Source: Candidatus Sericytochromatia bacterium
Lineage (GTDB): Bacteria; Cyanobacteriota; Sericytochromatia; S15B-MN24; UBA4093
Assembly: GCA_036676985.1 (NCBI GenBank)
Contig: JAKFBU010000001.1
Coordinates: forward strand, 32,001 to 96,000
DNA: 64,000 nucleotides
Reading direction: 5' to 3'
The notes below the pieces were generated by a model. That model saw only the letters and a program-made list of their open reading frames with translations, made no database searches and was not told the origin of the DNA. A program made the translations under genes and the position numbers. This document shows positions 1 through 64,000 of the stretch, one piece after another (position 1 is the first letter of the stretch; each line of letters starts with the position of its first letter).

Positions 1-1
1 G

Positions 2-106
2 GCCGTCGTGATGCTCCTGGTCCAGAACCTGTACGTGCCGCGCATGGACCGAGAGACGGAGCCCCAGCTGGTGCGGCCTCCGGAGCCGCCCGCGAGCGCC
101 TCCTGA
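2..106 (+). CDS. 3' end of a gene entering from the left; C-terminus resembles an AI-2E/PerM-family membrane protein (partial)
   Basis: Frame 2 reads AVVMLLVQNLYVPRMDRETEPQLVRPPEPPASAS-stop with GC3-rich codons; family guessed from the 'VMLLVQxLYV' tail only. Confidence 0.45.
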   Translation, partial: AVVMLLVQNLYVPRMDRETEPQLVRPPEPPASAS

Positions 107-136
107 AACAAAAACGGGCCGCCCGCAGGCGGCCCG
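107..136 (-). terminator. Rho-independent terminator for hemA (possibly bidirectional)
   Basis: CGGGCCGCC-CGCA-GGCGGCCCG stem-loop (115-136) preceded by an A-tract, which is a U-tract on the minus strand. Confidence 0.75.
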
Positions 137-141
137 CTGGA

Positions 142-1464
142 CTAGTTCGACACCCTCCGGCGCCGCTCGGTGATCTTGCGGCGGTAGTGGTCGTTCAGGT
201 TCTCCACCTTGAGGCCGAAGAGCGCCTTGAGCGCCGAGGCATGCCGCTGCTGGTCGGGGCCGCTCATGCGCTTGAGCTCGGCGGTGGGGTGGTGCAGGAT
301 CTTGTTGACGAGCGCCTGGGTCATCTCCTCGACCATCGCCCGCTGCTCGGGGCTGAAGGCCTCGGCATGCTTGCCGAAGAACCGCTGCAGCTCGACCTCG
401 CGCAGCGAGCCGATGCGCTCGCGCAGGGAGGTGATCATGGGCGTGAGCCGGAAGTTCTGGGTCCAGGTCTCGAACTCCGCCGTCTCCTCGGCGAGGATGG
501 CGAGCACCTCGTCCACGATGCCCGCACGCTCGCTGCGGTTGCGATCCGCCACGGACTGCAGGTCGTCGATGTCGTAGAGCTGGACGCTCGGCAGGGTGCG
601 CAGGTCGGGGTCCAGGTTGCGCGGCACCGAGATGTCGATGAACACCATCGGGCGGGTCCGGCCGCCGATCAAGGGCTCCAGGTCGGCGGCCTTGAGCACG
701 TAGTGCGGGGCCCCGGTGCAGCAGATGATGACGTCCGCCTGGGCGAGCGTCGGCGCCAGGTCGATCCAGGCGATCGCCCGGCCGCCCACGGCCTTGGCCA
801 GCTGCTCGGCGGTGTCGGTGGTCCGGTTGGCGACCGCGATCTCCTTGAGACCGTAGCCGCCGAGAAGCTTGGCGGCGAGCTCGCTCATCTTGCCCGCGCC
901 CAACAGCAGGATCGAGGCGCCCGTCAGGTCGCCGAAGGCATGGCGCGCGAGCTCCACGGCCGCCGACGAGACCGAGACGGCCCCGCGGGCGATGTCGGTC
1001 TCGGTGCGCACGCGCTTGCCCGCGGTCACGGCCGAGCGGAACAGGCGATCGAGGATGACCCCGGCCGCCCCCGTCTCGAGGGCCTTGTGGTAAGCATCCT
1101 TGACCTGGCTGAGGATCTGACCCTCGCCCAGCACCAGGCTCTCGAGGCCCGCCGCCACCCGGAACAGGTGGGCGATCGCCTCGTTGTCGGCCAGGAATTC
1201 ACAGTGCTCTTCGAGGGTGGCCATGGCCAGGCCGGTCTCCCCATGCAGGAAACCGGCGAGCGACTGGCGCCCCACTGGCAGGGTCTCGACGACGGCGTAG
1301 ATTTCGGTTCGGTTGCAGGTCGAGAGGATGACGGCCTCGTGGACCTGGGGCTCGTTGAGCAGCCTGGCGAGGTATCCAGGAAGGCCGCTCCCGGACATGG
1401 CCGCCCGCTCCCGTACCTCGACGGGGGTGGCCACATGACTGAGCCCAAGCATCAGAACGTGCAT
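142..1464 (-). CDS. hemA: Glutamyl-tRNA reductase
   Basis: STCNRTEIY catalytic motif, GLESLVLGEGQILSQVK, GAGKMS Rossmann motif, DISVPRN; start placed at the ATG of MHVLMLGLSH with GGAG upstream. Confidence 0.97.
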   Translation of the reverse strand: MHVLMLGLSHVATPVEVRERAAMSGSGLPGYLARLLNEPQVHEAVILSTCNRTEIYAVVETLPVGRQSLAGFLHGETGLAMATLEEHCEFLADNEAIAHLFRVAAGLESLVLGEGQILSQVKDAYHKALETGAAGVILDRLFRSAVTAGKRVRTETDIARGAVSVSSAAVELARHAFGDLTGASILLLGAGKMSELAAKLLGGYGLKEIAVANRTTDTAEQLAKAVGGRAIAWIDLAPTLAQADVIICCTGAPHYVLKAADLEPLIGGRTRPMVFIDISVPRNLDPDLRTLPSVQLYDIDDLQSVADRNRSERAGIVDEVLAILAEETAEFETWTQNFRLTPMITSLRERIGSLREVELQRFFGKHAEAFSPEQRAMVEEMTQALVNKILHHPTAELKRMSGPDQQRHASALKALFGLKVENLNDHYRRKITERRRRVSN

Positions 1465-1806
1465 GGATGTTGCTACTCCCAACGCCGCGTCCGGGGTCTC
1501 CAAGCCGCGGCTTGAAAAAATTATAGCCGACCAACCCTCGCCATGGGCCGGTTCCGGTGAACAAAAGGTAAAGATTTCTTGCTACAAGGGCGCTACCCTC
1601 ATATCTTACGGCCCGCTCCACCGGCATCAATCCGTAGTTTCCCCCCATCCCGGGCTCCCGGGCGGCGCGGTAAGTTGAAATCAAAGACAGGATGGCGTTT
1701 TTGCGGCTGCTCGCCATTGCTTGCCCCGGATCGGAGCGGCCAGTAGAATGAGGTACGATTTCGCCCACCCGACGCCGTTTTCGGGCGGATCAACGGAAGG
1801 ACCCCT

Positions 1807-3180
1807 ATGTCCACGAGTACGACCCCTACCGAGGAGACCCTCGGATCCCCGCAAAAGCCCGAGGCCTTCTGGCCCTCCTTCACGAAATTCTGGAGCTCGG
1901 TCAAGCTCGGCATCGTCCTGATGCTGGCGATCGCCGCGGCCTCCATCATCGGGACCATCGTCCCGCAGGGTGACCCCTCCGGGATCACCAACCTCAAGAT
2001 GAGCGACGGGGCCAAGCAATTCTTCCTGGCCATCGGCGCGCACAACGTCTACTACTCCGGCTGGTTCATGAGCCTGCTGGCCTTGTTCTTCCTCAACCTC
2101 ATGATGTCGACGGTGACCACGGTCATCCCGCGGCTCAAGGTGGGGCTGCGCAAGCCGCCCGAGGTCTCCGTCAGCGTCCAGGAGCGCCACCACGACAACA
2201 AGGTCTACCTGCCCGCCCAGGAGATCGACTCGGTCGCCCGCGCCCTCAAGCAGCACGGCTACCGGGTCTATCAGGCCAAGAACGGCGGCGTGGTCGCCCA
2301 CAAGGGCCGCTGGAGCCGCTTCTCGCCCCTGGTCACCCACCTGGGGCTCTTCACGATCCTGATCGGCGGCCTCGTCAGCGGCCTGGCGGTCTTCAAGGCC
2401 TCGGTGCCGCTCTTCCCGGGCGAGACCATCCATGCCAACCAGATCGTCGAGCGCCTGGCCCAGCCGCGCGGCCTCTTCGCGCGCCACAACTACAACTGGG
2501 AGGTCCGCCTCGACAAGTTCTGGATGGACTACTACTCGCCCGACCGCGTCAAGCAGTTCTACAGCAACCTGTCGATCGTCAAGGACGGCAAGGTCGTCGA
2601 GACCAAGAAGATCTGGGTCAACGAGCCCTTCGTCTATGACGGCATGTGGTTCTACCAGTCCTTCTGGGGGGTCGGCGGCGCCAACGTCGTGGTCGACGGC
2701 AAGCCGCAGCGCGTCGAGCTGCAGAGCGGCGAGCCCATCGGCCTGCGCGGCTCCCTGTCGCGCCTGACGGAGATCGGCAAGCAGAGCTTCATCTTCTACC
2801 TGCCCACCGAGCGCTCGGACCTCATGATCCTCCGCTTCAACCAGGGCGACACGCGGCCCATGCCGGTGGCCCAGATCGCCCCCGGCAAGTCGGCGACCGT
2901 CAACGGGTCCACCGTCACCTTCGAGGGCCCGGCCCTCTACAGCGGCCTGCAAACCAAGTCGGACCCCGGCATCCCGGTGGTCTACACCGGCTTCGTGATC
3001 ACCATGCTGGGAACCGCCCTGGCCTTTTTCGGTCTAAGGCAAGTATGGGTTGGCCCCCGCGAGGACGGCTACCTCATGTCCGGCAAGGCCAACCGCGGCC
3101 ATGCCGTCTTCCAGCAGGAGCTGGTCCGCATCGCCATCAAGCTAGGAGCCAAAGCCAATGAACAACCTAATCGGGCTTGA
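1807..3180 (+). CDS. ccsB: Cytochrome c biogenesis protein CcsB/Ccs1/ResB (System II)
   Basis: SIIGTIVPQG, VYYSGWF, conserved His in LVTHLG, IWVNEPF, KSDPG followed by a TM segment; overlaps ccsA. Confidence 0.93.
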   Translation: MSTSTTPTEETLGSPQKPEAFWPSFTKFWSSVKLGIVLMLAIAAASIIGTIVPQGDPSGITNLKMSDGAKQFFLAIGAHNVYYSGWFMSLLALFFLNLMMSTVTTVIPRLKVGLRKPPEVSVSVQERHHDNKVYLPAQEIDSVARALKQHGYRVYQAKNGGVVAHKGRWSRFSPLVTHLGLFTILIGGLVSGLAVFKASVPLFPGETIHANQIVERLAQPRGLFARHNYNWEVRLDKFWMDYYSPDRVKQFYSNLSIVKDGKVVETKKIWVNEPFVYDGMWFYQSFWGVGGANVVVDGKPQRVELQSGEPIGLRGSLSRLTEIGKQSFIFYLPTERSDLMILRFNQGDTRPMPVAQIAPGKSATVNGSTVTFEGPALYSGLQTKSDPGIPVVYTGFVITMLGTALAFFGLRQVWVGPREDGYLMSGKANRGHAVFQQELVRIAIKLGAKANEQPNRA

Positions 3181-4072
3181 GCAGGCCTTCATCAACGTGC
3201 TCTTCTGGGCGTCGCTCGCGAGCAGCGCCCTGTTCCTGGTCGAACTGGCCGGTAAGCAGGCCTGGGCGCGCCCGGCCGGCATCTTCGGCATGGTCGTCGG
3301 CATCGTCTGCAGCACGGCCGCCATGGTCCTGCGCTACGTCTACGCCGGCTACCCCCCGCTCTCCAACCTCTTCGAAAGCCTCTTGTTCCTCATCTTCGGG
3401 GTCCAGCTCATCTTCCTCATCGTCCAGTTCACGCTCAAGCCGCGCGTCTTCGGCGTGGCGGCGGCTCCTCTGGTCACGCTGCTGGTCGGCTTCGCGTCGA
3501 TCCTGCCGGCTCGCCTCAAGGATGCCCACCCCCTGATGCCCGCCCTGCAGAGCTACTGGCTCAAGATCCACGTGACGCTCATGCTCCTGAGCTACGCGGC
3601 CTTCATGCTCGCCTTCACGGCGGCCATCGTGTACCTGGTCCTGTACTACACCAAGGCCAAGAAGGAGCGGCAGGACAACCCCGAGGGCGGCTCGGGCGGA
3701 GGCGGCATGCTCGTCCTCGAGACGGGCGGCACCATGGGCGGCACCAAGGTCGGCCAGCACCTGCTGTTCCTGGACGACATGACCTACCGCCTCATCCTGG
3801 CGGGCTTCCCCATCCTCGCCTTCGGCATCATCACGGGCGGCATGTGGGCCAACCACGCCTGGGGCACCTACTGGAGCTGGGACCCCAAGGAGACGTGGTC
3901 GCTCATCACCTGGCTGGTCTACGCCGGCTACCTCCATGCCCGCCTCACGCGCGACTGGAAGGATCACAAGGCGGCCTGGATGGCGGTCGTGGGCTTCGTG
4001 TCCGTGCTCGTCACCTACCTGGGCGTCAACTACCTCGCCCAGGGGCTGCACACCTACGGCAGCCTGCTCTAG
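3158..4072 (+). CDS. ccsA: Cytochrome c biogenesis protein CcsA/ResC
   Basis: PLSNLFESL, PALQSYWLKIHV, WWD motif WANHAWGTYWSWDPKETW, C-terminal GLHTYG. Confidence 0.97.
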   Translation: MNNLIGLEQAFINVLFWASLASSALFLVELAGKQAWARPAGIFGMVVGIVCSTAAMVLRYVYAGYPPLSNLFESLLFLIFGVQLIFLIVQFTLKPRVFGVAAAPLVTLLVGFASILPARLKDAHPLMPALQSYWLKIHVTLMLLSYAAFMLAFTAAIVYLVLYYTKAKKERQDNPEGGSGGGGMLVLETGGTMGGTKVGQHLLFLDDMTYRLILAGFPILAFGIITGGMWANHAWGTYWSWDPKETWSLITWLVYAGYLHARLTRDWKDHKAAWMAVVGFVSVLVTYLGVNYLAQGLHTYGSLL

Positions 4073-4087
4073 GACCGGACGTTCGCT

Positions 4088-4125
4088 CGTCACGGGCGCC
4101 CCGCGATCGCGGGGCGCCCGTGACG
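4088..4125. repeat. Perfect 38-bp palindrome centred on GCGATCGC, downstream of ccsA
   Basis: CGTCACGGGCGCCCCGCGATCGCGGGGCGCCCGTGACG equals its own reverse complement; no U-tract. Confidence 0.9.
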
Positions 4126-4241
4126 CGTTCGGGGCCCGTCCGACGCCGGTGGCAAGAGGATCGTGCCGTGGGCTTGCCCTCCGCCGGAAAAGGGGTGTAC
4201 CCTAGCCTTGTCGCCTCCAACCTATCCCCCATGAGGTCCGG

Positions 4242-5414
4242 ATGTCCTTAGCTTCGCCCGCGCCCCACAACCCCGACGACATCACGTTCGAACTGCTGCT
4301 GCTCAACCAGGTGGCTCAGCAGCGGGCCAAGGCGCTGCCCCACCCCCTCGCCGCCACGCTGCGCGCGAGCGCCCTGTGGGAGGAGCCGGTCGTGGAGCGC
4401 CAACGGCGCCCCGTCCCGGTCTGGAAGGCGGCCGTGCTCGCGGGCCTCATCGCGCTGACGCCGATGGCCTGGCTGCCCGTCTACGCGGACACCCAGCTCA
4501 AGGTGGGCATGAACGTCATCGACGCCCGCAGCGGCAAGGCGATCGCGGGCGCGCGCATCCTGAGCGAGAACGGCACGCTCCTGGGGACCACGGGGCCGGA
4601 CGGCAAGATCACCCTGGTGGTGCCGTCGGGGGCGAGCGATCGCTTCGTCATCGAGAAGCCCGGCTATCGTTCGTTCCCGGTGATCCGCACCCAGTTGCGG
4701 GACAACAACCTGATCGCCATGCTGCCCGCGCCCAAGTCGGCGGCGAGCCCGACCGGCGCGCCCGTGACGGCGCAGGCGACCCCGCGACCCGCCACGCCCA
4801 AGCCGACGGCACGCCCTGCGACCCCCAAGCCGCCGGTGCGCCCTGCCACGCCGGCGCCCACGGCCAAGCCAGTCAAGCCCGTCGTCGTGCCGCCCAGGGC
4901 GACGCCCAAGCCCACGCCCCGGCCGACCGAGGCTCCTGTCGTGAAGCCCACCGTCCGGCCCACCATGCGCCCCACCGAGGCTCCGGCGGCCCAGCCGTCG
5001 GCCGAGTTTCCGACGCATGCGGCGACCCCGACCACCATGCGCTACAAGCGCTACAAGGTGCGTCCCGGCGACAACCTCTGGAAGATCTCCAAGCGCGAGT
5101 ACGGGGATCCGATGCGCTGGAAGGTGATCTACGAGGTCAACCGCGACGTCATGAAGCGCTCGGACATGATCCAGCCGGGCATGATCCTCAAGCTGCCGAC
5201 CTCGAGCCGGCAGATGATCAAGCAGGGCTGGGTGTTCGTCAAGAAGGGCGACTCGCTCTACGTCCTCGCCGAGCGCTACCTGGGCAACGGCGAGCGCTGG
5301 CCCGAGCTCTACCGGGCCAACCGCCAGCGCATCCAGAACCCGCGCGTCATCCAGCCGGGACAGCGGCTCTACATCCCCAAGAAGGGCCGCAAGGCGCGCA
5401 CCACGCGCCGCTAG
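4242..5414 (+). CDS. LysM peptidoglycan-binding protein (TM/signal segment, carboxypeptidase-regulatory-like domain, Pro/Thr linker, two LysM domains)
   Basis: YKVRPGDNLWKISKREYGDPMRWKVIYEVN and VKKGDSLYVLAERYLGNGERWPELYRAN...IQPGQRLYIP; PATPKP repeats. Confidence 0.85.
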   Translation: MSLASPAPHNPDDITFELLLLNQVAQQRAKALPHPLAATLRASALWEEPVVERQRRPVPVWKAAVLAGLIALTPMAWLPVYADTQLKVGMNVIDARSGKAIAGARILSENGTLLGTTGPDGKITLVVPSGASDRFVIEKPGYRSFPVIRTQLRDNNLIAMLPAPKSAASPTGAPVTAQATPRPATPKPTARPATPKPPVRPATPAPTAKPVKPVVVPPRATPKPTPRPTEAPVVKPTVRPTMRPTEAPAAQPSAEFPTHAATPTTMRYKRYKVRPGDNLWKISKREYGDPMRWKVIYEVNRDVMKRSDMIQPGMILKLPTSSRQMIKQGWVFVKKGDSLYVLAERYLGNGERWPELYRANRQRIQNPRVIQPGQRLYIPKKGRKARTTRR

Positions 5415-6163
5415 CTCAATTCCGACATCGCGAAGCGCTGCGCCCCCTCCAAGGTCAGGTAGGGGGCGCACTCGTAGCCGGGCAGGCCCGGCGCCACCGT
5501 CTCGGCCCAGCCGCCGCAGAGGACGGCCGGGGCCTCCACGCCGAGGGCTGCTCGGATGCGCGTGACCAGGTGGTGGATGAGGCCCACGTGCCCCTCGACC
5601 ATCCCGATCTGGAGGCAGGTGATGGTGTCGGCGCCCCAGGCGGCCTCGGGGCGCACCATGGGCACCGGCGGCAGCTGGGCGGTGTTGCCCACCAGCGCGT
5701 GAGCCGCGGTACCGAGCCCGGGGGCGATGGCGCCGCCCACCACCCGCCCGTCCGCGTCCACGACCGTGAGCGTCGTGGCCGTGCCGCAGTCGACGGCGAT
5801 GCCCGGGGCGTGGCCGCGCGCGAGCAGGGCGCGGGCGTTGGCGAGCCGATCCGCCCCCATGGAGCCCGGCGGCTCGTAGCGCAGATCGAGCCCGGAGGCC
5901 GGGGCGGTCAAGAGCCGCGGCGCGTGTGCCGCCCAAGCGGCCATGAGGACCTCGGCGGCGGCGGGCACCACCGAGACGACGGCGACGGCGTCAGCCGGCG
6001 GGAGATCGGGCGGATCCGCCTGGATCCGCGAGGTCGAAAAGGCCTCGGTGCGGCACAGCGAGCCGCCGACGAACCACCCGAACCGGGTGTTCGTGTTCCC
6101 GATGTTGACGACCAGCGTCCGGGGGTCCTTGCCATGGGCTGGGAAGTCTGGTATCGTGATCAT
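5411..6163 (-). CDS. coaX: Type III pantothenate kinase
   Basis: IGNTNT, VSVVP, GADRLAN, VDCGTATT, GGAIAPG, LTLEG motifs. Confidence 0.93.
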   Translation of the reverse strand: MITIPDFPAHGKDPRTLVVNIGNTNTRFGWFVGGSLCRTEAFSTSRIQADPPDLPPADAVAVVSVVPAAAEVLMAAWAAHAPRLLTAPASGLDLRYEPPGSMGADRLANARALLARGHAPGIAVDCGTATTLTVVDADGRVVGGAIAPGLGTAAHALVGNTAQLPPVPMVRPEAAWGADTITCLQIGMVEGHVGLIHHLVTRIRAALGVEAPAVLCGGWAETVAPGLPGYECAPYLTLEGAQRFAMSELS

Positions 6164-6227
6164 TCGCCGCTTTCCTGAAACGTTTTCCTGAATTTAAGGA
6201 ACCAATTACTTCCTGGAGGAATTAACC

Positions 6228-6419
6228 GTGCCTAAAGTCTGCGAAGTCTGCTCGAAGGGCCCCTCGACGGGCTTCAACGTCAGCCACTCGAACCGCCACA
6301 CGAAGCGTCGTTGGCTTCCGAACCTCCAGAGCGTTCGTGCGAACCTCAACGGCACCGTCCGCAAGCTGCGGGTTTGCACGTCCTGCCTGAAGGCCGGCAA
6401 GGTCGTCCGCGCCGTCTAG
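6228..6419 (+). CDS. rpmB: 50S ribosomal protein L28 (Zn-ribbon type)
   Basis: CEVCSK...[18 protein letters not shown]...[10 protein letters not shown]; GTG start after GGAGGG. Confidence 0.97.
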
Positions 6420-6440
6420 GCCCGGCGTCCCACTCTACAC

Positions 6441-6475
6441 GGCGAAGGCCGGGCTGGTAAAGCCCGGCCTTCGCC
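6441..6475 (+). terminator. Hairpin after rpmB
   Basis: 15-bp stem GGCGAAGGCCGGGCT / AGCCCGGCCTTCGCC with a 5-nt loop; weak U-tract. Confidence 0.6.
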
Positions 6476-6635
6476 ATTGGCATGGGTACGCGAAATTGCC
6501 TAGCGGCGATCGGGGCAAGGGCGGATGCCCTCCGGGCCCCATTGCGCTAGGCTGGTCGTCCGGGTCGGGGCAGGCCCTCCTCCTCGTGGCTAGGATGCCC
6601 GGGAAGAGGGTATAAACACGCGTGAGGAGCCCATC

Positions 6636-8393
6636 GTGAGCCCGCTGCGCCTGCAACCCATCCTGACCGCGCTCGTCGTGACGCTGACGACGCTCCTCGC
6701 CATGCTCGCGGGCATGTTCGAGGCCCCCGAGCGCGCCACCTTGGTCGCGCGCCTGCTCGCGCGCGGGCCGCTCGCGCCCCGCGCGGACGTGGTCGTCGTC
6801 GCCCTCGACGAGGCGGCGCTGGCCCGCTACGGCCAGATGCCCTGGGACCGGCGCCGCTTCGCGGAGCTGCTGGACCGCCTCCATGCGGACGGCGCGCGCG
6901 CCGTGGGCCTGGACGTGGCCTTCCACGAGCCGGCCCGCGACCCGGCCGAGGACCGGGCCCTGGAGGCGGCCATCCGCCGCATGGGCCGGGTCATCCTGCC
7001 CGCCTACCGTGCGTATGCGGGCGATCGCCAGGACACGACCCTCTTCAAGCCCTTGCCCGCCTTCGAGGCGGCGGCCGCCGCCCTCGGCCTCGTGCAGTTC
7101 AACTCCGCCCAGGAGCTCATGACGCTCGGCCTCGAGCCGGTCCAGCAGGAGAGCCGGGCCGTGCTGCCCATCTTCGGGCTGGCGCTCGCCCGCGCGGCGG
7201 GCCTCGAAATCCCCGCGCCCCGGCCCGGCTACCTCAATCCGCTGGGCCCGGCCCACCACTTCCGCGAGCTGAGCTTCGGCGCGGCCCTCGCAGCCCCACC
7301 GGGCGCCTTCAAGGACCGGATCGTGCTGGTGGGCGCCACCGCCCGCGGCCTGCCCGACACCAACTTCGTGAGCCCCTTCCAGTCACGGGGCCCCGTGAGC
7401 GGGGTGGAGCTGCATGCCACCGCGCTGAGCAACCTCGCCGCGGGCAACCTCCTGCACCGCCTGCCCGCGGGCTGGAACGCCCTCGGCCTGTTGCTGCTCG
7501 GCCTCTTGCCGGGCAGCCTGCTCGCCTCCGACCGCCCGGGCCCGCTCAGGACCCGCCTCTTGGCCCTCTTGGGGCTGGTGGCGGGCCTCGTGGCCCTCGC
7601 GCAGGGACTGCTCCTGGCGGGCTGGTGGCTCGAGCTGGTGCCGGGGCTCGCCGTCCTGGGGCTGTGCTTCGTGGTGGGCCTCGCGTTCCAGCATGCGCGC
7701 CTCTTGGGCGATCGCAACCGCATGCTCGAGTGGTACGCGGCCGACCTCGCCCGCGAGGCCAAGCGCGAGCGCGAGCGGATCGACGGGGAGCTGCACGATG
7801 AGGCCCAGCAGTTGCTCATCGCTTTGACGCGCGACCTGAGACGGGTTAGAAAGAATCTGGCGGAGGCCTTGCCGGAGGCCGGCGAACGGCTGGCCCAGGC
7901 CGAGGCCCTCGGCAAGCGGATCCTCGACGAGATCATGCGCGTGCGAAAGGACCTCATGCCCCACACCCTGAGCCGCTCCGGGCTCAAGGCCGCCGTCGAG
8001 GAGATGGCGAGCGACTACGCCCGGCGCTCGGCGTCGTGCGCGGTGCACGTGGAGGTGGGGGACTGGCCCGAGCGCCTCGACCCGGTCCTCGAGTCGGAGC
8101 TGTACTGGCTCATCAAGGAGTCGCTCAACAACGCCGCCAAGCACGCCCAGGCCGGGCAGATTCGCCTGAGGCTGGAGCGTCGGGGCCCCGTGGCCGTGGT
8201 GGGCATCGAGGACGACGGCCGGGGCTTCCGGGTGCCGGATCTCGAGCGCGCGCCCTCGGGACCCGAGCACAGCGGCCTGCATCGCATGTGGCTGCGCGCC
8301 AGGGCCCTCCGGGGCGGTCTTTCGGTCGAATCCACTCCCGGTCGGGGCACCCGGCTGGAGCTCAAGGTACCCGTGGAAGGAGTCGCACGATGA
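6636..8393 (+). CDS. CHASE2-domain sensor histidine kinase (HisKA_3/NarX-like)
   Basis: CHASE2 motifs VVVALDE, PWDR, GLDVAF, IVLVGATA, GVELHA followed by 3 TM; ELHDE H-box, ESLNNAAKHA, EDDGRGF, STPGRGT. Confidence 0.92.
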   Translation: MSPLRLQPILTALVVTLTTLLAMLAGMFEAPERATLVARLLARGPLAPRADVVVVALDEAALARYGQMPWDRRRFAELLDRLHADGARAVGLDVAFHEPARDPAEDRALEAAIRRMGRVILPAYRAYAGDRQDTTLFKPLPAFEAAAAALGLVQFNSAQELMTLGLEPVQQESRAVLPIFGLALARAAGLEIPAPRPGYLNPLGPAHHFRELSFGAALAAPPGAFKDRIVLVGATARGLPDTNFVSPFQSRGPVSGVELHATALSNLAAGNLLHRLPAGWNALGLLLLGLLPGSLLASDRPGPLRTRLLALLGLVAGLVALAQGLLLAGWWLELVPGLAVLGLCFVVGLAFQHARLLGDRNRMLEWYAADLAREAKRERERIDGELHDEAQQLLIALTRDLRRVRKNLAEALPEAGERLAQAEALGKRILDEIMRVRKDLMPHTLSRSGLKAAVEEMASDYARRSASCAVHVEVGDWPERLDPVLESELYWLIKESLNNAAKHAQAGQIRLRLERRGPVAVVGIEDDGRGFRVPDLERAPSGPEHSGLHRMWLRARALRGGLSVESTPGRGTRLELKVPVEGVAR

Positions 8394-9046
8394 ACAAGCT
8401 GCGTGTCGTGGTCGCGGACGATCACACCATCGTCCGGCGAGGGACCTGCGAGCTCCTGGAGGAGGCCGCGGACATCGAGGTGGTCGGCGAGGCCGCAAAC
8501 GGCCGAGAAGCCATCGAGGCCATCGAGCGGTTGAAGCCGGATGCGCTCGTCATGGACCTCAGCATGCCGGTCCTGGACGGGGTCGAGGCCACCAAGGAGC
8601 TCCGGGCGAACCATCCGGGCCTCGGCATCGTCATCCTCTCGGCCCACGATGAGGAGGACTTCGTCCTGCGCGCCCTGCAGGCCGGTGCGAACGGCTACCT
8701 GCTCAAGACGGCCGACGAGGAGCAGCTCCAGGAGGCGGTACGGCTGGTGGCCGCGGGCCGACCGGCCCTCTTGCAGCCGGAGGTGACGAGCGTGGTCATG
8801 GGCTCGTTTCAGGCCCCGAAGAAGCCCGCCGTCGAGGCGCTCTCGGACCGGGAGCTGGAGGTCATCCGCGAGGTGGCCAAGGATCTGGGGAACAAGCAAA
8901 TCGCGAGCCGCCTCGGCATCAGCGAGCGGACGGTCCAGCAGCACCTGAGCAACATCTTCGGCAAGCTCGCCGTCTCCTCGCGCACCGGAGCGGCCCTCAA
9001 GGCCCTGCAAGAGGGCTGGATCACCCTGGAGGACACGCGGCTATGA
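8390..9046 (+). CDS. NarL/LuxR-family response regulator
   Basis: VADDH, VMDLSMPVLDG, GYLLK, LSDRELEV HTH; ATGA overlap with the kinase stop. Confidence 0.95.
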   Translation: MNKLRVVVADDHTIVRRGTCELLEEAADIEVVGEAANGREAIEAIERLKPDALVMDLSMPVLDGVEATKELRANHPGLGIVILSAHDEEDFVLRALQAGANGYLLKTADEEQLQEAVRLVAAGRPALLQPEVTSVVMGSFQAPKKPAVEALSDRELEVIREVAKDLGNKQIASRLGISERTVQQHLSNIFGKLAVSSRTGAALKALQEGWITLEDTRL

Positions 9047-9987
9047 TCACGCGCCTCTTCGCCTTCTTCCTCTGCCTGGGCCTCCTCCTGGGCGACCTGC
9101 CGGCCTTCGCGGCGGGCCTCGCCCGTCTGACGGAGCTCAAGGGCGACGTCCAGGTCATGCCCAAGGGCGGTGCCTGGCACCCGGCGGCCGAGAACGAGGA
9201 GCTCGCGGCGGGCGACGCCGTGAAGACAGGCGCCCAGTCCAGCGCGACGGTGGTCCGCAAGGACGGCACGGAGCTGGAGCTTATGGCCTTCGCCCAGCTC
9301 GCTATCGAGGACGAGAACGGCTTCTTCCTCTCGGCTGGCCGAGCCTGGAGCCACTTCGTCAAGAGCATGGGACTGCCCTTCTACATCCGCACGCCCAACG
9401 CCACGGCCCTCATCCGGGGTACGACGCTCGGCGTCGAGTTCGAAGCGGAGCGATCGCGCGTGGTCGTCTACGAGGGCCTCGTCGAGGTCCAGGGCCGGGA
9501 TGGCCGGCGCGAGAACGTCGCGGGCGGCTTCCGGCTGGACGTGGACCGGGCGGGCCGTCTGGAGCGCCTGGAGCGCGCGGATGCCCGCGAGCTCGACGAG
9601 GGTCGGGGCTTCCGCGCGCGGCGCGGCCTCGAGGAGCGCTCCGAGCGCGGCATGCTGGCGCCGGGTCGCCAAGGGGATCGTCGGGAGCGGGACAAGGGCG
9701 AGCGCCGGGAGCGTGGCGGCGAGGACAAGCGGGGACGCGAGGAGCCCCGGCGCGCTCTGGAGCTGCGGCCGGGCCTCGAGGGCAAGGAAGGCCTGGAGCG
9801 GCGCATGGAGCGCATCGAGCGCAAGCTCGGCGACCGCATGATCCAGCGCGAGGAGAAAATGCGCGACCGGCGTCAGGAGGCGATCGACAGCCTCAAGCGA
9901 CAGCTGGAGCGAAACGAGCGCCAGGAGCGTGAAGAAGAGCGGGAGAACGGTCGGCTTCGCGATCTGCTGCCCGGAGTGCTGCCGTGA
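9043..9987 (+). CDS. Secreted FecR-domain protein with a charged Arg/Glu C-terminal tail
   Basis: Signal peptide ending AFA; GDAVKTG, IRTPNATALIRGT, VYEGLVEV FecR motifs. Confidence 0.85.
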   Translation: MITRLFAFFLCLGLLLGDLPAFAAGLARLTELKGDVQVMPKGGAWHPAAENEELAAGDAVKTGAQSSATVVRKDGTELELMAFAQLAIEDENGFFLSAGRAWSHFVKSMGLPFYIRTPNATALIRGTTLGVEFEAERSRVVVYEGLVEVQGRDGRRENVAGGFRLDVDRAGRLERLERADARELDEGRGFRARRGLEERSERGMLAPGRQGDRRERDKGERRERGGEDKRGREEPRRALELRPGLEGKEGLERRMERIERKLGDRMIQREEKMRDRRQEAIDSLKRQLERNERQEREEERENGRLRDLLPGVLP

Positions 9988-10739
9988 GGCGGTGGCTGGC
10001 GCTCATCGTCCTGGGGCTGCTGATCCCGGGTGAGGCCCGGGCCTTCGAGCTGCGGCCCTACGGCAAGATCGGGGTCGATGCGGGCTACGACGACCACGTC
10101 TCGGGCCGGGAGGCCCCGGACCCGCTCCTGTTCGAGAAGGGCAACGCCGATGCGAGCGGCGGCCTGAGCCTCGGGCTCGGAAACGAGTTCGTCTTCGACG
10201 ACAACCGGGTGCTGACGCTCTCGGCGAGCCTCAAGGGTTACCGCTACCTCAACTACCCCGACTTCTCGGGGGCCTGGGCGGGGCTCGCCACGGAGCTTGC
10301 GACCTACCGGCTCTTCGAGGAGGTGGACGCCTTCTGGGGGCTCAATGCCGGCGCGAGCATGGGCACGGGCCGCTCGGGTGGGCTCAGCGTGACCTTCGAG
10401 CGCCCTACCCTGTGGAACGTGACGGGCGGCCTCAGCATGGGAGGCTACCGCTACGTCGGCTCGACGACCTCTCAGCACCTCGGGCTGTGGGGAGAGCTCT
10501 CCCTGCGCCGGCGTTTCGGCCCCTTGGGGCTCACGGCGGCCTACAACGTCTCTCAACGGGGCTACGACGTGGGCGATCGCGACCAGGCCCAGGGCGTGAC
10601 GCTCTTTGCCACGTTCCGGGTCCTGGACGGCCTGTACTTGAAGGCGTCGGCCGAGCACACCTGGGCCGGGTCGACGGACGTGACGCGGGTGTACGAGGGC
10701 AGCTTCGCCAACCTCGGCAGCGTTTACTACGTGTTTTAG
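9984..10739 (+). CDS. Putative outer-membrane beta-barrel protein
   Basis: Signal peptide ending ARA, alternating amphipathic strands, C-terminal aromatic residues (YYVF). Confidence 0.7.
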   Translation: MRRWLALIVLGLLIPGEARAFELRPYGKIGVDAGYDDHVSGREAPDPLLFEKGNADASGGLSLGLGNEFVFDDNRVLTLSASLKGYRYLNYPDFSGAWAGLATELATYRLFEEVDAFWGLNAGASMGTGRSGGLSVTFERPTLWNVTGGLSMGGYRYVGSTTSQHLGLWGELSLRRRFGPLGLTAAYNVSQRGYDVGDRDQAQGVTLFATFRVLDGLYLKASAEHTWAGSTDVTRVYEGSFANLGSVYYVF

Positions 10740-10806
10740 GAACAAGGAGAACCCCCCCAGCCCCCCCCTCTAGAGGGTGGGTAGGGGGGGTCCTCCTTGT
10801 TCCTAA
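10736..10806. repeat. Long imperfect inverted repeat between convergent genes
   Basis: TTAGGAACAAGGAG (10736-10749) pairs with CTCCTTGTTCCTAA (10793-10806), enclosing a C-run/G-run inner stem. Confidence 0.85.
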
Positions 10807-10809
10807 GCG

Positions 10810-11694
10810 CTATTCCGGCGTGACCAAGAGGTCCTCGAGCTGCGTCTTGCCGATGACGTACTGCTCGTTGCAGAAGTGGCACCGCACCTCCGCCTGGCCT
10901 TCCTCGTCGATCATGCTGCGGATCTCGGTCTCGCCGAGGCTCGCGATGGCGCGCATCACCCGCTCCGTCGAGCAGGGGCACTCGAAGCGGATCGACTCGT
11001 CCGTCTGGAGGATCTCCAGGCTGAACCCCTCGAGGGCCGCCGCCAGGATCTTGTCGAGCGTGTGGTACTGCCGCGCCAGCTGCGTGAACGACGGCAGCCG
11101 GCTCATGGTCTGCTCCACCCGCCAGGCGATCTCGTCGCCCGCACCCGGCATCAGCTGGATCAAGAGCCCGCCCGCCACCTCGACGTCGCCCGAGGGCTGC
11201 ACGAAGATGCCCAGCGAGATGGCCGAGGGGACCTGCATGGACTTGGCCATGTAGAAGGCGAAGTCGTCGCCGATCTCGCCGCTGACGAGCTCCACGGTGC
11301 CCGTGTAGGGGTTGCCGAGGGCATGGTCGTGCGTGACCGCGAGCGTCCCCTCGTGGCCCACCGCACCGCCCACGTCGATGGTGCCCTGGGGCGTGGGGGG
11401 CAGGTTCACCTCGGGGTGCGAGACGTAGCCGCGCACCGTGCCGTCCGCGCCGGCGTCGATGAGCAGGGGCCCCAGCGGACCGTTGCCCAGGATGCGAATG
11501 GTCAGCCGACCGCGCTCCTTCATGGTCGCGGCCGAGAGCAACAGCCCGGCGGTCATCGCCTTGCCGAGCGCCGCCGTCGCCGTCGGGGTCGTGTCGTGCC
11601 GCCGCCGCGCCTCGTTGACGAGGTCGGTGGTGAAGCAGGCGATGGCCCGGATGCGGCCGTCGGCGGCCGTCGCTTTGACGAGGGAATCAGACAT
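10810..11694 (-). CDS. hslO: Hsp33 redox-regulated chaperone
   Basis: GNGPLG, VSGEIGDD, AGGLLIQLMPGA, CPCS...CHFC Zn motif. Confidence 0.96.
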   Translation of the reverse strand: MSDSLVKATAADGRIRAIACFTTDLVNEARRRHDTTPTATAALGKAMTAGLLLSAATMKERGRLTIRILGNGPLGPLLIDAGADGTVRGYVSHPEVNLPPTPQGTIDVGGAVGHEGTLAVTHDHALGNPYTGTVELVSGEIGDDFAFYMAKSMQVPSAISLGIFVQPSGDVEVAGGLLIQLMPGAGDEIAWRVEQTMSRLPSFTQLARQYHTLDKILAAALEGFSLEILQTDESIRFECPCSTERVMRAIASLGETEIRSMIDEEGQAEVRCHFCNEQYVIGKTQLEDLLVTPE

Positions 11695-11841
11695 CGTGGT
11701 TTCTACTCGCTTCTAGGGTGATGGCCCTGATCTTAGCCCAACATTCTACCACACCGCTGGACGGCCCCCCGCGCGGTTCAACGCCCTCTCGCCCCTTGCC
11801 CCGGTCCGGTGTTATCATCGGAGCTCCGGAAAGGAGCAGCC

Positions 11842-13284
11842 ATGCAGGAACTGGCCCACCACGCGCTGAACCGCGCTCAGGTGCTCGGCGCGGGTTACGC
11901 CGACGTCCGCTTCGTGCGGCGTCACGTCGAGACCATCACCGTCAGGGACGGCCACCTGGCCGGCCTGTCCATCGACGAGAGCGCGGGCTTCGGCGTGCGC
12001 GTCCTCTACGACGGCTCGTGGGGCTTCGCCTCCAGCGCCACCATCAGCCAGGCCGAGGTCGAGCGGGTCACGGAGCTCGCGGTCGCGATCGCCAGGGCGA
12101 GCCGCAAGGTCCAGCGCACGCCCGTGCAGCTCGGCCAGCCCGTGACCACCCGCGGGACCTACGTCACGCCCCTCGTCGAGGACCCCTTCGCCGTGAGCCT
12201 CGAAGAGAAGATCGCGCTGCTCATGGCCGCCGACGCCGAGCTGCGGGCGGTAAAGGGCATCCGGTCTAGCGAGGCCTCCCTCGGCTGCCAGAAGGAGCTC
12301 AAGACCTTCGCCTCCACCGAGGGCGCCTACATCGAGCAGGAGCTGGTCGAGACGGGCTGCGGCATCGTGGCGACGGCCGTGGGCGACCACGACGTCCAGC
12401 GCCGCAGCTACCCCAACTCCTTCGGCCGCCACCAGGCGACGCGCGGCTTCGAGCTGGTGCGCGAGGTGGACCTGGTCGGCAACGCCCGCCGCATCGCCGC
12501 GGAGGCCGTCGCGCTCTTGACGGCCCCCGCGTGCCCCTCGACCGTGACCACCCTCGTGCTCGACCCCACCCAGCTCGCCCTGCAGGTCCACGAGTCCATC
12601 GGGCATGCCATCGAGCTGGACCGGGTGTTCGGCATGGAGGCCTCCTTCGCCGGCACGAGCTTCCTCGCCCCCGACATGCTCGACGGCTTCCGGTACGGCT
12701 CGGAGCTCGTCACCGTCACGGCCGACGCCACGGCCCCCGGCGGGCTCGGCACCTTCGGCTTCGACGACGAGGGCATCCCCGCCCAGGCCTCGCCCATCAT
12801 CGAGCAGGGCGTCTTTAGGGGCTTCTTGAGCTCCCGCGAGACCGCCAGCCGCATCGGGCGCGAGTCCAACGGCACCATGCGCGCCGACGGCTGGCAGCGC
12901 ATGCCCATCATCCGCATGACCAACGTCAACCTCCTGCCCGGCGAGCACAGCTTCGAGCGGCTCATCGGCGAGGTCGACGACGGCGTCTACATGCACACCA
13001 ACAAGAGCTGGAGCATCGACGACAAGCGGCTCAACTTCCAGTTCGGCTGCGAGATCGCCTGGGAGATCAAGGGCGGCAAGCTCGGGCGCATGCTCAAGAA
13101 CCCGACCTACACGGGCCTCACGCCCGAATTCTGGGCCAACTGCGACGCCATCGGCGACAAGAGCCAGTGGCAGATCTGGGGCACGCCCAACTGCGGCAAG
13201 GGCCAGCCCGGACAGACGGCCCACGTCGGCCACGGGGCCGCGCCCGCCCGCTTCCGCAACGTCCGCGTGGGGATCCTGCCATGA
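11842..13284 (+). CDS. tldD: TldD metalloprotease
   Basis: GFGVRV, HESIGHAIELD zinc motif, FDDEG, RMTN, CGKGQP; AAGGAG RBS before the ATG. Confidence 0.93.
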   Translation: MQELAHHALNRAQVLGAGYADVRFVRRHVETITVRDGHLAGLSIDESAGFGVRVLYDGSWGFASSATISQAEVERVTELAVAIARASRKVQRTPVQLGQPVTTRGTYVTPLVEDPFAVSLEEKIALLMAADAELRAVKGIRSSEASLGCQKELKTFASTEGAYIEQELVETGCGIVATAVGDHDVQRRSYPNSFGRHQATRGFELVREVDLVGNARRIAAEAVALLTAPACPSTVTTLVLDPTQLALQVHESIGHAIELDRVFGMEASFAGTSFLAPDMLDGFRYGSELVTVTADATAPGGLGTFGFDDEGIPAQASPIIEQGVFRGFLSSRETASRIGRESNGTMRADGWQRMPIIRMTNVNLLPGEHSFERLIGEVDDGVYMHTNKSWSIDDKRLNFQFGCEIAWEIKGGKLGRMLKNPTYTGLTPEFWANCDAIGDKSQWQIWGTPNCGKGQPGQTAHVGHGAAPARFRNVRVGILP

Positions 13285-14615
13285 CCATGACCCAGACCGA
13301 CCTGACCTCCCGCCTCCTCGCCATGTCCACGGCCGACCAGACCGAGGTCGTGGTGGCGGAGCGCGATCGCCAGCTGACCCGCTTCGCCAACTCCGAGATC
13401 CACCAGAACGTCTCCGAGACCGACACCGAGGTGCGGGTCCGCGTGGTGGTGGGCAACCGCGTAGGCGTCGCCGCCACCAACGACCTCTCGGACGCGTCCC
13501 TCGCCCAGGTGGTCGAGCGGGCGATGCTCCTGGCGCGCCATGCCGCCCCGGACGAGGCCTTCCCGGGCCTACCCTCCTCGCAGCCCGTCGCAAAGGTGGA
13601 CTACGCCTACGTACCGGCGACCGCCGAGACGACACCCGCCTCCCGGGCGGAGGTCGCAGAGGTGCTCTGCCGCATGGCGACCGACTCGGGCCTCTTGGCC
13701 TACGGTGCCTACGAGACGGCCACGGGGCGGCTCACGATCGCCAACTCGCTCGGCCTGCACGTCACGCAGCGGGCCACCAAGGCGGACGTGAACCTGGTGG
13801 TCATGAGCGACGACTCCTCGGGCTACGCCTCCTACACCGGCTCGGACACGAGCGGCCTCGACGTCGAGGGCCTCGGCCACACGGCCGTCGAGAAAGCACT
13901 CCTGAGCCGCCATCCGGTCGAGCTGGAGCCCGGCGCCTACACCGTCCTCCTGGAGGAGGACGCCGCGGCGGACCTCCTCGAGTACGCCATCTACGCGGGC
14001 TTCAACGGCGCGGACTACAACGACGGCATCTCCTTCCTGGCGGGCCGTCTCGGCGAGCAGCTGGTCGGGGAGAACGTCACGATCCACGACGACCCGCTCG
14101 ACCCCGACATGCTCGCCTGTGCCTTCGACGGCGAGGGGGTTCCCAAGCGACGGCTCACCCTGATCGAGAACGGCATCGCCCGGGCCGTGGCCCACAACTC
14201 CTACACGGCCAAAGCGGCGGGCACGGTCTCGACGGGCCACGCCCAGCCCGCGCCCAGCCCGCAGGGGGCCAAGCCGACCCACCTGCGCATGGAGACGGGC
14301 ACCAAGTCCAAGGCCGAGCTGTTGCGGGGGATCCAGCGGGGCATCCTCGTCACCCGCTTCCACTACACCAACCTGGCTGAACCCCTCACGGCGACCATCA
14401 CGGGCATGACCCGGGACGGCACCTTCTGGGTCGAGAACGGCGAGATCGTGCGGCCGCTCAAGAACATGCGCTTCACGTCGAGCGCCCTGGAGGCCTTGCG
14501 GATGGTGCAGGGCATCTCCAGCGAGTCCAAGCTCGTGGCGGGCTACTACGGCTCCACCCGGGCGCCCGCCTTGGTGGTGGACGGCTTCCGGTTCTCGGGC
14601 GTGACGCGGTTCTAG
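13281..14615 (+). CDS. pmbA: TldE/PmbA partner subunit
   Basis: TRFANSEIHQN, FDGEG, STGHA, TGMTRDG; no HExxxH motif; ATGA-coupled to tldD. Confidence 0.88.
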   Translation: MTMTQTDLTSRLLAMSTADQTEVVVAERDRQLTRFANSEIHQNVSETDTEVRVRVVVGNRVGVAATNDLSDASLAQVVERAMLLARHAAPDEAFPGLPSSQPVAKVDYAYVPATAETTPASRAEVAEVLCRMATDSGLLAYGAYETATGRLTIANSLGLHVTQRATKADVNLVVMSDDSSGYASYTGSDTSGLDVEGLGHTAVEKALLSRHPVELEPGAYTVLLEEDAAADLLEYAIYAGFNGADYNDGISFLAGRLGEQLVGENVTIHDDPLDPDMLACAFDGEGVPKRRLTLIENGIARAVAHNSYTAKAAGTVSTGHAQPAPSPQGAKPTHLRMETGTKSKAELLRGIQRGILVTRFHYTNLAEPLTATITGMTRDGTFWVENGEIVRPLKNMRFTSSALEALRMVQGISSESKLVAGYYGSTRAPALVVDGFRFSGVTRF

Positions 14616-14643
14616 CGTCCCGATAAAGGCGCGTGTGACCGAT

Positions 14644-14736
14644 CCGTCATTCTCGCGAAAGCGGGAATCCACCGTCGCCCAGGAAGGCAGCAAGCGGATC
14701 GGCGGCTATGGACCCCCGCTTTCGCGAGGGTGACGG
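14644..14736. repeat. Inverted pair of GTCATTCCCGCGAAAGCGGGAATCCA-type (dRS3/RPE-like) REP palindromes
   Basis: CCGTCATTCTCGCGAAAGCGGGAATCCA (14644-14671) and the reverse complement of 14709-14736, CCGTCACCCTCGCGAAAGCGGGGGTCCA. Confidence 0.85.
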
Positions 14737-14762
14737 GAGTGCCGATCCTGGGCCTGAACGGC

Positions 14763-14794
14763 AAGAAAAGAGGGGCCGGCGGTTGCCGGCCCCT
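14763..14794 (-). terminator. Terminator of the 14800-15897 gene
   Basis: AGGGGCCGGC-GGTT-GCCGGCCCCT hairpin preceded by an A-tract. Confidence 0.7.
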
Positions 14795-14799
14795 TGTCG

Positions 14800-15897
14800 T
14801 TAGTTGCCCGTGTTGGCGTCCGCGAACCACACGTCCTCGGACACCTTGCTTTGCCCGTTCTGCGTGAAGCTCGACCGCATCAGGTCCTCGCCGCGGTCGT
14901 TCTTCTCGGTGTGCATGACCACCGAGATCTCAGTGATGCCGAGGTCCCGCAGGCTCTTGAGCTCGCCCTGGCCGAGGCGCGCATCGCCGTTGTCGACCCA
15001 CACCTTGAGGCCGTCGAGCTCGGCGCCCGTCAGCTTGCCGTCGCCGTCCTTGTCGAAGCGCTTGAGCTTCTCGTAGCCGTTGGAGTACTGACCGCCCTGG
15101 TCGCCGAAGAGCCGCGTGCCGTCGATCTCGCCGTCGGTCTGGAGGGCCTTGGTGGCACCCCCATCCGAGTCGTCGACGAGCATGCCGTCCCCGTCGCCGT
15201 TCATCCACTCGATGTTGTCCTTGGCGCCGTCCCCGTCGATGTCGAACTGCACCGTCTTGCCGATCTCGCCGTCCACGCGGTCCTTCGCGGTGGACACGCC
15301 CGTGGTGCCGAGCTTGCCGTCGCCGTTGAGGTCCAGCATGACGGGCGATCGCGTCTTCATGGCGTCCTGGTAGCACTTGCGCGCGCCCTCGATGTCGCCC
15401 GCCATCAGCTTGTCGTACGCCTCGTTGAGGTGCATGCCGCCCATGGGGCCCGCCGCGTTGCGCGGATTCGTGTTGCGCCCCTTGCCCTTGAAGGGTCCGA
15501 GGGCCTGCTCGAGGGCGTCCATCTTGTAGTCCGGGATGGCACGCTGCTTGTCCGAGCCCTTGCTGAAGCCACCCTGGCCGTAGATGCCGCTTTTCTTCCA
15601 GTCCCCTGCCGGAGCCTGGGGCTTGCCGCCGCCCTGGGTGTTGAGGAAGTTGTAGTCAGCGGGCTCGCCGCGCGCGGCCGCCAGGAGCTTCTTGTTGATC
15701 TCGTCGCGGATCCCCATGCCGGCGTCGCCCAGCCCGAGGTTCGCCTCCCCGCCGCCGCCCAGGGTCGCCCGGTCCGTCGGGGGCGCGGGCGGGGCGAGCT
15801 GAATGTCCTCCGCCTTGAAGGCGTCGGGCGGCGGGGCCGCCGGGCGCACCACGGGCTTGGTGACGATGTCGATGTTCTGGGACTGGAAGACGTCCAT
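14800..15897 (-). CDS. Hypothetical Ca2+-binding protein with a C-terminal 'SPxxLDLNGDG' domain and DxDGDG/EF-hand loops
   Basis: SPVMLDLNGDG, FDIDGDG, ELFG-like RLFGD, FDKDGDGKLTGAE, LKVWVD, LGITEIS, DVWF; GGAGG RBS; no signal peptide. Confidence 0.75.
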   Translation of the reverse strand: MDVFQSQNIDIVTKPVVRPAAPPPDAFKAEDIQLAPPAPPTDRATLGGGGEANLGLGDAGMGIRDEINKKLLAAARGEPADYNFLNTQGGGKPQAPAGDWKKSGIYGQGGFSKGSDKQRAIPDYKMDALEQALGPFKGKGRNTNPRNAAGPMGGMHLNEAYDKLMAGDIEGARKCYQDAMKTRSPVMLDLNGDGKLGTTGVSTAKDRVDGEIGKTVQFDIDGDGAKDNIEWMNGDGDGMLVDDSDGGATKALQTDGEIDGTRLFGDQGGQYSNGYEKLKRFDKDGDGKLTGAELDGLKVWVDNGDARLGQGELKSLRDLGITEISVVMHTEKNDRGEDLMRSSFTQNGQSKVSEDVWFADANTGN

Positions 15898-16016
15898 GCA
15901 GCTGTACCTCCGGAATCGGGGACCGTCATGTCTCTATCCCCCCCGACCCGGCGGAACCTACGTCAAATCTTGGTTCCAGACGTTAGATCGGCATTAAGAG
16001 TCCGTTGCGCTCGCGT

Positions 16017-17141
16017 TCAGTCGCCCTGGGCGGCCTCCGGATGCCAGGAGAGCCAGCGGACGACGTCCGACTGGCTCAAGACGCCCACGACCTGGCCCTC
16101 GTCCAGCACCGGCAGCCTGCCCACGCCCAGCTGGTTGAAGCGCGTGACGGCATCGGCCACCGACGCATGGGCATCCAGGGCCTCCGCCTCCTTGAGGGGC
16201 GTCATGACCTCCCCCACCCGGCGATGCGGCCACTCGGCAGCGGGCACTTGCTTGATGTCGTTGGCCTGCAGCACGCCGTCCAGGTGGCCGTCCACCACCG
16301 GGTACCCGCCGTAGGGATAGCGCAGCAGGTAGTCGTCGACCACCTCCTGGAGGGTCATGTCGGGCGAGAGGACCTTGGGGTCGCGGCTCATGAGGTCCGA
16401 GACCCCGACCCGCGAGAGGGCCGTCTGCACCAGCAGCTCCCCGTAGGTGCTGCCCGCCGCCTGGAAGAGCAGGTACCCGATCGCCCCCACCCACACGGCC
16501 CCGAACAGATCTCCCCGCATCAGGCGCCACACGGCCCAGACCATCATGAGGCCGGCCACGAGCTGCCCCCCGCGCGAGGCCACCCGGGTGGCCCGGCGCA
16601 GGCTCCCCGTCGCCTGCCAGGCGGCGGCCCGCAGGATGCGGCCACCGTCCAGGGGAAAGCCCGGCAGGAGGTTGAAGAGGCCTAGCGCCAGGTTGACGAT
16701 CGTCAGCCAAGCCGCCACCGCCGAGAGGGGCTCGAGGCCGAGCCGGGTGCTCGTGATCCACGCCAGGAGGGCGAAGAGCCCCGAGAGCAGGAAGCTCATG
16801 AGCGGGCCTGCGGCCGCCACCAGGAACTCGACCTTGGGGCTGGGCAGCTCCTGGGTGGTCTCGGAGATGCCCCCGAACACGAAGAGCACGATCCGCCGCA
16901 CCCTCAGGCCGAAATGCTTGCTGACCAGCGAGTGGGAGAGCTCGTGGGCGACCAGGCTCGCGAAGAACAGGAAGGTCGTGGCGAGGCCCATGGCCAGGTA
17001 GGACCCGCGCGGCAGGCCCGGGTAGGTCTGCGGGAACACGCCCACTGTCAGGGACCACAGGATGAGCGCGAAGATGAACAGCCACGACGGGTTGATCTCG
17101 ATGGGGATCCCGAACAGGGTGGCGATCCGAAAGCCGCGCAT
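16017..17141 (-). CDS. Site-2 (M50) intramembrane protease with a CBS pair
   Basis: HELSH, FGG, AAGP, FNLLPGFPLDGGR, two CBS domains; start at MRGFRI after GGAGG. Confidence 0.93.
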   Translation of the reverse strand: MRGFRIATLFGIPIEINPSWLFIFALILWSLTVGVFPQTYPGLPRGSYLAMGLATTFLFFASLVAHELSHSLVSKHFGLRVRRIVLFVFGGISETTQELPSPKVEFLVAAAGPLMSFLLSGLFALLAWITSTRLGLEPLSAVAAWLTIVNLALGLFNLLPGFPLDGGRILRAAAWQATGSLRRATRVASRGGQLVAGLMMVWAVWRLMRGDLFGAVWVGAIGYLLFQAAGSTYGELLVQTALSRVGVSDLMSRDPKVLSPDMTLQEVVDDYLLRYPYGGYPVVDGHLDGVLQANDIKQVPAAEWPHRRVGEVMTPLKEAEALDAHASVADAVTRFNQLGVGRLPVLDEGQVVGVLSQSDVVRWLSWHPEAAQGD

Positions 17142-17349
17142 GCCCGCCTCCAGTCGATCGAGGGTCGACCCCGGTCTGTCGTCACCATAGGCGATCGCCC
17201 CCGCCGATTCAAGCGCACGACCGATGCCTCCGGCCACCGCGCACGGCCCTCCGCCGTGGGGGTCGGACGCGCCTTGTGGCGCCGTTTTGGGGAGATAAGA
17301 TGAAGGCGCCCATCAAGCGGCATGCACCCGATCAGAAGGGAGGATCCCC

Positions 17350-17826
17350 ATGGCACTCACCAGATGGGAGCCGAGCGGCATGCGCACGCTCCGCGACCAA
17401 CTCAACCGGATGTTCGAGGACGTCATGATCCCCTCGTTCCGCACGCAGGGGCCGTCTCTCGACGTCTACACCCAGGGCAACGACGTCGTCGTCGAGGCCG
17501 AGCTGCCCGGCATGGACATCAAGGACGTGGAGATCAACGCCACCGAGAACATGGTCACCATCCAGGGCCAGACCCAGCGCGAGTCGGAGGTCCAGGACGA
17601 GAACCTCTTCCGCGCCGAGCGGCGCTGGGGATCGTTCTTCCGCACCGTCGAGCTGCCGGTGCCCATCGATCCCGAGCAGGCGAAGGCCTCCTTCAACAAC
17701 GGCGTCCTGACCCTCCGCGCGCCGCTGAGCCCGACCCTCAAGCCGCGCAAGGTCTCGATCAACCGGCAAGAGGAGCTGGTCGGCGGCTCCGAGAACCGGA
17801 TCGATCAACAGACGGATCAGGCCTAG
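17350..17826 (+). CDS. Hsp20/alpha-crystallin small heat-shock protein
   Basis: AELPG, ERRWGSFFRTVELP, ASFNNGVLTL. Confidence 0.95.
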   Translation: MALTRWEPSGMRTLRDQLNRMFEDVMIPSFRTQGPSLDVYTQGNDVVVEAELPGMDIKDVEINATENMVTIQGQTQRESEVQDENLFRAERRWGSFFRTVELPVPIDPEQAKASFNNGVLTLRAPLSPTLKPRKVSINRQEELVGGSENRIDQQTDQA

Positions 17827-17829
17827 GCA

Positions 17830-17859
17830 GGAGGGCGGGCATGGCCCGCCCTCCGTTTT
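17830..17859 (+). terminator. Terminator after the hsp20 gene
   Basis: GGAGGGCGGGC-ATG-GCCCGCCCTCC followed by GTTTT. Confidence 0.8.
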
Positions 17860-17927
17860 CGGAGCAAAGCGGCCGCTGTTGCGGTACAATGGGGCGGTTG
17901 AGCCCTCTTTTCCGCTCAAAGGCCGCC

Positions 17928-18631
<704 letters not shown>

Positions 18632-18635
<4 letters not shown>

Positions 18636-19945
18636 AGCGCCTAGCCCTCTCCCTGTGCCTCCTGGGGCTCATGGCCCCGGGGGCCCTGGCCTCCGCCAAG
18701 CCCCTGACGCTCGAGGCCGCCATCCAGCGCGCGCTCGCGTCCCATCCGGACGCCGTGATGGCCGAGGCCCGCACCAAGGTGGCGGATCTGGCCATCGGGG
18801 ACGCGCAGAGCCAGCGGGTCCAGGTCACCACCGACGTCTCGTTCCTCAACCGCACGTCCCAGAGCCAGGCCTTCGGCAGCACGCCGGCTCCTACCAACGC
18901 CAACCCGAACCAGACCAGCTACAACGGCACGGTCGGCCTCACCGTGCCCGTGTTCACGGGCTTCAAGCTCTCCAACTCGGTGCTCGCCGCGGAGCGCAAC
19001 CGCGACGCGGCTTCCGCCCAGGCGAACGCCACCCGCGCGGACCTGACGCTGCAGGTGACCCGGGCCTTCTGGACCCTGCGCAAGGCCGAGCTCATCGAGG
19101 ACGTGCAGCAAACGGCCATCGAGCAGACGGAGCGGACGCTCAAGCTGACCCGGACGGGCTTCCAGCTCGGCCGCCAGACCATCAGCGACGTGGACCGCGC
19201 CGAGGTCGGCGTGCTCAACGCCAAGGGCGCTCACCTGCAATACCGGGAGTCGACCGAGGAGGCACGGCTGCAGCTCGCGTCCCTGGTGGGACTTTCCGCC
19301 CAGGAGCTGGAGATCGACGGGGAGCCCGAGACGCTCAAGTCGGCCCTCCAGGAGCCCGCGGAGGCCGACCTCCTGGAGCGGCTCGGCAAGCGACCGGAGA
19401 TCCAGGCGGCCGATGCGCGCCGCGCCGCGGCCCAGGCCTCGGTGGCCGCCGCCCGCGGCGACCTGTGGCCTCAGCTCTCGGCCATCGGCACCTACCAGCT
19501 CGGCAACAACCCCTACAACCCGATCTCGGGCGCCCGGGACGCCGGCACCGGCGCGCTGGGCACGGCCGATCTGCGCCTGGCGGCCAACTTCAACGTCTGG
19601 GACGGCGGGCGCACGGCGCGCGCGATCGCCCGGGCCGAGGCGGATCTGGCGCAGGCCGAGGCCGAGCTCGAGAAGACCCGCCGCAGCATTCGCCAGGAGA
19701 TCGACCTGGCCGTCGTGCGCGTCAAGGGCGCCAGGGAGCGCCTGGCCATCACCGAGCGCAGCGACGGCATCGCCGCCAAGACCCTCAAGTGGGTCGAGGC
19801 ACGCTACCAGCAAGGCTACTCGCCCCAGGTCGAGGTGAACGAAGCCCTCGGCAGCCTCGTGACCGCCCGCACCCAGCGCGTCCAGGCCCTCGTCGACCTC
19901 GAAGTCGCCCGCGCGGAGCTCGCGCGAGCGCTCGGCACCCTGTAA
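18632..19945 (+). CDS. TolC-family outer-membrane efflux protein
   Basis: Signal peptide, LTLEAAIQRAL, RPEIQAA, two-fold helical/strand repeat. Confidence 0.88.
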
Positions 19946-19960
19946 GCAAAGGAGTCCACC

Positions 19961-21223
19961 GTGGCCCGCCCCGTCAAACTCTTCATCGCGCTCGGCGTCG
20001 CCGGCGCCGTCGGGATCGCCGGCGTCTCCGCCATGGTGCTCAGCAAGGGCAAGGGCTCCAAGGAGCCCACGGCCAAGGTCGAGCGCGGCGAACTGAAAGT
20101 CGTCGTCTCCGAGACCGGCACCGTCCAGCCCCTGACCAAGGTCGAGATCAAGAGCAAGGTCGCGGGTCAGGTCGCCCAGCTCCTGGTGGACGTGGGCGAC
20201 AAGGTCGAGAAGGGCCAGCTCCTGATCCAGCTCGACACCACCGACATGGAGCGCGAGCGCGCCCAGGCCGAGGCGGACCGCGCCAGCGCCACGGCGCGCC
20301 TCGCCATCCTCAAGGCGGGCGCGCGCCCCGAGGAGATCGCCGAGGCCAAGGCCCAGGTCACCCAGGCCCAGGCCTCCTTCGACCGTGCCAAGGCCGACTG
20401 GCAGCGCAGCCAGGAGGCCGTGAAGGCGGGCACCATCACCCCGCGCGAGGCGGAGAGCGCCCAGAGCGAGTCCGACGCCACCCGCGCCCAGCTCGCGGCC
20501 GCCAAGAGCCGGCTTGCCAAGCTCCAGGCCGGCAGCCGGCGCGAGGAGATCCAGGAGGCTCAGGCCCAGCTCGACAAGGCCAACGTCCGCCTGCGGGCCA
20601 TGGAGGACCAGCTCTCCTACGCCTCGATTCGCTCGCCCATGGCGGGGACCGTCATCAAGCGCGGCATCGAGGTGGGCGAGATGGTCTCGCCGGGCGTGTC
20701 GGCCACGGCCCAGGGCACGAGCATGCTCACGGTCGCGGACCTGGACCGTCTGGTCATCGCGAGCAACCTCAATCAGATCGACGTGGGCAAGGTCCGCAAG
20801 GGCCAGCGCGTCGAGGTCCGCGTGGACTCGGCGCCGGGCAAGATCTTCGGGGGCGAGATCCGCAAGGTGGCGCCTGCTGCTGACAAGTCCCAGGACGGCA
20901 ACAGCACCATCCAGACCTTCCCCATCGAGACCATGCTGACGAGCACCGACGCCGACGTCCTCAAGCCCGGCATGTCGGCGGACCTGGACATCCAGGTGAC
21001 CACCAAGGCCCAGGCCCTCTATCTGCCCGTCGAGGCCGTGATCCGGGGCAAGGGCGACGAGGGCACGGTCAAGCTGCCCGGCAAGGACAAGAAGCCCGAG
21101 GAGAAGAAGGTGACCATCGGCCTGACCAACGACCACCAGGTCGAGATCCTCACGGGGCTCAAGGCGGGTGATACCGTCCTCATCAAGCCGGCCTCGTCGG
21201 CGGACAACAGCGTCAAGTTCTAG
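19961..21223 (+). CDS. MacA-type periplasmic adaptor (membrane fusion protein)
   Basis: GTVQP..VEIKSKVAG, GDKVEKGQLL, IRSPMAGTV, LKPGMSA, GLKAGD. Confidence 0.92.
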   Translation: MARPVKLFIALGVAGAVGIAGVSAMVLSKGKGSKEPTAKVERGELKVVVSETGTVQPLTKVEIKSKVAGQVAQLLVDVGDKVEKGQLLIQLDTTDMERERAQAEADRASATARLAILKAGARPEEIAEAKAQVTQAQASFDRAKADWQRSQEAVKAGTITPREAESAQSESDATRAQLAAAKSRLAKLQAGSRREEIQEAQAQLDKANVRLRAMEDQLSYASIRSPMAGTVIKRGIEVGEMVSPGVSATAQGTSMLTVADLDRLVIASNLNQIDVGKVRKGQRVEVRVDSAPGKIFGGEIRKVAPAADKSQDGNSTIQTFPIETMLTSTDADVLKPGMSADLDIQVTTKAQALYLPVEAVIRGKGDEGTVKLPGKDKKPEEKKVTIGLTNDHQVEILTGLKAGDTVLIKPASSADNSVKF

Positions 21224-21225
21224 CC

Positions 21226-22443
21226 ATGGTCGGCGAGTACCTGCGCCTCGCGCTCAAGACGCTCAAGGCGTACCGCATGCGCTCGACCCTGACGGTCCTG
21301 AGCATCACCATCGGCGTGCTGGCGGTCATCCTCCTGACCAGCCTGGCGCAGAGCGGTCTTGCGACGCTAGCCAAGGGCATCGAGGACATCGGCGGCAGCC
21401 GGTTCATCATGATCTGGGGGGACTCGCCCAAGAAGGCCGCCCGCAAGGCGGGCAACTACACCAAGGGCATGACCTACGCCGACGTTCAGGCCCTCCAGGA
21501 GCGTCTGCCGCAGATCGAGCGCATCACGGCCCTGTACCAGGGCGACAAGGTGAGCGTGCGCCGGCCCGGGGAGCCCGAGAAGCAGACGGACCTCATCGGC
21601 AGCGACCCCGCTTACCTGGGCGCCTTCGCCATGCCGCTCGAAGCGGGGCGCAACCTCACGGCCCAGGACCTCGCCGAGGAGGCGCGGGTCTGCGTCATCG
21701 GCGACGAGCTGGCGCAGAAGCTCTTCAAGAAGGAACAGGCCGTGGGCCAGCAGATCGTCGTCAAGGGCGATCGCTACCGCATCGTGGGCAAGCTGAAGTT
21801 CACGCCCAAGAGCGGCATGAACTTCGGCTTCAGCTGGAACGACCTGGTCATCGCCCCTCTCACGGCCCTGCAGCCCGACGGCCGGGTGGCCATGATCGCC
21901 ATGACCCGCCGGGCCGACGCGGGCTCGGGCGACCTCCTGGACCGGGTGAACGCCATCCTCCTGCACCGCCACAACCAGGTGGACGACTTCCAGATCTTCG
22001 ACATGGGGGGCATGCTCAAGGGCTTCTACGCCGTGTTCTACGGCATGATCCTGATCGTGGGCCTGATCGCGGGCATGAGCCTGGTCATCGGGGGCGTGGG
22101 CATCATGAACATCATGCTCGTGGCCGTGGCCGAGCGCCGGCGCGAGATCGGGCTGCGCAAGGCGGTCGGCGCCACGCAGGGCACCATCATGCGCCAGTTC
22201 CTGGTGGAGGCCATCGTGCTCAGCCTGTTCGGAGCGGCCGTGGGCGCCGTGCTCGGCGTCTTCCTGGCATGGCTCGCGAGCGTGGTCGGCCCGCAGATCA
22301 ACAAGAGCTGGGTCGGGGTGGTGAGCCAGCCGGCGGTGTTCCTTGCGATTGCAGCTTCTGCCGGCGTGGGCCTGTTCTTCGGGTGGTATCCCGCCAAGCA
22401 GGCGGCCGAGCTGGATCCCATCCTCTGCCTGAGGTCCGAGTAG
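21226..22443 (+). CDS. MacB-type ABC transporter permease
   Basis: RSTLTVLSITIGV, GGVGIMNIML, REIGLRKAVGA, PAKQAAELDP. Confidence 0.93.
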   Translation: MVGEYLRLALKTLKAYRMRSTLTVLSITIGVLAVILLTSLAQSGLATLAKGIEDIGGSRFIMIWGDSPKKAARKAGNYTKGMTYADVQALQERLPQIERITALYQGDKVSVRRPGEPEKQTDLIGSDPAYLGAFAMPLEAGRNLTAQDLAEEARVCVIGDELAQKLFKKEQAVGQQIVVKGDRYRIVGKLKFTPKSGMNFGFSWNDLVIAPLTALQPDGRVAMIAMTRRADAGSGDLLDRVNAILLHRHNQVDDFQIFDMGGMLKGFYAVFYGMILIVGLIAGMSLVIGGVGIMNIMLVAVAERRREIGLRKAVGATQGTIMRQFLVEAIVLSLFGAAVGAVLGVFLAWLASVVGPQINKSWVGVVSQPAVFLAIAASAGVGLFFGWYPAKQAAELDPILCLRSE

Positions 22444-22444
22444 C

Positions 22445-23677
22445 ATGACCTTCCTCGACGAGATCAAGAGCGTCTTCGCCACGCTCGCCGCCCAGCGCTT
22501 CCGCGCCTTTCTGACGCTCTTCGGCATCATCCTGGGCGTGGGGACGCTCGTGGTGCTCTCGAGCGCCGTCGAGGGGCTCGGCAAGTACATGGAGCGCGGC
22601 ATGCAGCAGGCCGCGGGCGAGGACATCATCAACGTCAACCGGCGCTGGTGGGAGGACGAGACGGGCAAGGCTGGAGTGCCGCTCAACCGCTTCGACTCGC
22701 GGGCGCTCGCGGGGGCCGGGACCCTCGGCGGGGCCCAGGTCCTCAACCAGTACTCCATGCGCGTGCCCTGGGGCGAGCGCTGGGGTCAGCACGTCTGGGT
22801 GGTCGGCAGCATGCCCGAGGCGCTCAGCTTCTACGGCCTCGAGGTCGACAAGGGGCGCTTCATCACCCAGGGCGACGTGTTCGGCCACACCAAGGTGGCC
22901 GTCGTGGGGCCGGAGGCCCTCAAGCAGCTCCTGCCGAACGCCAAGGATCCCCTGGGCCAGGAGGTGAAGCTCAAGGGCGAGCGGTTCCGGGTCGTCGGCA
23001 TCACCAAGAAGAAGCCCTCGTTCGGCAAGGGTTCGTTCCGCACCTGGGACGGCACGATCATCGTGCCGGAGACGACCTACATCGACCGCTTCGCCCGCAG
23101 CAAGGACCTGCGCGAGATCGTGGTCAAGGCCACCCCGTCCTCCCTCGAGGAGCTGGGCCTCGCCAGGCTCGCCTACGCGGTCAAGGCCATCGTGCTCGGG
23201 CGGCACCACGGCATCATGAACTTCGAGGTCACCGACCCGGTCAAGAACGCCCAGAGCCAGGCGGTGGTGGGGCTCATCATCGGGGGGCTGGAGGCGGCGA
23301 TCGCGCTTGTCTGCCTGGGCGTCGGCGGCATCAACGTCATGAACATCATGCTCGTGACGGTCACGCAGCGGACGCGCGAGATCGGGATCCGGCGCGCGGT
23401 GGGGGCCACCCAGAGCAGCATCCGGCGGCAGTTCCTCACCGAGGCCGCGATCCTCTCGGGACTCGGCGGGCTGCTAGGGGTCCTGGGCGGCGTGCTCGTG
23501 GCATGGGGGCTCGCAGGCGTCCTGAACCTGACGCTCGGCTACTGGCCCTTCATCTTCAAGCCGCTTCAGGCGGGCATCGGCTTCGGGGCGGCGCTGCTCA
23601 CGGGCATCGTCTTCGGGTGGTACCCGGCGCACCGGGCCGCGAACCTCGCGCCGATCGAGTGCTTGAGGTACGAATAG
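22445..23677 (+). CDS. MacB-type ABC transporter permease (second paralogue)
   Basis: RAFLTLFGIILGV, GGINVMNIML, REIGIRRAVGA, PAHRAANLAP. Confidence 0.93.
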   Translation: MTFLDEIKSVFATLAAQRFRAFLTLFGIILGVGTLVVLSSAVEGLGKYMERGMQQAAGEDIINVNRRWWEDETGKAGVPLNRFDSRALAGAGTLGGAQVLNQYSMRVPWGERWGQHVWVVGSMPEALSFYGLEVDKGRFITQGDVFGHTKVAVVGPEALKQLLPNAKDPLGQEVKLKGERFRVVGITKKKPSFGKGSFRTWDGTIIVPETTYIDRFARSKDLREIVVKATPSSLEELGLARLAYAVKAIVLGRHHGIMNFEVTDPVKNAQSQAVVGLIIGGLEAAIALVCLGVGGINVMNIMLVTVTQRTREIGIRRAVGATQSSIRRQFLTEAAILSGLGGLLGVLGGVLVAWGLAGVLNLTLGYWPFIFKPLQAGIGFGAALLTGIVFGWYPAHRAANLAPIECLRYE

Positions 23678-23679
23678 GG

Positions 23680-23740
23680 AACCGTTCGCCCCTTCGACAG
23701 GCTCAGGACAGGCTTTCGACCAGGCTCAAGACGAACGGTT
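23680..23740. repeat. CTTCGACAGGCTCAGG-type REP-like element inside a 9-bp inverted repeat
   Basis: AACCGTTCG / CGAACGGTT flanks enclosing CTTCGACAGGCTCAGG and TTTCGACCAGGCTCAAG. Confidence 0.7.
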
Positions 23741-23766
23741 TTGTTGTGGGTATACTCGCCGAACTA

Positions 23767-25386
23767 CTACGGCAGCGGCTTGCGACGGGCCTCCAGCGCG
23801 AAGACGTAGTCCGGCGCGAGGCGCCGCACGGGCCCTTTCTGCAGCAAGTCCTCGTACAGGTGAGTGGCGGCCGCAGGCGTGGTGGTCCGAACGTTGGTCG
23901 AGAGCCACACCTCGTCGTTGAACTGCAGCTCCGCGAGGGTCCCGTCCACCGTCGACAGCACGTAGAGCGAGCTCGTGGCATCCGGCCCCACGGCCGGCAA
24001 GTGGAAGAGGCCGTCGGAGTTCGGCAGGGCCCTGAGCACCTCGCGCAGGGTCAAACCGGGACGCACCCCGCCCGGCCCGTGGTACCACGCGCTGTCCACC
24101 TCGAAGGTCGCGACCTTGGCGCTCCGGTCGTACCAGACGCTCAGGCCGGCATAGCGCTCGAGCCCCCCGCTCTCGACGCTGCGAGGACGGCCCAGGCGCG
24201 CATGCACCGAGGCCCGCTCCTCTCCGATCCAGACGCGCCGGTTGGCGATCGTCACGGGCTTGAGGACGTAGGTCGCGGCCTCCACCGGGGGCGGCGTCGG
24301 GATCACGGGCGGACGCACCGTATCCACCGACGGCTGGTTGCGACGGGCCGCGAGCCACCGCTCCTGCTCGGCCCGCTCCAGGCGCTTCTTCTGCTCGGCG
24401 GCCAGACGCGCCTGCTCCTGCCGGGCGCGCTTCGCCTGCTCCGCCTCGGCCTGACGCGCCTGGGCGGCTTTCTTTTGATCGGCCTGCTTGATGGCAGCCG
24501 CACGGGCTTCCGCCGCTCGCTGCTCGCTGGCGAGGCGCGCGTGCTCGGCCTTCTGGCGCTGGGCCGCCTGGCGGGCCTGCTCCTGCTGACGCTTCTGCTC
24601 GGCCGCAAGCCGCACGGCCTCCTCGCGGCGCTTCTTCTCGGCCTCCACCCGCGCCGCCTCCTCGCGTCGCTTGCGGGCCTGCTCTTCGCGGGCCTTGCGC
24701 AGCCGCTCGGCCTCCTCTCGTGCCTGGCGCGTCTGGGCCTCCGCCAGCTGCCGGAGGAGCTGCTCGCGCACCGACTCCGCCTGGACGGGGCGAATCTCCC
24801 GCGGGGTCGTGGAGGGGGCGGGCTTCGGGGGTTCGGGGGCCGGCGTGGCAGGTACGGCGGCGTCACCCGGCTCGGGGGCGGCAGGCTCCGACACCGGCAG
24901 CTCCTCCGGGTCGGTCGGCTCCTCGGGACGGGGCAGGGCTGCCGAGGGCAGTCCCATGGACTCGAGGACGTCCGAGTAGCGGCGCTGGAGGTGCGGATTC
25001 TCCGGATACTGGGTGGCCAGCTCTTCGAGGGCCGTTCGGCCGGCCGGCGGGTTGCCCTCCAGGAGGATGAGCACCAGCGAGCCCAGGCGCGCGGTGCGAT
25101 CGTTCGAGTTGTCGGCGACCACGCGGGTCATGAGCTGCTTGGCCGTGAGGTAGTGGCCCTTGAGCCCCTCGTTGAGGGCCACGCTGGCCGGCGACACGGC
25201 ACCCCCCGCCGCCTGCTGCCAGGTCTCGACCAGCATGGTGGCGGCCTCGCGGTCGGCGTGACGGGCGATCGCCTGCAGCACCCGCTCCTCGAGGTCCGAG
25301 ATCGCGGGCGCGGCGATCGCCGACCGCGCCATCAGCAGCAGGACGCCCAGCGTCAGCCACCACTTGCGAATACTGCGCCTCTCCAC
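23767..25386 (-). CDS. Secreted protein: TPR-like N-domain, Pro/Glu linker, TolA-like charged helix, C-terminal alpha/beta domain
   Basis: Signal peptide ending AIA; long E/Q/R/A-rich stretch; GEERASVHARLGRP and GLTLREVLRALP repeated sub-domains. Confidence 0.7.
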   Translation of the reverse strand: MERRSIRKWWLTLGVLLLMARSAIAAPAISDLEERVLQAIARHADREAATMLVETWQQAAGGAVSPASVALNEGLKGHYLTAKQLMTRVVADNSNDRTARLGSLVLILLEGNPPAGRTALEELATQYPENPHLQRRYSDVLESMGLPSAALPRPEEPTDPEELPVSEPAAPEPGDAAVPATPAPEPPKPAPSTTPREIRPVQAESVREQLLRQLAEAQTRQAREEAERLRKAREEQARKRREEAARVEAEKKRREEAVRLAAEQKRQQEQARQAAQRQKAEHARLASEQRAAEARAAAIKQADQKKAAQARQAEAEQAKRARQEQARLAAEQKKRLERAEQERWLAARRNQPSVDTVRPPVIPTPPPVEAATYVLKPVTIANRRVWIGEERASVHARLGRPRSVESGGLERYAGLSVWYDRSAKVATFEVDSAWYHGPGGVRPGLTLREVLRALPNSDGLFHLPAVGPDATSSLYVLSTVDGTLAELQFNDEVWLSTNVRTTTPAAATHLYEDLLQKGPVRRLAPDYVFALEARRKPLP

Positions 25387-25544
25387 CCGTTTCCTCCCCT
25401 GGATGCGTGCTCACACCTCAATTTACCCAGCCGCGACCCGATCGTCTTGCGGGCGCACGTGGTCCGACCCTTTGCTTCGATTTAACGTCAGCTTGACACC
25501 CCCCGACCGATAACGCTCTTACGTACCGTCCGCAGGGGAGTCGT

Positions 25545-26306
25545 ATGGATCGCATCGCCGCCCAGAGCCTGATGTCCAAGCTGCTGAAGCCGATCTTCCG
25601 GCCGGATCAGCAGTACGAGGTCACGGCCGCCGCGCGTCAGGCCATCGACACCAACCGTGACGGCAAGGTCACCAACGAAGAATTGCTCGAGGGCCTCGTC
25701 CGCGACCAGGTGTCCCTGGACCCCCGGGTCCGCGAGATCCTCGCCAACCGCTCCCGGATGGAGATCGATCGCGCCATCGCTCCGCGCGACAAGAGCGCCT
25801 CGTTCGGCACCGTCGAGCAGTGCATGGAGTTCGCCATGCGCTACTTCCGGGAGTCCCGCGCCAAGGCGGGCAAGTCCGGCAGCTCCTTCGACGCCGATTT
25901 TGGCGCCCAGCACAACCTGGCCGACGACCTGCGCCTCATGGCCTCGGACCCATCCCTCAAGGGGGGCTACAACGGCTACCTCAACGACGGCACGATCCCC
26001 CCGCGCGCGGGTGACGTGCTCGTCGCCGAGAGCCTGAACGGCGAAGAGTTCCACATCGCGCTTGTGACCGAGGTCGTGCCCAAGGGCAGCCAGTGGGAGG
26101 TCACGGTCTACGAGGCGAACGTCCCCTTCAACACCAACGCCTCCCGTCCCGAGGACCACCTGCACAAGTTGCCCCTGACCAACCACAACGGGACCTGGTC
26201 CATGCCGGCCCTGCCCACGAGCCGCCAGGGCTACAGCAACGACATGTTCGTCGTGGGCTGGATCCACCCGGAAGGCAACAAGGCCCTTCCCGGCGCCGCC
26301 GACTAG
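25545..26306 (+). CDS. EF-hand plus CHAP-like cysteine amidase
   Basis: DTNRDGKVTNEE EF-hand; EQCMEFAMRY (Cys), PRAGDVLV, FHIALV (His), VYEAN (Glu), GWIH. Confidence 0.72.
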   Translation: MDRIAAQSLMSKLLKPIFRPDQQYEVTAAARQAIDTNRDGKVTNEELLEGLVRDQVSLDPRVREILANRSRMEIDRAIAPRDKSASFGTVEQCMEFAMRYFRESRAKAGKSGSSFDADFGAQHNLADDLRLMASDPSLKGGYNGYLNDGTIPPRAGDVLVAESLNGEEFHIALVTEVVPKGSQWEVTVYEANVPFNTNASRPEDHLHKLPLTNHNGTWSMPALPTSRQGYSNDMFVVGWIHPEGNKALPGAAD

Positions 26307-26342
26307 CGTTTTAGCCCCGCCCGCCAGGGGCATGGGAAGCGC

Positions 26343-27440
26343 ATGGAAGTCGTTCGCTTCGAGTACCATCCGCAGCTCCTCGAGAGCTTCATCGACCTGC
26401 CCTACCGGCTGCACGGGTCGGATCCCCACTGGATCCCGCCCTTCCGGGACTCCGTGCGCGGGCAGCTCTCGCCCGAGGCGACCTTCCGGCAGCACGGGCG
26501 GATGGTCCACTTCCTGGCCTACGAGGGCAAGACCCCGGTCGCCCGCTGCTCGGCCATCATCAACCGCCGCTACGAGGAGGACGGTGAGGCCATCGGCTTC
26601 ATCGGCTATTTCGAGGCGCCCGATCGCTACGAGGCGACGGCGGCCGTCCTCGCGGAGGCCGTGGACTGGCTGTCGGCCCAGGGGATCGAGACCGTGCGCG
26701 GCCCGCTCAACACCAGCACCTATCATCCCTACCGCTTCATGACCAAGGGCCAGGAGCACGGGGCCTTCTTCCTGGAGCCCTACACCCCCGCCTACTATGC
26801 GACGCACTGGGAGCGCTTCGGCTTCAAGGTCTGCCGGAGCTACGCCTCGACGATCGTCGACTCCGCCGAGTGCGCCGCGTCCTTGCAGCGGGACTACGAG
26901 CGCACCATCACCTCCGGCTTGCGCTTCCGAACGTTCGACCGGGCGCGCTTCGACGACGAGCTGAAGCTCATGTACGACCTGTCCACCCGGATCTTCACGG
27001 GGGCATGGATGTGGCGGCCCGTGACCTTCACGGAGTTCCGCGAGCTGTACGCTCCCATGCGCTCGATCATGGACCCGGAGCTCTGCTACTTCCTGTTCAA
27101 GGACGACGATCCCATGGGCTTCGTGTTCGGCCTGCCGGACTACGGGGAGGCCCTGCGGGCCATGGACGGCAAGAGCGACCTCTTGGCCAAGCTCCGCTTC
27201 CTCTCCAAGCGCGCCGGAGCCAAGCAGGCGCTGCTCAAGACCTTCGGCGTCATGCCGGGGCGGCGCATGGGGACCCATGCCCTCGCCCTGGCCCACGTCT
27301 TCCACCGTGCGGCGGCCGAGCGCGGGTACGCCCAGACGGTTCACGCCCTGATGCGGGACGACAACGTCAGCCTCAAGATGTCCGCCAAACGGGGCGGCGA
27401 GCCGTACAAGGAGTACGCCCTCTTCCAGCTGGAGAACTGA
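26343..27440 (+). CDS. YghO-like tandem GNAT-fold protein
   Basis: FIDLPYRL, DPHWIPP, GFIGYFE, VRGPLN, PYTPAYY, PYKEYALF. Confidence 0.8.
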   Translation: MEVVRFEYHPQLLESFIDLPYRLHGSDPHWIPPFRDSVRGQLSPEATFRQHGRMVHFLAYEGKTPVARCSAIINRRYEEDGEAIGFIGYFEAPDRYEATAAVLAEAVDWLSAQGIETVRGPLNTSTYHPYRFMTKGQEHGAFFLEPYTPAYYATHWERFGFKVCRSYASTIVDSAECAASLQRDYERTITSGLRFRTFDRARFDDELKLMYDLSTRIFTGAWMWRPVTFTEFRELYAPMRSIMDPELCYFLFKDDDPMGFVFGLPDYGEALRAMDGKSDLLAKLRFLSKRAGAKQALLKTFGVMPGRRMGTHALALAHVFHRAAAERGYAQTVHALMRDDNVSLKMSAKRGGEPYKEYALFQLEN

Positions 27441-27475
27441 AAAACGGCCCCGGGAGCGAGCTCCCGGGGCCGTTC
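27441..27475. terminator. Bidirectional terminator between convergent genes
   Basis: AACGGCCCCGGGAGC-GA-GCTCCCGGGGCCGTT with an A-tract on the left. Confidence 0.8.
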
Positions 27476-27484
27476 GGCGTTGTG

Positions 27485-29059
27485 CTAGCGCTGGATGTGG
27501 ATGGTGACGTCCTTGTCCCGGACCGTGAGCCTGCCCTGGGTGGCCATCACGTTGACCTTCTCGCCGATGATCTTGAGCTCGCGCTTGAAGGCGTAGGTGC
27601 CGGCCTTGAGGGCCTGCTCCCGGCCGTCCAGCTCGACCTTCACGCTCTTGGGCTCCAGGAAGAACATCACGTTCGAGAAGGGCCACGACAGATCGGAGCT
27701 CTTCATGGCCACCGGCGTCTGGCGCAGGACCACGTTGACGCCGCCCTTGCGGTAGTTCAGGACGTCCATCCGGTAGCCGAAGAGGGTCTGCCGGTCGATC
27801 TCGATGGGCGGAGTGGGCGAGCTGACGCGCATCCACTCTCCCCCCCTCTTGGGGTCGAGCTCATGGCCGCCGCTGTCCTTGACCTTCGTGAGCCCGGTGA
27901 TCGTGACCTTGGTCCCGGGGCTGTTCATGAAGTCCTTGTAGCTCGACGGGAAGCGGGTCCAGGTGTCCTTGGCCTCCGCAAAGAGCTGATCGTAGCCGTA
28001 GAGCTGCTTGGCGGTCGCGAAGAGGCGCGCGCCGTCCTTGTCGCTGAACTTGGCCACCCGGGCGATCGCCTCGTCCATGGTGTTGCCGCTCGTGACCATG
28101 CCCTTCCAGTTGGCGTTGCCGAGGCGATCCATCAGGAGGCCGAGCGCGGCGCCGGTCGCAGAGAGACGGGACCGGCGGGTCTCCTCGCTGTCGAGCGGCT
28201 GCGAGAGGCGGCCGATGATCCCGCGGGTGGCTTCGTCCTCGCTCTCCCACTTCATGCCGGGCAGGGTCTTGTGCTTGGACGAGGCGCCGTAGGCCGAGTA
28301 CTCGGTCTCGGTGTAGCGCATCGCGCCTTCGTGGGTCTCGGCCAGGCTCTCGTAACGGGCGAACTTGCGCTCGAGCTTCTGGTGGCGGGCATGGCGGACC
28401 GCGGCGAAGTACCGGGCGTGATCGTCGAGCTTCTGGGCGTTCTTTTCCTGGAGGGCGATCGAGAGGATCTTGTTCTCGAGGTTCGCCAGGGCCGTGTTCT
28501 CCACGTTGCCGGTCGGATAGTCCCTGCTCGCGCCGTCGGCGATCCGCTGGAACTCGGCGAAGTCCGCGAAGTTCTGCTGGGTGTAGATCGCGAACAGGGG
28601 CGCGAAGAACTCGCGCGGCTGGACGTCGTTGTCGTACGCCAGGTACTGGTACGGCATGAAGGCGATCTTGGCCCCTGCGAACTGGAGGTTCAGATCGCGC
28701 GCCTTCTCGAACTCGGGCACGGTGCCCCAGCGGACGTAGACGCGACCCTTGAGGCTCGCCGGGACGTTGGAGACGGCCTCGAAGCCCTTGGGAGGCCTGG
28801 GATGGTTGAACAGGAAGCCGCCCCGGCCCGGCTGGTAAATGGCGATGGGCTGGGAGCCCAGATCGAACCCGGGCCAGATCGCACCCTTGGTCTCCAGGGA
28901 GACGGCCCGCGCCTCGGCCAGCGCCGCGAAGATCTTCTGATCCACCGGCGTCGGGGAGGCCGCGATCGCCGGGGAGCTGAACATCGGAGCCAGTAACACC
29001 AGCGTACCGGCGACCATGGCAAACCGTTTCAAGATCGGAGGCTCCTTTCTCCTTGGCAC
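27485..29059 (-). CDS. Secreted hypothetical protein, possibly a degenerate gluzincin-like peptidase
   Basis: Signal peptide ending AIA; IWPGF, FLFNHP, HEGAMRYTE, SATGAALGLLMDRL; no HExxH; start uncertain. Confidence 0.6.
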   Translation of the reverse strand: MPRRKEPPILKRFAMVAGTLVLLAPMFSSPAIAASPTPVDQKIFAALAEARAVSLETKGAIWPGFDLGSQPIAIYQPGRGGFLFNHPRPPKGFEAVSNVPASLKGRVYVRWGTVPEFEKARDLNLQFAGAKIAFMPYQYLAYDNDVQPREFFAPLFAIYTQQNFADFAEFQRIADGASRDYPTGNVENTALANLENKILSIALQEKNAQKLDDHARYFAAVRHARHQKLERKFARYESLAETHEGAMRYTETEYSAYGASSKHKTLPGMKWESEDEATRGIIGRLSQPLDSEETRRSRLSATGAALGLLMDRLGNANWKGMVTSGNTMDEAIARVAKFSDKDGARLFATAKQLYGYDQLFAEAKDTWTRFPSSYKDFMNSPGTKVTITGLTKVKDSGGHELDPKRGGEWMRVSSPTPPIEIDRQTLFGYRMDVLNYRKGGVNVVLRQTPVAMKSSDLSWPFSNVMFFLEPKSVKVELDGREQALKAGTYAFKRELKIIGEKVNVMATQGRLTVRDKDVTIHIQR

Positions 29060-29402
29060 GTCCTCGAGACTGTTGGACGGCGGAATTCCGGACCCGTCGC
29101 CGCCGCTAGTCTAAGGGATTTTACCCAGATTGCTTGCCACCTAACGACAGTGCCCGGCGACCGGATCCCGACCCATTGTGCGCTTCTGGCGAGTAATCGT
29201 CCACTGAACCATTAGAAGCGTCCAAGGCATCATTAGGGGTCCAATAAATGTTCGTTAGATCCCGAAAGAAGCGAACAGTCAACGGGTATCTTGGAGATAC
29301 GAGCGAGCTTGAGCCCGCTCCATGGACCTTGACAACCGAGCTCCGAAAGCACCTTACCTCAGGCTCCCGCAGCGGCCTGCAGGCCATTTTGGAGGATCCA
29401 TC

Positions 29403-31460
29403 ATGAGCAACACATGGCGTAAGACACTCAACGCCGTGTTGAGCGCCTTCATGATTGTCGGGATGAGCGCGCTGCCCTCGGTGACGAGCAACGCGGCCTA
29501 TGCCCAGTCGGAAGGGGACACTCGCACGGTTCAGCAAGAAGTTGGTACACGCACGGACAACGAGTCCACGACCAGCGCCGCCTACGATCCCACGTCCGGG
29601 GTCACGACCATCCGGCGCAAGCAAGACACCGTTCGCCTCTACAACGAGCGCACGGAGTCGTATCGTCAAACTGGTAATCGCACGGATACTCGCTACCGGC
29701 AGGATCCGGTCTACGAAACCCGCTACCGCCAGGAGCAGCGTCAACGGCAGGAGACCCAGCAGGTCGCTCGCACGGGCTACCGCCAGGAGACCCAGCAGGA
29801 GACCCGCTACCGCCCGGTCTACGAGACCAAGTACCGTCAGGTCGCTCGCACGGGCTACCGCACGGAGACCCAGTATCGCACCGAGTACGAGGCCGTCTAC
29901 ACGACGCAGGCCTACCAGGACCAGGAAGCCTACACGGCATACGGCTGGCGCTGGGAGACCCGGTATACCTCGCAGTGGCAGTGGATCACCCGCTACCGCA
30001 CCGAGACCGTCAAACGCTGGTACACTTCCCCCGGTTACTGGGCCGGCACCTATGAGTACGGCTACTTCGGCTACCCCGGCTGCTACTACACCAGCCGCTA
30101 TCGCACCTACTGGGTGAGCGGCTACACCTACTCGCTCTGGGAGAACGTCTCGGTCCCCTACCAGTCCTGTGAGCTGGTGTCCGTTCCCTATCAGGAGCGG
30201 GTGCAGTACGCGTACACCGCCTACCGGCCGGTGACCCGCTACCGCAGCGTGTTCTCCTACTGGCGCCCCTACACGGTCGCCACCACCGTCTCGGTCCCCT
30301 ACACCTACTACGTGACCGAGTCCTACCAGGAACAGGCCTACGACCTGGTCGGCTACCGTGACAACTACGGCTACACCTGGGTCAACGAGTCCTACACCGA
30401 GTGGGGCTACTTCGGCTATCCCGGCTGCTACTACACCAGCCGTACGAGCAACCGTAAGGTCTGGAAGTACGCCTTCCTCGGCCGTGATCCCATCTACCAG
30501 CCTCGCCAGGAGGCCTACCAGGTGCCCGTGACGGTCACGGTCGCCTACACCTACTACGAGCCCGTGACGGTGACCGTCACCTACAACGTCGACGTCGCCT
30601 ACGAGGTCCAGACCGGTACGCGCCAGGTGGCCTACCAGGTCGTGGTCCCCGTCTACAACTGGGTGCCCAACGGCGACTGGCAGTCCAAGGAGGAGATCAC
30701 CCGGACGTCCTTCGTCACGGTGGGTCGCGTCGGCTCGGCGGTGATGGCGGCGGAAGCTGCCGGACCCACCAAGGCCAAGTCCTCCACCTTCATGTCCGAC
30801 AGCGGCACGGGCAACACCAAGACCGAGCTGTCCGGCTCGAAGAAGCGCCTGGTCTTCAAGGCTGACGAGGCCGTCGCTTCGACGGCCAAGGTGGCCGAGG
30901 TCAGCGCCGGCTCGATCCGGGACAACAACGGGAACAACGGCAACGGCAATGGTCGGAACGTGACGCCCGCCCCGGTGATCGTCTTCGTGCCGACCCCGCC
31001 CCCCGTGGCCATCGTCCGACCCACCCCGGCTCCGACTCCGCGGCCGACGGCCACCCCGGCGCCTACCCCGACTCCCACCCCCGCGGTGGATCTGTCGACG
31101 GTGGACGACGAGAACCAGACGTTCACGATCACCAACTGGACCGGCACCTTCGAGAAGGGCAACCAGCGGGTGGTCATCTCGAACTCTGGCGGCAAGCCGC
31201 GTGCGGCGCTGTACAAGAAGAACGGCAATCAGTGGACGCTGATTGCTCAGGACACGGCTCCCCCGTCGGGTACGCTGCGTTCCAGCAACTCGGCATACAA
31301 CGACAACCCTCAGACCAACGGCAGCGGTCGCAGCTTCTACACCAACGGGGACATCGTCCTCAAGCGCAAGAAGAACGGCGACCTCAAGCTGAGCGGGACC
31401 TACACGGGTACCGACGTCGATGGAGGGTCGTTCAGCTTCACCGACATGAAGAAGCAGTAG
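29403..31460 (+). CDS. Secreted Tyr/Thr/Arg/Val-rich repeat protein (YTV-like, predicted branched beta-ribbon) with a PT linker and a C-terminal beta domain
   Basis: GGAGG RBS, signal peptide ending AYA, repeats PVYET, TRYR, VSVPY, QVARTGYR x2, GYFGYPGCYYTSR x2. Confidence 0.85.
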   Translation: MSNTWRKTLNAVLSAFMIVGMSALPSVTSNAAYAQSEGDTRTVQQEVGTRTDNESTTSAAYDPTSGVTTIRRKQDTVRLYNERTESYRQTGNRTDTRYRQDPVYETRYRQEQRQRQETQQVARTGYRQETQQETRYRPVYETKYRQVARTGYRTETQYRTEYEAVYTTQAYQDQEAYTAYGWRWETRYTSQWQWITRYRTETVKRWYTSPGYWAGTYEYGYFGYPGCYYTSRYRTYWVSGYTYSLWENVSVPYQSCELVSVPYQERVQYAYTAYRPVTRYRSVFSYWRPYTVATTVSVPYTYYVTESYQEQAYDLVGYRDNYGYTWVNESYTEWGYFGYPGCYYTSRTSNRKVWKYAFLGRDPIYQPRQEAYQVPVTVTVAYTYYEPVTVTVTYNVDVAYEVQTGTRQVAYQVVVPVYNWVPNGDWQSKEEITRTSFVTVGRVGSAVMAAEAAGPTKAKSSTFMSDSGTGNTKTELSGSKKRLVFKADEAVASTAKVAEVSAGSIRDNNGNNGNGNGRNVTPAPVIVFVPTPPPVAIVRPTPAPTPRPTATPAPTPTPTPAVDLSTVDDENQTFTITNWTGTFEKGNQRVVISNSGGKPRAALYKKNGNQWTLIAQDTAPPSGTLRSSNSAYNDNPQTNGSGRSFYTNGDIVLKRKKNGDLKLSGTYTGTDVDGGSFSFTDMKKQ
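30060..30443 (+). repeat. 39-bp near-identical intragenic direct repeat encoding GYFGYPGCYYTSR (30060-30098 and 30405-30443)
   Basis: GGCTACTTCGGCTA(C/T)CCCGGCTGCTACTACACCAGCCG(C/T); only synonymous differences. Confidence 0.95.
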
Positions 31461-31467
31461 ATCCATC

Positions 31468-31500
31468 AGGCCCCGGGGCAGATGCCCCGGGGCCTCTTTC
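31468..31500 (+). terminator. Terminator between the repeat protein and the pilin genes
   Basis: AGGCCCCGGGGCA-GA-TGCCCCGGGGCCT followed by CTTTC. Confidence 0.7.
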
Positions 31501-31570
31501 GTTCGCGAAACCGGACGATTAGCGAGCGCCCGTGCAGGGAAGAAAGACTCAGAGGCTTTCGGATCGGAGC

Positions 31571-32554
31571 ATGCACGTGCGTCATCAATCAGCCACAAGG
31601 GATCAGCGGCAACGGCAGGCGGGCTTCTCGCTCACCGAGCTCTTGATTGCGTCCACGGCATTCGTCATCATCATGTCGGCGGCCATGAGCATGATGGTGC
31701 AGTGGCAGCGCGTGAACGGCCGCAGCGAGGGGGACATCACCGCCATCAACCAGGCCGCCAAGGCCATCGGCCAGATCGCCGACGACGTCCGAATGGCGAC
31801 CTACATCTACCACTACGCGACCATCTCGATCGAGCAGAACGGCGTCAACGAGTTCCGCTCCTCGGCCAACCCCGAGACGTTCCGGAACATCGGCATCGTC
31901 ACCCAGGGCGCTCAGGCGGACGGCGTTGCCAACACCTTCTTCACCAACCGGGGCGTCCCCACCTCCATGATGGGCGTGACGAGCAACGGCACCTCCTCGA
32001 TCCTGGCCCTCATCACCGACCAGCCCTACGGTCTCAGCCGCCCCCGCTACATCCTCTACTGGATGGGACCGTCGACGGGCCAGCTGCGCGGCCGCGAGAC
32101 CGGGGACGACCTGACCGTCCATCCGCTCTATCGCCTGGAGGCCTCGCCGTCCAGCAACGTCGCGGTCGCAAACCCCACCTCTTGGTACACCTTCGGCAAC
32201 GCGATCAGCACCACGGCCGCGACCTCGGGCATCTACATCACCCTCCGGACGGGCTCCACCTCCACCATCCAGGACTTCTGGAGCAACGGGGTGCGCCGCA
32301 ACTCGGTCACCGTCAACTACCGCCTCAACAAGATGGCCGACATCGTCATGGGCCGGGACATCAACGGTCCGTTCACCATCCGCAACGAGCACCCGTTCAG
32401 CAATGCCTCGCTCCTGAGCCCCTACTCGGCGACCGTCTCCATCTCGACCTCCCGCGTCGGCAACTCCGGCAGCGTGCGGGGCAACAACGTGGACGTCTAC
32501 ACCTTGACCACCAATGCCTATGCCCGCAACATCCCGCTTCCCCAGCAGAACTAA
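31571..32554 (+). CDS. Type IV minor pilin/pseudopilin (PilW/GspJ-like)
   Basis: Class III signal RQAG|FSLTELLIAS with Glu+5; IADDVRMA helix; C-terminal YARN. Confidence 0.85.
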   Translation: MHVRHQSATRDQRQRQAGFSLTELLIASTAFVIIMSAAMSMMVQWQRVNGRSEGDITAINQAAKAIGQIADDVRMATYIYHYATISIEQNGVNEFRSSANPETFRNIGIVTQGAQADGVANTFFTNRGVPTSMMGVTSNGTSSILALITDQPYGLSRPRYILYWMGPSTGQLRGRETGDDLTVHPLYRLEASPSSNVAVANPTSWYTFGNAISTTAATSGIYITLRTGSTSTIQDFWSNGVRRNSVTVNYRLNKMADIVMGRDINGPFTIRNEHPFSNASLLSPYSATVSISTSRVGNSGSVRGNNVDVYTLTTNAYARNIPLPQQN

Positions 32555-32564
32555 GGAGGGCATC

Positions 32565-33386
32565 GTGCGCATGAGGCAGTCCGACGCGGGGTTCACCCTC
32601 ATCGAGGTCGCGGTCGCCGCGACCCTCATCGCGACCGTGCTCTTTGGCATGGGATCGGTCATGATGAACTACACCAACGCCCGCAACAAGGTCAGCGGCC
32701 TGGCCGTCGCCCAGAACATCGTCCAGGCCGAGATCGACGACGTGCTCATGCACACGCAGATCGAGAACAGCCTGGTGAGCGACACCCGTGGTCGCAGCCG
32801 CCCGGTCTACCTCGAGAACGGCAGCGCGAGCGTCCTGGTCTCCAACTACTGGTACCTCAACTTCCCGCGTTTCCCGACCAACCCGGTCATCGACCACAAC
32901 ACCCAGGGCCAGACCTGGGGCATCAGCGTGGACAGCCTGGAGAGCCGCTTCGGCTCCACGCCCGGCAACCTGTATAACGCGGGCGGCACCCGCATCGCCG
33001 GTGCGAGCCCCGAAGACGAGCAGATCGCCTACATCGCGCGCCTGCAACTGTACGGAGCCCTCGGCCCGGTGAACAACGTAGAGACCTACATCAACGGGGC
33101 GACGTCGTCGGCCAACCCGAACGGCCAGTTCGTCGACACCATCACACGGCCCGCCTACCTGATCGCTGACACCTGCATCAACCAGGGCGGGGCCGCCATC
33201 GACAACTCGGACTCCGACGCCAACTTCAACAACTACCGGATCAAGATCCTGGTGGTGCGCGTGTACAACAAGAAGTACTACTTCGACGACAACGGCAACC
33301 GGGCCTCTTTCATCAAGCCCACGGGCGGCACCAAGCCCGAGATCACCCACAGCTACGCCGTGCTCAACGGTCGGATTCGGCTCTAA
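32565..33386 (+). CDS. Type IV minor pilin/pseudopilin (PilV/GspI-like)
   Basis: DAG|FTLIEVAVAA with Glu+5; AGGAGG RBS. Confidence 0.85.
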   Translation: MRMRQSDAGFTLIEVAVAATLIATVLFGMGSVMMNYTNARNKVSGLAVAQNIVQAEIDDVLMHTQIENSLVSDTRGRSRPVYLENGSASVLVSNYWYLNFPRFPTNPVIDHNTQGQTWGISVDSLESRFGSTPGNLYNAGGTRIAGASPEDEQIAYIARLQLYGALGPVNNVETYINGATSSANPNGQFVDTITRPAYLIADTCINQGGAAIDNSDSDANFNNYRIKILVVRVYNKKYYFDDNGNRASFIKPTGGTKPEITHSYAVLNGRIRL

Positions 33387-33397
33387 GGACGGTGCAC

Positions 33398-35356
33398 ATG
33401 GTTCGGCAGCGGAAAGACCGGAAGAACGAACAGGGCTTCACCCTCGCCTTCACGATCATGCTCACGGTCGTGCTCAGCCTGGCGGCCGTGGCCATCATGG
33501 CCAAGGTCTTCGTCAGCACGCGGCAGTCCGGCTTCACCAAGGAGCGGCAGAACACCATGGACGCCGCGGTGATCGGCCTGAACATGGCGCTGGACGAGAT
33601 CTCTCCGGGCCTGGACCGCATGCGCAACGTCGTCTGGACCTCCGCGCCGTCGGACGTGAACGCCGGCGGCAACATCTATCCGCTCGCCACCTACACCCAG
33701 ACCCAGATGACGGCGGCCGGGGCGTCGACCAGCACCCCCGTGCGCCAGCTCAGCATGGTGGCCAACATCCGCAACTGGGAGGCCTTCGCCAACTGGTCCG
33801 GCACCACGACGGCCGACTGGAACAAGGGCTGGGCCTACGTCGCAAGCGCCTCGACGGTCCAGTACTTCGACGCCGCACCGGGACAGACGGGCCGCGCCAC
33901 GGTCAGCATCGGCAACGAGAACACGACGGGCGCCTACTGGTACAAGCAGATCGAGCCCAAGCCCCCAGTCCTCACGAACGGGGGCCCGGACGTGCCGGTC
34001 CTGCCGAACGGCAGCAAGATCTGGCCCAACGCCCGCGGCGGCGGGATCTACGGCAACGAGTACCCCTACGGCGTCTTCTGCCAGCCGGTCTTGCGCAAGG
34101 TCTTCCAGGTCCGCCAGAACCCCATCGTGCGCGTGGCGGTCTACGTCCGCCTTTCCCTGCAGGATTACTACGGCCCCGAGATCGCCGGCGGCCAGGTGAC
34201 CTACCGCAACGTGGGACTGGACGGACGAACCATCCCCACCGGTACGCCCGGGATGGATGCGGCCTCGGCCTCGTTCGACGGTCGCAACTTCCTCGAGACC
34301 AACGCCGTCACATTCTCGATCTTCGCTGTCAGCGAGGGGTCCGGCGACTCGAAGGGCGTTCGTATCCACCAGGCACTGAACATCAACCTGGGCGGCGCGG
34401 AGTACATTTCCGGGGCCTCGCCGCGGCTATCGAACGGGCAGAACATGAATGCCAACGGCCTCGAGAACGTCAACCGCCTGTTCCTGGCGGGCGGCGGCGC
34501 GACGCCGTATGCGCATCGCTTGATCCCCTACTTCGCCCCGACGCTCGATACGCCGAGCGGCAACAACCAGCTGACGGCCTACTCGTCGATCACGGGCCAG
34601 GTCTATCCGGCCTCGTCGGATCTGAGCTTCAACTTCGCGACACGCCCGGCCACCGAAAGCGTCGTCTTCCTGTATGAGCACATCAAGCTCGTCGGCGCCG
34701 ACAACGCCAACGTCGTCTTCCTGATCGAGCAGATTCCGCCGGGCGTCAACGGGACGAACCGCTACTGGCGCCGGCGGCTGCTGTTCGACGGCCCGCGAGG
34801 CTTCAGCAGCCCCCTCTGGGAACAGTTCGTGGGTCAGGGCTACAACGCGAACCAAGCCATGATGTTCAATCGGGCCTCCTACTCCATCGACCCATGGACC
34901 AGCACGGCGGGCTTCCCGTCCATGCTCTACTGGGCCAACAAGGTCGCGAGCAACCTGGCCGGCAACCTGGTCCCCATCGCCCCGGGCGAGGAGCACTTCT
35001 TCGCCCCCAGCAACCTGGACCGGACGGATGCCCAGCGCTATCCCTTCACGGCCCGGCTGGACCGGTTCGGAACGTTCACCGTCGGTACGCAGTCGGCGAC
35101 GGACTTCGGAGTGCCGGCCGCCGACGCGCGAGGCGACGTCGTCACCTGGCCGAACAACCCCCTGCTCGACTACCGAGGCACCCGCCTGGCCGCGAGCATG
35201 CCATGGCAAGGCCCGACGGTCCCGGTCTCGACGGCCGTGGCGACGGTCTCCTACGTGGCGACGACCTGGCCCAAGAATGCCTGGTCGACCATCTGGACAG
35301 GCCAGGGCGGAGGCATCGGCCTGCCCTTCACGGCGGCGACCTGGAGCGTGTTCTAG
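33398..35356 (+). CDS. Large PilX/GspK-like minor pilin
   Basis: EQG|FTLAFTIMLTVVL class III signal lacking Glu+5; DAAVIGLNMAL helix; Asn/Thr/Gly/aromatic-rich body. Confidence 0.75.
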   Translation: MVRQRKDRKNEQGFTLAFTIMLTVVLSLAAVAIMAKVFVSTRQSGFTKERQNTMDAAVIGLNMALDEISPGLDRMRNVVWTSAPSDVNAGGNIYPLATYTQTQMTAAGASTSTPVRQLSMVANIRNWEAFANWSGTTTADWNKGWAYVASASTVQYFDAAPGQTGRATVSIGNENTTGAYWYKQIEPKPPVLTNGGPDVPVLPNGSKIWPNARGGGIYGNEYPYGVFCQPVLRKVFQVRQNPIVRVAVYVRLSLQDYYGPEIAGGQVTYRNVGLDGRTIPTGTPGMDAASASFDGRNFLETNAVTFSIFAVSEGSGDSKGVRIHQALNINLGGAEYISGASPRLSNGQNMNANGLENVNRLFLAGGGATPYAHRLIPYFAPTLDTPSGNNQLTAYSSITGQVYPASSDLSFNFATRPATESVVFLYEHIKLVGADNANVVFLIEQIPPGVNGTNRYWRRRLLFDGPRGFSSPLWEQFVGQGYNANQAMMFNRASYSIDPWTSTAGFPSMLYWANKVASNLAGNLVPIAPGEEHFFAPSNLDRTDAQRYPFTARLDRFGTFTVGTQSATDFGVPAADARGDVVTWPNNPLLDYRGTRLAASMPWQGPTVPVSTAVATVSYVATTWPKNAWSTIWTGQGGGIGLPFTAATWSVF

Positions 35357-35419
35357 GACCGACGGCAAGCGGAGGATCTGCTAGACTGGGGCCACCTTGC
35401 GCGTCATAGGAGGCCCCGG

Positions 35420-36148
35420 ATGATCCCCCTGCACGACGACATCCCCTCGCCACGAGTTCCGGTCGTCAACTATGCCCTCATCGTCTTGAACGTCGTGGCC
35501 TTCCTGCACGAGCTCACGCTCGGGCCGGCCATCGAGGCGTTCTTCCGGCAGTGGGCGGTCGTTCCGCGCGAGGTGACGACCGCCTGGCTGCAGCTGACCC
35601 ATGGCGTCATCCAGACGGACGTGTGGCTGACGGTGCTGACGGCCATGTTCCTGCACGGGGGATGGCTGCACCTGTTGGGGAACATGCTCTCCCTGTGGAT
35701 CTTCGGGGACAACGTGGAGGGGCGGCTCGGCCACGTGGGCTTCCTGCTCTTCTACCTGTTCGCGGGGGCGGTGGCCACCCTCCTCCAGGTGGCCGTCAAC
35801 CCCATGAGCACGATCCCGAACCTGGGGGCGAGCGGGGCGATCGCGGGCGTCCTCGGCTGTTATCTCATCCTGTTTCCGGACGCCCGGGTCCTGACGCTGG
35901 TCCCGCTGGGCTTCTTCCTCACGACCATCCGCATCTGGGCCTGGATCTACCTGGTGCTGTGGTTCGCCATCCAGGCCGTCCAGGGCGTCTCCATGCTCGC
36001 GCCCGCCCGGGCCGACGTCGGGGGCGTGGCCTGGTGGGCGCACATCGGCGGGTTCGTGGTCGGGATCGCCGTGGGGGTCGCGAGCCGGGCCACGCGTAGG
36101 CCGCCGCCGCGCAACCCCTATGCGGATCGGTGGTACTCGAACCGCTAG
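35420..36148 (+). CDS. Rhomboid intramembrane serine protease
   Basis: MFLHGGWLHLLGNM, GASGAIAG, WAHIGGF. Confidence 0.95.
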   Translation: MIPLHDDIPSPRVPVVNYALIVLNVVAFLHELTLGPAIEAFFRQWAVVPREVTTAWLQLTHGVIQTDVWLTVLTAMFLHGGWLHLLGNMLSLWIFGDNVEGRLGHVGFLLFYLFAGAVATLLQVAVNPMSTIPNLGASGAIAGVLGCYLILFPDARVLTLVPLGFFLTTIRIWAWIYLVLWFAIQAVQGVSMLAPARADVGGVAWWAHIGGFVVGIAVGVASRATRRPPPRNPYADRWYSNR

Positions 36149-36891
36149 GGCTCTTCCTCGGGGGGCGGAGTGGGCGTCGGCCCCTGGTAGTCGAGATCCA
36201 GGTTGCGCCGCTCGCTGGTGCCCGTCCCGCCGCCGCCGGCATCCAGCTCCACCTCCCACTGGTAGTTGCCGGGCTGGGTGGCCTGGTCGAGGGTGGTCAC
36301 GGGCGTGGTGGTCCAGCCGCTCGTCCAGATGGGATCGGGCTTCGTCACCCCGGCGCTGCGGTCGTAGATCCGCACCCGGTAGTGCGACGCCTCGCGGTGC
36401 GTGTGCCAGTGGAAGGGCAGCGGGAACGTCTTGGAGTAGGTGTTCGACTTGCCCGACTCCGGGTAGATGAGGCCGTTGTAGGCCACGTCGAAGGGGGCGA
36501 GGCGCGCCCCGCCACCGCCGATGCTCACGTCCTTGGTGATCCAGCTCCCGACGTGCTTGGGCCCGATCTGCGTGCCGCCCACGAGCACCACCGAGGAGGC
36601 CAGGTCGAAGCGCACCCGGTACTGGCCGCCCTTGAGGCGCTCGAAGCGGTACTGGCCCGTGGAGTCGGTGGTCGAGACGGCGGTCGCGCCGTTCACCTGG
36701 TAGGCCGTCCAGCGCTCGTTGGCGACCGTCTGCAGGCTCACGGTGATCCCGGAGGCGGGCTTGCCGTCGAAGCGGACCTCGCCGACGATGACGCCCGCGG
36801 GTACCCCGCTCAGGAGGTCGCAGCCCGAGGCCAGCCCCAGGAGAACCGGCGCCGCGAGCCACGCCATGCGCCAGCCCCGCGCCGCCCGCAT
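36145..36891 (-). CDS. Lipoprotein with carboxypeptidase-regulatory/prealbumin-like and Ig-like domains
   Basis: LASGC lipobox; TTDSTGQYRFERL motif; start at 36891 or 36867. Confidence 0.7.
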   Translation of the reverse strand: MRAARGWRMAWLAAPVLLGLASGCDLLSGVPAGVIVGEVRFDGKPASGITVSLQTVANERWTAYQVNGATAVSTTDSTGQYRFERLKGGQYRVRFDLASSVVLVGGTQIGPKHVGSWITKDVSIGGGGARLAPFDVAYNGLIYPESGKSNTYSKTFPLPFHWHTHREASHYRVRIYDRSAGVTKPDPIWTSGWTTTPVTTLDQATQPGNYQWEVELDAGGGGTGTSERRNLDLDYQGPTPTPPPEEEP

Positions 36892-36919
36892 GGCGACGTC
36901 CGTGGAAGGGTCCTGCCCG

Positions 36920-38461
36920 CTAGAAGTCCGTGCCGGTCGAGATGGCGTACCCGATGCCATCGTAGTCACCCATCAGGACGTTCGACTGCATGTTCAGCTC
37001 GAAGGTGAGGCTGGGCATCAGGGGGTTCGGAATGCCGAGCTGCACCGTCCAACCCGCCTTGGTACCCAGGAGCGAGCCCGGGCCCTGCTGGCCATTGGCG
37101 GCGAAGATGGTCTCGGGCTCCTTGGCGCCCACCAGCACCGACGGGATCCAGCCCTGGGCCGGGTAGAAGAAGTAGCCCGTGGGGATGATCTCACCGGTGG
37201 TCATGTCCGCGTCGGACTTGTAGGTCATGCCCAGGCACAGCTCGGAGCCGCCGAAGGGGCTGGTGATGAAGTTGACGCCGGCCTTGGGCGTGATCTTGGT
37301 GCCGGAGTAGGTCATGCCGCCCTGCAGGCTCAGGCCCAGCTTGTCGCTGCCGAGGTTGAGGGCCGCGGCCGCGTGGTAGGTGGGGTCGCCTTCCAGGTTG
37401 ACGTTGCCGATCGAGTTGTGGTCGGCGTCGGCCACCAGGCGCACGTCGCCGAGACCTCCCAGGTCCAGGGAGGCGCCGCCGTAGACGAACTGGGTGTTCA
37501 CGCCGAGGCCGTAGCCGAGGGCACCGGTCTTGAACTTGGCGCCGATGCCGATGTCGTTGCTTCCGAGCCGCACGGTGTTGCCAGACGGCCCCGAGAGGCC
37601 CGAGCCGATGATGCCGTCCCCGTAGTGGCTGGCGAAGCCGCCCAGACCCACCAGCGCCCCGCCCGGAAAGAAGCCCACCCGGAAGCTCGCGTCGCCCAAG
37701 GACGGGATCTTGGTGGTGATGCGGGTGTTGGCGTTGAGGTACATCAGGCCGTCCGGCAAGCCCTTGTCCTTCAGGTCGCCGCGCGTGAAGACCGGCGTAC
37801 CGCCCGAGGCCGCGGCCGGCTTGCCGCCGCCGATGGAGGCGCTGATGCTCGTGTTCTCGTCGATCTCGCTCGCGAACTTGACCTCGAAGCCCGAGGTGAC
37901 GTGCGGCTTGAGGCGATCCTCGGGATCGTCCTGCATGGTCACGCCGATCCAGCCGTGCACCTTGTCGCCGCCGCCGGCCTTGGACTTGAGGTCCTTGAGG
38001 GCCGACTCGACGGTCTTGGAGTTGTCCTCCAGCTGGACCAGGCGGGTGTGGAGGTCGCGCAGCTCCACCTTGAACTCGTCCTTGAGGCGATCGACCAGCT
38101 TGGCGTCCCCGGGCGTCGGGGGCGTGCCGCGGGTCTCCATGCTGTCCAGCCGGCTCATGAGGGTCGAGAGCACGGCCGCCAGCTCGTAGCGACTGACGGG
38201 CTTGGCGCCCCGGAAGGTCTTGTCGGGATAGCCGCCCATCAGGCGGTACTTCTCGACCAGGGACTGGATCGCGCCGTAGGCCCAGTGATTAGGCGCCAGA
38301 TCGACCAACTGCGCGACCTTGAGCATCCCCTTGGTGGCAGCAGCATCCGACTGGGCGACGGCCGGCGCCTGCAGCGCCAACAACGACACGGTGGCCGCCG
38401 CGGCAACGGTCAGGTGGCCCTGGAACCTCGGTCTCAATGAACTGCCTCCTATTGGTCGCAT
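36920..38461 (-). CDS. SLH-domain outer-membrane porin (SomA/OmpM-like)
   Basis: Signal peptide, DLAPNHWAYGAI...GYPDKTFRG...SRYELA SLH domain, coiled coil, beta-barrel ending in Phe. Confidence 0.88.
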   Translation of the reverse strand: MRPIGGSSLRPRFQGHLTVAAAATVSLLALQAPAVAQSDAAATKGMLKVAQLVDLAPNHWAYGAIQSLVEKYRLMGGYPDKTFRGAKPVSRYELAAVLSTLMSRLDSMETRGTPPTPGDAKLVDRLKDEFKVELRDLHTRLVQLEDNSKTVESALKDLKSKAGGGDKVHGWIGVTMQDDPEDRLKPHVTSGFEVKFASEIDENTSISASIGGGKPAAASGGTPVFTRGDLKDKGLPDGLMYLNANTRITTKIPSLGDASFRVGFFPGGALVGLGGFASHYGDGIIGSGLSGPSGNTVRLGSNDIGIGAKFKTGALGYGLGVNTQFVYGGASLDLGGLGDVRLVADADHNSIGNVNLEGDPTYHAAAALNLGSDKLGLSLQGGMTYSGTKITPKAGVNFITSPFGGSELCLGMTYKSDADMTTGEIIPTGYFFYPAQGWIPSVLVGAKEPETIFAANGQQGPGSLLGTKAGWTVQLGIPNPLMPSLTFELNMQSNVLMGDYDGIGYAISTGTDF

Positions 38462-38863
38462 GGTCTTTGCACCACGCTAGCGCTTCGCGCGCGGGCGATC
38501 TGTGATGAATGCAACCCCCGAGGCCCGGCTGGTCCACCGAAAGCTCGTAGGGCAGGCGATCTCCGGGGCATTATTCCGCACGGTAGGTCGGTTATAACAG
38601 GGCCCAGGTTAAAACTTGCTTTCCATCCAGGCTCCTGTCCGGGTCCAGACGAGCAAGGCCCCCGGGGCCGCGCGGGATCCCGCGCCGCTCCCCCCGGATC
38701 CGGCCCCTCGCCTGATCATGTTGCACGAACGGGCGAGCGCGCTTTCGGCGAACCTTCCATACCCCCGGAATGGCCCGGTTGCTACCCTGGGTCTCGACCC
38801 GGACCCAAGGGGTCATCGTTGCAGAGTCACCCAAGCGAACGCCCAAGAGGAGTGAGCCGACCC

Positions 38864-39079
38864 ATGGATGAGGAGCTGATCTGGTTGGAAGGTGGTCTCG
38901 AGACCCTCGAAGAGGCCTCGGAGGTCGACTGGCGGGACGTGTGCGAGCACTTCGAGAACGGCGAGTGCCTGCAGATGGGAGCGCCCTGTCCGGTGCGCGG
39001 CAACCTCCAGAGCGTCGCATGCCTCCTGGCCGACGAGGGGTTCGGCGAAGAGGAGGAAGAATGGCCCGAGGCCTCCTAG
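38864..39079 (+). CDS. Small acidic four-cysteine protein
   Basis: 71 aa; Cx7Cx6Cx10C; GAGGAG upstream; typical codon usage. Confidence 0.6.
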   Translation: MDEELIWLEGGLETLEEASEVDWRDVCEHFENGECLQMGAPCPVRGNLQSVACLLADEGFGEEEEEWPEAS

Positions 39080-39180
39080 GCCTCACAGGCGGGCGGAGTG
39101 CCGCCCAGGCTAGGCAACCGACCTGGCGGGAGGTATCATGGCGGGCACGATAGCGTGCATCCACCCGCGCGGAGGGCCTA

Positions 39181-40290
39181 GTGCTCGACGAGACGCCCGA
39201 CGTCCGCCTGGCGGACCTGGTTCGGACCACCCCCACCCTGCATCCCGAAGACAGTCTGAGCAAGGCGCTGCACCAGCTGCGCCTGTCTCCGGCCCACGCC
39301 CTGCCCGTCGTCGCCGATGGCCGGCTCCTGGGGGTGGTGGCCGAGGTGGACCTGCTGGAGGCCCTGCACCGCGCGGGGGGTTCCTTGGCCGCGGGGCTCG
39401 ACAGCGTGAGCGTCGCCGCGGCCATGACCCGCGAGGTGACCACCGGCAGCTCCCTGTCCTCGATCGCGAGCGCCTGGGAGACCATGGCCACGGGCCGCAT
39501 CAAGCTCCTGCCCGTCGTCGACGAGGCGGGGCGCTTCAGCGGGGTCGTCTCCCGCAACGACCTGTTGGCGGCCATGCACCGCGACCTGCGCCCGCAGGCG
39601 GTGGGCGGCCTCGCCACGCCGCTCGGCGTGTACCTCACCACCGGGGATCACCGGGCGGGAGCGGGCGACTTCGGCCTCTTCCTGACCGGGGTGGTCATGG
39701 CGCTCTGCCACCTGGTGGTCGTCAACGTGCTCGAGGGCTTCGCCCTGACGCAGGGCTATGCCCTGCCCGCCTGGCCCACGGCCGTCGCCGAGTTCCTGTT
39801 GTACCTCTTCCTGTTGCGCCTGACGCCGCTCTCGGGCTTCCATGCCGCCGAGCACCAGGTCGTGCACCTGATCGAGCGGGGCGAGCCCCTGGTCATGCGC
39901 AACCTCCAGCGCCAGCCCCGCGAGCATCCGCGCTGCGGCACCAACCTGGTCGCGCTCATCTTCGGCGCCCAGCTGCTCTTGCCCATCGCCACCAACCCGG
40001 CCGTGGCCATGGGCTCGGCTCTGTTGCTGTTTCTGGCATGGCGCCGCATGGGCTGGGCGTTCCAGCGCGCCTTCACCACCAAGCCCGCGAGCGAGTTGCA
40101 GCTGCGGAGCGCGATCGCCGCGGGCCGCACCCTGCTCGCGGCCTACGGGGCCCGTCCCAGCCACCGCGCCACGCGCCTCCAGCGCCTCTGGGCGAGCGGT
40201 TTCCTGCAGATGGTCGCGGGCTTCCTGGTGGTGCACCTCGTGGTACAATGCCTGAATGCGTTGTTCCCGCAACTCGGCGTGCTCGCTTGA
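39181..40290 (+). CDS. CBS-pair plus DUF1385 (YqhQ-like putative metalloprotease) fusion
   Basis: Two CBS domains (LPVV..GVV), VGG, FHAAEH, HPRCGTN, FTTKP. Confidence 0.82.
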   Translation: MLDETPDVRLADLVRTTPTLHPEDSLSKALHQLRLSPAHALPVVADGRLLGVVAEVDLLEALHRAGGSLAAGLDSVSVAAAMTREVTTGSSLSSIASAWETMATGRIKLLPVVDEAGRFSGVVSRNDLLAAMHRDLRPQAVGGLATPLGVYLTTGDHRAGAGDFGLFLTGVVMALCHLVVVNVLEGFALTQGYALPAWPTAVAEFLLYLFLLRLTPLSGFHAAEHQVVHLIERGEPLVMRNLQRQPREHPRCGTNLVALIFGAQLLLPIATNPAVAMGSALLLFLAWRRMGWAFQRAFTTKPASELQLRSAIAAGRTLLAAYGARPSHRATRLQRLWASGFLQMVAGFLVVHLVVQCLNALFPQLGVLA

Positions 40291-40313
40291 TTTCAGGCTG
40301 AAAGGATCTCGGA

Positions 40314-41405
40314 ATGACTGACCTGCAGCGGTATCTCTTGGTCGCAGCAATTATCGCGGTGCTGATCCTGATCCATGAGGCCGGCCACTTCCTGTGCGCC
40401 AAGGCGCTGCGGATCCCGGTGCGCGAGTTCGCGCTCGGGTTCGGCCCCAAGCTGTTCGGCTTCCGCTGGAACGAGACGGACGTGCGGCTCAACTTGCTGC
40501 CCTTGGGCGGCTACTGCGCCTTTCTCGACGACGACAAGACCGGCGAGTACGCCGAGGACGATCCGCGCCTCCTGCGCAACCGGCCCGTGTGGCAGCGCTT
40601 CATCGTCGTCAGCGGCGGCGTGTTCTTCAACTACGTCTCGGCCTTCTTGATCCTGCTGGTCACGGCCTTCACCATCGGCTTCGTGCAGTTCAAGGTCGGC
40701 GACCTCCAGGTCACGCAGGTCATGCCGGCGCAGCCCGCCGAGCAGGCTGGGTTCAAGGCCGGCGACAAGGTGATCTCGGTCGGCGCCAAGTCCATCGAGG
40801 CCCCCGACGACTTCATCGCCGCGGTGCGCGAGCGCGCGGGCCAGCCGACCCAGGTCGTGGTCGCGCGCGGGAGCGAGCAGCAGACGCTGACGGTCACGCC
40901 CAACGCCCAGGGCAAGATCGGCGTCGGCATCCAGCCCAGTTACGTGTCGCGCGAGTACAAGCGCCCCGACAACCCGTTCATGGCGGCCGTCGGCACCACC
41001 GGCCACATGACCGTCCAGACCGTCGACGGCTTCGCCAAGCTCGTCACGGGCAAGATGAACGTCAACGACCTGGGCGGCGTCATCGAGATCGGCCGCGCGG
41101 GCGCCTACGTCGCCAAGAACGACGTGCGCGACATGCTGAGCTTCATGGCCCTCATCTCGATCGGCCTGGCGGTCATGAACGTGCTGCCCCTGCCCGCCCT
41201 CGACGGCGGCCACATGGTCTTCCTCCTGATCGAGGCCATCCGGCGCCGTCCGGTGCCCAAGCGCATCGAGGAGCCCATCCAGCAGGGCGGCCTGGTGCTC
41301 CTCCTGGGCCTCATGACCCTCCTGCTCGTCAAGGACATCGTCCGACCCATCAAGTACCCCGAGCTGCCGAGCCCGAGCCCGGCGGTGTCCGCCCCCCAGA
41401 AGTAA
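40314..41405 (+). CDS. rseP: RIP metalloprotease RseP (M50 with PDZ domain)
   Basis: HEAGH, GFGPKL, PLGGY, PDZ domain, NVLPLPALDGGH. Confidence 0.93.
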   Translation: MTDLQRYLLVAAIIAVLILIHEAGHFLCAKALRIPVREFALGFGPKLFGFRWNETDVRLNLLPLGGYCAFLDDDKTGEYAEDDPRLLRNRPVWQRFIVVSGGVFFNYVSAFLILLVTAFTIGFVQFKVGDLQVTQVMPAQPAEQAGFKAGDKVISVGAKSIEAPDDFIAAVRERAGQPTQVVVARGSEQQTLTVTPNAQGKIGVGIQPSYVSREYKRPDNPFMAAVGTTGHMTVQTVDGFAKLVTGKMNVNDLGGVIEIGRAGAYVAKNDVRDMLSFMALISIGLAVMNVLPLPALDGGHMVFLLIEAIRRRPVPKRIEEPIQQGGLVLLLGLMTLLLVKDIVRPIKYPELPSPSPAVSAPQK

Positions 41406-41456
41406 CGGAACCCACCTCGCCCGCACCGTCGTCCTCGCATCGAAAGGATCCCGTCC

Positions 41457-42758
41457 GTGACTCAAGCCGCTCATCCCACCACCCGCTCCCAGGCCCTGTG
41501 GGCCGAGGCCCAGACCCTGATGCCCGGCGGCGTCAACTCGCCGGTGCGCGCGTTCAAGTCGGTGGGCGGCGATCCCGTCTTCATCGACCGGGCCGAGGGC
41601 GCCTACATGTGGGACGCGGACGGCAACCGCTACGTGGACTACATCGGTAGCTGGGGCCCCATGATCCTCGGCCACGGCCACCCGGCGGTCAAAGAGGCGC
41701 TGCATGCGGCCCTCGAGCGCGGCACGACCTACGGCGCGCCCTCTGCCGGCGAGGTGGAGCTTGCCAAGCTCATCTCTGAGGCCGTGCCCTCCATCGAGAT
41801 GGTGCGGCTCGTCAACTCGGGCACCGAGGCGACCATGAGCGCCCTGCGCCTGGCGCGCGCCTTCACTGGCCGCGAGAAGATCGTCAAGTTCGTGGGCTGC
41901 TACCACGGCCACGCGGACATGCTCCTGGTCCAGGCCGGCAGCGGCGTGGCGACCCTCGGCCTGCCCGACAGCCCGGGCGTGACCAAGGGGGCCGTCGCAA
42001 GCACCCTGACGGTGCCCTTCAACGATCCGGCCGCCCTCGACGCGGTCTTCGCGGCGAACGCCGACTCGATCGCGGCCGTGATCGTGGAGCCCGTGGTCGG
42101 CAACGCCGGCACCCTGCCGCCCGAGCCGGGCTTCCTGGAGCACCTGCGGGCCGTGACGAGCCGCTACGGCGCGCTGCTCATCTTCGACGAGGTCATGACG
42201 GGCTTCCGGGTCGCTTACGGCGGCGCCCAGGAGCGCTACGGCATCAAGCCCGACCTGACCTGCCTCGGCAAGGTCATCGGCGGCGGGCTGCCGGTGGGCG
42301 CCTACGGCGGCCGCAAGGACATCATGCAGCTGGTGGCACCCGCGGGCCCCATGTACCAGGCGGGCACGCTCTCGGGCAACCCCATGGCCACCGCCGCGGG
42401 CATCGCCACCCTCAAGGTCCTGCGCGAGCCCGGCACCTACGAGAAGCTCGAGGCCGCGACCAAGACCCTCACGGCCGGCCTGAAGGAGGCCGCGGACGCG
42501 GCGGGCGTGCCCGTCACCATCAACCAGGTGGGGGCCATGTTCACGCTGTTCTTCGCCGCGGGCCCGATCAAGGACTGGGACACGGCCAAGGTCGCGGACA
42601 CGAGCAAGTTCGGCGCCTACTTCCGCGCCATGCTGCAGGCGGGCGTGTACCTCGCCCCGTCCCAGTTCGAGGCCGCCTTCATGTCGCTCGCCCACACCGA
42701 TCAGGAGATCGAACTCACCCTGCGGGCCGCCCGCGCGGCCTTCAACAGTCTGAGGTAA
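41457..42758 (+). CDS. hemL: Glutamate-1-semialdehyde 2,1-aminomutase
   Basis: [42 protein letters not shown]. Confidence 0.98.
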
Positions 42759-42763
42759 CGCCC

Positions 42764-43417
42764 ATGAGACGCTTCGCCCTGGCCCTGTTGGGGGCCGTCC
42801 TGCTCACGGCCTGCTCGGAGTCTCCGACGGCGGTTGTGCCCCAGACGAACCCCCTGCCCGGGGCGAAGCTCACCTCGGCCTACGGGCCCCGGACGCACGA
42901 CCCCATCACGGGCAAGGCGCTGGTGGACGGCCATCACGACGGCCACGACCTGGCCGCGGCCGCCGGCACGCCCATCCGGGCCTCCAAGGAAGGCAAGGTG
43001 ACGTTCGCGGGCACCCGGGGCGGCTACGGCAAGGCCGTGATCCTCTCCCATGCGGAAGGCTGGAGCACCCTCTACGGCCATGCGAGCAAGCTCGCGGTCC
43101 AGGAGGGCCAGACGGTCCGCGCCGGCCAGGTCATCGCCTACGTGGGCAGCACCGGCCACTCGACCGGCCCCCACTTACACTATGAGCTGCGCCGCAACGG
43201 CGTGGCCATGGACCCGGGCCTCGCCTGGCTCCCGGGGCCTCAGGCCGCCAAGGCCTCGAAGGTCGCCAAGGGCAAGGTGATCGCCAAGGGCAAGGCGATC
43301 GCCAAGCGTCCCGCCGTGAAGCAGGCCGTGAAGCCGGCCATCAAGCAGGTGGCAAAGAAGTCCGCCCCCAAGAAGGTCGCCAAGTCGACCTCCAAGGTGG
43401 CCCTCCGAGGCACCTAA
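42764..43417 (+). CDS. M23 peptidase lipoprotein with a Lys/Ala-rich tail
   Basis: LLTAC lipobox; HDGHD, YGH, STGPHLHYE. Confidence 0.9.
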   Translation: MRRFALALLGAVLLTACSESPTAVVPQTNPLPGAKLTSAYGPRTHDPITGKALVDGHHDGHDLAAAAGTPIRASKEGKVTFAGTRGGYGKAVILSHAEGWSTLYGHASKLAVQEGQTVRAGQVIAYVGSTGHSTGPHLHYELRRNGVAMDPGLAWLPGPQAAKASKVAKGKVIAKGKAIAKRPAVKQAVKPAIKQVAKKSAPKKVAKSTSKVALRGT

Positions 43418-43559
43418 CAAAACCAGGCATGTGTCGCCGATGGCCGCCTTCCGGCGGCTTGAAGGAACAGTTTCGTTAGGCGCTCGCAGCCGCTGAGCGC
43501 GTTAGGCGCCGCCCGATCAGAGGTAAAATGACCGAGCGATCGTCTGGGCGGAGGAGCAC

Positions 43560-43841
43560 ATGCCACGAGCTTTTCGGATCGGGACCCTGGTCGTCGCCCT
43601 CATGCTGATCGGCTGCACGGATCCGGCCTCCCTGCCCAACGAGATCCTGGCGGTCGACGACCGGGTCAACACGAACATGCCCGTGACCGAAGAACGGGGC
43701 CACCGCACCGTCGGCGTCATCGTCATGTCGGGCGTCACGCGCCCTCTGCCGACGCCCTCGCCGCGCCCCACTCCGCTCGCCGCGCCCACGCCGGCTCCGA
43801 CGCCCTCGCCGAGCCCGAGCGGTCCGATCGTCCTGCCTTAA
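43560..43841 (+). CDS. Small Pro-rich lipoprotein
   Basis: GGAGGAG RBS; LIGC lipobox; PTPSP tail. Confidence 0.6.
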   Translation: MPRAFRIGTLVVALMLIGCTDPASLPNEILAVDDRVNTNMPVTEERGHRTVGVIVMSGVTRPLPTPSPRPTPLAAPTPAPTPSPSPSGPIVLP

Positions 43842-43974
43842 CAATAAGAGACAACTCTTCGTAAATCAGGTAAACTGGGGTTCTGTGCACCGGCCCGCAA
43901 CGACGCGGGCCGGGGTCCTTGTCGTGCCGGACCGTTCGACCGGGGCGCTGAAGCCCCAGGAGGCCTCGACTCAC

Positions 43975-45570
<1,596 letters not shown>

Positions 45571-45583
45571 CCCGAACCCCCGC

Positions 45584-45613
45584 AAAAAGGCCCCGCCAGG
45601 CGGGGCCTTTTCT
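45584..45613 (+). terminator. Terminator after pckA
   Basis: AAAAGGCCCCGCC / GGCGGGGCCTTTT. Confidence 0.85.
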
Positions 45614-45664
45614 CGTTTGCGTGGTAAGATCCTTGCGTCACCTCGCTTCCCGTTGGAGGACGCC

Positions 45665-46153
45665 ATGCGCCTGCGCACCCTGCTGCCCCTGATGGTGGTC
45701 GCGATCGCCGCCTGCCAGACCGAGATCTACCCCGAGGCCCCCACGGTCCCCGCCCGCACCACGACCGGGGCCACCCCCGAGCCGGGCGGTACTGCCACCA
45801 AGCCGGAGCCCGGCTTCGAAGGCGGCCAGGTGGTGGCGAGCGGCCAGGGCTGGCTGGAGTTCGCCCCCCTGGAGAGCGCCAACAACTCGGGACGGGTCTT
45901 CTTCGCCTTCTTCCCCTACGACTCGCAGCTGCGCACCGCGGGCCCGAGCTCCTCGGTGACAGGAACGGCCGTCATGACGGACTCGACCGGCGCCAAGGAG
46001 ACCAAGGCCCTCCAGTTCTACGCCGACACCTCGAGCACGCCCGTCACCTACTGCTGGCCGACGCTCGTCTCCAAGCGCACCTACACGATCCATGCCACCC
46101 TCAAGGTCGACGGCGAGACCTACGAGGGGGACTTCACGTACCAGGCAAAGTAG
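45665..46153 (+). CDS. Lipoprotein of unknown function (single Ig-like beta domain)
   Basis: GGAGGA RBS; IAAC lipobox. Confidence 0.7.
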   Translation: MRLRTLLPLMVVAIAACQTEIYPEAPTVPARTTTGATPEPGGTATKPEPGFEGGQVVASGQGWLEFAPLESANNSGRVFFAFFPYDSQLRTAGPSSSVTGTAVMTDSTGAKETKALQFYADTSSTPVTYCWPTLVSKRTYTIHATLKVDGETYEGDFTYQAK

Positions 46154-46259
46154 CAACACCCCCTCCACCTTTGGCCAAACTGCCCGAAGGTCTTGGCGAC
46201 TCTGCTGTATAGCATGGGCGCCAGGCTCCGCGTGGGCCTTAGCCGGACGGAGGAGGAGC

Positions 46260-46952
46260 ATGAGCAAGTTTGCGAGGCCGCTGGGTGCGGCGCTCACCGG
46301 AATCGTCGCAGGGGCGCTCCTTGGCAGCCCCGCCTGGGCCCAGGTCCCCGCCGAGCCCTACTCGCCGGCCCGGTACACAAGCCCCAAGCCGAGCGGGGCC
46401 ATCGGGACCTTCGCCTGGTACGCCAACGGGAACTACACGTCGGGCCCCACGAACCTGGTGGGCAACGCCTTCCTGCCCGGGCTCGCCATGAACGTGTGGT
46501 TCACGCCCTGGCTCTCGGCGGGCGTCTGGGCCACCACCGGCGTCTTCGGCGGCACCTTGGGTCCGGTGGCCTCCCCCTTCACCAACGCCGAGGCCGAGAT
46601 CAAGGCCAAGATCTTCCAGACGGGCGGCGGCACCTTCGGCTCGGCCCTCACGGCCGACCTGGGCGGTGTCGTCCGCACCGTCGGCGTGGGCAGCGGCACC
46701 TCTCCCAAGCTGGGGGCGATCTTCGACATGAACCTGCCCGCGCGCTTTGCCCTGCAGGCCCGCCTGGATTGGGCCCCGTGGCTCTTCGTCAACGGCTTGC
46801 AGACCAACGTCTTCGACTACAAGCTGGGCCTCGGACGGCCGCTCTTTCCGGGCATCGGGCTCGACTTCGGCGTGCGCGGCCAGACCGCCGTGGCTCCCGA
46901 CAGCCTGCTCAGCCTGAACGGCCCGTATCTGGGCGTGGGGTGGGTCTTCTAG
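46260..46952 (+). CDS. Putative small outer-membrane beta-barrel protein
   Basis: GGAGGAGG RBS; signal peptide ending AWA; C-terminal GPYLGVGWVF. Confidence 0.75.
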   Translation: MSKFARPLGAALTGIVAGALLGSPAWAQVPAEPYSPARYTSPKPSGAIGTFAWYANGNYTSGPTNLVGNAFLPGLAMNVWFTPWLSAGVWATTGVFGGTLGPVASPFTNAEAEIKAKIFQTGGGTFGSALTADLGGVVRTVGVGSGTSPKLGAIFDMNLPARFALQARLDWAPWLFVNGLQTNVFDYKLGLGRPLFPGIGLDFGVRGQTAVAPDSLLSLNGPYLGVGWVF

Positions 46953-47077
46953 ACGCCGTTCCCGAGCCGTTAAATTGAGGTTTAGCTTGCGCTAAGCTTT
47001 GGGGCCAAATCACAAGTCCCATGCCTCCCTGCCGGATAAGGAGATCACGAATCCTCGTCCGTAGGGAGGCATAGCGT

Positions 47078-47998
47078 ATGAGTGGCGGTCTGATCTCATC
47101 CCTGTTTGGCGCGAAGGCGGCTCCGAAGGACTGGCAGCCCCGATCCTTCCGCTCGCCCGAGCCGGATCCCGAACCGCAAGGGCAGGCCTCGCGCGATCGC
47201 CTCGAGCTGAGCCGTCCGGCGACCCCGGCGCGCGCTCCCCAGGCGCCATCCAGCTTCCGCAACGCCCGGTTCTCCGGTGACGACCTGAAGGCGGTGCTCG
47301 CGGGCGGCGTCCTCAAGTCCGGCGCCTCCGGCGAGGGCGTCAAGGCCGTGCAGCAGGCCCTCTCGGACCTCGGGTTCGCCCTGGAGGGCGGAGCCGACGG
47401 CGCCTTCGGCGGCAAGACCGCCCAGGCCCTCCGGAACTTCCAGGCGAGCCAGAAGCTGCCCAAGACCGGCGTGCTCGATGCGGCCACCCTGCGCGCCCTC
47501 GACGAGGTCGCCCCGGCCCCCGGCCTCAAGGCCTGGGAGGATCCCAAGCTCTCGCCCAAGGCCTTCGAGCAGCCCCAGGTGGTGCGCGGCAAGATGAGCC
47601 GCATCGTGGTGGGCACCGAGCAGCACCGCGCCTTCATGTTCGATGCCAACGGCAAGCTCCAGAAGATCTACCCCATCGCGGACGGCAAGGTCGAGTCGGA
47701 CACCAAGCCCGGCATCAAGGTGGTGGACGGCAAGCTCGCCGACCCCAGCGGCATCGCCCGGCAGCTGTGGCCGGAGTCCGGCGGCAAGGCCTTCGGCACG
47801 CGCCTGGTCGGTCTCTCCTGGCTCAACGAGAAGACGGGCAAGACCAGCCACAGCGGCGAGGAGCTGCACGGCACCTTCGCTCGCGACTCGATCGGTACGG
47901 ATGCCTCGCATGGCTGCATGCGCCTCTTCAACGAGCACATCGAGGAGGTCTACCAGCAGGTCAAGGTGGGCGACGTCGTGGTGGTCCGCAAGAGCTAG
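47078..47998 (+). CDS. PG-binding domain plus L,D-transpeptidase (YkuD) protein
   Basis: VKAVQQAL..GADGAFGGKT..FQ..TGVLD; LHGT...SHGCMRL. Confidence 0.9.
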   Translation: MSGGLISSLFGAKAAPKDWQPRSFRSPEPDPEPQGQASRDRLELSRPATPARAPQAPSSFRNARFSGDDLKAVLAGGVLKSGASGEGVKAVQQALSDLGFALEGGADGAFGGKTAQALRNFQASQKLPKTGVLDAATLRALDEVAPAPGLKAWEDPKLSPKAFEQPQVVRGKMSRIVVGTEQHRAFMFDANGKLQKIYPIADGKVESDTKPGIKVVDGKLADPSGIARQLWPESGGKAFGTRLVGLSWLNEKTGKTSHSGEELHGTFARDSIGTDASHGCMRLFNEHIEEVYQQVKVGDVVVVRKS

Positions 47999-48096
47999 AT
48001 CCGCCCCGGACGGGACTCTCGCCCGCCCCTTCCCCGCATGAAGGTCGTTGGCTGCCGCACGAAGCCTAACGAACTTTTAAGCTTGCGGAAAGATGG

Positions 48097-48125
48097 TTGA
48101 CTTCCGCTGCTCGGCGCGATACGAT
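48097..48125 (+). promoter_or_regulatory. Sigma70-type promoter of tRNA-Asp
   Basis: TTGACT-17 bp-TACGAT. Confidence 0.75.
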
Positions 48126-48138
48126 ACAGGAGTCGCTT

Positions 48139-48212
48139 GGGGTTGTAGTTCAGTTGGTTAGAATGCGGCCCTGTCAAGGCCGAGGTCGCGGGTTCGAGCC
48201 CCGTCAACCCCG
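48139..48212 (+). tRNA. tRNA-Asp(GTC), CCA not encoded
   Basis: Acceptor stem GGGGTTG/CAACCCC, anticodon arm CGGCC-CTGTCAA-GGCCG, T-loop GGTTCGAGCC. Confidence 0.97.
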
Positions 48213-48223
48213 CTCAAGCACAT

Positions 48224-48258
48224 CGTCCCCGACGCTTCGGCGTCGGGGACGGTTTTTT
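48224..48258 (+). terminator. Terminator after tRNA-Asp
   Basis: CGTCCCCGACGC-TTCG-GCGTCGGGGACG followed by a T-tract. Confidence 0.9.
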
Positions 48259-48361
48259 GTTTCTCCTGGTACGAACGCCTGGACGCCGGGAATACAAGGG
48301 GCAGCTCCCCCAGCCGCCGGGCGTCCTGGCGGCCGGCACGAAAGATGAGGTGGATCGGTCC

Positions 48362-49465
48362 ATGCGCGCCCTTCGCCGCTGGCAACTCGCCGCCCTGACC
48401 CTCATGTCCCTCGGCACCCTGCCCCTCATCGGCTGCGACGCCCTCCAGACCGGCGCCCTGCCGGGCGCCACCACGAGCGCCAAGCCGGCCCTCAAGCTGA
48501 CGATCCTGGGGGACTTCGCCCCCCTGCGAACGACGAGCGCGGACTCCCGGTTCGGCCGGATCGAGATCCGGGGCGGCGACAAGCTCGCGCCCCGCATCCT
48601 GAAGCGAGCGGAGCTCGCGGCGGCCCTCAAGGGCACCAAGCCGCTGGACGGCGTGAGCATCACGAACTCCGAGCTGGTCGTGACCTACGAGGAGCTGGAA
48701 CCCGGCGACTACACCCTCGCCGTGATGCTCTACGACCAGGCCGAAGGCGGCACCAAGCTGAGCGACAACGCCTTCGACAAGAAGCTGGAGCTCGGCGTGC
48801 TCGAGGCCGTGCGGCTCGACCTGTCGGCGGCGGTCGCCGCCACCGTCCCCACCCCCACGCCGAGTCCCGCGCCGGCGGCCGCCGCCCCGCGCGGCGACCT
48901 CGAGGCCCGCGTGGACCTCCTGCCGAACGGCGACGGCCAGGCCCATCCCGTCACGCTGAACGGCGGCCTGCTGGCGCACTTCCAGGTCCCGACCGCCGCG
49001 AACTCCAGCTGGCAGTACGAGGCCACCCAGTCGGTCTTCACGGAGCTCGGCCCCTACGCGCGCACCGAGACGCTCACGCTGACGGCCGTATCAGCAAGCA
49101 GCCTGCGAGCCAACGGCACCATCGCGGGCACGCTCTACACCAACCGGGTCTTCGCGCCGTGGAGCGACTTCCACCGCCTCCTGGGCTTCGCCACCCTGGG
49201 CGACGCGGCCCTGCAGACCACCGGGGCGACCCGCTCGTTCGCGGTGGGCGCCCAGACTCACGTCGGGACCCACTACTTCCTCACGACGCAGGGCTTCGAG
49301 GACGAGGACGCCACCGTCAACTGGCCATCCTACCCGCTCTCCCATTCGATCGACCTGTGGTACGAGCCGGGCGTCGGGCTCTTGGCCTCCGACGACACCG
49401 TCTACCTCGAGGACGGCCGCGTGATGAAGGGCATGAGCGTCCGACTCAAGTCGTTCGGCCAGTAG
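48362..49465 (+). CDS. Lipoprotein (Ig-like N-domain, PT linker, beta-sheet C-domain)
   Basis: LIGC lipobox; LEPGDYTLAV; LWYEPGVGLL C-terminal motif. Confidence 0.72.
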   Translation: MRALRRWQLAALTLMSLGTLPLIGCDALQTGALPGATTSAKPALKLTILGDFAPLRTTSADSRFGRIEIRGGDKLAPRILKRAELAAALKGTKPLDGVSITNSELVVTYEELEPGDYTLAVMLYDQAEGGTKLSDNAFDKKLELGVLEAVRLDLSAAVAATVPTPTPSPAPAAAAPRGDLEARVDLLPNGDGQAHPVTLNGGLLAHFQVPTAANSSWQYEATQSVFTELGPYARTETLTLTAVSASSLRANGTIAGTLYTNRVFAPWSDFHRLLGFATLGDAALQTTGATRSFAVGAQTHVGTHYFLTTQGFEDEDATVNWPSYPLSHSIDLWYEPGVGLLASDDTVYLEDGRVMKGMSVRLKSFGQ

Positions 49466-49474
49466 GAGGTCCGC

Positions 49475-50455
49475 ATGTCGATCACCCCCATCCTGTCGCT
49501 CCTGTCCCTGCTCGGCCTCGTGATCCTGGCCGGCTGCACGGCCGTTCCGACCCTCATCGGCGGCGCCGGCGGGGCCGACGCGCTCGGCACGGCCCAGGTG
49601 ACCCTCGCCGCCTGGGGACGCAGCACGCAGGCGACGGCCGAGGACGTCTCGACGGTGTCCATCAGCGTCTCGCCCAAGGGCGGCAACCCGTTTTTCGGCC
49701 GCACGCTGATGGTCCCGAGCGCCTCCTTCAGCGCCGGCACGGCCACGGCCCGTTTCTCCGGCCTCTCGGTCGGCACCTGGCAGGTCTCCGCCAAGGCCCT
49801 CGGCGCCGCGGGTCAGAACCTCGGGTCGGCCACCGCGGACGTGGCCGTCACCTCAGGCCAGACCTCCCAGGTCACGCTGCCCATCAAGCTCGCGCCCACC
49901 AGCGGCCTGCAGCTCCAGGTCGGGCTCCGCGAGAAGGTCGTGCGCTGGAACGCCGCCATGCCGGCGGCCAGCGAGTCGGCCGCCACGGAGCTCGCGTTCC
50001 TCCAGACCGCGGGCCTGGAAAATGACGGCAACCGCTGGGAGTACGTCCTGAAGAACGACGCGGGAACGCATGCCGCCGTCTACACCGTGGCCTTCGATGG
50101 CCTGACGGGCAACAACTACCTGCGCGTGGAGGTGGCAGGGCGTGCTCCTCACCGCGTGAAGCTGAGCGACGGGGGCGCGAGCGCCCAGGAAGCCCAGCAG
50201 AACGATCTCTACTACCTGCCCGGCACGGCCCGGCTGGTGGCGACGGGCTCCGAGTCCGTCGCGGGCCAGTCGCGCCCCTTCCGGAAGTTCCGCTTCAGCG
50301 TCGACTACCCCTACACCGACGGCCGGACGGTGGCCGTGCAGGTCGAGCGCTGGGTGGCCCCCGACGTCGGGAGCTACCGGGAAGCGGTCACGGAGTCCTT
50401 TCCCGATGGGGAACTGGCCACCAGCTCGCTCGAGCTCGTGACCTACGCGTTCTAG
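49475..50455 (+). CDS. Lipoprotein, distant paralogue of the preceding gene
   Basis: AGGAGG RBS; LAGC lipobox; LSVGTWQVSA; RWVAPDVG C-terminal motif. Confidence 0.75.
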   Translation: MSITPILSLLSLLGLVILAGCTAVPTLIGGAGGADALGTAQVTLAAWGRSTQATAEDVSTVSISVSPKGGNPFFGRTLMVPSASFSAGTATARFSGLSVGTWQVSAKALGAAGQNLGSATADVAVTSGQTSQVTLPIKLAPTSGLQLQVGLREKVVRWNAAMPAASESAATELAFLQTAGLENDGNRWEYVLKNDAGTHAAVYTVAFDGLTGNNYLRVEVAGRAPHRVKLSDGGASAQEAQQNDLYYLPGTARLVATGSESVAGQSRPFRKFRFSVDYPYTDGRTVAVQVERWVAPDVGSYREAVTESFPDGELATSSLELVTYAF

Positions 50456-50464
50456 GAGGAAACG

Positions 50465-50905
50465 ATGCGCAAGCGCCTCATCGCCATCGGATGCTGCCTC
50501 GCGGCCGCCGGCTGCGCCGTGGTCCCCACCGACGCCCCGATCTCCCTGGGCACCCTGGAGGCGAGCGTGACGCTCGGGGGCTTCCAGACCCAGGGCGTGG
50601 CCTCCGACGTCGCCCGCGTCCGGTGCGCGGTCGTGCAGGGCGCCCAGACGCAGAACCAGGAGCTGCCCGCCTCCTCGCTCGCCAGCCAGGCCTTCCTGTT
50701 CCAGCTGGCCGAAGGCACGGCGAGCGTCGCCGCCGACGCCTACAAGGCCGACGGCAGCTTCCTGGGGGGCAGCTACGCGATCGTCGGGATCCGCAGCGGC
50801 CATGTCACCATGCTGCGGACCACCATCGTCCTCGACAACCCCGACAACTCGTCGTTCCGCCCCTTGCTCCCCCTGCCCATCCAGGGGGCGACCGTCTCGC
50901 TGTGA
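50465..50905 (+). CDS. Small Ig-like lipoprotein
   Basis: AGGAGG RBS; AAGC lipobox; LAEGTASVAA. Confidence 0.7.
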   Translation: MRKRLIAIGCCLAAAGCAVVPTDAPISLGTLEASVTLGGFQTQGVASDVARVRCAVVQGAQTQNQELPASSLASQAFLFQLAEGTASVAADAYKADGSFLGGSYAIVGIRSGHVTMLRTTIVLDNPDNSSFRPLLPLPIQGATVSL

Positions 50906-51018
50906 GGCTCTTAACAGCCGACAAACGTTTCCCTCCGCTTAACCTTAAATCGAGCAAGAACGCGGCTTGACCTCCCGATAACCCTCTCACGGCCCCCTTG
51001 GCCTGAGAGGGTTTTGGC

Positions 51019-53367
51019 ATGTATCGGCACCCGCGCAGCATGACCGCCACGTTGAACCGCGATCGCTTCCAGCGCTCGCGCACCGTGCCGCTGTCATTCG
51101 ACGGCGGGCTCGGGGCCCCCGTGCCTCCGGGCATGGTGCCGGACGCCTCGGGCGAGCGCATGTCCCTCGCGGCGAGCCCGCTGGCCTCCTCCAAGCAGCT
51201 CGCGGAGCTTGCGGCCGATACCGATCCCCAGCTGCGGTCCATGCTCGCCCACCGTCAGGACATCCCCGCCGAGGCGCTGCATGCCCTCGCCGCGGATGAG
51301 AGCCCCCTCCTGCGCGCCCGGATCGCCAAGCGCCTGGACCTGCCCGCGTCGGTCGCCGCCAAGCTCGCCCACGATCCCGAAGAGCTCGTTCGTCAGGCGC
51401 TCGCCGGCAACCCCATGGTCCAAGAGCCCGTGCTCCAGGCGCTCGCCAACCACCCCGACCTCGACTCCGAGACCATGCAGCGCCTGCTCGAGCACCCCAA
51501 GTGCGGAGCGGCGCTCGTGACCCGCTTCTGCCGCGCCGCCGATCCCCAGGTGCGCCGCATGGCAGCCAGCCACCCCAAGGCCGACCGCGAGATCCTGCGC
51601 GTGCTCGCCCTCGACCTGGAGCCTGAGGTCCGTCAGGCCGTCTACCAGCATCCGTCCGCCGACGCGAGCGTCCTCGAGGCGCTCGCCATGGACCAGGACC
51701 CGCGCATGCGCGCCCGGCTGGCGAGCGATCGCCGCACGACTGAATCGACCCTGGAGCGCCTGGCGGTCGATCCCGACCCGGGCGTGCGCCTCGCGGTGGC
51801 CCGTTCGCCGCGCACCAACGGCCACCTCCTGCGCGTACTCTCCGAGGACGCCGATCCGCGCGTCCAGGAGGCCGTCGTGAGCCACCCGCTCACGGGCGCC
51901 TCGGCGCTCGCGACGCTCGCGGTGCGCGCCGTGCCGCACGTGCGCCGGGCCATCCTGGATCACAAGCAGGTGGTCGCCTCGGTCCTCGAGACCCTCGCCG
52001 AGGATCCCGAGCCCTCCATCCGGGCCGCCCTCGCCGCCCACCCCCACCTGCCGGCGTCCGCCCGCGAGAGGCTCGCGCGCGATCCCGAGCTGGAGGTCGC
52101 CCGGGCGATCGCCCAGTCCCCCTTCCTCTCCGCCGAGGCCCTCGCGCGGCTCGGCGAGCGCGACGACGCCTTCCTGCGCGCCATGGTGGCCCGCCACCCG
52201 GCCACCCCGCAGGAGACGCTCACGCGCCTCGCCTACGACGCCGATCCCGACGTGCGGCGCAACATCCTCCTCCACCCGCAGGCCACGCCCGCGGCGGTGG
52301 CGACCGCGCTCGCGGGCGAGCCCCTCGATCCCGAGATCCTGCGCCAGATCGCTCAGGCGGGGACCACGGGCCTCGCGACCCTCGCCTTCCTCGCCCGCGA
52401 CGAGCACGATTCGCTCCTGCGCTACTACGTGGCCATGAACCCCAACGCGGCCCTCGAGACGCTCGAGCTCCTGGCCCGCGACCACGTCTCCGAGGTCCGT
52501 ACGGCGGTGGCCTTCCACCCGGCGGTCTCCCCGGAGCTCCTGCGCCGGCTGGCCATCGACGAGAACCCGCGCGTGCGCTACGGCGTCGCCGCGCACGCCA
52601 AGGCCCCCGAAGAGGCCCTCACGACGCTCGCCACGGACGTGCAGCGCGAGGTGCGCTGGGCGGCCCTCAACAACCCTTGCCTGAGCTACACGGCGCTCCT
52701 GGCCGTGGCCTCGGACCCGGACCTGCCCGAAGAAGCCTGCTGGGACATGCTCGCCATGCCGCAGATGGGGCCCATGAGCCTCATGGCGATGCTCGGCGTC
52801 GCGAGCGTCGAGATCAAGCAGGCCATCACGCGGCATCCCGCCGCGGACTCCCTGGTACAGGCGGCGCTGGCGGCGGACCCCTCCCCGGCGGTGCGCCAGG
52901 CCCTGCTCGAGCAGCCCAACCTGTCGGCCCAGGCCATGGACCAGCTCGCCACCGACCGGGACAAGCGGATCCGCATGAAGGTCGCGCTGCGCGGCGACCT
53001 GTCGGAGGGGGCGGCCTGCGCGCTGGCGGCGGATGCGGCCTTCGAGGTGAAGCGGGCGCTCTTGGCGAACCAGCACCTGGGCCCGAAGGCGCTCATGGTC
53101 CTCATGGAGGACGAGCGCGTGGACGTCCGCTACGCGGCCGTGACCCATCCGCGCGTCACGCCCAAGGTGGCGGAGCGCGCCGCCGAGGACGAGAGCTGGG
53201 CCGTGCGCGAAGCGGCCGCCCAAAGCGGCCGTCTGGGGCGCAAGGTGCTCGCGCGGCTCGCCAAGGATGCCAACGGCTGGGTGCGCCGCGCCGCCAAGGG
53301 CGCTCGGGGCGCGGATCTCCTCGAGCCGCTGCGGCGCGCTCAGCTCGCCACGGAGCTAAGCCGTTAA
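51019..53367 (+). CDS. Leucine-rich repeat variant (LRV/HEAT-like) alpha-solenoid protein
   Basis: Roughly 30 approx. 24-aa repeats LAxDPDPxVRxAVAxHP; start at 51019 or 51040. Confidence 0.88.
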   Translation: MYRHPRSMTATLNRDRFQRSRTVPLSFDGGLGAPVPPGMVPDASGERMSLAASPLASSKQLAELAADTDPQLRSMLAHRQDIPAEALHALAADESPLLRARIAKRLDLPASVAAKLAHDPEELVRQALAGNPMVQEPVLQALANHPDLDSETMQRLLEHPKCGAALVTRFCRAADPQVRRMAASHPKADREILRVLALDLEPEVRQAVYQHPSADASVLEALAMDQDPRMRARLASDRRTTESTLERLAVDPDPGVRLAVARSPRTNGHLLRVLSEDADPRVQEAVVSHPLTGASALATLAVRAVPHVRRAILDHKQVVASVLETLAEDPEPSIRAALAAHPHLPASARERLARDPELEVARAIAQSPFLSAEALARLGERDDAFLRAMVARHPATPQETLTRLAYDADPDVRRNILLHPQATPAAVATALAGEPLDPEILRQIAQAGTTGLATLAFLARDEHDSLLRYYVAMNPNAALETLELLARDHVSEVRTAVAFHPAVSPELLRRLAIDENPRVRYGVAAHAKAPEEALTTLATDVQREVRWAALNNPCLSYTALLAVASDPDLPEEACWDMLAMPQMGPMSLMAMLGVASVEIKQAITRHPAADSLVQAALAADPSPAVRQALLEQPNLSAQAMDQLATDRDKRIRMKVALRGDLSEGAACALAADAAFEVKRALLANQHLGPKALMVLMEDERVDVRYAAVTHPRVTPKVAERAAEDESWAVREAAAQSGRLGRKVLARLAKDANGWVRRAAKGARGADLLEPLRRAQLATELSR

Positions 53368-53374
53368 ACAGGCC

Positions 53375-53403
53375 TTTACCTCCGCGGAGTTGTTTGCTAT
53401 GAT
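53375..53403 (+). promoter_or_regulatory. Sigma70-type promoter of tRNA-fMet
   Basis: TTTACC-17 bp-TATGAT. Confidence 0.65.
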
Positions 53404-53414
53404 GAGTCCATCGT

Positions 53415-53490
<76 letters not shown>

Positions 53491-53493
53491 TAG

Positions 53494-53526
53494 CCGGCCC
53501 ACCGAAAGGTGGGCCGGTGACTTTTT
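53494..53526 (+). terminator. Terminator after tRNA-fMet
   Basis: CCGGCCCACC-GAAA-GGTGGGCCGG followed by TGACTTTTT. Confidence 0.75.
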
Positions 53527-53549
53527 GGGCGCCTGGCCGCCTCAAGCAG

Positions 53550-53577
53550 AAGCCCCCCTGCGAGGCAGGGGGGCTTT
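53550..53577. terminator. Hairpin terminating the cytochrome c gene
   Basis: AAGCCCCCCTGC-GAG-GCAGGGGGGCTT. Confidence 0.7.
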
Positions 53578-53590
53578 GTCCGGGAAGACC

Positions 53591-54088
53591 TTACTGGCGC
53601 AGGGCCTTGACCTGCTCGGGCGTGACCGCGCCGCCCGTGTTGCCCCAGCTCCCACGCTCGTACGTGATGACCGCGGCGATATCCTCGTCCGAGAGCTGCG
53701 AGAACGGCGGCATGGCGCCGTTGTACTCCTGACCCTTGACCTTGATGGGGCCCGACAGGCCGTTCAGCACGATCTTGATGTGATCCTCGGCGGGACCATT
53801 GGCCTGCTCGGCGCCCGCGATGGGCGGGAAGGTCCCGGCCATGCCCTCGCCGTTGGCCTGGTGGCACGAAGCGCAGTTCGCGGTGTAGACCTGCTCGCCC
53901 TTGGCCATGAGATCGCCGGCCGGCGCAGCCGCCTGGGTCGCGGGGGTCGCCTCGCCCGCAGGGGCCTCGGCGGTGGTCGAGGGGGTCGCTTCGCCGGTCG
54001 TGGCAGCCTCTTCCTTGGGCTGGCAACCGGTCAGCGCCAGGGCAAGCGACAGGCTCAGGCCCACGACGAGGTGCTTGGTACGAATCAC
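53591..54088 (-). CDS. Monoheme cytochrome c lipoprotein (class I)
   Basis: LTGC lipobox; CASCH; YNGAMPPF axial Met. Confidence 0.93.
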   Translation of the reverse strand: MIRTKHLVVGLSLSLALALTGCQPKEEAATTGEATPSTTAEAPAGEATPATQAAAPAGDLMAKGEQVYTANCASCHQANGEGMAGTFPPIAGAEQANGPAEDHIKIVLNGLSGPIKVKGQEYNGAMPPFSQLSDEDIAAVITYERGSWGNTGGAVTPEQVKALRQ

Positions 54089-54147
54089 TCGGGTTCCTCC
54101 TTTGCGATGGTGCGGCCGACAGGCCGCGGGTACGTTGATTGGACGCT

Positions 54148-56928
54148 CTAGCCCGTGTTGCGAAGACCTGCGGCAATGCCCGTGATGGTCAAGGCCAGGG
54201 CCTGGTCCAGCAATTCGTCGGGGCCTTCCCCGGCGCGCTTGCGGCGCAAAAGCTCGACTTGAAGGTGATTCAAGGGATCGACGTAGGGGTTGCGCAGCCG
54301 AATCGAGCGCGCCAGCACCGGCATGTGATCCAGGAGCTCATGCTGTTCCGAGATTGAGAGTACCATATGGCGCGTCCGCTCGTACTCGGTCTCCAGGGTC
54401 TTGAAGATCCGCGGACCGGCTCCGCCACTCAATCCGGCGTACAATCGCGCGATGCCCAAGTCGGCTTTGGACAGGCTCACCTCCAGGTTGTCCACCAGGG
54501 CCTCGAAGAAGGACCACTCCCGGTACCAGCGGCGCAGGATCTCGAGCCCGCCCGCGTGGCGATCGCAGAAGCCCTCGAGCGCCGTTCCCACCGCATACCA
54601 GCCCGGCAGGAGGCAGCGGTTCTGGATCCATGAAAAGACCCAGGGGATGGCCCGCAGGGACTCGACGCCGAACTCCTTGCTGCGGCGCGGAGGCCGCGAG
54701 CCGATCTTGAGCTGCTCGATCTCGGCGATGGGCGTGACCTCGCGGAAGAAGCGCACGAAGCCCGGATCGTCGAAGACCAGGGCCCGGTAGGCCTCGTAGG
54801 CCATCTGCGAGAGGTCCGAGAACATGGCGTCGCGCTCGGGGTCCGCCACTTCCAGCTCGGGATAGTACACGGTGGCCTCCAGGGTCGCCGTCACCATCTG
54901 CTCGAGGTTCCGGTCCGCGAGCACGGGCTGGGAGTACTTCCAGCCGAGCACCTCGCCCTGCTCGGTGATCTTGAGGTCGCCCTGCACGGTACCGGGGGGC
55001 TGGGCCAGGATGGCGCGGTGGGTCGGCCCGCCGCCGCGGCTGATGGACCCGCCCCGGCCATGGAAGAGGCGCAGCCGGATGCCGTGCTCCCGGGCGATGC
55101 GCGCGAGCGCCCGCTGGGCCTGGTAGAGCTCCCAGTTGGAGGTGAGGAACCCGCCGTCCTTGTTGCTGTCCGAGTAGCCGATCATGATCTCCTGCACGTC
55201 TCCCCGTGCCCGCAGGGCCGCCCGGTAGGTCGGGTTCAGCAGCAGCGTGTGGAAGACCTCGGGCGCGGCGCGCAGGTCCGGGATGGTCTCGAACAGGGGC
55301 ACCAGGTCGATGGCGCACTCGGCGGTGCCGTCGGGACGGCGCCGGAAGATGCCCGCGTCCTGCAAGAGGGCGAGGACCTCCAGGAGGTCGCTCGGGGCCT
55401 CGGTCATGCTGACGATGAAGGCGTCGAAGGCCTCGGGGCCAAACTCGCGCACGGCATGCGCGAGGGTCATCGCCGTCTGGCGGGCCTCCGCGACCTCGGG
55501 AGGCAGGGGGTAGTCCTGCCACAGCAAGGGCCGCGAGGTGGCGAAGTAGCGCCCGAGGGCCTCCTGGCGCCCGGCCTCGTTGCGCTGGGCATAGTCGTCG
55601 CAGAGGCCCGCCTCGCGCAGCATCACGTCGAGGGCCGCCCCGTGCACCTTCGAGTTCTGGCGCACGTCCAGGGACGCGAGGGCGAAGCCGAAGGCGTCCA
55701 CCTGCCGTCGCAGCTTCGCGAGTTCCTGATCGGCCACGAGCCCCAGGCCATGCTCGCGCAGGCAGCGATCGACCAGCGAGAGGTCGGATGCGAGCGCCCG
55801 CGCATCCGGATACCGTCGCACGTCATCCCCCGCGAGCGTGGCCATCAGGCGATCGCGCATGAGCGTGAACAGCTGACGGTAGGGCTCATGCGCGTTGCGG
55901 GTCCGCACCTCCAGGAGCCGCTCGGGAAAGAGGGTCCCCAGCGCCTCGATGGCCTCGTGGAGAGGCGAACAGATGCCCACCTGCCGGTCGGAGATGGAGT
56001 AGCGGGTCCACAGGCCGTCCAGGGCACGGGCGTAGGTGTGGACGATCTCCGAGCGCAGGCGCTCGAGCGTTTGCCAGGTGACGTCATGGGTGACAAAGGG
56101 GTTGCCGTCGCGATCGCCCCCGATCCAGGTGCCCATGCGGACGAGCGTCGGGAGGGGGAAGGTCTCGCCGGGATAGACCTCGGCGAGGGCGCGCCGGAGG
56201 GCGCGGTGGAGCTCCGGGACGGCGTCGATGAGCGTCGCCCGGAAGTAGACGAGCGCGCTCGTCAGCTCGTCGGCGACCGTGGGGCGGCGCTCGCGGATCT
56301 CGTCGGTCTGCCAGAGCGTGGTGAGCTCGCTGAGCACGGCCGCGTCGATCTGCTCGAGCTCCGCGGGCGTCTGGCGGCACGCGTCCCGGTCGTAGAGGAG
56401 GTGGCCGAGCCGCATCCACTTGCTGAGCACCGTCTTGCGGTAGGGCTCGGTGGGGTGTGCGGTGACGACCAGACCGAGCCGGACCTGCTCGAGGGCGCGG
56501 CGGAGGTCCTCGGGGCTCACCTTCGCCGCGCGTAGGCCGTGCAGGGTGGCCAGGAACGAGCCGGGCTGGGGCGGGGCCGTGGGATCCTGCATGAGCTCCA
56601 GGCGGCGGCGCACCCGGTGGTGCTGCTCGGCGGCGTTCACCAGGCCGAAGTAGATGCCGAAGGCCCGGGTGATGCCGAGGGCCTCGGACAGGTCGAGCTT
56701 GCGGACCACCGACACGATGGCCGCCTCGTTCTCGGGAGTGGGCTCGGCCCGGTAGCGCTTGGAGAGGTGGCGCAGCTCCTCTTCGCGCTCGTAGAGCGCG
56801 ACACCCGCCTGCTCTCGAATCGTGCGTCCGAGGAGCTCGCCCAGCCAGCGGACGTCGTCGCGCAGCGGCTGGTCCTTCTCCCGGGCGTCCTGGGACAGGT
56901 CGTGGGTCGGAACGGGCTGTCTCGCCAT
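54148..56928 (-). CDS. ppc: Phosphoenolpyruvate carboxylase
   Basis: [42 protein letters not shown]. Confidence 0.98.
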
Positions 56929-57005
56929 CTTCCCCTCGTCGATGCGTCATCCCCCTCGCGGAATGTAACGCATTGTATCAGAGTTCGACCGAGGGGTCGC
57001 TCGAC

Positions 57006-58367
57006 CTAGAAACGCTTGCCCAGATAGCGCTCGAGGAGGGCCGGGGAGAGGGCGTTGGCCGTGGCGATCGCCTGGTAGGTATCGGCCGCCTCCGTCCGAA
57101 GGCGAGTCAGGGCCTTGTCGCGGCGGTCGATGGCAAAGAGTCCGAACTTCGGCTCGTAGGAGCCCCACTCGTAGTTGTCCGTCAGGCTCCAGTGCATGTA
57201 GCCGAACACCGGGATGCCCTCGGCCATGGCGCGCCGCAGCTGGGCGAGGTGGTTGACGATGAAGGCCGAGCGGGTCCACTGGTCCTTGCGGGGGCGATCG
57301 CCGTCGGTGGCCATCCCGTTCTCCGCGATGAAGAGGGGCAGCTTGTAACGGCCGTACAGCTCCTTGCAGATCCAGTACATGCCCTCGGGATAGACCGACC
57401 AGTTGGCGTGGTTGGGGATCTTGGGCAGGTCGCCGGGCGAGACGGGGTAGTAGTAGTCGAAGGCCACGTAGTCGAGGGCCGGCTTGGCCCCCTCTTGATC
57501 GAAGCCCATGGCCGCGTCCAAGAGGGCGGTGTCGTCGGGGCTGAAGCCCTCCTCACGGACCTCGGTGCCGCCGCGCATGCGGAAGACGAAGGGGTTCAAG
57601 GAGACCTTGCAGTCGGGGCGCACGGCGTGCAGCTCGGTGTAGGCGAGGCGGTGGGCCTGCGCCATGCGGTCGAGAACCGTCTTGTAGGCCATGGGGTTGC
57701 GCTTGCCGGGCGGGAAGATGCCGAGCAGGTACGCGTTGATGGCGAGGGTGTTGGGCTCGTTGAGGGTGATCCAGTACTGGACCTTGTTGCCGTACTCCCG
57801 GGCGGCCAGGGCCGCGAAGCGCCGGAACTCGGTGAGGGTCTCGGGGCTCTCCCAGCCGCCGGGACCACCGCCCAGCGGCTCGTCCAGCCATGCGGGGTAG
57901 GAGAAGTGGCTGAGGGTCACGATGGGCGTGAGGCCGCGCGCCAGGGCGTTGTCGATGACGGCGTGGTAGTGGGCGACGGCGTCCCGGTCGATCTGGCCGC
58001 GCACGGGCTCGATGCGGGACCACTCCAGGCTCATGCGAAAGGCATTGAGGCCGAGGCTCCTGGTGAGGTCCAGGTCCTCGCCGAAGCGGCGGTAGTGGTC
58101 GGTGGCCACACCGCTCTTCTCCTTGGCCCGACCCTGGGCCTCCCAGACGGCCCAGTTGGAGGTGGTGTCGTTGCCCTCGTACTGGTAGCCCGCGGTCGCA
58201 ACTCCCCACATGAAGCCCTTGGGGAAGGGCTGCTCGGCGCCGGCGGCGCCCTTGGAGCGGGCGAAGACGGCCGCGTCCTGGGTCGTCCGCAGGCCAGGTG
58301 TCTGCCCACACGCGACGAGCAGGAAAGTGAGGACGAGCGTAAGCGACGCGGCGAGCCGTAGGCGCAT
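57006..58367 (-). CDS. Glycoside hydrolase family 1 with a lipoprotein signal
   Basis: FMWGVATAGYQYEG, EWSRI, TLNEP, IAENG, WSLTDNYEW; LVAC lipobox. Confidence 0.92.
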   Translation of the reverse strand: MRLRLAASLTLVLTFLLVACGQTPGLRTTQDAAVFARSKGAAGAEQPFPKGFMWGVATAGYQYEGNDTTSNWAVWEAQGRAKEKSGVATDHYRRFGEDLDLTRSLGLNAFRMSLEWSRIEPVRGQIDRDAVAHYHAVIDNALARGLTPIVTLSHFSYPAWLDEPLGGGPGGWESPETLTEFRRFAALAAREYGNKVQYWITLNEPNTLAINAYLLGIFPPGKRNPMAYKTVLDRMAQAHRLAYTELHAVRPDCKVSLNPFVFRMRGGTEVREEGFSPDDTALLDAAMGFDQEGAKPALDYVAFDYYYPVSPGDLPKIPNHANWSVYPEGMYWICKELYGRYKLPLFIAENGMATDGDRPRKDQWTRSAFIVNHLAQLRRAMAEGIPVFGYMHWSLTDNYEWGSYEPKFGLFAIDRRDKALTRLRTEAADTYQAIATANALSPALLERYLGKRF

Positions 58368-58492
58368 CGGGACCTCCAAGACGTTCAAGGCGCGTTAACT
58401 GACGCCTAAGAGTTGGTATCGTCCCGGCGTCCCCGGATCTTGCGTGGGGCAGGAGTGTCGCCTAGCGAGCGGATCTCCGGTATGATGGGACC

Positions 58493-58816
58493 ATGAAACG
58501 CTCGTTGTCTTCCCGCCTCATTGACGTCATGGTCCTGGAGCCCCTGCTGTTCATGGGCCTCCTGGCGATCGCCTCCCGGCTGCCGGGTATCTCCCCGGTG
58601 GACCTCGCCGTCGGCCTCCTGATAGGCTCCGCGGCGACGGTCATCAACGTGCTCGGGCTGTGGCTCTTCGTCTACATCCGGCTGCCGGCCATGGAGATCG
58701 GCGGGATGGCCAAGGTCCTCTGGGGCCTGGTGCTCTTCGTCGGGGCCCCGGTGAGCATTCCCTGGTTCTACTGGCGCTTCTTGCGCCGGGAGTTCCTGCC
58801 CGGGGCGCAGGCCTAG
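58493..58816 (+). CDS. Small three-TM hypothetical membrane protein
   Basis: Hydrophobic helices and typical codon usage. Confidence 0.6.
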   Translation: MKRSLSSRLIDVMVLEPLLFMGLLAIASRLPGISPVDLAVGLLIGSAATVINVLGLWLFVYIRLPAMEIGGMAKVLWGLVLFVGAPVSIPWFYWRFLRREFLPGAQA

Positions 58817-59391
58817 TGGAGCTTTTCCTGCCGTAGCAGCATGTCGACGGCCCAGGCCACCTTCTTGGCCCGCGTCTCTGGCCGCCGGGCCGTGTGGATG
58901 CGGTGGTAGAAGGCGTACTGGTTGGTCTTGTTGAGGCTCTCGTAGAAGGCCTTGGCCTCGGGATTCGCCTCGAGGGCCGCCACGAACTCCTCGGGCAGCT
59001 CCATGGTCCGGGCGCCGTCGTAGGCGGCCTCCCACTGACCGTTGGCCTTGGCGGCCTCGACGGCGGCGAGGCCCGCGGGCTGCATCCGACCGGCCGCCAC
59101 GAGGCGCGCCACGTGGTCACGGTTGACCTTGGACCAGATGGACCGAGCCTTGCGGGGCGAAAACCGCTGCAGGAAGCTCTCGGCGTCGCCCGCCGCCTTG
59201 GTGCTGTCGATCCAGCCATAGCACAGGGCTTCGTCGAGCGCTTCGGCGTAGGTGACGATGAGCCGACCGCTACCCTTCTTGTAGAGGCGCAACCACAGGC
59301 CCGGCGAGTCCGTATGGTGTCGGTCCAGCCACTCGCGCCAGGCCGCCTGGGTCTCGAAGGCCAAAACCGGAAGGCCCTTGAACTCCTCCAC
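58813..59391 (-). CDS. YdeI/OmpD-associated family protein
   Basis: WREWL, ALCYGWIDS, RFSPRK.RSIWSKVN, GRMQPAG, ETRAKK. Confidence 0.9.
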   Translation of the reverse strand: MEEFKGLPVLAFETQAAWREWLDRHHTDSPGLWLRLYKKGSGRLIVTYAEALDEALCYGWIDSTKAAGDAESFLQRFSPRKARSIWSKVNRDHVARLVAAGRMQPAGLAAVEAAKANGQWEAAYDGARTMELPEEFVAALEANPEAKAFYESLNKTNQYAFYHRIHTARRPETRAKKVAWAVDMLLRQEKLH

Positions 59392-59392
59392 C

Positions 59393-60808
59393 CTACACCT
59401 CCGCCGGCGTGGCCACCGGGCCGAGCGTCGCCTTGACGATGGCGTCGTAGAGGCGGTTCACGCCCATGACCTCGAGCCCCTTGGGCAGGCGCAGGGTCTT
59501 GTCGTCCAGGCTATGCGACGGCACGATGGCCTTGGTGAAGCCGAGCTTCGCCGCCTCCTTGAGGCGCGCCTCCAGCCCGTTGATGCCCCGCACCTCGCCG
59601 TTGAGGCCCACCTCGCCGAGGGCGATCGCCTCGGGCGCCAGGGCCACGTCCCGCATGCTGGACGCCACGGCCAAGGCCACGCCGAGATCGCCCGCAGGCT
59701 CCTCGATGGAGAGGCCGCCCACCACGTTCACGTAGACGTCGAACTTGGAGAGGGGCAGGCCCACCCGCTTCTCGAGCACCGCGAGGATCTGCACCATGCG
59801 GTTGTGCTCGATGCCCGTCGCCGCCCGGCGGGGGCTCGCGAGGGTGCTCGGGCTGACGAGCGCCTGGATCTCGACCAACAGGGGGCGAGTGCCCTCCATG
59901 GTGGAGACGATGGCCGAGCCCGTCGTCTCCTTGGTCCGCTCGGCGAGGAAGACGGCCGACGGGTTCAGGACCTCCATGAGGCCCGCCTCGTGCATCTCGA
60001 AGAGGCCCACCTCGTTGGTGGAGCCGAAGCGGTTCTTGACGGCCCGCACCAGCCGGTAGCTCTTGAAGCGATCGCCCTCGAAGTAGAGGACGGTGTCCAC
60101 CATGTGCTCGAGCACGCGCGGGCCCGCGAGCGTGCCCTCCTTGGTGACGTGGCCGACGATGCAGAGGCTGATGCCCTGGTCCTTGGCGAGGCGCATGAGC
60201 GCGCCCGTGGCGCTGCGCACCTGGGACACGGAGCCAGGCGCCGAGTTGAGGTCGGGATCGTAGATGGCCTGGATGGAGTCGATGACGGCCCAGTCGGGCT
60301 TGACCTCGGCGAGGGTCGCCGCGATCACCTGCAAATCGGTCTCGGCGAGCACGTAGAGGTCGTCGCTGTCAGCCCCCAGGCGACCGGCGCGCATGCGGAT
60401 CTGGCGCGCGGACTCCTCGCCCGAGACGTAGAGGACCTTCTTTTTGCCGGCCGAGAGGCGCTGGGCCACTTGCAGCAGCAGCGTCGACTTGCCGATGCCG
60501 GGGTCTCCGCCCAACAGCACCAGGGAGCCCGGCACGATGCCGCCGCCGAGCACGCGATCCAGCTCACCGAGCCCCGTGCTGAAGCGCTCCTCGTTCTTGA
60601 GGGAGACGTCCCGGAGGCGGGTGGGCGCGGCCGCCCGCGCGATGGGATTGAAGGCCTGGGCGGCCGCCTTGTTGCCGTTGGGGACGGGCGAAGCGACGGC
60701 CTCCTCGACCAGGGAGTTCCAGGCGCTGCATTCGGGGCACTTGCCCATCCAGCGCGGCTGCTCCGATCCGCAATCCTGACAGACGTACTTGGTCTTGAGC
60801 TTGGCCAC
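59393..60808 (-). CDS. radA: DNA repair protein RadA/Sms
   Basis: C4 Zn finger, GDPGIGKS, KNRFG, Lon-like C-terminal domain. Confidence 0.98.
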   Translation of the reverse strand: MAKLKTKYVCQDCGSEQPRWMGKCPECSAWNSLVEEAVASPVPNGNKAAAQAFNPIARAAAPTRLRDVSLKNEERFSTGLGELDRVLGGGIVPGSLVLLGGDPGIGKSTLLLQVAQRLSAGKKKVLYVSGEESARQIRMRAGRLGADSDDLYVLAETDLQVIAATLAEVKPDWAVIDSIQAIYDPDLNSAPGSVSQVRSATGALMRLAKDQGISLCIVGHVTKEGTLAGPRVLEHMVDTVLYFEGDRFKSYRLVRAVKNRFGSTNEVGLFEMHEAGLMEVLNPSAVFLAERTKETTGSAIVSTMEGTRPLLVEIQALVSPSTLASPRRAATGIEHNRMVQILAVLEKRVGLPLSKFDVYVNVVGGLSIEEPAGDLGVALAVASSMRDVALAPEAIALGEVGLNGEVRGINGLEARLKEAAKLGFTKAIVPSHSLDDKTLRLPKGLEVMGVNRLYDAIVKATLGPVATPAEV

Positions 60809-60917
60809 CCGCGGCGCTCCCTTCCTACTCGATTAAATGTTCGAGAGCATTATCCCATGAGGACGGGGGGTTTGTCGTGGGCCGAGGATGGCTCGCCTGG
60901 GGCGGTGGTTGCCTTTC

Positions 60918-61066
60918 ACCCCCCCTTCCCCCCCTGCTTCGCAAGGGGGGCTTTAGGAGACGGCCACCTGGCGGTGGCAAATTCCTCGTGGGCCACTCAC
61001 ACCAAAACTCCTGCGCAGCAGGACTCTTTATGCCCCCCTTGCGAAGCAGGGGGGGAAGGGGGGGGT
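60918..61066. repeat. MITE/REP-like element with approx. 33-bp terminal inverted repeats
   Basis: ACCCCCCCTTCCCCCCCTGCTTCGCAAGGGGGGC (60918-60951) and its near-perfect reverse complement at 61032-61066. Confidence 0.88.
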
Positions 61067-61120
61067 CAACCGAGCTTCGAATGCGACGGCAAGCGGATCC
61101 AAACGGTCGAATCCAGGATC

Positions 61121-62002
61121 CTAGATCTCGCCCCGCCACCCGGCGCCATGCCGCTCGAAGGCGGCATGTACAGCCGCTTCCACCTCGGCGGGCAGCGCCC
61201 CCCGCTCGACCATCGCGACGTTGGCCGCGAGGTTGTCGCGCGACGACGTGCCCATGATGGCGCTCGACACCCCCGGCTGGAAGGCCGCGAAACGCAGGGC
61301 CAGCTCCGCCCAGCCCACCTCTCCGGGCGAGAGGGCCATCTCCTGCATCCGCAGCCAGTAGACCTCCGCGTAGTGGCCCTCGGGGCGCATGGGAAAGCGC
61401 CAGGGCGCGTTGGCCAGCGGCCGCTTGGCGATGACGCCCATCCCGCGGGCCGCGGCGTCCGGGATGATCCCCCGCAGGCTCGCCTGGTCGAACAGGTTCA
61501 CGGAGGTCTCGATGGCCCCGAAACGACCCGAGGAGACCGCGAAAGCCAGGTCCTCGTTCTCGCCCGAGTAGCCCATCACGCGCACCTTGCCGGCTTGGAC
61601 CGCGGCCTCGAGCGCCGGGATCACGTCCGAGTGCTCCAGCACGTGCCGCGGGCACGAGTGGAACAGCATCACGTCGATCCGGTCGGTCCGCAGCACCCGC
61701 AGGGCGCGGTCCACCCCGGCCGTGATGCAGGCGCCCGTCCAGTCGGGGACGCCCGGGATGCCGTAGCCGCACTTGGTGGCGAGCACGAACTCCTCGCGCC
61801 GGTGCGCGAGGTGGCGCCCGATCCGCTCCTCGGCGAGCCAGTAGCTCGGAGCCGCATCGAACAGAGTGATGCCCAGGTCCAGGGCCTCGTTCAAGAGGCG
61901 CCCGGCCTGGGCATCGTCCATGCGTGGGTCCCCGATGTGGCCGGCCCCGAAGCCGAGCGCCGAGACCGAAAGCCCCGTGTTGCCGAAGGGACGGCGGAGC
62001 AC
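61121..62002 (-). CDS. Aldo/keto reductase
   Basis: MLRRPFGNTGLSVSALGFG, FDAAPSY, LATKCG, GKVRVMG; GTG start overlaps the upstream stop. Confidence 0.92.
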   Translation of the reverse strand: MLRRPFGNTGLSVSALGFGAGHIGDPRMDDAQAGRLLNEALDLGITLFDAAPSYWLAEERIGRHLAHRREEFVLATKCGYGIPGVPDWTGACITAGVDRALRVLRTDRIDVMLFHSCPRHVLEHSDVIPALEAAVQAGKVRVMGYSGENEDLAFAVSSGRFGAIETSVNLFDQASLRGIIPDAAARGMGVIAKRPLANAPWRFPMRPEGHYAEVYWLRMQEMALSPGEVGWAELALRFAAFQPGVSSAIMGTSSRDNLAANVAMVERGALPAEVEAAVHAAFERHGAGWRGEI

Positions 62003-62862
62003 TAGCCCTTCACGCCGCCCGAGGTGAGACCCGAGACGATGTAGCGCTGAAGCAACAGCATGACGACCACCACCGGCAGCGAGATGACGATGGACATGGC
62101 CGCGAACTGGCTCCAGGGCTTGAAGGTGCCGTACTGACCCACCATGCCGTAGAGGGCCATGGCGAGCGTGAAGGTCTTGGGGCTCTCGAGCATGGTCCAA
62201 GCGAGGATGATCTCGGTCCAGCCCGTCATGAAGCCGAAGAGCGCCGTGACCGCCACCGCGGGAGCCGAGAGGGGCAGCACGATCTGCCAGAAGGTCTGCG
62301 AGCGGGTGCAGCCGTCGATGAGGGCCGCCTCCTCCAGGTCCTTGGGGACCGTGTCGAAGTAACCCTTCAGGTTCCAGATGGCGAAGGGCAGGGTGCCCGC
62401 CGCGTACGCCACCATCAAGCCGATAAGAGAGGTGCGGATGTGCAGCGCCGACAAGAGGACGTAGAGGGGGGCCAAGGAGGCGATCGCCGGGAACATCTGC
62501 AGCACGATGAAGGTCATCAGGCCGAAGCGGCGCCCGGGGAACTTGAAGCGCGAGAAGGCGTAGGCCGCCGACGCCCCCAAGAGGATGCCGAAGGCCGTCG
62601 TGCCGAAGGAGACGAGCACGCTGTTGCCCAAGAGCTGCCAGAAGGTGACGCCGTCGATCTCGGTGGGGTTCGAGAGGATCTGCTGGAAGGCCTCGAACGA
62701 GATGCGGCTCGGAAATAGCTTGAGCTCGGTCGGGCGAGCCACGGAGCTCGGATCCAGGGCCATCGACACGACCCATAGCACCGGGAACATGCTGAAGAGA
62801 CAGAAGGCGATGAGCACGAGGTGGGTCAGGCCGAGCCCGACGACGTTTTGCTTGCGTGCCAT
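62002..62862 (-). CDS. Sugar ABC transporter permease (MalG-like)
   Basis: GYFDTVPKDLEEAALIDG EAA motif, AYAFSRFKFPGR, SGLTSGGVKG. Confidence 0.93.
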   Translation of the reverse strand: MARKQNVVGLGLTHLVLIAFCLFSMFPVLWVVSMALDPSSVARPTELKLFPSRISFEAFQQILSNPTEIDGVTFWQLLGNSVLVSFGTTAFGILLGASAAYAFSRFKFPGRRFGLMTFIVLQMFPAIASLAPLYVLLSALHIRTSLIGLMVAYAAGTLPFAIWNLKGYFDTVPKDLEEAALIDGCTRSQTFWQIVLPLSAPAVAVTALFGFMTGWTEIILAWTMLESPKTFTLAMALYGMVGQYGTFKPWSQFAAMSIVISLPVVVVMLLLQRYIVSGLTSGGVKG

Positions 62863-62866
62863 GCCT

Positions 62867-63844
62867 TTAGACCTCCTCGGTCGCCTTGGTCAGGCGCAGG
62901 TTCAGGAGCGTGAAGCCCAAGAGGATGAAGAAGATGATCACCGCGAACGCGGAGCCCACACCGTACATGCCGGAGTCGACCAGCTTGTAGGCCTGGGTGA
63001 TGAGGATCTCCGTCTTGCCCAGGGGGTTGCCCTGGGTGACGAAGTAGATGACGTTGAAGTTGTTGAAGGTCCAGATGAAGCCCAGCATGATGGCGGGCAC
63101 CATGGCCGGCCGCAGCATGGGCACCGTGACGGTGAAGAACTGCTGGATGGGGTTTGCCCCGTCGATGTCGGCGGCCTCGTAGAGGTCCGAGGGGATGGCC
63201 TGCAGGGCCCCCGAGGCGACCATCATCATGAAGGGGAAGCCGAGCCAGATGTTGACCATCAAGACGGCGTAGAAGGCATGCGGGAACTGGCCCAGCCAGT
63301 CCACGTTGGTCTGCATGGCGCTCGCCATCGACGCCAGCACTCCGCCGAGGCCGCCGTCGCCGAGGCTCTTGGCCATGGAGCCGAGCCCCTTGGCCCACCC
63401 CTTGATCATGAGGTTGATGGCGCCCGACTCGGTGTCGAACATGTTCTTCCAGACCAGGCTCGTCACGTAGGTGGGCACCGCCCAGGGCAGGATCAAGAGG
63501 GCGCGGTAGAGCTTGACGCCCTTGAGACCCGGGCGGTTGATGAGCATCGCGAGGCCCACGCCGACCGAGACGTGGAAGACCAGGTTCGCGATCGTCCACA
63601 GGAAGTTGAAGCCCAGGACGCTGACGAAGTTGAAGTCCAGGTAGGGCGCGTGGCGCAGGATGTCGATGAAGTTCTGCACGCCCACGAACGACGGGTCCTG
63701 GTGGCGGATGTGGCGCGGGCTGAAGTTGGTGAAGGCCATCCACACCCCGTACAGCAGGGGGTAGAGGGTGATGACCGCCATGACGATCGCCGCCGGGGCG
63801 ACGAAGCGGTAGGCGAGGGTCGATTCCTTGATGTCGCGCTTCAT
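62867..63844 (-). CDS. Sugar ABC transporter permease (MalF-like)
   Basis: LLILPWAVP, NIWLGFPF, LYEAADIDGA, FNNFNVIY. Confidence 0.93.
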   Translation of the reverse strand: MKRDIKESTLAYRFVAPAAIVMAVITLYPLLYGVWMAFTNFSPRHIRHQDPSFVGVQNFIDILRHAPYLDFNFVSVLGFNFLWTIANLVFHVSVGVGLAMLINRPGLKGVKLYRALLILPWAVPTYVTSLVWKNMFDTESGAINLMIKGWAKGLGSMAKSLGDGGLGGVLASMASAMQTNVDWLGQFPHAFYAVLMVNIWLGFPFMMMVASGALQAIPSDLYEAADIDGANPIQQFFTVTVPMLRPAMVPAIMLGFIWTFNNFNVIYFVTQGNPLGKTEILITQAYKLVDSGMYGVGSAFAVIIFFILLGFTLLNLRLTKATEEV

Positions 63845-64000
63845 TGGTTCCGCACCGCCTCAATCTTGGCCGAGATGATCTTCTGGGCGTCCTGGATGGC
63901 CTGGGCAGCCGGCGCCGTATCGGTCATGACCTTCTCGATCGCCTGATCCATCGGCGCCCAGACCTCCTTCATCTCGGGGTTGGGCGGCATGGGGGTGCCC
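63841..64000 (-). CDS. C-terminus of a maltose/maltodextrin-type substrate-binding protein (partial)
   Basis: GTPMPPNPEMKEVWAPMDQAI...IEAVRNQ-stop, ATGA-coupled to the permease. Confidence 0.85.
   Translation of the reverse strand, partial: GTPMPPNPEMKEVWAPMDQAIEKVMTDTAPAAQAIQDAQKIISAKIEAVRNQ

Follow-up and report, generated by a model that had tools for sequence, protein, structure and literature searches.

A secreted protein of a Candidatus Sericytochromatia bacterium predicted to fold as nested, very long beta-hairpins and encoded beside prepilin-type genes

Introduction

Can one protein chain run outwards as a single beta-strand of more than a hundred residues, turn, and come back along itself with a branch on the way? 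This question is raised by a gene in a 64,000-nt stretch of DNA from a Candidatus Sericytochromatia bacterium (hereafter, the window). A sequence-only reading had noticed that the repeats in the encoded protein are mirror-symmetric rather than tandem, and had proposed a secreted, Y-shaped, two-armed beta-ribbon with identical tips. To our knowledge, beta-strands of 130-210 residues without loss of phase lie far beyond anything in solved proteins, and a protein chain branched in the manner of an RNA three-way junction lies equally far outside them. Here, we examine this proposal using the sequence itself, homologues, structure prediction and gene neighbourhood.

Results and discussion

Gene and overall protein layout

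Translated from the start at 29403, the product matches the database protein P0002 with 100% identity and 100% coverage, and the GC3 of the gene (0.87) is the same as that of neighbouring genes. The repeat region at 29661-30656 corresponds in frame to residues 87-418 (332 residues) of the 685-aa protein. Its composition is extreme, with 60 Tyr, 45 Thr, 36 Val, 34 Arg and 29 Gln (18% Tyr and 10% Arg). It contains three Cys and the other mature segments none, so the mature protein has three. No family was retrieved at E <= 10 when the 685-aa protein was compared with Pfam-A using hmmscan, and none matched in the NCBIfam scan. The features of the gene and its surroundings are listed in Table 1.

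Table 1. Features of the hairpin gene and of the genes downstream of it (positions in the window; A1, homologue alignment)
Feature	Residues	Position (nt)	Strand	Description or basis
Whole gene	1-685	29403..31460	+	ORF; 685 aa plus stop
Sec-type signal peptide	1-34	29403..29504	+	Basic N-end, hydrophobic core, A-Y-A before Q35 (read from sequence)
N-terminal head (QSEGDTRTVQQ...)	35-74	29505..29624	+	Conserved in A1
Outgoing strand, stem and long arm	75-208	29625..30026	+	Single alternation phase
Long-arm tip region	209-241	30027..30125	+	Between PG and SG; holds tip copy 1
Tip motif copy 1, GYFGYPGCYYTSR	220-232	30060-30098	+	Exact sequence match
Returning strand, long arm	242-311	30126..30335	+	One AlphaFold2 strand; 15-residue deletion in P0006 mirrors a 14-residue one at 160-173
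Short side arm	312-368	30336..30506	+	AlphaFold2 strands 313-335 and 345-367; halves of 28 and 28 residues
Tip motif copy 2, GYFGYPGCYYTSR	335-347	30405-30443	+	Exact sequence match
Returning strand, stem, including conserved YQVVVPVYNWVPNGDW	369-434	30507..30704	+	AlphaFold2 strands 369-401 and 409-434
Conserved linear motif (SSTFMSDSGTGNTK..SGSKKRLVFKAD..AS)	about 456-493	30768..30881	+	Invariant columns in A1
C-terminal beta domain, possibly lipocalin-like	575-685	31125..31457	+	AlphaFold2, nine short strands
Terminator-like hairpin		31468..31495	+	8 nt past stop; 12-bp stem, 11 G-C pairs, weak T tail; consensus scan
Three genes with prepilin-type N-termini		31532..35356	+	Downstream of the hairpin gene
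Prepilin-type gene 1		31532-32554	+	340 aa; Pfam N_methyl
Prepilin-type gene 2		32514-33386	+	290 aa; Pfam N_methyl
Prepilin-type gene 3		33392-35356	+	654 aa; GFTLAF, no Glu5 (N-terminus read)

The putative signal segment is conserved across homologues and was modelled by AlphaFold2 with a helix at 4-19; in run 1, the only helices are this leader and one of four residues at 576-579. The N-terminal head that follows is also present in P0016, P0021 and P0023, which carry other middle parts, and both AlphaFold2 runs place short strands of low pLDDT in it. On the far side of the repeats, the conserved linear motif is shared with paralogues in the same genome and also with genomes of the same family, with invariant columns at T462, S465, D466, G470, G478, K481, R482, F485, K486, A487, D488 and S493. 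It lies within a segment modelled as coil (435-574, pLDDT ~25) that ends in a Pro/Thr-rich linker. In the C-terminal domain, block pLDDT ranges from 46 to 84 in run 1, with 8 of 11 blocks above 60. It has no Pfam match, and its best Foldseek matches are lipocalins, all weak (8hta: E 0.057, probability 0.97, TM normalized by the target 0.35, 133 columns). For residues 436-685, the ESM Atlas returned one unnamed cluster at 0.75, below lead level.

Sequence evidence for nested hairpins

The two identical 13-residue tips described earlier are real: GYFGYPGCYYTSR occurs exactly twice, starting at residues 220 and 335, and the DNA under the two copies matches at 41 of 44 nt. The mirror motifs of the long arm also lie where they had been placed. 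The index sum is constant for all six motif pairs, although it amounts to 163-165 (first residue of one motif plus last of its partner) and not to 164-166. In the short arm, the YPG turn falls at local residues 28-30 of 58. The two directions of the chain differ in composition. Outgoing strands are rich in R+K (25, compared with 8 in returning strands), and returning strands in V+I+L (30 vs 9) and Pro (9 vs 2). The proposed enrichment of Tyr on the returning strands does not hold, since Tyr/Trp/Phe are nearly equal in both (24 outgoing vs 26 returning).

The outgoing strand keeps one unbroken alternation. Between residues 75 and 208, 20 of 24 aromatics occupy even positions and 39 of 43 charged residues odd ones; in all, 59 of these 67 residues are in phase, whereas 20,000 shuffles average 36.7 and never exceed 49. 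In the homologue at locus L015, the phase extends over 210 residues (aromatics 30/38, charged 47/55). Because the outgoing long-arm strand is almost devoid of Gly and Pro (two and none, respectively, in the 69 residues 140-208), a fold with many turns is disfavoured. The even face of the returning stem strand (369-434) is rich in Val and Tyr.

Pairing statistics were less telling. Aromatic-aromatic pairs on anti-diagonals are no more frequent than in shuffles (best 11/83; shuffle maxima average 9.5 and reach 13), and sums 450/451, the approximate register of the long arm, are outside the top eight, so the mirror pattern cannot be proved from one sequence by that statistic. Co-variation of the register with four homologues was uninformative, with a ratio of 1.16 at sums 450/451 vs 0.96-1.23 at the other 20 registers.

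Homologues and family evolution

The family is very rare, with 27 matches among 1.84 billion representatives. Further searches gave two matches among shorter proteins, one locus in genome contigs and two loci in metagenome contigs. The contigs of sequencing runs X5, X7, X8 and X10 were broken up and diverged, and none gave a clean indel variant. In X5, a single contig (side 24) weakly joins tip 1 to tip 2, a link that we do not trust.

Within this small family, length changes in the outgoing strand are matched on the returning strand, as the branched-ribbon proposal had predicted. With side arms removed, the anchor-to-anchor lengths of outgoing and returning strands are 122/125 in the target, P0003, P0004 and P0005, 98/99 in P0006 and 198/200 in L015. 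Trunk strands are thus equal within 1-3 residues in all six full-length proteins, across a two-fold range of length. The length changes of P0006 form nested pairs (-10/-11, -14/-15 and +7/+12), of which the first sets a 10-residue deletion at 93-102 against an 11-residue one in the returning stem strand; its side-arm halves measure 35 and 40 residues. These indels were measured from anchor to anchor, the pairwise alignment having been dropped because the deletion positions shifted with gap penalties.

Gain of repeats appears in the same paired form. In the 927-aa protein of L015, the outgoing strand contains 3.5 copies of a 26-aa repeat, and the returning strand 2.9 copies of an 81-aa repeat in which a 55-aa arm is joined to 26 aa of trunk. 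The target has a single side-arm unit, L015 has three, and L016, whose gene lacks its 5' end, has two. In the distant homologue P0010, repeats are mirror-ordered (2-x-4 and then 4-x-2) and the arm halves measure 104 and 104 residues, whereas its basal trunk is unmatched (42 vs 26 residues).

Structure models

Two AlphaFold2 runs gave the same strand map (140-208, 242-311, 313-335, 345-367 and 369-401), with strands of 60-70 residues interrupted by single-residue breaks at 139, 312 and 368, which are the junctions proposed from sequence. Both runs also place a distal sub-hairpin at the long-arm tip (212-223 with 228-238), a region in which P210, G211, G240 and Y241 are invariant in A1. Proximally, the outgoing strand is modelled as 75-99 and 106-138 in run 1 and as 76-97 and 105-138 in run 2. 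These are models of low to moderate confidence (pTM 0.23 each; mean pLDDT 48.7 and 63.2; stem base 39-59; long arm 71-89 in run 2, with blocks of 71-88 in its returning strand), and their input alignments contained only 6-7 sequences. Strand-to-strand pairing was deduced and not read from coordinates or a contact map. The period-2 phase, the matched strand lengths of homologues and the AlphaFold2 strand map all go well past what chance would give.

No PDB structure matched at E <= 0.001 in Foldseek. For the hairpin part, the only PDB chains listed were weak matches (E above 0.001, TM 0.05-0.08, rmsd 15-65 Å) to pore-state protomers of aerolysin, alpha-hemolysin, anthrax protective antigen and lysenin. 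A profile search of PDB sequences had a single match at E <= 1, ApcG (E 0.72), and residues 36-440 had no usable match in the ESM Atlas. A three-copy complex prediction of the long arm (140-311) scored 0.00, which argues neither for nor against self-association.

Two readings without long hairpins can be weighed against these data. In the first, the region would be a beta-solenoid or other compact repeat fold with short strands and regular turns, related to the YTV proteins of planctomycetes. Short Tyr/Thr/Val motifs (PVYET and VPY) do recur and the gene contains some direct DNA repeats, such as one with 78-nt spacing along the outgoing strand, yet in the hairpin part TRF detected no tandem array of coil length, its three rows there having two copies each (periods of 9, 15 and 36 nt), and both models lack regular turns. 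Such a fold also gives no ground for matched outgoing and returning lengths and, given the modelled strand lengths, the unbroken phase over 134 residues and the scarcity of Gly and Pro, we reject it as highly improbable. In the second, the Tyr/Arg/Thr/Gln-rich region would be an adhesive matrix protein of low complexity, for the most part disordered or amyloid-like, and the long strands in the models would be an artefact of its strong alternation. The composition, the tiny family, the lack of a known fold and the many residues with pLDDT below 50 (382/685 in run 1 and 107/405 in run 2) would all suit this explanation. It leaves unaccounted for the equal lengths over a two-fold range, the nested paired indels, the mirror-ordered repeats and a phase that does not slip over 134-210 residues, and we consider it improbable.

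The nested topology, in which the chain goes out along the stem, out and back through the long arm and then through the short arm, and finally back along the stem, is therefore supported, by AlphaFold2 boundaries, the paired indels of P0006, trunk lengths in six of six proteins and the repeats of P0010, that is, by several independent sequence tests together with models of modest confidence. Two details of the original proposal change. The stem comprises ~64 pairs instead of approximately 50. The forked arrangement of nested hairpins stands, but the outgoing strand holds one phase across the fork, and a straight trunk with a side branch consequently fits as well as a Y.

Genomic neighbourhood

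The hairpin gene is followed by three genes with prepilin-type N-termini, which gave weak NCBIfam matches to HpsC, GspI and HpsA, all under the cut-offs. In all six loci examined (the window, L007, L011, L014, L015 and L016), pseudopilin genes come directly after it; the set comprises three minor-pilin-like genes, of which three of the loci cover the first only. A terminator-like hairpin separates it from the pilin genes, and no dedicated assembly genes were recognised beside it. Paralogues sharing the C-terminal motif are encoded 3-20 kb from a complete Tad locus. Its position upstream of minor-pilin-like genes suggests that it may serve a type IV filament as an associated surface fibre or adhesin. 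We considered and rejected a photosynthetic cyanobacterial host, since a search of 41 genomes of the class found Photo_RC in none.

Proposed architecture

Taking these data together, we consider it probable that the gene encodes a Sec-exported fibrous protein in which residues 75-434 form nested, very long two-stranded antiparallel beta-hairpins, and we propose that it acts as a pilus-linked surface spacer or adhesin. An outgoing strand of ~134 residues would run from the base to the distal aromatic tip. The chain would then return along it. Some two thirds of the way to the base, it would depart from the trunk into a 57-residue side hairpin bearing a copy of the same tip, and then complete the rest of the trunk, so that both chain ends would meet at the base. 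There, the conserved N-terminal head, the conserved linear motif, the Pro/Thr linker and the small beta domain would be gathered. One face of the ribbon would present Tyr, Trp, Thr and Val, and the other Arg, Glu and polar residues. A rise of 3.3 Å per residue would make the trunk ~40-50 nm long and the side arm ~9 nm. Standing on the surface and anchored by its base, the protein may work with the adjacent minor-pilin set of a type IV filament, its aromatic tips and aromatic face serving as the sticky parts.

On its own, a ribbon of two strands with a long Tyr/Val face would probably not be stable, and the picture of a free-standing monomer may accordingly be wrong. The hairpins could instead be confined to a homo-oligomer in which several chains pack theirs laterally, as a long beta-barrel tube or as a fibre of multi-layer sheet, a principle known from the stems of pore toxins, gas-vesicle protein A and the cyanobacterial tubular pilus. 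The continuous Tyr/Trp/Thr/Val face needs burying, the Foldseek chains for the hairpin part, weak as they are, all come from pore-toxin protomers, and the strong terminator-like hairpin after the gene fits a separately, highly expressed structural subunit. The CT pilin MrpC makes a tube with two long hairpins per subunit (PMC12397347). Against an oligomer, we found no relation in sequence or fold to the proteins that serve as examples, side arms would have to protrude from the assembly, and no genes dedicated to assembly were recognised nearby. We regard an obligate oligomer as rather unlikely.

A stronger version of the monomeric, nested-hairpin reading can also be formulated. It would make the family a new fibrous class, a free-standing branched two-stranded beta-ribbon "tree" with a trunk of about 30 to 70 nm and one to three side arms. 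Trunk length and arm number would be set by matched repeat expansion on both the outgoing and the returning strand, and a type IV filament system would display the protein as a long-reach adhesin, with identical aromatic tips as contact pads. This stronger version is conceivable, and we put it forward tentatively as somewhat doubtful in its entirety. If the fold is real, the two-stranded ribbon would be an evolvable, modular building principle, in which trunk length and arm number vary within the family through paired repeat gain. It would also offer a natural template for the design of rigid nanoscale rods with addressable tips, and would represent an unrecognised component of minor-pilin loci in a little-studied, non-photosynthetic lineage of soil and groundwater.

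Comparison with known systems

In the literature searched, such a branched long-hairpin protein was not described, and the fibrous design appears to be unmatched by any described family. The sequence-only reading had suggested a resemblance to the YTV domain (Pfam PF07639). Like YTV cell-wall proteins, the protein is secreted or associated with the cell envelope and carries short Tyr/Thr/Val motifs, but the suggested resemblance failed in Pfam: no family matched the target at E <= 10, and YTV matched none of nine homologues and paralogues at E <= 1. YTV proteins are described as cysteine-rich and confined to Planctomycetales (PMC8567305). By contrast, the mature hairpin protein has only its three Cys, and the lineage here has a cyanobacteria-style minor-pilin set. 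Membership of the YTV family is rejected on both the Pfam result and the cysteine content.

The CT pilus subunit MrpC (PMC12397347) is a Sec-exported protein made mainly of long beta-hairpins that forms an extracellular fibre, the solved pilin having two hairpins plus a helix-turn-helix. The protein analysed here shares a Sec-type leader and, as predicted, long beta-hairpins, but it is several times larger and its hairpins are nested rather than side by side. Neither the PDB profile search nor Foldseek places it in the CT pilin family.

Elongated beta surface stalks that dispense with a conventional hydrophobic core are represented by the G5-E repeats of SasG/Aap and by the central sheet of OspA. 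These rods consist of tandem three-stranded modules running in one direction, whereas here two strands of more than 100 residues would run out and back and branch, and no G5 match was found in Pfam. The stems of beta-pore-forming toxins (aerolysin, alpha-hemolysin and the anthrax protective antigen pore), which occupy the top Foldseek rows, are likewise long amphipathic two-stranded hairpins. In the toxins, the hairpins are far shorter and occur solely within oligomeric barrels, and the hairpin protein has no toxin domains.

PilY1/PilC proteins are large Sec-exported non-pilin tip adhesins of type IV pili, encoded together with the minor pilins through which the pilus is primed and the adhesin displayed (PMC13759059). 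The same paper proposes that cyanobacteria generally lack PilY1 and use the PilX solenoid as cap. The fold is entirely different here, and the C-terminal beta-propeller domain of PilY1/PilC is absent by Pfam/NCBIfam. The likeness is one of arrangement: a non-pilin protein with a signal-peptide-like N-end is encoded directly upstream of three prepilin-type genes, and this order is kept in five further loci.

The gene and its product

A single ORF encloses the Tyr-rich region, and translation from the ATG at 29403 gives a 685-residue product that matches database protein P0002 with full identity. Its third-position GC (GC3) of 0.87 is similar to that of neighbouring genes, and a terminator-like hairpin sits 3' of the stop codon. 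Large ORFs overlap the gene in alternative frames, antisense ones included, which is the usual by-product of 64-72% GC. Because of its basic start, hydrophobic core and A-Y-A ahead of Q35, we read the N-terminus as a predicted Sec signal peptide. The protein had no Pfam match at E <= 10 and no NCBIfam match at E <= 0.01.

As an earlier sequence-only reading had described, residues 87-418 are rich in Tyr (60/332), and a 13-residue tip motif containing YPG is present in exactly two copies, starting at 220 and 335. The six motif pairs reported for the long arm do keep a constant sum of first and last positions, although this sum measured 163-165 rather than 164-166. Outgoing strands are indeed richer in Arg+Lys (25 vs 8) and returning strands in Val+Ile+Leu (30 vs 9) and Pro (9 vs 2), but the claimed Tyr enrichment of the returning strands was not found, aromatics being equal (24 outgoing vs 26 returning).

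Proposed nested topology of the hairpin

The sequence-only reading proposed an antiparallel stem that forks into a long arm and a short side arm, and evidence independent of structure models supports this nested topology. Strand lengths were taken between conserved anchors and do not depend on an alignment. With side arms removed, the trunk (stem plus long arm) measures 122 residues out and 125 back in the target and in the full-length homologues P0003, P0004 and P0005, 98/99 in a further homologue, P0006, and 198/200 in a 927-aa protein from metagenomic locus L015. In P0006, the six segments change, in chain order, by -10, -14, -15, +7, +12 and -11 residues, and these changes pair in nested fashion, as had been anticipated for indels in opposite strands. 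The L015 protein has YPGC at four tips: the distal one and those of three 55-residue side arms. Its outgoing strand carries a 26-residue repeat (3.5 copies) and its returning strand an 81-residue repeat (55 + 26; 2.9 copies). By arithmetic from these lengths and repeats, folding at the distal tip sets the two arrays opposite one another. Its near relative in L016, which has lost its 5' end at the contig end, has two side arms, and these closely related metagenome proteins thus differ in side-arm count (three vs two 81-residue units). The distant homologue P0010 is without the long arm, and the short-arm position holds a 232-residue arm (halves of 104 + 104) with six 12-residue repeats outward and six 13-residue repeats back. 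One irregular unit follows the second outward repeat and another precedes the last but one on the way back, so that the order reads 2-x-4 outward and 4-x-2 back. Contrary to the equal-length rule, the basal trunk of P0010 has 42 vs 26 residues and the arm halves of P0006 have 35 and 40.

AlphaFold2 gave the same strand map for the full-length protein (alignment of 6 sequences; mean pLDDT 48.7, pTM 0.23) and for residues 36-440 (7 sequences aligned; mean pLDDT 63.2, pTM 0.23), with block pLDDT in the latter run of 71-89 in the long arm and 39-59 at the stem base. The proposed junctions appear in both runs as single-residue strand breaks at 139, 312 and 368. Pairing partners were deduced from strand length and order, not from coordinates. 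In the model, residues 435-574 are coil (pLDDT ~25) and residues 575-685 a small beta domain (block pLDDT 46-84).

Predicted strands of the hairpin protein, genes downstream of it and paralogues in the same genome
Feature	Location	Strand	Remarks
Stem outgoing strands	residues 75-99 and 106-138		same map in both AlphaFold2 runs
Long-arm outgoing strand	residues 140-208		both AlphaFold2 runs
Distal sub-hairpin	residues 212-223 and 228-238		both AlphaFold2 runs
Long-arm returning strand	residues 242-311		both AlphaFold2 runs
Short-arm strands	residues 313-335 and 345-367		both AlphaFold2 runs
Stem returning strands	residues 369-401 and 409-434		both AlphaFold2 runs
Downstream gene 1	window 31532-32554	+	prepilin-type N-terminus
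Downstream gene 2	window 32514-33386	+	prepilin-type N-terminus
Downstream gene 3	window 33392-35356	+	prepilin-type N-terminus, without Glu5
Three motif-bearing paralogues	G000 contig C39, L017: 5254-6489, 11728-13185, 14950-16479	-	with locus L018
Larger paralogue	G000 contig C7, L005: 1333-3459	-	open frame 985 aa, at least 708 aa within locus

Along residues 75-208, even positions hold 20/24 aromatics and odd positions 39/43 charged residues; 59/67 are in phase, against a mean of 36.7 and a maximum of 49 in 20,000 shuffles. Since this phase is continuous across residue 139, with no slip, the outgoing strand is predicted to continue straight past the fork. Even positions of the stem returning strand hold Val and Tyr. 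The long-arm returning strand switches phase around residues 271-275, which fits a pairing sum that moves by one residue, from 451 to 450. Given the alternation, the ribbon would be two-faced, with Tyr/Trp/Thr/Val on one face and Arg/Glu/polar residues on the other. A naive count of anti-diagonal aromatic pairs in the target alone was not above shuffles, and covariation across four homologues, suggested earlier as a check, gave nothing particular to the proposed register.

Tips

The DNA of the two tip copies is identical at 41/44 nt. In the target and P0003, the tips are closer within the protein than between orthologues, a pattern suggesting that in some lineages gene conversion, or selection, keeps the tips identical; in P0004 and P0005, they are not more alike within the protein. 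Tip Cys residues are not conserved among homologues. One contig from sequencing run X5 links the first to the second tip region (window 30039-30409), skipping 369 nt with 21 other letters between. As its short side is only 24 nt, this joint may reflect the repeat itself or a different organism's DNA.

Distribution and genomic context

The family is very rare. Searches retrieved 6 proteins, query included, in 5.8 billion clusters; among 1.84 billion representatives, 27 matched at E <= 0.001, mostly over the C-terminal half alone. There were also 2 matches among shorter proteins, one locus in a 185,579-species genome collection and two loci in JGI metagenomes.

The three genes downstream gave weak NCBIfam matches to HpsC, GspI and HpsA, all under cut-off. 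A pseudopilin gene likewise follows the hairpin gene in a genome of the same genus (L007), in L015 and L016, and in another genus (L011 and L014), where the hairpin protein can be aligned colinearly (E 1e-11) and the pseudopilin is 30% identical (E 6e-42). Elsewhere in the window, 25545-26306 (+) encodes a secreted-looking protein with a CHAP domain exceeding its Pfam threshold and, below their thresholds, two weak matches to EF-hand. A divergently transcribed 524-aa protein (27485-29059, -) has an N-terminus resembling a signal peptide and matches no family; a 535-aa ORF beside the L007 orthologue shares its strand and position, a likeness of placement alone.

The C-terminal motif, linker and small domain also occur in paralogues with different N-terminal parts. 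The three L017/L018 paralogues have the conserved motif, linker and small beta domain in common, alternate with secreted proteins (418-734 aa) that have no annotation and are located 3-20 kb away from a complete Tad/Flp pilus locus (TadE, RcpC, secretin, TadG-like, CpaE-like, T2SSE and two T2SSF). In the larger L005 paralogue, Thr/Glu/Val/Pro-rich strand-like stretches surround apparent globular inserts and a weaker motif copy follows; to judge from sequence, this could be the target's design in a stalk-plus-head form. Because quite different middle parts follow the conserved N-terminal head in P0016, P0021 and P0023, this head looks like a reusable base module. The middle part of P0016 is a ~32-residue tandem repeat around PYPNPDNYPGLP.

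The genome itself (G000, 100% complete) contains 13 T2SSE ATPase matches above cut-off and 6 secretin matches. The reaction-centre gene Photo_RC (PF00124) was detected in 0/41 genomes of the class (G000 and 40 relatives), the Synechococcus control being positive. Near-identical DNA is present in metagenomes that several studies obtained from soil and groundwater.

Comparison with known systems

Foldseek retrieved no PDB match at E <= 0.001 with either model, and a profile search of PDB sequences with the target found nothing. The best rows for the full-length model were lipocalins, on the C-terminal domain, and those for the hairpin model were pore-state protomers of aerolysin, alpha-hemolysin, anthrax protective antigen and lysenin (TM 0.05-0.08, most rmsd 50-65 Å), the likeness being limited to both having long hairpins. 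Among predicted viral structures (BFVD), A0A6J5L639 and A0A6J7WSJ6 were the sole matches of the hairpin model below E 0.001 (E 1.6e-8 and 1.6e-4; TM 0.06-0.08, rmsd 71-78 Å). Both are uncultured-phage "PA14 domain" proteins, which may, on these models, contain similar long ribbons. Literature searches found no account of a protein like the target.

As to shape, oligomeric state and function, we infer that the target may form a free-standing Y; the reading we prefer is a surface stalk or adhesin anchored at its base and linked to the minor-pilin system. The main rival is an oligomeric tube or fibre instead of a free-standing stalk. The three downstream genes resemble the cyanobacterial EPS-type minor-pilin set (PMC13759059).
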